Below, in pieces: positions 1-23,872 of a stretch of 23,872 nucleotides of DNA. A program made the position numbers and the translations under genes. The notes beneath the pieces are model-generated. The model did not search any database, was not told where the DNA came from, and saw only the letters and a list, made by a program, of their open reading frames with translations. Every line of letters begins with the position of its first letter. Positions within the stretch are counted from its first letter, which is position 1. The stretch is from an archaeon. GTDB taxonomy: Archaea; Iainarchaeota; Iainarchaeia; Iainarchaeales; Iainarchaeaceae. Where the stretch lies: assembly GCA_035289485.1 (NCBI GenBank), contig DATDXA010000049.1:1-23872 (forward strand), read 5' to 3'.

Positions 1-1
1 C

Positions 2-1882
2 GGCTCAAGCGATGTCGTGATAGGGAAGGACACCTGCGATGACGCCATGAACGCGGTTGACGAGTACCGCACCTTCGGCGCGGACCTTTCATTCATGTGC
101 TCGGAGAATAACTTCTGCACAGGCATACACTCCGACAGCTACTCATGTTCCTTTACCTGCGGTGCATGGAACTGCGATGAGGGAAATGACGAATACGAGG
201 TCCTTGCATGCGGCGGCATCACAAACCCCGACCCGGGCAGGGACGCATGGGACCAGCTGATACCCGGGTGCAAGGAGCTTGCGCAGGATGCGTGCTCGGC
301 GCGCGGCGAAGGCTGCCAGATAGAGAGGCCATGCTATTTCAAGGACATTTACGGCGGAAGGGCGGATAGTGCCGTGTGCAAGTGCAGCTGCCCATACAAA
401 GGCCAGGAGCCCACCACAACGGCTGCGGAACTCGAGGGCGTGATGGGCGAGACATTTGACATTGCCTCCTTCAACTTTGAAAGCTGGGAGAGGGAAAACA
501 AGACCTCATGCTGGGGCAAGAGCAGCGTTGTCAACGAAACTAAAAAAGGCAGGAGCATAATAGGAAAGGTTGGCGACACGCTCAAGGCAGCCGCTGGCTC
601 GGTTGGGAATTTCTTCGGCTCAGTGGGCGGAAAGGTGAAGGGCCTTCTTGGCAGGAGCAAATTGCCTTTTTCTTCCAATGCGCAGTCAACCGCAAATCTG
701 CGCGCCCCTGCAAAAACAAATGAGAGCATAAGGGCGGCCCTTATGGGAAGCAACGCCTGCGACCCAACCAACGAGGGAACTGGAGATGATTCCGGTCCCA
801 AGCCCGAGGACTTTGTCATAATCGGCTCCGAAACCGACCACATAATAACCTCTACAGAAAAAGAGGTGGACATTGTTGCCACGGGATATGCCGATGCGAA
901 CCCCCTGCCGCCTGCAATATCAACATTGCCCGTAGCAACCGCAAACAAGTGCATTGAGGACTGGAGCTGCAGTGAGTATGGCAACTGGAGCGGCTGCAGT
1001 TCAGGGAAGGCTGATGAAACGCAGTTCAGGTCAAGGGCGAGAAAATGCGCAGACAAGAACTCGTGCAAAAGCTTTGAGGGCAAGCCCAAGACCACTGAAA
1101 GTGAAAAAAGGCCTTGCAATGCCGGCACCGCAACGGATGAAAATGAATCCATTGACACAACGGGCGCATGCACAGAAAATTGGAGCTGCGGCGAATTCGG
1201 CAACTGGGGCGCTTGCTCTTCGGGGACACAATCTAGGGCAAGAACATGCTCTGATGGCAACAGCTGCGGCACAACCAGCAGCCGGCCCGCACTTTCCGAA
1301 TCAAGGGCATGCACTGACACCGTTTCCTGCACGGAAAGCTGGAGCTGCGGCGAATGGGCACCTGGAGAATGGGGCGCCTGCCAGGAAAACGGGACAAGGG
1401 CAAGGCCACTTACAAGAGTGTGCACCGATGCAAGCAACTGCGGGACAACTGCAAGCAAGCCAAGCACTACAAGCAGCGAATCCGGATCATGCGATTACGC
1501 CCCTACAGAGCAAAAGCCAGATTACAGCTCGCATGTCTCATCGCTAGGATCTAGCAGGATTAGCGAACTTAGTTACGCCGGCGGCTCTGCGCAGTTCAAC
1601 ACCGCAGCAAGCAACGGGGAATATGGGTATAAGATTCTCAGCATACCTGCGGGCGCAACGGTGAAAATATGCGTGCAGGTAAGCTCCGGCTCGATTGGCT
1701 ATAACTCCTACCCGCAATACCATTACGGCTATGACTGGTCAACACCGGAATGGGAGGCGGCAAACCCGGGGTGCATAACGGCATACAACAAGAACGCATG
1801 GGCTAATGGAATGCTCCTGCATTTGGGAAGCCCGACGCCAGCAACCGCAGCCGGAACGGTTACAGTAAGCCTGATTAGCTAA
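2..1882 (+). CDS. Cys/Trp-rich extracellular/surface protein with three thrombospondin-type-1-like repeats (5'-truncated)
   Basis: The frame is open from the window edge (GSSDVVIGKD...), so the GTG at 17 is probably not the true start. It has three CxExWSCxEx(G)xWxxC...RxCxDxxxC...P..(S)ES..C repeats, a Cys-rich N-part, Thr/Ser-rich linkers and a beta-rich C-terminal domain. Confidence 0.8.
   Translation, partial: GSSDVVIGKDTCDDAMNAVDEYRTFGADLSFMCSENNFCTGIHSDSYSCSFTCGAWNCDEGNDEYEVLACGGITNPDPGRDAWDQLIPGCKELAQDACSARGEGCQIERPCYFKDIYGGRADSAVCKCSCPYKGQEPTTTAAELEGVMGETFDIASFNFESWERENKTSCWGKSSVVNETKKGRSIIGKVGDTLKAAAGSVGNFFGSVGGKVKGLLGRSKLPFSSNAQSTANLRAPAKTNESIRAALMGSNACDPTNEGTGDDSGPKPEDFVIIGSETDHIITSTEKEVDIVATGYADANPLPPAISTLPVATANKCIEDWSCSEYGNWSGCSSGKADETQFRSRARKCADKNSCKSFEGKPKTTESEKRPCNAGTATDENESIDTTGACTENWSCGEFGNWGACSSGTQSRARTCSDGNSCGTTSSRPALSESRACTDTVSCTESWSCGEWAPGEWGACQENGTRARPLTRVCTDASNCGTTASKPSTTSSESGSCDYAPTEQKPDYSSHVSSLGSSRISELSYAGGSAQFNTAASNGEYGYKILSIPAGATVKICVQVSSGSIGYNSYPQYHYGYDWSTPEWEAANPGCITAYNKNAWANGMLLHLGSPTPATAAGTVTVSLIS
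950..1492 (+). repeat. Three intragenic Cys/Trp protein repeats (950-1117, 1169-1312, 1328-1492)
   Basis: Units begin CIEDWSC, CTENWSC and CTESWSC; the DNA 9-mer TGGAGCTGC recurs at 962, 1181 and 1340. Confidence 0.85.
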
Positions 1883-1946
1883 AAAGCCAAAATGGCAAAT
1901 CACCGAAAAATTGATGGCTCATTTCGGTTAACACCCCCATCCCCCC

Positions 1947-1954
1947 TTTAAATT
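1947..1954 (+). promoter_or_regulatory. Putative archaeal TATA box for the VOC gene
   Basis: TTTAAATT about 45 nt upstream of ATG 1997 in the intergenic region. Confidence 0.4.
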
Positions 1955-1996
1955 TATTCTTGCCAATTCTAAAAGAATAATCAGGATGCAACCTTT

Positions 1997-2905
1997 ATGC
2001 AAAAAATCACACCATTCCTTTGGTTCGACAACCAAGCCGAAGAGGCAGCGAAGTTTTACACTTCAATTTTCAAAAAGTCCAAAATTCTCACTACAATGCG
2101 CTATGATGGCGCCGGAGCAGAAGTTTCAGGCAGGCCAAAGGGCAGCGTGATGACTGTAACATTTCGCATTGAGGGGCAGGATTTTACAGCGCTCAACGGG
2201 GGGCCGATTTTTCGGTTCAATCCATCCATTTCTTTCATGGTCCAGTGCACAAGCGAAAAGGAAATCGATTTTTTCTGGGAAAAGCTCTCAGCTGGCGGAA
2301 ATGTGATGATGGAATTCGGGATGTATCCTTTCGCAGAAAAATACGGCTGGCTAAATGACCGCTACGGTGTTTCTTGGCAGCTCATATTCAATCAGCAAAT
2401 GCCGGTATCCAAAAAGCAGAAGATAGTTCCATGCATCATGTTTGTAGGCGCGAACAACGGGCGCGCAGATGAAGCAATCAAGCAATACACTTCCATATTT
2501 CCCAAATCAAAAACTCTTTTCATTTCGCGCTACGCAAAAGGTGACCCGGACAAGGAAGGCAACATCAACCACGGCAGGTTCAGACTTTGCGGGCAGGAAT
2601 TCGGCATCATGGAGAGTAGCGGGCCGCATGAATTCACCTTCAATTCAGCAACATCATTTGTCGTGGACTGCAAAACCCAAAAAGAGGTTGATTATTTTTG
2701 GAATAAGCTCACTGCGGGAGGAGCAGAAGTTCAGTGCGGCTGGCTTTCGGACAAGTTCGGGGTTGCTTGGCAAATCGTTCCGGAAATTCTTGAAAAGCTT
2801 TTAGCAAGCAAGAACAAGGAGAAATCCGAGAAAGTGATGGCTGCGATGCTCAAGATGGTGAAAATAGACATTGCGGGACTCAAGAAGGCGTTTGGGAAAA
2901 AATAA
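1997..2905 (+). CDS. Two-domain VOC/PhnB (3-demethylubiquinone-9 3-methyltransferase-like) glyoxalase-superfamily protein
   Basis: MQKITPFLWFDNQAEEAAKFY start, LNGGP, and duplicated GWLxD(R/K)(Y/F)GVxWQ motifs. Confidence 0.9.
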   Translation: MQKITPFLWFDNQAEEAAKFYTSIFKKSKILTTMRYDGAGAEVSGRPKGSVMTVTFRIEGQDFTALNGGPIFRFNPSISFMVQCTSEKEIDFFWEKLSAGGNVMMEFGMYPFAEKYGWLNDRYGVSWQLIFNQQMPVSKKQKIVPCIMFVGANNGRADEAIKQYTSIFPKSKTLFISRYAKGDPDKEGNINHGRFRLCGQEFGIMESSGPHEFTFNSATSFVVDCKTQKEVDYFWNKLTAGGAEVQCGWLSDKFGVAWQIVPEILEKLLASKNKEKSEKVMAAMLKMVKIDIAGLKKAFGKK

Positions 2906-3026
2906 GCCCGCACTTTCCTGCACGGCCCCATAACAAGAAATTCCACAATTCACGAACCCGCCACCGTTGAATGTGGAAAAAATTGCGGCATGCAAAGGCC
3001 TGCGTGCGTTCACGACGACAAAAGGA

Positions 3027-3032
3027 TATAAA
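3027..3032 (+). promoter_or_regulatory. Putative TATA box (with purine-rich BRE-like flank) for the mscS unit
   Basis: AAAAGGA-TATAAA in the intergenic region. Confidence 0.4.
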
Positions 3033-3122
3033 CATTTTGCCTTTCAACTATGCGGTAAGCAGTTTTCGGCCGCGCAGGCATTTTGCCAGTGGCCTTCTTT
3101 TAGACGGCGTTTCCCGCGCACA

Positions 3123-3130
3123 GGAGGTGA
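3123..3130 (+). promoter_or_regulatory. Shine-Dalgarno site of mscS
   Basis: GGAGGTGA ends 6 nt before ATG 3137. Confidence 0.75.
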
Positions 3131-3136
3131 GAGGGA

Positions 3137-4204
3137 ATGCAGACATTGCAATTTGCAGGCATTCTGTTCATCGCCCTGCCCCGGCCACCTTATAATGACC
3201 CGCTCATGGCGGTGCTGGCGTTTGCCGCGGCAGTGGCCATTACCGCATTGCTAAAGGGCGCGCTCGTATTTGCGCTCAAGAAGCTCTCAGCCAGGACAAA
3301 AAACAAGATTGACGATTACATAACCGATGCCTTCGATTCGCTGGGAAAATCATTCTACACCGCGGTTGGGCTGTTTGTGGCAATGCATTTCATACAATTG
3401 CCTGAAACCGTGGCCAGTGCCGCCGACATACTGGTGCTCATATTCCTGAGCTTTGCACTGCTGCGCGTGCTCAAAAAGGTGGTTAACGACGTAACCGAGC
3501 ACTATCTGGAGACGCACCAGGGCGGAGCGGCGAAGTACGACCCGATGATAATAATATTCATGTCAAGGTTTGCATATTACATCGCGGCGCTGTTCGCGGT
3601 GCTGATAATTGCAAGCAATGCGGGCTTTGATGTAAATGCCCTGATAGCAGGATTGGGTGTTGCGGGAATTGCAATTGCGCTTGCGCTGCAGAACATCCTA
3701 AGCGATGTGTTCAGCTCGATTTCCATCTACTTTGACAAGCCTTTCAAGACCGGGGATTTCATAATACTTGGAACCGACATGGGAATTGTGAAGAAAATAG
3801 GCATAAAGACGACAAGGATTCAGGCGCTGCAGGGCGAGGAAATCGTGATTTCGAACAGGGAATTGACAGAATCGAGAATCCACAATTTTGGGAAGATGAA
3901 GGAGCGAAGGATAGAGTTCAGGTTCGGCGTGGTTTACGAGACCCCGCAATCAAAGCTTGTGAAAATCCCGGAAATAGTGAAAAAGGCGGTGGAAAAGGCG
4001 GAGGGCACACGGCTTGACAGGGCGCATTTCAAGGCGTTTGGCGATTCATCGCTCAATTACGAGGTTGTTTACTTCATTTCCACCGGGGATTATAACAAAT
4101 ACATGGACGCGCAGCAGGCGATAAATCTCTCGCTTGTCGAGCAGTTCGAAAAGGAAAAAATAGAATTCGCATACCCGACGCAGAAGGTTTACCTCGCGAA
4201 GTGA
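3137..4204 (+). CDS. mscS: Small-conductance mechanosensitive channel
   Basis: Several hydrophobic helices, then AGLGVAGIAIALALQNILSD, DKPFKTGDFI, GIKTTRI and the C-terminal IEFAYPTQ, all MscS hallmarks. Confidence 0.95.
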   Translation: MQTLQFAGILFIALPRPPYNDPLMAVLAFAAAVAITALLKGALVFALKKLSARTKNKIDDYITDAFDSLGKSFYTAVGLFVAMHFIQLPETVASAADILVLIFLSFALLRVLKKVVNDVTEHYLETHQGGAAKYDPMIIIFMSRFAYYIAALFAVLIIASNAGFDVNALIAGLGVAGIAIALALQNILSDVFSSISIYFDKPFKTGDFIILGTDMGIVKKIGIKTTRIQALQGEEIVISNRELTESRIHNFGKMKERRIEFRFGVVYETPQSKLVKIPEIVKKAVEKAEGTRLDRAHFKAFGDSSLNYEVVYFISTGDYNKYMDAQQAINLSLVEQFEKEKIEFAYPTQKVYLAK

Positions 4205-4231
4205 GAAAAGGCCTTTTGGGAAAAAGCGACA

Positions 4232-4276
4232 CCGCGGGGCGTGTGCGCATTCCATGGAGGAGTTTGCGCCCCGCGG
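4232..4276. other. GC-rich inverted repeat/hairpin between mscS and the glycosyltransferase gene
   Basis: CCGCGGGGCG (4232-4241) is the exact reverse complement of CGCCCCGCGG (4267-4276). Confidence 0.7.
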
Positions 4277-4288
4277 ATATTTATTTTT

Positions 4289-6295
4289 ATGAGAATTTAT
4301 TACGCAAGCCAGTCCTTTTACCCATACATCGGCGGGGTCTCAACGTACCTTCTCAACCTCGCGAGGTCAATGGTTGAAAACGCCAATGAGGTGGTCGAGG
4401 TGCACCTGCGGCCGTTTGGCGAGGAGAATTACGCCGAGGTCAAGGGGGTGGAGGTGCACCGTGTGCCCAAAGAGCCCATTGAAAAGGATGTTTTCGGGGG
4501 CTACTACGCGTTCAAGGAGGCGGTTTACAGCGAGTGCCACTACAACACGCGCGCGTTTGGTGTTCCCGCGGAAAAAATGCCCGGATTTGAGGATTTTAGC
4601 AGGGTCAACGAATATTTCGGGACAAGACTGCGCGAGCTTTTGGAATACCAGCGCGCCGACATTGTCCACATACACGATTTCCAGCTCCTGTTTGCATACA
4701 AATATGTGCCGCGCGGCACGCCGCTGGTTCTCACATGGCACATACCTTTCGCGCAGAACATGTCCAAAAAGCTCTCAAGATTTTTGGTAAGGCACCTAAA
4801 GCAGTACGACCGCGTGGTTTTTTCCACGCAGGATTACATTGATGCCGCGGTCGGGGCCGGTTTTCCCGCGGAGAAGGCGGAACTTATTTACCCCATCACT
4901 GACACGAATATTTTCAGGCCAATGACGATCAATCTCTCACGCATGCGGGAAAAATACGGCATCCCGAAGAAGGCGAAGGTGATTCTTTCGGCGCAGCGCA
5001 TAGACCAGAAATCCGGCCATGAGCAGCTCATAAGGGCGATGCCGAAAATCCTCGAAAAGGTGCCGAATGCCGCGCTGGTTTTTGTCGGCGCGGAGTCGCT
5101 TAGCAACAAAATCTCAAAGGAGCGCGAGGAGCTGAACAAAAGCGTGCACTCACTAATAGATGAACTCGGGCTTGGAAAAAAGGTTTTTTTCATGGGCAAT
5201 GTGGATTATGCCAAAATGCCGGAAGTTTACAACTGCGCAGACATTGTGGCGCTGTGCTCGAAAAATGAGGGGTTTGGCCTTTCAATCACGGAAGGCATGT
5301 CGTGCGGCAAGCCGCTTGTGGCGACAAATGTCGGCGGCCTGCCGATACAGGTCAAGAACGGCAGGAACGGGTTTCTTGTCGAATACGGGGATTATGCCGG
5401 CACAGCGCTGAAAATTTGCAGGGTGCTCCTTAACACGGATCTTGCCGGCAGGATGTCGCGCTCATCGCTTGCAATATCGCAAAAGTTCAGCCTTGATACC
5501 GGAATCGAGAGGCACATGGCGCTCTACACGAGGCTGCGCATGGAAAAGGACGAGGTCTACCGGCTCGACCATTTTGAGCATGGAAGGATACGCGCGATAA
5601 TAACCGATTTTGACAGGACAATAACCGACAGGGCGGCAAAGGCGCGCTTCGACCCCGATGACCTGGATTTTGGCCTGCTCCGGGAAATGAAGGCGACCGG
5701 AATTGACCTGGTGCTCGCAACAGGCAGGCCGTTTAGCTATGCCGAGAAGTTCTGCAGGAAGTTTCGGGGGTGGAACTGCGTGATTGCGGAGAATGGCGCC
5801 GTGATTTACATACCGTCCGTAAAAAGGACAATCACAATCAGCACGCGGGACATGAAGAGGGCGAGAAAAATCATCCTGAAAATGGGGCTGGAAGGGACGG
5901 TTGCGGGAGATGTGATTGTGAGCGTGAAGGCGGGGGACTGGAAGGCGGTTTCGCAGGCGCTTGGCGGGCTCATAGAAAGGCTAAGGATTGTGCGAAACGT
6001 CGATGACGTCCTTGTGCTGCCGCTAAAGGTTGACAAGGGATACGGGATAAGGCTTGCGATGCAGTACCTCAACATTGATATGGAGCGCACGGTTGTTGTG
6101 GGAGACGGTGAAAACGACGTTGACATGTTCATGAATCCCGGCTACAAGATTGCGCTCGCAAATTCGCACCCGCGGCTCAAAAGGCTCGCAAACGAGGTGC
6201 TCAAAAAGAAGTCCTTGAGGGGAATGCGCCTGCTCATTTCAAGGATAAGAAGGCTTGAGGAAGGCGCAAGGAACGGGCGGCCAAGTGAGCTCTGA
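4289..6295 (+). CDS. GT-B glycosyltransferase (GT4/GT20-like) fused to a HAD-IIB phosphatase; probable sugar-phosphate synthase/phosphatase for a compatible solute
   Basis: Start placed at MRIYYASQSFYPYIGGV. GT motifs HIHDFQL, LTWHIPF, RIDQKSG and EGFGLSITEG; HAD motifs DFDRT, ATGR, AENG, KG and GDGENDVDM. Confidence 0.85.
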   Translation: MRIYYASQSFYPYIGGVSTYLLNLARSMVENANEVVEVHLRPFGEENYAEVKGVEVHRVPKEPIEKDVFGGYYAFKEAVYSECHYNTRAFGVPAEKMPGFEDFSRVNEYFGTRLRELLEYQRADIVHIHDFQLLFAYKYVPRGTPLVLTWHIPFAQNMSKKLSRFLVRHLKQYDRVVFSTQDYIDAAVGAGFPAEKAELIYPITDTNIFRPMTINLSRMREKYGIPKKAKVILSAQRIDQKSGHEQLIRAMPKILEKVPNAALVFVGAESLSNKISKEREELNKSVHSLIDELGLGKKVFFMGNVDYAKMPEVYNCADIVALCSKNEGFGLSITEGMSCGKPLVATNVGGLPIQVKNGRNGFLVEYGDYAGTALKICRVLLNTDLAGRMSRSSLAISQKFSLDTGIERHMALYTRLRMEKDEVYRLDHFEHGRIRAIITDFDRTITDRAAKARFDPDDLDFGLLREMKATGIDLVLATGRPFSYAEKFCRKFRGWNCVIAENGAVIYIPSVKRTITISTRDMKRARKIILKMGLEGTVAGDVIVSVKAGDWKAVSQALGGLIERLRIVRNVDDVLVLPLKVDKGYGIRLAMQYLNIDMERTVVVGDGENDVDMFMNPGYKIALANSHPRLKRLANEVLKKKSLRGMRLLISRIRRLEEGARNGRPSEL

Positions 6296-6403
6296 AGATG
6301 ATTGCCCGGGCAAATGGCGGGCCAAAAAGCGCCGTCTTAGGGAAACGGCATGGCAATGTATTTATTTGGAAATGTGTTTAGTTAATCGGTTCGGTGTTTG
6401 AAC

Positions 6404-7069
6404 ATGCGCATTGTAATCTGCCGCCACGGCGAAACGGATTTGAACAGGGAGAAAAGGCTGCAGGGCAGGATGGAAACCCAAATCAATGAAAATGGCAGGG
6501 GGCAGGCCGCGCTTGTTGGGAAAAAATTAAAAGAAGAGAAGTTTGACGCGGTGTTCTGTTCTCCACTTAAAAGGTGCAGGGAAACCGCGCAAATAATAAT
6601 GAAATTTTTGCCAAAGAACAAAGTTGTTTTCCGTGAAGAGCTAGCGGAAGTCAATTTGGGCAAATACTCCGGCATGGATGTGCGCGACATCAATGAAAAA
6701 TTCCCAGGCGACTGGGCAGAGCGCGTTGACAACAAGTACGAGTTCGTGCACGAGCTCGGGGAGAGTTACAAGAACGCGGATGAACACCGCGTAAAGCCGC
6801 TTCTAAAGGAGTTCTCGGAAAAATACTCAAGCAGGAATATTCTTGTGATTACGCACGGCGGGATTTGCAGGCTCATGCTCGGAGACCTTTTGGGGCTTGC
6901 ACCGGTTGAAAAAATGAGCATTGAGCTTCCAAATGATTGCATTTACTTTGTTGAGTACCGCCCGCACAAGACAGCGGTGCAGTTCTACCTTGCGGAAAGC
7001 GGGATACACGGCGAAGGGCATCTTACAAAGGAAAAGCACGAGGCGCATTTGAATAGGAAAACCAACTGA
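6404..7069 (+). CDS. Histidine phosphatase (phosphoglycerate mutase/CobC-like family)
   Basis: RHGET motif, SPLKRC, LAEVNLG, GES and ITHGG; ATG 6404 preferred over TTG 6398. Confidence 0.92.
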   Translation: MRIVICRHGETDLNREKRLQGRMETQINENGRGQAALVGKKLKEEKFDAVFCSPLKRCRETAQIIMKFLPKNKVVFREELAEVNLGKYSGMDVRDINEKFPGDWAERVDNKYEFVHELGESYKNADEHRVKPLLKEFSEKYSSRNILVITHGGICRLMLGDLLGLAPVEKMSIELPNDCIYFVEYRPHKTAVQFYLAESGIHGEGHLTKEKHEAHLNRKTN

Positions 7070-7087
7070 ATTAACGGCTTGCAACGG

Positions 7088-7094
7088 TTAAATA
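7088..7094 (+). promoter_or_regulatory. Putative TATA box; probably a leaderless transcript
   Basis: TTAAATA 22 nt before ATG 7117. Confidence 0.45.
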
Positions 7095-7116
7095 CTAGTT
7101 TGAACAAACTTTTTTC

Positions 7117-7413
7117 ATGCGGATGCCGGATTTGAGGATATTGCAATTATTTGGGTTAAAGAAGCCTAAAACAAGAGAGCGGACTTTTGGAGAAATGCGA
7201 GAAAGAAAGCGGGCTCTTGAACAAATACGCAAGTCAGATGCACGCAAACACGCCCTTAATGAAATAAGGCTTGATGAAAGAGCGGCAACAATCTGGGACC
7301 GTGCCGCAAAAAAGTCTCTTAAACCGGAAAGGGTAGAACAAGCTGCAAAAGACGCGAGAGCGCGGGACGATGCAAACAGGCAAAAGTTAAGAGAGCAGCG
7401 CGAGAACGTCTAA
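7117..7413 (+). CDS. Hypothetical basic, helical protein
   Basis: 98-aa ORF that fills the intergenic gap and has a TATA-like box upstream; Arg/Lys/Glu-rich with no recognisable motif. Confidence 0.55.
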   Translation: MRMPDLRILQLFGLKKPKTRERTFGEMRERKRALEQIRKSDARKHALNEIRLDERAATIWDRAAKKSLKPERVEQAAKDARARDDANRQKLREQRENV

Positions 7414-7498
7414 TTGCTTTTTTACCTAAACCGCCTGCAAAAGCACCAATAAGGTTTTATTCTTCAGAACTGAGAATATCAATTAGGATTGGTCCCGA

Positions 7499-8785
7499 AT
7501 GGAAGCCCCGCAGGAGAAGAGCGAAGTTGTCTGTGAAGTGTGCAGGGTGCACTTAAGTAAAATCGCGCAGGTTAAGCGCCTCACTGATATGGAACTTTTT
7601 ATTCTCAACCAGCCAAAACGCGTAATCAATATCAATATCCCGCTTATAATGGATGATGGCTCGGTGAGAATGTTCACTTCCTACAGGGTGCAGTACAATG
7701 ACGCGCGCGGCCCAACAAAAGGCGGATTGCGGTTTTCTCCGAGCGTGAATATGGAGGAAGTAAAAGAGCTTGCATTTTTGATGGCACTAAAGTGTGCGCT
7801 AGTTGATCTTCCATTCGGAGGGGCAAAGGGCGGCATCAAGGTCGACCCAAAAGAACTTTCAAAGAGCGAACTGCAAAGGCTTTCGCGCGCGTACATGCGC
7901 GAGTACTCCGACTTTTTAGGAGAGCACAAGGATATTCCGGCGCCCGATGTGAACACGAACGCTGAAATTATGGGCTGGATGCTTGATGAATATGAAAAAG
8001 TGAAGGGAGTGAAAGCGCCCGGAGTGATTACTGGAAAGCCGCTCTCTTTGGGCGGGAGCGAGGGAAGGCTTTATTCAACTTCACTTGGCGGCGCGATAAC
8101 CCTGCGTCATTACATGAAGATTGCAAAGCGCAAGGAAAATGGCGTCACTGTTGCAATTCAGGGCTTTGGCAATGTGGGCTCGCACCTAGCTGGTTTCCTT
8201 TCTGAATACGGATACAAAGTGGTTGCGGTTTCTGATTCAAAATCTGGAATTTATGAGCCCAAAGGGCTGGATGTGAAAAAAATACTTTCAGAAACCGCGA
8301 AGGGAAAAAAGGTGCACGAATCTCATTCTGGAAAAAAGGTTTCAAACGAAGAGCTTCTCGAGCTGCCGGTTGACATTTTAGTGCCTGCGGCGGTTGAGGA
8401 TGTAATCAATTCAAAAAATATGAAGAGCATAAAGGCGAAAGTAATTTTGGAAATGGCAAATGGCCCTGTTACAGTTGAAGCCGATGAGTACTTGGAAAAG
8501 AAAGGCGCTGTGGTTTTGCCGGATATTTTGGCGAATTCCGGAGGGGTGATTGTGAGTTACTTTGAGTGGGTGCAGAACCTCTCAAACGAGCACTGGAGCG
8601 AGGCGAAAGTGAACAGAAAACTCGAAGAGTACATGCGCAAGGCATTTGATGATATGCAGCGCGTTGCAAAAGAGGAGAAGGTTTCATACAGAAAAGCGTG
8701 CTACATACTTGCGGTGCAGCGCATTTTGGAAGCTGAAGAGGCGCATGGGCGAATTAAGAGGAAAAATGGAAAAGGCAAGAAATAG
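7499..8785 (+). CDS. gdhA: Glutamate dehydrogenase (Glu/Leu/Phe/Val dehydrogenase family)
   Basis: RGPTKGGLRF, LPFGGAKGG, DIPAPDVNT, IQGFGNVG Rossmann motif, EMANGP and PDILANSGGVIVSYFEWVQN. Confidence 0.95.
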   Translation: MEAPQEKSEVVCEVCRVHLSKIAQVKRLTDMELFILNQPKRVININIPLIMDDGSVRMFTSYRVQYNDARGPTKGGLRFSPSVNMEEVKELAFLMALKCALVDLPFGGAKGGIKVDPKELSKSELQRLSRAYMREYSDFLGEHKDIPAPDVNTNAEIMGWMLDEYEKVKGVKAPGVITGKPLSLGGSEGRLYSTSLGGAITLRHYMKIAKRKENGVTVAIQGFGNVGSHLAGFLSEYGYKVVAVSDSKSGIYEPKGLDVKKILSETAKGKKVHESHSGKKVSNEELLELPVDILVPAAVEDVINSKNMKSIKAKVILEMANGPVTVEADEYLEKKGAVVLPDILANSGGVIVSYFEWVQNLSNEHWSEAKVNRKLEEYMRKAFDDMQRVAKEEKVSYRKACYILAVQRILEAEEAHGRIKRKNGKGKK

Positions 8786-8813
8786 CCAATTTTCATGCTA
8801 ATTTAACCACCTG

Positions 8814-8848
8814 TTTAATGAGCATTGTTTATATACTTTAATGCGCAT
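8814..8848 (+). promoter_or_regulatory. Toxin-antitoxin promoter: TATA box flanked by two quasi-palindromic operator-like repeats
   Basis: TTTAATGAGCAT (8814-8825) and TTTAATGCGCAT (8837-8848) flank TTTATATA (8828-8835). Confidence 0.6.
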
Positions 8849-8867
8849 AAATCTGATTGGTGATTTC

Positions 8868-9104
8868 ATGAACATCAATCTCGGAACGCCATATGAAGTT
8901 GCAATAGAGAAAATAATGCAAAAGGGATATGCCGGCAGCCAGACAGAAGTGATAAGGCAGGCAATACTCGCATATGAGCGCATGATAGATGAGGAAGAAG
9001 TAATGCTTGTAAATAAGGGAATAGCGGACGAAATGGAGAAAATGCGTGCAAACATGAAAAACACGAAAACGCTCTCAGAAGTGAAGAAAAAATACGGGCT
9101 GTGA
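8868..9104 (+). CDS. Ribbon-helix-helix (ParD/CopG-like) antitoxin
   Basis: MNINL beta strand followed by GYAGSQTEVIRQAI; C-terminal TLSEVKKKYGL; GGTGA RBS at 8859-8863; sits directly upstream of a toxin-like ORF. Confidence 0.75.
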   Translation: MNINLGTPYEVAIEKIMQKGYAGSQTEVIRQAILAYERMIDEEEVMLVNKGIADEMEKMRANMKNTKTLSEVKKKYGL

Positions 9105-9108
9105 AAAT

Positions 9109-9371
9109 TTGGAGCCCATATTTTCCCAAAAAGCCCAGAAGGACCTATAGACCAGATGGATAATGCCCTCAGGAAAATGTTCTTGAGCCACGTGGAAAAA
9201 ATAATGGCAAACCCCAAACAAAGGCACATGCGCCACGGCCTGCCGTTCTTTGTCGAGGAAGTGACAGGCAATGCACGGATGGTTTACAATTTTGAGGGGG
9301 AAACCATTTACATTTTGAGATGCTTTGCCGCGCACAAGGAATACGAGAAATGGTACAAGAGCTACAAATGA
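9109..9371 (+). pseudogene. RelE/HigB-like mRNA interferase toxin, apparently frameshifted by a 2-nt (TA) insertion
   Basis: TTG 9109 reads MEPIFSQKAQKDL then TAG (9148-9150). Removing TA at 9148-9149 joins it to DQMDNALRKMF...RMVYNFEGETIYILRCFAAHKEYEKWY, giving a RelE-sized protein of about 86 aa. Confidence 0.7.
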
Positions 9372-9413
9372 ACTGGGATTCAAATAAATACAACAAGCGA
9401 CAAAATATTAACC

Positions 9414-10244
9414 ATGGCAAACCCAATAGAAATGCAATTGATTTCCAGGGTGGAACTATTGGTGCACCCTTTCTTTGCACTGGAAAATGCACGGGTTAAA
9501 GGTGAGGCTGATTCTTTAAGGCACACGAGCGAAGAAGAAATATCTGAAATTTACTCGACAATCAATATAGCAAATAACTGGAAAAGAAAAATGCTAAGAA
9601 TCAGGAACAACCCTAATGCAATTATGCTCATAATCGGGCCGCAGCAAATGGAAACTGAGCGCATGCAGAGATATTTTTACAGGGGAAAACTGACGCCAAA
9701 GAAACTGGCACAATTTTCCCAGCAGTACAGGGAATTGCTCACATTCGCAAGAAAAACACTTGGAAAGCGGCTTTTTTTTGTCAGTCAGGAAATAGCTGGA
9801 AATGAATATTATTTGTCGAGATTAATGCTTTCACGCAAGATGGTTCCTGCAAAGGATGTTAGAGTTTACGGATATGGCGAATATATTGGCATAAAGGAAA
9901 AGCAATGCGTTGAACAAAATTCAGAAGCACTGGAAACTTTCTTCAAAAAATTTCAGGAACAGGCTCATGGCAATGGAACCAGAACCCAAATGAATGTGGT
10001 GCATGCGCCAAAGGTTGGCGATAAGTTCTCTCGGCTTTCAATAAAGCACGGTAATCTTATGGATGAGAGAATTTTTGGCAGACTTGACAAGGGCAGACCT
10101 GTTTCGCCGTTATATTTGGCCTCTAATTTTCATTGGATGGATGGCGCACAACTTAAAGATGCAATCCGTATCGCAAAAAGCTATGCGGAAGTGCACAGAA
10201 AAGGACCTAAGCCAAGGGAAACAAAAAGGGCTAAGTTTAAATAG
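9414..10244 (+). CDS. Hypothetical basic protein (276 aa)
   Basis: Long ORF, visibly more AT-rich than the neighbouring housekeeping genes; no confident family assignment. Confidence 0.75.
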   Translation: MANPIEMQLISRVELLVHPFFALENARVKGEADSLRHTSEEEISEIYSTINIANNWKRKMLRIRNNPNAIMLIIGPQQMETERMQRYFYRGKLTPKKLAQFSQQYRELLTFARKTLGKRLFFVSQEIAGNEYYLSRLMLSRKMVPAKDVRVYGYGEYIGIKEKQCVEQNSEALETFFKKFQEQAHGNGTRTQMNVVHAPKVGDKFSRLSIKHGNLMDERIFGRLDKGRPVSPLYLASNFHWMDGAQLKDAIRIAKSYAEVHRKGPKPRETKRAKFK

Positions 10245-10352
10245 CCTTATAGGGGCAAATACATATGATTTTCATGGCAAGAAGGGATTTACTTTGGAAC
10301 CAAGCAGGTTTTGAGTGAAGTAACTAGCCATCTGCAAGTCTCTGATTCTTAT

Positions 10353-10360
10353 TTTATAAA
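10353..10360 (+). promoter_or_regulatory. TATA box for the leader/tRNA-Trp (and probably trp-aro) transcript
   Basis: TTTATAAA; typical archaeal spacing puts the transcription start near 10379-10384, where GC-rich structured sequence begins. Confidence 0.6.
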
Positions 10361-10380
10361 GTTCTTTTCCCTATACGCGT

Positions 10381-10495
10381 GGCTCTGGCCAAGTAATTGA
10401 AAGCATTGGAAAGCCTGCAAATCGGAAAGTGATGCCAGGCCTATCGAGCCCATCAGGGCGAAGATAAGGCGCTTCCTTCCGACAAGCAGGTCGGA
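10381..10495 (+). ncRNA. Candidate structured leader RNA abutting the tRNA-Trp 5' end
   Basis: Hand-folded hairpins: GCCTATC-GA-GCCC(ATCA)GGGC-GAA-GATAAGGC at 10439-10470 and TCCGAC(AAGCAG)GTCGGA at 10478-10495. GGCTC (10381-85)/GAGCC (10446-50) and CCAA/TTGG are alternative pairings. Confidence 0.45.
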
Positions 10496-10568
10496 GGGGT
10501 TATAGCATAACCTGGTAGTGCGTCTGGCTCCAGACCAGATGATCTGGGTTCAAATCCCAGTGACCCCA
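10496..10568 (+). tRNA. tRNA-Trp (anticodon CCA), intronless, CCA end not encoded
   Basis: Acceptor stem GGGGTTA/TGACCCC with discriminator A; D stem GCAT/GTGC; anticodon arm TCTGG-CTCCAGA-CCAGA (CCA at 10530-10532); T arm CTGGG-TTCAAAT-CCCAG. Confidence 0.97.
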
Positions 10569-10572
10569 AACC

Positions 10573-10599
10573 CTTTTCTTTCGTTACACGAAAGAAAAG
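10573..10599 (+). promoter_or_regulatory. Perfect 12-bp inverted repeat that includes the post-tRNA pyrimidine (terminator-like) tract
   Basis: CTTTTCTTTCGT-TAC-ACGAAAGAAAAG. The repeat itself is certain; its function is inferred. Confidence 0.6.
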
Positions 10600-10680
10600 C
10601 GTTTACGGAAAAGAAAGTGTAAAAGCCAAAGCTTTGCCAAAAAGAAAAGAAATAATTCCAAAAAGCACGCGGATGAAAAA

Positions 10681-12288
10681 ATGCAGGGAACTGAAAATCT
10701 AAAAAATGCCACTGCCGGCACGATTGTAACGCTCTATGAGGAGCATGACGCAAAAATGGGCGCTGTCGAATATTTCGCACGCCTCTCCGATTACGGGCGC
10801 AAAAAGGATTCAATACTTCTTGAGAGCGCAGACATCATCACAAAATACGGCGAGAAGAGCATTGGCTCGGCAAGCCCCTGCCTGAAGGCGATAGGTAGGG
10901 GGAGAAAATTCGAAATTGCCGCGCTCAATGAAACCGGAAAAAAATTCCTTCTGCACGTAAAACCAAAACTTTTGTTTGCAAGGAAACTGAAAATATCTGA
11001 AAACCAAATAAGTGGGGAAATCCGAAAAATGGGGGCCATGATGAGCGAATCACAAAAGCTCAGGGACGGCAAAACCGCAATGGATGTTCTGCGCGCAATA
11101 GCATTCGCGCTAAAGCCCCTCAACTCCCCGTTCCCGGTGAGCGCAGGGCTCATGGGAACAATCGCATATGATTTCATTGACCAGTTTGAGGACCTTCCCG
11201 CAAACAAAAAGGACGTTCTCAAAGAGCCGGATTTTGAAATGAATTTCTATGACAATTTATTTTTGCTTGACCACAAAAAAGGAAAAATCATTTTCATCGC
11301 AAATGCGCTGATTTTCGCAGAAGAGGACAAGGAAAAGGAAATGCAAAGGTGCCAATCGGTGCTTGATGGGTATGAAGCGGCACTTTCCGCGAACATGCCC
11401 CTTCGAAGGCACGGGGAGCTTGGAAAAATAAAGGTGCAGACCGACACTTCGAAAAAGGAATTCGTGAAGGTTGTAAAAAAACTAAAGAAGAACGTGCTCG
11501 CAGGGGACATTTTCCAGGTGGTTCCATCAAGGACAATGATTGCAAAGTACAACGCAGAGCCGCTTGACATCTACTCAAGCCTCAAGCAGCTAAACCCGAG
11601 CCCTTACATGTTCTACTTTAACAATTCTGCGGGAATTTTGCTCGGAAGCAGCCCTGAAACTTTCATAAAAGTCGAGGGCGAGGGCAGGAAAATTGTGGAA
11701 ATCAGGCCGATTGCAGGGACAAAGCCGCGCGGGCTCAATGCGCGCGGGGAAATTGACACTGAACTTGACCGCAAGTATGAAGATGAGCTCAAAATCGACC
11801 GCAAGGAACTTGCGGAGCACACGATGCTAATTGACCTCGCAAGAAATGATGTTGCGCGCGTCTGCGAACCCGGAACGCGCGCGTGCGAAAAGCAGTTCAT
11901 GGTTGAGAAATATTCGCATGTGCAGCACCTTGTGAGCAGTGTCACAGGCACTCTGCGCGCGGAATACGACGCGCTGCACGCATACCTCGCTTCAATGAAC
12001 ATGGGAACGCTAACTGGCGCTCCGAAAGTTGAGGCGATGAAGCTCCTGCGGCTGAATGAGAAAACGAGAAGAGGGTTTTACGGCGGAAGCATCGGGTATC
12101 TCATGCCTACGGGGGATTTCGATTCTGCAATTGTGATCAGGAGCATGAGCCTACAGAAGGGAAAGGCATACATCCGCGCGGGCGCGGGGATTGTTTATGA
12201 TTCAAACCCTGAGCAGGAATTTTTGGAAACCGAGAGGAAGGCGCGCGCGTGCCTGAAGGCAATTGAACTTGCGGAGGGGAATAAATGA
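10681..12288 (+). CDS. trpE: Anthranilate synthase component I
   Basis: LLESAD, GDIFQVVPSR, NPSPYMFY, PIAGTKPRG, KELAEHTMLIDLARND and GTLTGAPKVEAM. Confidence 0.97.
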   Translation: MQGTENLKNATAGTIVTLYEEHDAKMGAVEYFARLSDYGRKKDSILLESADIITKYGEKSIGSASPCLKAIGRGRKFEIAALNETGKKFLLHVKPKLLFARKLKISENQISGEIRKMGAMMSESQKLRDGKTAMDVLRAIAFALKPLNSPFPVSAGLMGTIAYDFIDQFEDLPANKKDVLKEPDFEMNFYDNLFLLDHKKGKIIFIANALIFAEEDKEKEMQRCQSVLDGYEAALSANMPLRRHGELGKIKVQTDTSKKEFVKVVKKLKKNVLAGDIFQVVPSRTMIAKYNAEPLDIYSSLKQLNPSPYMFYFNNSAGILLGSSPETFIKVEGEGRKIVEIRPIAGTKPRGLNARGEIDTELDRKYEDELKIDRKELAEHTMLIDLARNDVARVCEPGTRACEKQFMVEKYSHVQHLVSSVTGTLRAEYDALHAYLASMNMGTLTGAPKVEAMKLLRLNEKTRRGFYGGSIGYLMPTGDFDSAIVIRSMSLQKGKAYIRAGAGIVYDSNPEQEFLETERKARACLKAIELAEGNK

Positions 12289-12902
12289 ACTCTAAAAGTT
12301 CCACGCCTGGAAAAACCAGGATTCTCTTCATCGACAATTTCGATTCATTCACATACAATCTGGTGGATGAATTTGAAAAACGCGGATGCGAAGTTCAAGT
12401 GTATCGGAACAATTTGCCAATGGATAAGTTGAAACATATCGTCGCATCAACTAAGCCAGATATGATAGTGATTTCCCCTGGGCCTTCAACCCCTAAAAAG
12501 GCTGGGAACATAATCCCGCTCATAAAGGAATTTGCAGGGAAAGTGCCGATTTTCGGAGTGTGCCTTGGCGAGCAGGCGATAATAGAGGCATTTGGTGGGG
12601 TTGTGAGCAGGGCATTTGAGACGATTCATGGCAAGCCCTCGATGGTTTCGCACGATGGGAAAACCATATTTGCAAATCTGCCAAAACCATTCCAAGTTGG
12701 AAGATACCACTCACTTTCTGGGCAGAAAATCCCAAAAGAATTGGTGGTGAGCGCAAAAAGCGAATCAGGAGTAGTTATGGGCGTGCGGCACAAAAAATAC
12801 TTTGTTGAGGGCGTTCAATTCCACCCGGAAAGCATACTGACGCCCGAGGGCGGAAAGATTATTGAGAATGTTCTTGCAATGGTGAGGAGGAATGCGAAAT
12901 GA
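12285..12902 (+). CDS. trpG: Anthranilate synthase component II (glutamine amidotransferase)
   Basis: IDNFDSFTYNL, SPGP, GVCLG, RYHSL and QFHPES; ATGA overlap with trpE. Confidence 0.97.
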   Translation: MNSKSSTPGKTRILFIDNFDSFTYNLVDEFEKRGCEVQVYRNNLPMDKLKHIVASTKPDMIVISPGPSTPKKAGNIIPLIKEFAGKVPIFGVCLGEQAIIEAFGGVVSRAFETIHGKPSMVSHDGKTIFANLPKPFQVGRYHSLSGQKIPKELVVSAKSESGVVMGVRHKKYFVEGVQFHPESILTPEGGKIIENVLAMVRRNAK

Positions 12903-13912
12903 TACAAGAGAGCATCAAAAAAGTTGTTGAAGGCAAAAACCTCTCTCGTGCAGAAGCAAAGCAGGTTTTTGATGAAATAATGCGCGGTGAAGCGACAGAA
13001 GTGCAGATAGCTTCGCTCATAACCGCGCTGCACATGAAAGGCGAGAGCGTTGATGAAATAATCGGGGCTGTGAGCGCGATGAGAGAAGCGTGCTCTAAAG
13101 TTGAGTACTCAGGCGCGGGAGATGTTCTTGATGTTGTTGGCACAGGAGGCGATGGGAAAGCATCGTTCAATGTTTCAACGGCGGCGGCAATTGTTGCGGC
13201 GGGAGCGGGATGCATCATTGCAAAGCACGGGAACAGGAGCGTTTCGAGCAAGAGCGGCGCGGCGGATGTGCTTGAATCTCTCGGAGTGAAGATTGACAAT
13301 ACGCCTGAAAAAAATTCACAGGTGCTCTCGAAAATCGGTTTTGTTTTCCTTTTTGCTCCAATGCACCACCCTGCAATGAAATATGCCGCAAAGCCGCGCA
13401 AGGAACTGGGCTTTAGGACGATTTTCAACATTTTAGGGCCGCTCTCAAACCCCGCAAACGCCTCAACGTATCTTCTAGGGGTGTATGATGCAAGGCTTGC
13501 AGAAAAGCTTGCAAAGGTGCTTTCGGGGCTTGGAGTGAAGCGTGCGCTTGTTGTGCACGGAGAGGGGTATGATGAGGCGACACTCACCGGCGCAACAATG
13601 GTTTACACTGTCGAAAAAGGCAAAGTGAAAAAGAGCACTTTCACGCCAAAGCAGCTCGGATTCAAGAAGCGCTCTGAAAAAGAATTCATTGTAAATGACC
13701 CAGTGCACTCGGCGCGCATTCTCATGGAAATACTTGAAGGGAAAGAAAAGGGTGCGAAAATGGATTTGGTTGTGCTAAATGCCGGGCTTGCAATATACGC
13801 GAACATGAAGGCAAAGAGAATAAAAGAAGGAATCAGGATGGCGCGCGAGAGCATCGAATCGGGAAGCGCGCTTGCAAAGCTTAAGGAGCTTATCAGGGAG
13901 TCAAAAGCATGA
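12899..13912 (+). CDS. trpD: Anthranilate phosphoribosyltransferase
   Basis: DVVGTGGDG, FNVST, KHGNRSVSSKSGAADVLE and RTIFNILGPLSNP. Confidence 0.97.
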   Translation: MIQESIKKVVEGKNLSRAEAKQVFDEIMRGEATEVQIASLITALHMKGESVDEIIGAVSAMREACSKVEYSGAGDVLDVVGTGGDGKASFNVSTAAAIVAAGAGCIIAKHGNRSVSSKSGAADVLESLGVKIDNTPEKNSQVLSKIGFVFLFAPMHHPAMKYAAKPRKELGFRTIFNILGPLSNPANASTYLLGVYDARLAEKLAKVLSGLGVKRALVVHGEGYDEATLTGATMVYTVEKGKVKKSTFTPKQLGFKKRSEKEFIVNDPVHSARILMEILEGKEKGAKMDLVVLNAGLAIYANMKAKRIKEGIRMARESIESGSALAKLKELIRESKA

Positions 13913-15306
13913 ATTTCCTTGAAAAAATGAGGGAGATCAAAACGCGTGAGGTGCATGAGCACGGCACAGTTGTGCCCATTTCAAAGCTCGCGCACGGCGC
14001 AAAGAAGGCAAAACACGCTTTTTTGAAGGCGCTGCAAAAGAAAAAGGGAGTTTCGCTCATTGCCGAGTTCAAAAGGGCTTCGCCTTCAAAGGGAGCAATA
14101 AATGCGGGAGCGCAGGTGAAGGATTTCGCGAAATTATATGATAAATACGCAGATGCAATTTCGGTTCTTACCGAGGAGAAGTATTTTGCAGGGAGTTTAC
14201 AGGATATTAGGGACGCACGTAGGTGCACAAAAAAGCCCATTTTGCGCAAGGATTTCATAATTGATGAGTACCAGGTTTTCGAGGCGCGAGCCGCAGGGGC
14301 GGATGCGATTCTTCTGATTGCAGGGCTTGTGGGATTGCAGGAAATCAACAGGCTCATAAGGGCCGCGCACGGGCTAGGGATGGACGCGCTCGTGGAGTGC
14401 TTTGATGAAGAGGGGCTTGGGGTTGTTCTCGCTTCGGATGCAAAAATTTTTGGTATAAATAACAGAAACCTCATTACAATGGATGAGGATTTCCAAAAAA
14501 CCAAAAAATTCCTCAGGATGATTCCTGCGGCGAAGAGGAAAAATCTGGTTTTGGTTTGCGAATCCTCGATACATTCGCACGCGCAGATTGATGCATTGCA
14601 TGGAAAGGCGGACGCGGCTCTTGTGGGCACTTCAATAATGTCATACCCCTCGCCCGAGGCGAAACTACGGGAGCTTACCGGGAATACTCTTGTGAAAATC
14701 TGCGGCACAACAAATGTCAGGGACGCACTCAATGCCGTGAAACTCGGTGCGGATATGATTGGCCTCAATTTTTATGAAAAGAGCCCGAGGTTTGTGAATG
14801 TGAACACCGCAAAGAAAATTGCCGATGCCGTGCGAGGGAAGGCGGTTGTGTGCGGGGTGTTTGTAAACGAGAGAAGCGAGCGCGTGGAAATGATTGCGCG
14901 CGAAGTCAGGCTTGACATGGTTCAGTTTTCCGGAGATGAGAGCGCACAGTATGTGAATTCGTTTGCGATTCCTTCAATCAAGGCGATTCACATGAAAGGC
15001 GAGGAATCGGTGGGCGCTGCGCAGGATTTTGCGGCGCGCATGGTGATGCTTGATGCTTTCGTGAAGGGTGAATATGGCGGAACAGGGAAAACATTTGACC
15101 CGAAATTGGTCGATGCAAAGGCGCTTGCGGGAAAGCAGGTCGTTTTTTCAGGCGGGCTCAATGCGCATAATGTGAAAGCAATTATAAAGAAGTTCAGGCC
15201 TTTCATGGTGGACGTATGCTCAGGAGTAGAGGATAAACCGGGCAAGAAATCTTTTTCAAAAATGAAGGCATTCTTTAAAAGTGCGCGCGCGGGGGTTGCA
15301 AAATGA
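13909..15306 (+). CDS. trpCF: Bifunctional indole-3-glycerol-phosphate synthase / phosphoribosylanthranilate isomerase
   Basis: TrpC motifs [23 protein letters not shown] and GINNRNL; TrpF motifs VKICG, SPR, GGTG and VDVCSGVE, all in one ORF. Confidence 0.96.
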
Positions 15307-16484
15307 ATGGAAAATTCGGAGAATTTGGAGGGCAATTCGTTCCTGAAACGCTCATGCCCGCAGTAAAAGAACTTGAGGCAGCGTTTGAGAAGTGCAAAAA
15401 GGACAAGAAATTCAATGCGGAGCTCTCGGTGCTGCTGCGTGATTTTGTAGGAAGGCCGACAGCACTCACTTTCGCGCCGCATCTTAGCGGGCTTGCCGGA
15501 TGCAGCATTTATCTAAAGCGCGAGGATTTGTGCCACACTGGGGCGCATAAAATAAACAATGCGATTGCACAGGCCCTGCTTGCAAAGCACATGGGCAAGA
15601 CGCGCGTGATTGCTGAAACCGGGGCTGGGCAGCACGGGGTTGCCACAGCGATTGCGTGCGCTAAATTGGGGCTGCAGTGCAGGATTTATATGGGCACGGT
15701 GGATATGGAGCGGCAAAAGCCAAATGTCGAGAGAATGAGGCTTGCAGGAGCCGAAGTGTTACCGGTAGAATCCGGCTCGAAAACGCTCAAGGATGCGATA
15801 AATGAGGCGTTGCGCGACTGGACTGCAAATGTGGCCAATACCCACTATCTTTTGGGCTCGGTTCTCGGGCCGCACCCTTACCCAACAATGGTTGCGCATT
15901 TCCAGAGTGTGATTGGAAAGGAGGCGCGCAGGCAAATAATTCAGGAAGCTGGAAAGATGCCTAAGGCAATTATTGCCTGTGTTGGCGGCGGGAGCAATTC
16001 GATTGGGATATTTAGCGCATTCCTCAAGGACAAAAAAATTGAATTGATAGGTGTTGAGGCAGGCGGGCTTGGAATCGAGAGCGGAAAGCACGCGGCGCGC
16101 TTTGCAGACCCTAAAATCGGAAGGAAAGGGGTGCTGCACGGTACTCTTACATATGTGCTGCAGGATGCGGACGGCCAGATTTACAACACCCATTCGATTT
16201 CGGCAGGGCTTGATTACTCGGCAGTGGGGCCGGAGCACTCATGCCTGCGAGAGCTTGGAATAACGAAGTACACTTATGTGACCGATGATGAAGCAGTAGG
16301 TGCGTTCAGACTCCTCTCGGAAAAGGAAGGGATAATTCCTGCGCTTGAGAGCAGCCATGCGATTGCGTACGCTCTCAAGTACGCCAAAAAGTGCAAAAAG
16401 AATGATGTTTTGCTTGTGAATCTTTCAGGGCGCGGGGATAAGGACATGGAAACTGTGCGCAATTATAGGAAGGGGTTTGAATGA
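15303..16484 (+). CDS. trpB: Tryptophan synthase beta chain (TrpB1 type)
   Basis: [16 protein letters not shown] (PLP lysine), [16 protein letters not shown] and NLSGRGDKD. Confidence 0.98.
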
Positions 16485-17293
16485 GCAGGTACGAATCGCT
16501 TTTCAAGGAGCTCAAAAAGAAAAAAGAGGGCGCATTTGTTGCGTTCACGGTGCTTGGAGACCCTGATTTTGAAACATCCGGTAAAATCCTTGATGCGCTT
16601 TGCAAAAATGCCGATGTGCTCGAGCTTGGCTTGCCCTTTTCAGACCCGATTGCTGATGGGAAGAGGATTCAGGCGGCGGATGAGCGCGCGCTCCGAGCTG
16701 GGATGCGCACCGAAAAGTGCTTTGGGCTGATAGAGAATGTTCGCGGCGAGCATCCGCATACACCGATAGGGCTTTTGGTGTACTACAACCTGGTGTACAG
16801 CAACGGCACAGAGAAATTCCTGCGAAGGGCAAAGCAGGCGGGGGTTGATAGCGTGCTTGTTGCGGATATGCCGCTTGAGGAATCCGCGCAGTTCAACAAG
16901 TTGTGCGGGAAAATCGGGTTGGAACAGGTTTTCATAATCGCGCCAACAACCGGAAGCGCGAGAATGAAGAAAATACTTGCAAAGGCGAAAGGATTTGTTT
17001 ATGCGGTTGGAGTTGTTGGGGTCACGGGCGAGCGCGCAGATGTTGCGGATTCCACAATAGGGCTTGTGAAGGGAATTCGCAAAGCGGGAGCGAAGATTCC
17101 GGTATGTGTAGGCTTTGGCGTTTCAACCCCTGCGCACGCGCGCAAGATTATTTCTGCGGGGGCTGATGGAATAATTGTCGGCTCTGCAATCGAGGCAGTG
17201 ATTGAGAAAAACCTTGGAAATGCCGGTGGCATGATTGAAAGTATTGAAAAATTCTGCACGGAAATGAAGGGGGCAACGAAGCGCCATGATTGA
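16481..17293 (+). CDS. trpA: Tryptophan synthase alpha chain
   Basis: [27 protein letters not shown] and ADGIIVGSA. Confidence 0.97.
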
Positions 17294-18548
17294 AATAACA
17301 CCACTTGGAAAAATCAACGCGGTTTTCACAGCGCCGCCCTCCAAAGCGCACACCCTTCGCGCGCTTTTCATAGCATCTCTTGCCCAGGGAAAGAGCGTTC
17401 TGCGAAATGCGCTCTATGCCGATGACCAGAAGGTTGCGGCAAATTCCCTTTCTGAATTCGGCGCAAAAATTACGCGCAAGGGGGATGATTTTGTCGTGGA
17501 AGGAACCGGAGGGGAGATTTCTGCGCCGCAAAAGCCCGTGTTTACCGGAATGTCAGGGGTGACAACAAGATTCATTGTCCCGTTTGCAGCTCTCGCAAAC
17601 GGAAAGAGCACAATTGATGGGGAAGCGCGCATGAGGCAGAGGCCGATTAAGGAAATAACCGATGCTCTTGTCCCGCTCGGAGTTGAATGTGAGCTTTCAG
17701 ATGAAGGAACGCTTCCGGTAACAGTGCACGGAGGCAATTTCGAGGGCGGAAAAACGCAGCTTAAGGGCTCTGAGAGTTCGCAATTTCTCAGCGGACTTCT
17801 TATCGCGGCACCATATACAAAAAACGGGGTACATGTGAAAATCGACGGGGAATTAAAGTCCAAGCCATATGTGGACATCACGATTGAGTGCATGAAATCT
17901 TTCGGGGTCGCGGCGGTGAACAGGCAGTACAAGGAATTTTTTGCCCCTGGAAAGAAAAAATATGCCGCGCGCGAGTATGATATAGAGGGCGATTACAGCT
18001 CTGCGTCATATTTTTTTGCAGCCGCGGCGGTCACGGTCGGGAAGGTGCGCGTGAAAAATCTCAACCCGCATTCGAAGCAGGGAGACAAGTTTTTTTTGGA
18101 ATGCATCGAAAAAATGGGATGCGCTGTGAAATACGGGAAGGATTTTGTCGAGGTAAAGGGCGGGGAGCTTCGGGGAATTTCGGTGGACATGGCAAATTGC
18201 CCCGATATTGTGCCAACGCTTGCTGTGGTGGCTGCATTTACTGATGGAAAAACAGAAATATTGAATGTGGGGCATCTTGCGGGCAAGGAGAGCAACAGAA
18301 TCAAGAGTGTTGCGAAGAATTTGCGCGAATGCGGAATCGTTGTGAAAGATTCGAAAGATTCGCTTGAGATTATTGGCGGGAAGCCGCACGGCGCGGACAT
18401 CGAGTGCTTCAATGATCACAGGATTGCGATGGCGTTTTCAATTCTTGGATTGGCCGTGAGCGGCGTTAGGATAATGCAGCCGGAAGTTGTTTCGAAAAGC
18501 TACCCGGAGTTTTATGATGAGCTTGCAAAGGGGTTGATGGCCAAATGA
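17286..18548 (+). CDS. aroA: 3-phosphoshikimate 1-carboxyvinyltransferase (EPSP synthase)
   Basis: PPSKAHTLR, RQRP, SSQFLSGLL, KESNRI, DHRIAMAF and KSYPEF. Confidence 0.96.
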   Translation: MIEITPLGKINAVFTAPPSKAHTLRALFIASLAQGKSVLRNALYADDQKVAANSLSEFGAKITRKGDDFVVEGTGGEISAPQKPVFTGMSGVTTRFIVPFAALANGKSTIDGEARMRQRPIKEITDALVPLGVECELSDEGTLPVTVHGGNFEGGKTQLKGSESSQFLSGLLIAAPYTKNGVHVKIDGELKSKPYVDITIECMKSFGVAAVNRQYKEFFAPGKKKYAAREYDIEGDYSSASYFFAAAAVTVGKVRVKNLNPHSKQGDKFFLECIEKMGCAVKYGKDFVEVKGGELRGISVDMANCPDIVPTLAVVAAFTDGKTEILNVGHLAGKESNRIKSVAKNLRECGIVVKDSKDSLEIIGGKPHGADIECFNDHRIAMAFSILGLAVSGVRIMQPEVVSKSYPEFYDELAKGLMAK

Positions 18549-19060
18549 ACATAGCATTTATCGGGTTTAGGGGGACTGGGAAAACCACCATAGGGAAGAG
18601 GGTTGCAAAAAGGCTGAACATGAAATTTACAGATATAGATAAGGAAATCGTGAAAACCGCAGGAAAAAGCGTTCCGGAAATTTTCGCGCAATCCGGAGAA
18701 GAAGGATTTAGAATCCTTGAGAGAAAGGCGGTTGCGGATATTAGTTCGCAGGACAATATGTGCATTGCATGCGGCGGCGGGGTTGTCCTCTTCAAGGAGA
18801 ACATTGATAACCTTAAAAGGAATTCAACAATTATACTGCTTGAGGCGCAGGCGCGAGTTATATACCGAAGAATCAGAAATGACAGCAACAGGCCCTCACT
18901 TACAGGAAAGGAAAAAATGGATGAAATAATACAGCTCCTTGGCGAGCGCGAGCCGCTTTATGAGGCAGCAGCCGAGATGAAGTTTGACACTTCGCAGGAT
19001 TCAGTTCCGCAAACTGTGCAGAAGATAATTGATGAGCTAAATGAAAGAGGGAAAATATGA
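18545..19060 (+). CDS. aroK: Shikimate kinase, bacterial P-loop type
   Basis: GFRGTGKTT Walker A, IFAQSGEEGFRILE, CGGG, RP lid motif and REPLY. Confidence 0.95.
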   Translation: MNIAFIGFRGTGKTTIGKRVAKRLNMKFTDIDKEIVKTAGKSVPEIFAQSGEEGFRILERKAVADISSQDNMCIACGGGVVLFKENIDNLKRNSTIILLEAQARVIYRRIRNDSNRPSLTGKEKMDEIIQLLGEREPLYEAAAEMKFDTSQDSVPQTVQKIIDELNERGKI

Positions 19061-20196
19061 GTACTGTTGTGAAAGTGAAGCTTAGCAGGAAAATTGATGA
19101 TAGCTACGCGATTGTAATAGGCAGCGGCCTTTCGAAATCACTGGGGAAGCAGATTGTGCGGGACGGGTTTGGGGGAAAATACTGTATCATCACGGATTCG
19201 AACACGCAAAAAATCTTCGGAAAGAAGCTGCTCTCGCAACTGCGCAGCGCAGGCGCGCACGCGCAGATGATTGTGTTCTCCGGTGGAGAGGAAAACAAGA
19301 ATATTTCTTCGGTTGAAAAAATACTCGAGCAGATGCTTGCAAAAGGCTTTGGCCGCAGGGATTGTATTGTGGCGCTTGGGGGTGGAATTGTGGGGGATGT
19401 TGCGGGGTTTGCGGCTTCGGTTTATTTGCGCGGGATAAATTTCGTGCAGGTGCCAACAACACTGCTTGCAATGGTTGATTCCAGTATCGGTGGAAAAACC
19501 GGGGTGAACCTCTCAGAGGGAAAAAACAGCGCGGGCGCATTTTACCAGCCAAAAAAAGTTTACATCTGCCCAGAGCTTCTCAAAACCCTTCCGGAGAATG
19601 AAATGCGCAACGGCATGAGTGAAATTGTAAAGCACGCGATAATGTTTGATGCAAAGTTCTTTGCGTATTTGGAAAAAAACCTCGGAAAAATCATGAAGCT
19701 TGATTCGAAAACTCTTGAATACGTGATTAAGAGGAACTGCGAACTCAAGGCAAAAGTGGTTGAGAAGGATGAATTGGAATCGAATTTCAGAAGGGTGGTG
19801 AACTACGGGCACACGATAGGCCACGCGCTTGAAGTGCTCACAGGATACAAAGGGATGAGCCATGGCGAGGCGATTTCAATTGGCATGGTCTCTGAAGCGG
19901 TGATTGCTTATGAAATGGGGCTCATGAAAGCACATGATATTGACAAAATAGCCAATCTGCTACATAAAATAGGGTTGCCAATTGATTTGCCAAATATTGA
20001 GATGGAAAGCATCCTCTCGGCCACTCGAAAGGATAAAAAAGCAGTTTCGGGCAAGGTTTATTACTCTCTGCCAGCGGGCATCGGAAAGGCCACGAGAAGC
20101 AAGGGACAGTATGGTATTGAAGTAAGTGATGAAATGGTGCGAAATTCCCTGGGGTGCTGCGATGATAATTGTTCCTGTTGTTGCGAAAACTGTTAG
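19057..20196 (+). CDS. aroB: 3-dehydroquinate synthase (bacterial-type, DAHP-using)
   Basis: ALGGGIVGDVAGF, PTTLLAMVDSSIGGKTGVN, NYGHTIGHALE, HGEA and DKK. Confidence 0.96.
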   Translation: MSTVVKVKLSRKIDDSYAIVIGSGLSKSLGKQIVRDGFGGKYCIITDSNTQKIFGKKLLSQLRSAGAHAQMIVFSGGEENKNISSVEKILEQMLAKGFGRRDCIVALGGGIVGDVAGFAASVYLRGINFVQVPTTLLAMVDSSIGGKTGVNLSEGKNSAGAFYQPKKVYICPELLKTLPENEMRNGMSEIVKHAIMFDAKFFAYLEKNLGKIMKLDSKTLEYVIKRNCELKAKVVEKDELESNFRRVVNYGHTIGHALEVLTGYKGMSHGEAISIGMVSEAVIAYEMGLMKAHDIDKIANLLHKIGLPIDLPNIEMESILSATRKDKKAVSGKVYYSLPAGIGKATRSKGQYGIEVSDEMVRNSLGCCDDNCSCCCENC

Positions 20197-20851
20197 TGAA
20201 GCAAATGACAAAATCGCGCACGCGAACAAGGTTGCGGACGCAATAGAGCTGCGCCTTGATTATTTTGAAAAGCTCGGCGAGCATGAACTCATGCGCATGA
20301 TAAAGGCTTGTGAAAAGCCGTGCGTGTGCACGTGTAGGACGATTGCCGAGGGTGGGAAGTTTGCGGGCAGGGAAAACACCGCAGCGCAGGTGCTGATTGG
20401 CGCGATTAAGGCGGGCGCGCATTTTGTTGATGTGGAATTTGAAATGAAGCCGCTTCTTCGCAAAAAAATAATGGAATTTGCAAAAAAGCACAACGCGCAG
20501 GTGATACTCTCAAAGCATTTCACTTCGCGCACGCCCTCCAAAAAGGAGCTGAATGCGCTTTTCATAAAAATGATTAAGGAAAAGGCGCACGTGATCAAAA
20601 TTGTAACCAAGGCAACGAAGCATTCGGACAACGGAATTGTGCTAGAGCTCTTCAAGGATGCGAAAAAGAAAAAAATCAGGCTTATTGCGTTCTGCATGGG
20701 TGAGCACGGCAGGGATTCGCGCGTGCTCTCAAAACTTCTCGGGGCGTTTGCGGGCTTTGCTTCGCTTGGAAAAGGGTTTGAAAGCGCAGAAGGGCAGATT
20801 CCGATTGATGAATTCAGGCAGATGCAATCTGAAATGAGGTCGTTATTTTGA
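20162..20851 (+). CDS. aroD: Type I 3-dehydroquinate dehydratase
   Basis: ELRLD, TCRTIAEGG, VDVE, KIVT, FCMG..G..SR and AEGQI; start set at ATG 20162 behind a GGGGTG RBS. Confidence 0.92.
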   Translation: MIIVPVVAKTVSEANDKIAHANKVADAIELRLDYFEKLGEHELMRMIKACEKPCVCTCRTIAEGGKFAGRENTAAQVLIGAIKAGAHFVDVEFEMKPLLRKKIMEFAKKHNAQVILSKHFTSRTPSKKELNALFIKMIKEKAHVIKIVTKATKHSDNGIVLELFKDAKKKKIRLIAFCMGEHGRDSRVLSKLLGAFAGFASLGKGFESAEGQIPIDEFRQMQSEMRSLF

Positions 20852-21663
20852 TAGATGCAAAAACACAGCTCTTCTGCCTGCTTGGAAAGCCCGCAAAGCA
20901 TTCGCTCTCTCCAATGATGCACAACGCCGGGTTTAGTGCGATAGGGATGAACTGCATTTACCTCGCATTCGAGCCGGAAAACCTCGCAGGCACAGTAAAG
21001 GGCCTTCGCGAACTTGATGTCGGCGGTTTCAATGTCACGATGCCGTTCAAAACCGAAATAATTCCGCTTCTCGATAAGGTCGATGAGATGGCGAAAAAAA
21101 TCGGGGCAGTGAACACCGTGGTGAACGAGAACGGGAAGCTTGTTGGGTATAATACTGATGGGGTTGGAGCTGTTGCCGCGCTAAAAAAAGTTACGCCGCT
21201 CGCAGGGAAAAAAATACTTCTGCTAGGGGCCGGCGGCGCAGGAAAAGCGATTGCGCACTACCTTGCAAAAGAGAAAGTGCAGCTAACAATTGCGGACAAA
21301 ACAAAATCAAAAGCTGAGGAACTTGCAAAAGCGGTGGGTTCGCAGGCTGCCCTTTCTGATGGGATAAAGTCCCTGGAAGGGTTTGATATCGTGATTAATG
21401 CATCCCCCGCAGGGATGAAACCGGATGTGCAGGGCACGCCGGTTCCGGTGAGCCTTTTGCACAAGAATCTTGTTGTGTTTGATATTGTGTATGAGCCTTT
21501 GGAAACAAAGTTCTTGCGCGAGGCAAGGCTTAAAGGATGCAAGACCATAAATGGGGTGGAAATGCTGCTTGAGCAAGGGTTTGCGGCATTTGAGCTGTTC
21601 GCGCAAAGGCGTGCTCCGCAGGAAAAGATGCGCGAAGCTTTGATGAATGGTATTGGAAGATGA
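20848..21663 (+). CDS. aroE: Shikimate dehydrogenase
   Basis: HSLSPMMHN, NVTMPFK, GAVNT, GYNTDG, GAGGAG and DIVYEP; TTGA overlap with aroD. Confidence 0.96.
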   Translation: MIDAKTQLFCLLGKPAKHSLSPMMHNAGFSAIGMNCIYLAFEPENLAGTVKGLRELDVGGFNVTMPFKTEIIPLLDKVDEMAKKIGAVNTVVNENGKLVGYNTDGVGAVAALKKVTPLAGKKILLLGAGGAGKAIAHYLAKEKVQLTIADKTKSKAEELAKAVGSQAALSDGIKSLEGFDIVINASPAGMKPDVQGTPVPVSLLHKNLVVFDIVYEPLETKFLREARLKGCKTINGVEMLLEQGFAAFELFAQRRAPQEKMREALMNGIGR

Positions 21664-21667
21664 ATTG

Positions 21668-22120
21668 ATGCGCCCTACAAAAAAGCCGAATTTGACGATG
21701 AATAAAGGGCCGAATTCAGGAGTAAAGTTGAGCGTTTCAAGACCTAGGGGAGCAACAATGGAAGCTTATAGAGTTATAGCAGGGCAAAAAACATACAAGC
21801 GGGCTGCCGGTGAAAAAATAGTGAGTCGATTAGGCGCGTATGGAAAAAAAGGCACAATGGATTTTGTGGTAAATGAAGGTGAAGCCGAAGTTTTTAGAAG
21901 TGTACCTGAACACGAACAGCACACAGGAATCGGAACCGATTTGCTTTTGGCTGCGGAAAATATGGCCAGAAAAATGGGAATACCAAAAGTGGTGGCAGGG
22001 ACAAGCAATCCGCAAGCGATAAAAACATATAAAAGGGCAGGATGGAAGTATGTTAGCAGTTACACTAATAATGGGAAAAAAATGTTTGTATATCAAAAAA
22101 TGGTAGGTGCGAAAAAATGA
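21668..22120 (+). CDS. GNAT-family acetyltransferase-like protein
   Basis: Motif A-like VPEHEQHTGIGTDLL and motif B-like NPQAIKTYKRAGW; start uncertain (21647-21668). Confidence 0.75.
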   Translation: MRPTKKPNLTMNKGPNSGVKLSVSRPRGATMEAYRVIAGQKTYKRAAGEKIVSRLGAYGKKGTMDFVVNEGEAEVFRSVPEHEQHTGIGTDLLLAAENMARKMGIPKVVAGTSNPQAIKTYKRAGWKYVSSYTNNGKKMFVYQKMVGAKK

Positions 22121-23184
22121 GTTTCAACACATTTGGGAAAATATTCACATTCACAACATTCGGGGAGAGCCACGGGCCTGCAATTGGGGTTGTAGTGGAT
22201 GGATGCCCGGCCGGGCTTGCAATCAGCGAATCCGATATTCAAAAAGAGCTTGACCGCAGAAGGCCTGGCCAATCTGAAGTTACAAGCCCGCGAGGCGAAG
22301 CCGACAAGGTGCAGATACTCTCAGGGATTTTCGAAGGCAAAACAACAGGAAGCCCTGTTGCTATGCTCATTTTCAATGAGGATGTTCGCAGCAAGGATTA
22401 TTCCAAGATAAAGGATTTGTTCAGGCCAGGGCACGCGGACTACACCTACTCAGAAAAGTTCGGTCACCGTGATTATAGGGGCGGGGGAAGAAGCTCTGCG
22501 CGCGAAACCGCAATGCGTGTTGCCGCAGGGGCAATTGCAAAAAAATATCTCGCGCAGAAAGGCATTTCGATTAATGGTTTCACGCGCGAGATTGCAGGAA
22601 TTCGCGCGGAGAAAACCGACCTTTCAGTTGTTGAAAAGAATTCCGTGCGCGCGCCAGACCTTGCCGCGGCAAAGAAAATGGAGGCCGCAGTGCTCAAGGC
22701 AAAAGAAGAGGGAGATAGCGTTGGCGGGATTGTTGAAGTAATTGCAAAAGGGGCCCCTGCTGGGCTTGGAGAGCCTGTGTATTACAAGCTCGATTCAAAG
22801 CTTGCCGAAGGCTTAATGGGAATTAATGCCGTGAAGGGAGTTGAAATAGGCTCGGGTTTTGCAGCAACGCACATGAAAGGCTCGGAGCATAATGATGAGA
22901 TGTTCACTTCAAAAGGCAAAGTGAAATTTCGCACGAATAATGCAGGAGGCATGACCGGTGGAATAAGCAACGGCGATGACATTGTCGCGCGCATTGCAGT
23001 AAAGCCCGCGTCCTCAATACTTAAGCAGCAGAACACGGTGAATAAGGCGCTAAAACAGACCAAAATCTCAGTTGAAGGGCGGCATGACCCGTGCCTTTGC
23101 CCGCGCGCGGTTCCGGTTGCGGAGGCGATGGTGGCGCTTGTGCTGATGGATTTGTATTTGATTGCGAAGGCAAGAAAGGGCTGA
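22117..23184 (+). CDS. aroC: Chorismate synthase
   Basis: TFGESHG, RRRPGQS, RPGHAD, GGGRSSARETA, NNAGGMTGGISNG and GRHDPC. Confidence 0.98.
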   Translation: MSFNTFGKIFTFTTFGESHGPAIGVVVDGCPAGLAISESDIQKELDRRRPGQSEVTSPRGEADKVQILSGIFEGKTTGSPVAMLIFNEDVRSKDYSKIKDLFRPGHADYTYSEKFGHRDYRGGGRSSARETAMRVAAGAIAKKYLAQKGISINGFTREIAGIRAEKTDLSVVEKNSVRAPDLAAAKKMEAAVLKAKEEGDSVGGIVEVIAKGAPAGLGEPVYYKLDSKLAEGLMGINAVKGVEIGSGFAATHMKGSEHNDEMFTSKGKVKFRTNNAGGMTGGISNGDDIVARIAVKPASSILKQQNTVNKALKQTKISVEGRHDPCLCPRAVPVAEAMVALVLMDLYLIAKARKG

Positions 23185-23205
23185 TTTTTGGGTTTTAGCA
23201 ACCCA
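23185..23205 (+). terminator. Possible terminator after aroC
   Basis: T-runs (TTTTTGGGTTTT) right after the stop codon, overlapping the inverted repeat TGGGTT-TTAGC-AACCCA. Confidence 0.35.
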
Positions 23206-23237
23206 TTAAAATATTACGCATGTTCCTTTGTGGGGGA

Positions 23238-23872
23238 ATGGGAATTCCAACTACGGTATCTTTTCACGGAAAACAGGTTGTAATAAGGACCACAAGCCTT
23301 GACTGGGGCAGCGTTGACAAGCTCCTTGAAAGCGAGCTTTTTTCAATGATGCTCTCAAATTACACCAAAAGGCTAAGGCATCACGATTCTGAGTTCCTAA
23401 AGCTTATCCCAAAGGGCGATGAAAAAAGGCAAGAAGAGCTGCTGCTCCTTTTCATGAAGAAAATTGCCAAAGAAGACGGGGCAAAAGTGCTTGCGCAAAA
23501 CCCTGAACTTGCACAGTTCTTCTCGGATACCTATCTTCTTGACAGGATGGTTGAAGATTTTTACAACTACTGGAGAAACCATGAGCGCTATCTTATTTGC
23601 CTAGCCGACCCGAAAGCCAGCGACGCTGAGGACATCGAAAAGAGGCCTTACAGGACATTTAATGACACAATTGAGAAGCTAAACCATGTCGTAAGAAAGC
23701 TCTACCGCGACATGCAGGAGAATATTACTGGAGAGCACCCCCTGATTTACAGGCAGGTTCCTGCCGGGTGCCAGGTGAGCGCGATTGCAAAGCCAAAGCG
23801 CACCGAGCTTCCGGCGCAATATTCCGCTCTTGGAGTTGTGCCTGTGATTACGCAGGTTCTCATGAACCCGCC
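23238..23872 (+). CDS. 3'-truncated ORF resembling the N-terminus of an atypical phosphoenolpyruvate carboxykinase-like family
   Basis: Absent from the ORF track because it runs off the window. Hand translation gives 211 open codons: MGIPTTVSF...VEDFYNYWRNHERY...RPYRTFNDTIEKLNHVVRKLYRDMQENITGEHPLIYRQVPAG...QVLMNP. The family call is from recall of these motifs only. Confidence 0.6.
   Translation, partial: MGIPTTVSFHGKQVVIRTTSLDWGSVDKLLESELFSMMLSNYTKRLRHHDSEFLKLIPKGDEKRQEELLLLFMKKIAKEDGAKVLAQNPELAQFFSDTYLLDRMVEDFYNYWRNHERYLICLADPKASDAEDIEKRPYRTFNDTIEKLNHVVRKLYRDMQENITGEHPLIYRQVPAGCQVSAIAKPKRTELPAQYSALGVVPVITQVLMNP

Follow-up and report, generated by a model that had tools for sequence, protein, structure and literature searches.

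The trp-aro operon of this DPANN genome (phylum Iainarchaeota) probably belongs to a tryptophan-regulated unit in which the sensor is a leader ORF with a programmed +1 frameshift responding to charged tRNA-Trp, and not the tRNA-Trp gene that lies between this ORF and trpE. We put the probability of this reading at a little over one half (about 0.55). The window, i.e. the whole stretch of 23,872 nt that was analysed, had been described in an initial annotation as containing a candidate new archaeal Trp-sensing system, and the locus does look like one, by way of a short ORF upstream of the tRNA.

The archaeal origin of the DNA is borne out by its named relatives (Candidatus Iainarchaeum and archaeon GW2011_AR10) and by the archaeal-type introns in the tRNA genes of these relatives. 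As annotated earlier, the genes concerned all lie on the same (+) strand. The first gene of the trp-aro operon is trpE, encoding anthranilate synthase component I (10681–12288; Pfam Chorismate_bind, 5e-77), with the word GGATGA 6 nt 5' of its ATG, and it is followed by trpG, trpD, trpCF, trpB, trpA, aroA, aroK, aroB, aroD, aroE, a GNAT gene and aroC, the operon ending at 23184. Trp codons are rare in the genes of the window (20 of 6486, or 0.3%), and CUU accounts for 35% of Leu codons. The annotation had seen no gene for the regulators TRAP and TrpR, and a scan of 23 ORFs likewise gave no match to either family. A comparison of positions 9000–12000 with Rfam (cmscan, E<=1) returned the tRNA and one chance match only, leaving the T-box covariance model unmatched, and no Rfam family was found for the leader or the intergenic region. 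A scan for sigma-70 promoters and terminators, which applies a bacterial model to archaeal DNA, gave nothing useful.

The leader region begins with a canonical TATA box, TTTAAATA (promoter P1, 10236–10243, + strand, read by eye), which shares nucleotides with the stop codon of the preceding ORF (9414–10244) and starts 38 nt 5' of the leader ATG. It lies 117 nt upstream of the element that had been called a TATA box before, outside the region covered by that annotation. The latter element, TTTTATAAAG (10352–10361), is present as described but sits inside a conserved +1 reading frame (codons Y-F-I-K-F), and could act as a promoter, represent an oligo-T tract or be no more than coding sequence. 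Boxes of the type TTTWAAAW are present at other tRNA genes of the genome. The short leader ORF downstream of P1 (10274–10318, + strand) encodes MARRDLLWNQAGFE in the 0 frame, closed by a stop, and has a single Trp codon at 10295–10297.

This arrangement recurs as a cassette with a fixed order: TATA box, start codon, 4–11 codons, an SD-like stretch, 3 nt, CUU or CCC, and UGG. Both the short ORF with its own TATA box (here from the box at 10236 to the ORF end at 10318) and the full cassette occur at 30 of the 37 loci compared upstream of trpE throughout the phylum. These counts come from related genomes, which do not represent independent samples. Four of the seven loci without a cassette have a contig end too near trpE, and it is missing in three trpE-bearing genomes (G176, G156 and G177). 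The TATA box recurs in all 30 cassette loci, 23–52 nt 5' of the short ORF, which has one Trp codon in every case. This sequence architecture and its conservation are direct observations. With its TATA box and ATG, the cassette is unique in the genome; a crude genome scan for the same elements before other operons (TATA box, short ORF, CUU/CCC and a +1 frame of >=60 codons) gave 27 matches, none of them convincing.

At the centre of the cassette is a candidate +1 shift site, CTT_TGG_A (10292–10298, + strand), with the Leu codon CTT in the P site and the Trp codon TGG in the A site. The P-site codon is always one that is able to re-pair one base forward (CUU_U at 28 of 30 sites, CCC_U at the other 2, with no other codon seen), and the predominance of CUU holds although it makes up just 35% of Leu codons. 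In the A site, 30/30 sites have the sense codon UGG, where RF2 has a UGA stop. UGG is likely to be decoded slowly, because there is a single tRNA-Trp gene and Trp is rare. The next codon in the +1 frame after the shift is GGC at 17 of the 30 sites. Upstream, the SD-like stretch AGAAGGGAT (10280–10288, + strand) ends 3 nt 5' of CTT and pairs with the 16S rRNA 3' tail at −6.5 kcal/mol, the tail being taken from two relatives; a 16S rRNA search of the window's own genome found none. Pairing of −6 kcal/mol or stronger occurs at 25/30 sites compared with 15% of 6106 control positions, and the mean values are −6.6 and −3.5 kcal/mol, respectively.

The frame that would be entered by a +1 shift runs from 10296 to 10400 (+ strand) and encodes GTKQVLSEVTSHLQVSDSYFIKFFSLYAWLWPSN up to a stop. 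It lacks an ATG or GTG of its own, having one TTG 19 nt past the site, and the predicted product of the window is a 41-residue peptide that does not reach trpE. In all 30 loci the three frames behave alike after the site: the 0 frame stops after 1–7 codons and the −1 frame after 2–17, while the +1 frame is open for 28–135 codons or more. The genome has 886 CTTTGG sites, of which just 9.7% follow this pattern. In four loci (G037, G101, G052 and G104) the +1 frame coincides with that of TrpE; for the first of these, a BLASTP alignment places residue 12 past the shift opposite residue 5 of TrpE from the window, at 56% identity over 542 residues. Three of the four fused loci lack an ATG from the site up to the TrpE core, and by eye none has a candidate start there with an SD-like word in the preceding 20 nt. 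Two further loci end the +1 ORF on the trpE start: in G175 its stop lies in a GTGA overlapping the GTG start, with GGTGAT preceding, and in G040, which has two tandem sites, the stop in AAATGA overlaps the trpE ATG. Within the conserved +1 block, third codon positions are the most variable (7, 5 and 12 of 15 sites vary at the three positions, a moderate excess), and there are 47 synonymous vs 82 non-synonymous codon-pair differences.

The loci could also be read in terms of overlapping starts, without any frameshift. The short ORF would then be an ordinary uORF, and the +1 ORF or TrpE would be started at a GTG or ATT inside the 'SD-like' word, the two starts competing. Ordinary initiation is conceivable at 10 of the 30 loci, among them the four fused ones, where a GTG in the +1 frame stands 8 nt before CUU, and most other loci have ATT at that position (by eye). 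We consider this explanation unlikely. ATG, GTG and TTG are all absent from eight of the 30 +1 ORFs, and in 17 of the 30 none of the three occurs up to and including the site; the GTG lacks a preceding SD-like word and lies 7–10 nt behind the 5'-proximal ATG (by eye). A ribosome stalled at UGG would moreover cover the GTG, so that starvation would lower TrpE, which is the wrong direction, and the invariable CUU or CCC before UGG would be left unexplained.

The non-fused loci have further features in common. In the window a T-rich tract (10345–10372, + strand) that includes TTTTATAAAG lies within the +1 ORF, and Trp-Leu-Trp codons (TGG CTC TGG, 10380–10388, + strand) stand near its end, where they form part of a small hairpin's 5' arm. 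Runs of T5 or longer occur in the +1-only interval of 21 of 26 non-fused loci and none of the four fused ones, the window itself having two T4 runs only. A W-x-W motif ends the +1 ORF in 18/26 non-fused loci, against a Trp codon frequency of 0.3% in the window's genes; the small hairpin overlapping it has a z-score of −0.3. The leader peptide might act by stalling alone, with a stall at the single UGG of the short ORF altering downstream termination or RNA processing while the frame stays unchanged, and the conserved +1 frame would then reflect DNA or RNA signals (a TATA-like box, T tracts, a hairpin) and not translation. The conservation of short ORF, TATA box and Trp codon would fit, as would the T-rich tracts downstream. 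The chances of this explanation appear low, since the +1 frame is open in 30/30 loci, becomes that of TrpE in four, has its stop at the trpE start in two and includes the W-x-W in 18/26, and since the amino acid two codons ahead of Trp is variable (L, S, R or C, with N in G081) where the nucleotides CUU_UGG are constant.

The tRNA-Trp(CCA) gene reported earlier was recovered by ARAGORN at 10496–10568 (+ strand). It has a cloverleaf fold with a CCA anticodon, is intron-free, has no encoded CCA end, and scores 68.3 bits with the Rfam tRNA model, an ordinary tRNA score. It is the only tRNA-Trp found in the assembly, which is 90% complete. The spacing of 112 nt to the trpE ATG (10681) was reproduced, and the words TTTAAA, TTTTAA and TTTATA are all absent between the two genes (by eye), in keeping with the lack of a canonical TATA box noted there before. 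Linkage of the tRNA to trpE, which had been offered as a check, extends to relatives: a tRNA-Trp lies upstream of trpE on the same strand in 25 of the 36 loci that have any sequence upstream of trpE. In four lineages (G027, AR10, G162 and G170) the distance from the tRNA to the trpE start is only 10–26 nt; there the proposed co-transcription of the two is hard to avoid. In AR10 the +1 frame traverses the tRNA and stops 1 nt 5' of the trpE start. Eight lineages keep the short ORF and trpE with no tRNA in between, and one of these, G101, has a stand-alone tRNA-Trp gene 129 kb away with a TATA box ~35 nt 5' and a T7 run 3'.

The sequences directly flanking the tRNA are of kinds that are widespread in this genome. 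The leader of about 115 nt was said to be hairpin-rich, and it does contain a structured RNA, but most of it is a 69-nt copy (10427–10495, + strand; identified by alignment and covariation, 67.7 bits with model R1) of a multi-copy motif that is not specific to trp. Model R1 gives 34 matches in the genome, which covary and precede three other tRNAs and many housekeeping genes. The fold consists of a hairpin, in which the invariant words AUCGAG and CGAAGAU surround a GA/GAA internal loop, followed by an H-type pseudoknot extending to tRNA position −1. A K-turn has a 3-nt bulge and then tandem sheared G.A pairs that adjoin a Watson-Crick stem; the invariant words would fit this pattern, but covariation favours a register with a GA/GAA internal loop between two regular helices. 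Three identities for the motif were rejected by eye: a box C/D guide RNA (D box absent), a hammerhead (the core does not fit) and a small coding ORF (the frames differ between copies). On the 3' side, the perfect 12-bp inverted repeat described before is confirmed at 10573–10584 and 10588–10599 (+ strand), starting 4 nt past the tRNA. It forms a pyrimidine/purine hairpin (10573–10599; arms CTTTTCTTTCGT and ACGAAAGAAAAG, with the 3-nt loop TAC) of a kind that flanks at least 11 of the 35 tRNA genes of the genome. It is followed by purine-rich repeats of the hairpin's 3' arm (GGAAAAGAAAG and AAAAAGAAAAGAAA; 10602–10652, + strand), each preceded by a TTTAC or TTTGC word. The words TGTACC and TTTACC 3' of the tRNA were considered as a TrpY box and dropped, as other tRNAs have the same words 3'.

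According to the earlier model, read-through or stability of the trp-aro transcript is set by the co-transcribed tRNA-Trp, through its folding, its processing by RNase P and RNase Z, or TrpRS binding. The linkage in 25/36 loci, the short tRNA-trpE gaps in four lineages and the AR10 frame that crosses the tRNA would suit such a sensor, but eight lineages have cassette and trpE with no tRNA at that place, both flanking RNA elements are generic, neither T-box nor any other Rfam family was matched, and the tRNA score is ordinary. We thus judge it improbable that sensing resides in the tRNA or in the RNA directly flanking it. The simpler reading that accompanied this model, namely that the supply of tRNA-Trp is co-regulated with Trp synthesis, may still hold. 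Least credible is an absence of any regulation, with tRNA-Trp and trpE being neighbours through inheritance of the gene order, and the short ORF being a small gene without connection to them or a product of chance. The evidence is all comparative and from one phylum, as such an explanation would allow, but the cassette is unique in the genome, accompanies trpE through gain or loss of the tRNA, and has its +1 frame joined to TrpE repeatedly.

From the architecture of these loci we infer the +1 frameshift, its dependence on Trp-tRNA and its downstream effect in the tRNA-containing type. Transcription would start from the canonical TATA box at 10236 and translation at the ATG at 10274, bringing the ribosome to CUU_UGG with peptidyl-tRNA-Leu in the P site. 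When charged tRNA-Trp is plentiful, UGG would be decoded and the ribosome would meet a stop 6 codons on. When it is scarce, the A site would stay empty and tRNA-Leu could re-pair from CUU to UUU, helped by contact of the upstream SD-like stretch with the 16S tail, so that the +1 frame is entered. In genomes without an inserted tRNA this frame is TrpE or ends on the trpE start, and TrpE synthesis would be expected to rise as Trp-tRNA falls. The window and most relatives have their sole tRNA-Trp gene between leader and trpE, and the +1 frame would there take the ribosome ~35 codons on, over the T-rich tract, to the W-x-W before the tRNA leader. Continued +1 translation may prevent early termination by RNA polymerase (anti-polarity or attenuation), giving more transcript for the tRNA-Trp and, through read-through of the generic hairpin behind it, for the trp-aro genes; a shortage of charged tRNA-Trp would then raise both tRNA and amino acid. 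Because the +1 ORF of the window stops short of trpE, we infer the link from frameshift to trp expression here. Strong attenuation upstream of a sole tRNA-Trp on the same promoter would be costly, which counts against the model. Overall, Iainarchaeota may gauge their charged tRNA-Trp by how fast a single UGG is decoded, slowness causing a +1 frameshift that makes anthranilate synthase in some genomes and elsewhere, including the window, moves the ribosome towards the sole tRNA-Trp gene and the trp-aro operon; we would give this full scheme slightly less than an even chance.

If it is true, this would be a new and very simple coupling of amino-acid supply to enzyme synthesis, a feedback loop of the RF2 type for a tRNA/amino-acid pair, and an archaeal example of Trp regulation that involves no regulator protein. 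For cellular archaeal genes it would be the first case both of a conserved +1 frameshift and of amino-acid control of the leader-peptide type, and among natural 'hungry-codon' frameshifts the first to yield a useful product. The cassette, at ~25 nt, is portable and hence directly testable in reporters. Since TrpE has no ordinary start codon in several genomes, it may be cut short or taken for a broken gene by gene callers and in metabolic reconstructions of DPANN archaea. A search of the openly accessible literature found no paper on a frameshift leader with a Trp codon, none on archaeal tRNA-Trp/trpE linkage or on trp regulation in Iainarchaeota, and no archaeal case of leader-peptide control.

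Among known systems, co-transcription of tRNA and mRNA has precedents in the tRNA-tufB operon of E. coli and in the haloarchaeal tRNA-like 't-elements', which are cut by RNase P and tRNase Z. These share with the present locus a same-strand tRNA upstream of protein genes, and in four relatives there is too little room for a separate promoter; they differ in that the tRNA is here cognate to the pathway and nested between leader ORF and operon. T-box, TRAP and TrpY likewise place trp genes under the control of tRNA-Trp charging or Trp, whereas the T-box, TRAP and TrpR searches of the window drew blanks within the scopes given above. The bacterial trpL attenuator resembles the cassette in that trpE is directly preceded by a short leader ORF containing Trp codons, with a hairpin overlapping such codons. 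In contrast to trpL, no conserved terminator/antiterminator pair followed by a U run emerged here, and the Trp-rich peptide would be reachable only by a change of frame.

The closest parallels come from +1 recoding. The relevant parts of a 2021 review of archaeal recoding describe a single demonstrated cellular frameshift, a −1 event in fucA1, and make no mention of leader-peptide control (PMC8211752). A 2016 recoding review, in the sections concerned, knows of no examples of hungry-codon frameshifting that yield useful trans-frame proteins; it gives ~40% shifting at the slow codon of Ty1 CUU_AGG_C and, for RF2, a CUU to UUU shift before a slow UGA with an SD stimulator (PMC5009743). As far as these sections go, Ty1 and ABP140 of yeast (CUU_AGG_C) share with the mechanism proposed for the cassette a +1 shift of tRNA-Leu on CUU at a slow sense codon and, with 17 of the 30 sites, a next +1 codon GGC. 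The slow codon of Ty1 reflects a constitutively rare tRNA and gives a fixed ratio, whereas a Trp codon before Trp-making genes suggests feedback. RF2 (prfB), as described in the same review, has in common with the cassette as proposed a short ORF1, a P-site CUU that shifts to UUU, a slow A-site codon starting with U, an upstream SD-like stimulator, an early end of the 0 frame, and a +1 frame encoding a product that would relieve the slowness. In most of the Iainarchaeota genomes studied here, unlike RF2, the +1 product would be a Trp-rich leader peptide and not the enzyme. RF2 is bacterial and senses a release factor; the cassette is archaeal, and would sense charged tRNA-Trp at the sense codon UGG.

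The window makes up an entire 23.9-kb contig of a 1.16-Mb, 90%-complete genome that also contains archaeal RNase P RNA; the named relatives found with TrpE, Candidatus Iainarchaeum and archaeon GW2011_AR10 (AR10), are DPANN archaea. ARAGORN and Rfam agree on one tRNA, tRNA-Trp(CCA) at 10496-10568, and no other tRNA-Trp was found among the assembly's 35 detected tRNA genes. A perfect 12-bp hairpin follows (10573-10584 paired with 10588-10599), and then trpE, which starts at 10681, has its own SD-like word (GGATGA) and heads a same-strand series continuing with trpG, D, CF, B, A, aroA, K, B, D, E, a GNAT gene and aroC. Among the aro genes joined to the trp operon are a shikimate kinase of bacterial type (Pfam SKI, 18545-19060) and 3-dehydroquinate synthase (19057-20196), and the GNAT acetyltransferase gene (21647-22120) sits between aroE and aroC.

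TrpE was detected in 42 of the 215 genomes of the same phylum that were searched, and 37 trpE-upstream regions were examined, 36 of them with any upstream sequence. All of the evidence is comparative and comes from a single phylum, so its lineages are not independent samples. In 25 of the 36 regions, trpE is preceded by a tRNA-Trp gene on the same strand, in several cases with an archaeal intron of 26–136 nt, and the linkage seen by the initial annotation is therefore kept in relatives. Its proposal that the tRNA is co-transcribed with trpE also gains support from the comparison: in four relatives (G027, AR10, G162 and G170) the gap from tRNA to trpE start is only 10–26 nt, too short to fit a promoter, and the two must share a transcript there. 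The constant partner of trpE, however, is not the tRNA but a short ORF further upstream. In the window, a canonical TATA box (TTTAAATA, 10236-10243), located before the region initially annotated, is followed after 38 nt by a 14-codon ORF at 10274-10318 (encoding MARRDLLWNQAGFE, then stop). A TATA-led counterpart with one Trp codon occurs in 30 of the 37 loci, eight of which (G037, G040, G101, G104, G052, G164, G175 and G081) lack a tRNA in the interval from the ORF to trpE; G101 encodes tRNA-Trp 129 kb away in an ordinary gene, which has a TATA box ∼35 nt ahead of it and is followed by a T7 run. Of the seven loci without the ORF, four reach the contig end only 0–567 nt upstream of trpE, and in the other three (G176, G156, G177) it was not found in at least 888 nt of upstream sequence each.

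The conserved core of the short ORF lies at the nucleotide level: a GUGAU, GGGAU or GCGAU-type word, 3 nt mostly ending in A, followed by CUU_UGG. Two codons ahead of Trp the residue is not fixed (L, S, R or C, and N in G081), and the Leu codon before UGG is CUU in 28 of 28 cases; in the window's genes, only 35% of Leu codons are CUU. The two loci without CUU carry CCC_UGG, and on CUU_U and CCC_U alike the P-site tRNA could shift forward by one base and pair anew. Pairing between the 16S 3' tail (...GGAUCACCUCCU, taken from AR10 and G037) and the 12 nt that precede the P-site codon has a mean energy of -6.6 kcal/mol, compared with -3.5 at 6106 control positions; 25 of 30 sites, versus 15% of controls, reach -6 or lower. 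Past the site, the 0 frame (that of the short ORF) closes within 1–7 codons and the -1 frame within 2–17, and the +1 frame, which would be entered by a shift at CUU_UGG, remains open for 28–135 codons or more in all 30 loci. The same frame pattern occurs at only 9.7% of all 886 CTTTGG sites in the window's genome, where the complete cassette, TATA and ATG included, occurs once. By these sequence features, the short ORF resembles a +1 frameshift cassette.

In four genomes (G037, G101, G052 and G104) the +1 frame is that of TrpE itself. For G037, BLASTP pairs residue 12 past the shift with TrpE residue 5 of the window, at 56% identity across 542 residues, and three of the four fused loci have no ATG before the TrpE core. 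Coupling of the two reading frames is seen in G175, where the +1 ORF stops in a GTGA overlapping a GTG start preceded by GGTGAT, and in G040, where two tandem sites lead to a stop overlapping the trpE ATG. The 18-nt leader core AGAAGGGATTTACTTTGG is present twice in G040, ∼170 and ∼100 nt before trpE, the second copy in the +1 frame of the first, so that the trpE start would need two successive shifts. In AR10, whose site lies 420 nt ahead of trpE, the +1 frame has no stop for 135 codons, crosses the tRNA-Trp gene and ends 1 nt before a TTG start with GGAGG ahead of it; this leader also contains three copies of a UAAACGG...CCGUUUA hairpin. In the remaining loci, including the window, the +1 ORF has ∼30–40 codons and ends near the tRNA leader. 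Two Trp codons one codon apart (W-x-W) mark its end in 18 of the 26 non-fused loci; that of the window ends in ...YAWLWPSN (Trp codons within 10380-10388). Between the 0-frame and +1 stops, 21 of the 26 non-fused loci have a run of five or more Ts, and none of the four fused loci does; the window has only two T4 runs there. In the best-conserved 15-codon block of six relatives, 7 first, 5 second and 12 third codon positions are variable, a pattern that fits translation in the +1 frame. While tRNA-Trp, hairpin and trpE were all found as initially described, the “TATA box” assigned to 10353 takes on another meaning, being the Y-F-I-K-F part of this conserved +1-frame block.

The chief rival is ordinary initiation, without frameshifting, at a GTG inside the SD-like word. 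Ten of 30 loci, all four fused ones among them, do have such a GTG in the +1 frame, but in many loci that frame contains no start codon at all (eight +1 ORFs have no ATG, GTG or TTG anywhere), and reading of the loci revealed no SD-like word ahead of the GTG. Moreover, a ribosome stalled on UGG would cover the GTG, giving the wrong direction of regulation, and the invariant CUU/CCC would be left unexplained. Initiation at GTG is accordingly considered less likely.

The preferred reading, with a probability of about 0.55, is that Trp synthesis is controlled by a +1 frameshift in the leader ORF, which would sense charged tRNA-Trp. From the likeness to the RF2 and Ty1 sites, a slip at a slow UGG is proposed: when charged tRNA-Trp is low, the A site would stand empty at UGG and tRNA-Leu would slip +1. 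In the fused and coupled genomes this would lead directly to synthesis of TrpE. In genomes of the window type, the ribosome would translate on across the T-rich tract as far as W-x-W and, in the version favored here, would thereby prevent premature termination by the polymerase, so that more transcript would extend to the sole tRNA-Trp gene and then past the hairpin to trpE; we infer that frameshifting would raise trp-aro expression. A tRNA-Trp gene within a unit sensing charged tRNA-Trp would be a sensible arrangement, feeding back on both tRNA and amino acid. The simpler reading offered initially, co-regulation of tRNA-Trp supply with Trp synthesis, comes close to this dual feedback, itself a proposal.

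Both elements flanking the tRNA are generic rather than Trp-specific. The 69 nt directly before it (10427-10495) are a copy of a repeated RNA without an Rfam family, consisting of a hairpin with invariant AUCGAG and CGAAGAU words flanking a GA/GAA internal loop, and a second part in which a hairpin loop pairs with the 3' tail (H-type pseudoknot). In an alignment of 14 copies from the window's genome, pairing holds in 90.5% of cells, and 15 of the 21 base pairs differ on both sides; none of the shuffled and slid controls came near this. A covariance model has 34 matches in this genome (others at C64:9403-9473(-), C64:11332-11402(-), C43:10858-10931(+), C36:4603-4671(+), C40:1880-1948(+) and 28 more), 29 and 13 in two same-family relatives, 9 in G101, 3 in AR10 and 1 in G037. 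Every match ends 0–8 nt before either a tRNA 5' end (0–2 nt for tRNA-Trp, -Lys, -Ile and -Leu(GAG)) or, for many copies, the start codon of a putative housekeeping gene; from their N-terminal sequences, these would encode RNA polymerase subunits, EF-2, ATP synthase, ndk, dUTPase and ribosomal proteins. One copy precedes tRNA-Ile(TAT), at the extreme end of its contig (C36:4669-4743). The repeated RNA may serve in processing or in protecting 5' ends, or it may be a leader that binds protein (K-turn-like). Hairpins like the pyrimidine/purine one 3' of tRNA-Trp adjoin at least 11 of the 35 tRNA genes by a strict pattern (four 3', seven 5'), and four more genes with a 3' pyrimidine/purine hairpin were added by eye. 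The family consists of perfect hairpins with a CTTTTTCTTTCTCTT-type arm and has extra purine-rich copies (10573-10652 in the window); its members lie directly 3' of some tRNAs and, in mirror image, immediately 5' of others (Ser x3, Glu, Tyr, Val, Cys), with sites at C43 after 11005, C21 before 20669, C18 before 6071, C13 after 24267, and C16 after 257 and 5456. In two relatives, G006 (locus L012) and G112 (locus L068), the same hairpin-plus-repeat element is found inside tRNA-Trp introns (88 and 136 nt), not 3' of the gene. Possibly it shields the new end of the neighboring RNA after tRNA excision, or serves as a terminator or insulator.

The cassette is not a T-box, TRAP, TrpR or classical attenuator. 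Its architecture matches that of the RF2 autoregulatory site, where an SD stimulator accompanies a shift from CUU to UUU ahead of a slow UGA, and of the Ty1 site CUU_AGG_C, with ∼40% shifting at a slow sense codon, both as outlined in excerpts of PMC5009743; here the slow codon would be UGG. Of hungry-codon frameshifting with useful trans-frame proteins, the same excerpts state that “no examples are known”, and an extract of PMC8211752 gives one demonstrated cellular frameshift in Archaea, a -1. Titles and abstracts in a literature search held nothing describing the cassette, archaeal tRNA-Trp/trpE linkage, or trp regulation in Iainarchaeota. The cassette is classified with the programmed +1 frameshift sensors, as a variant new to them.
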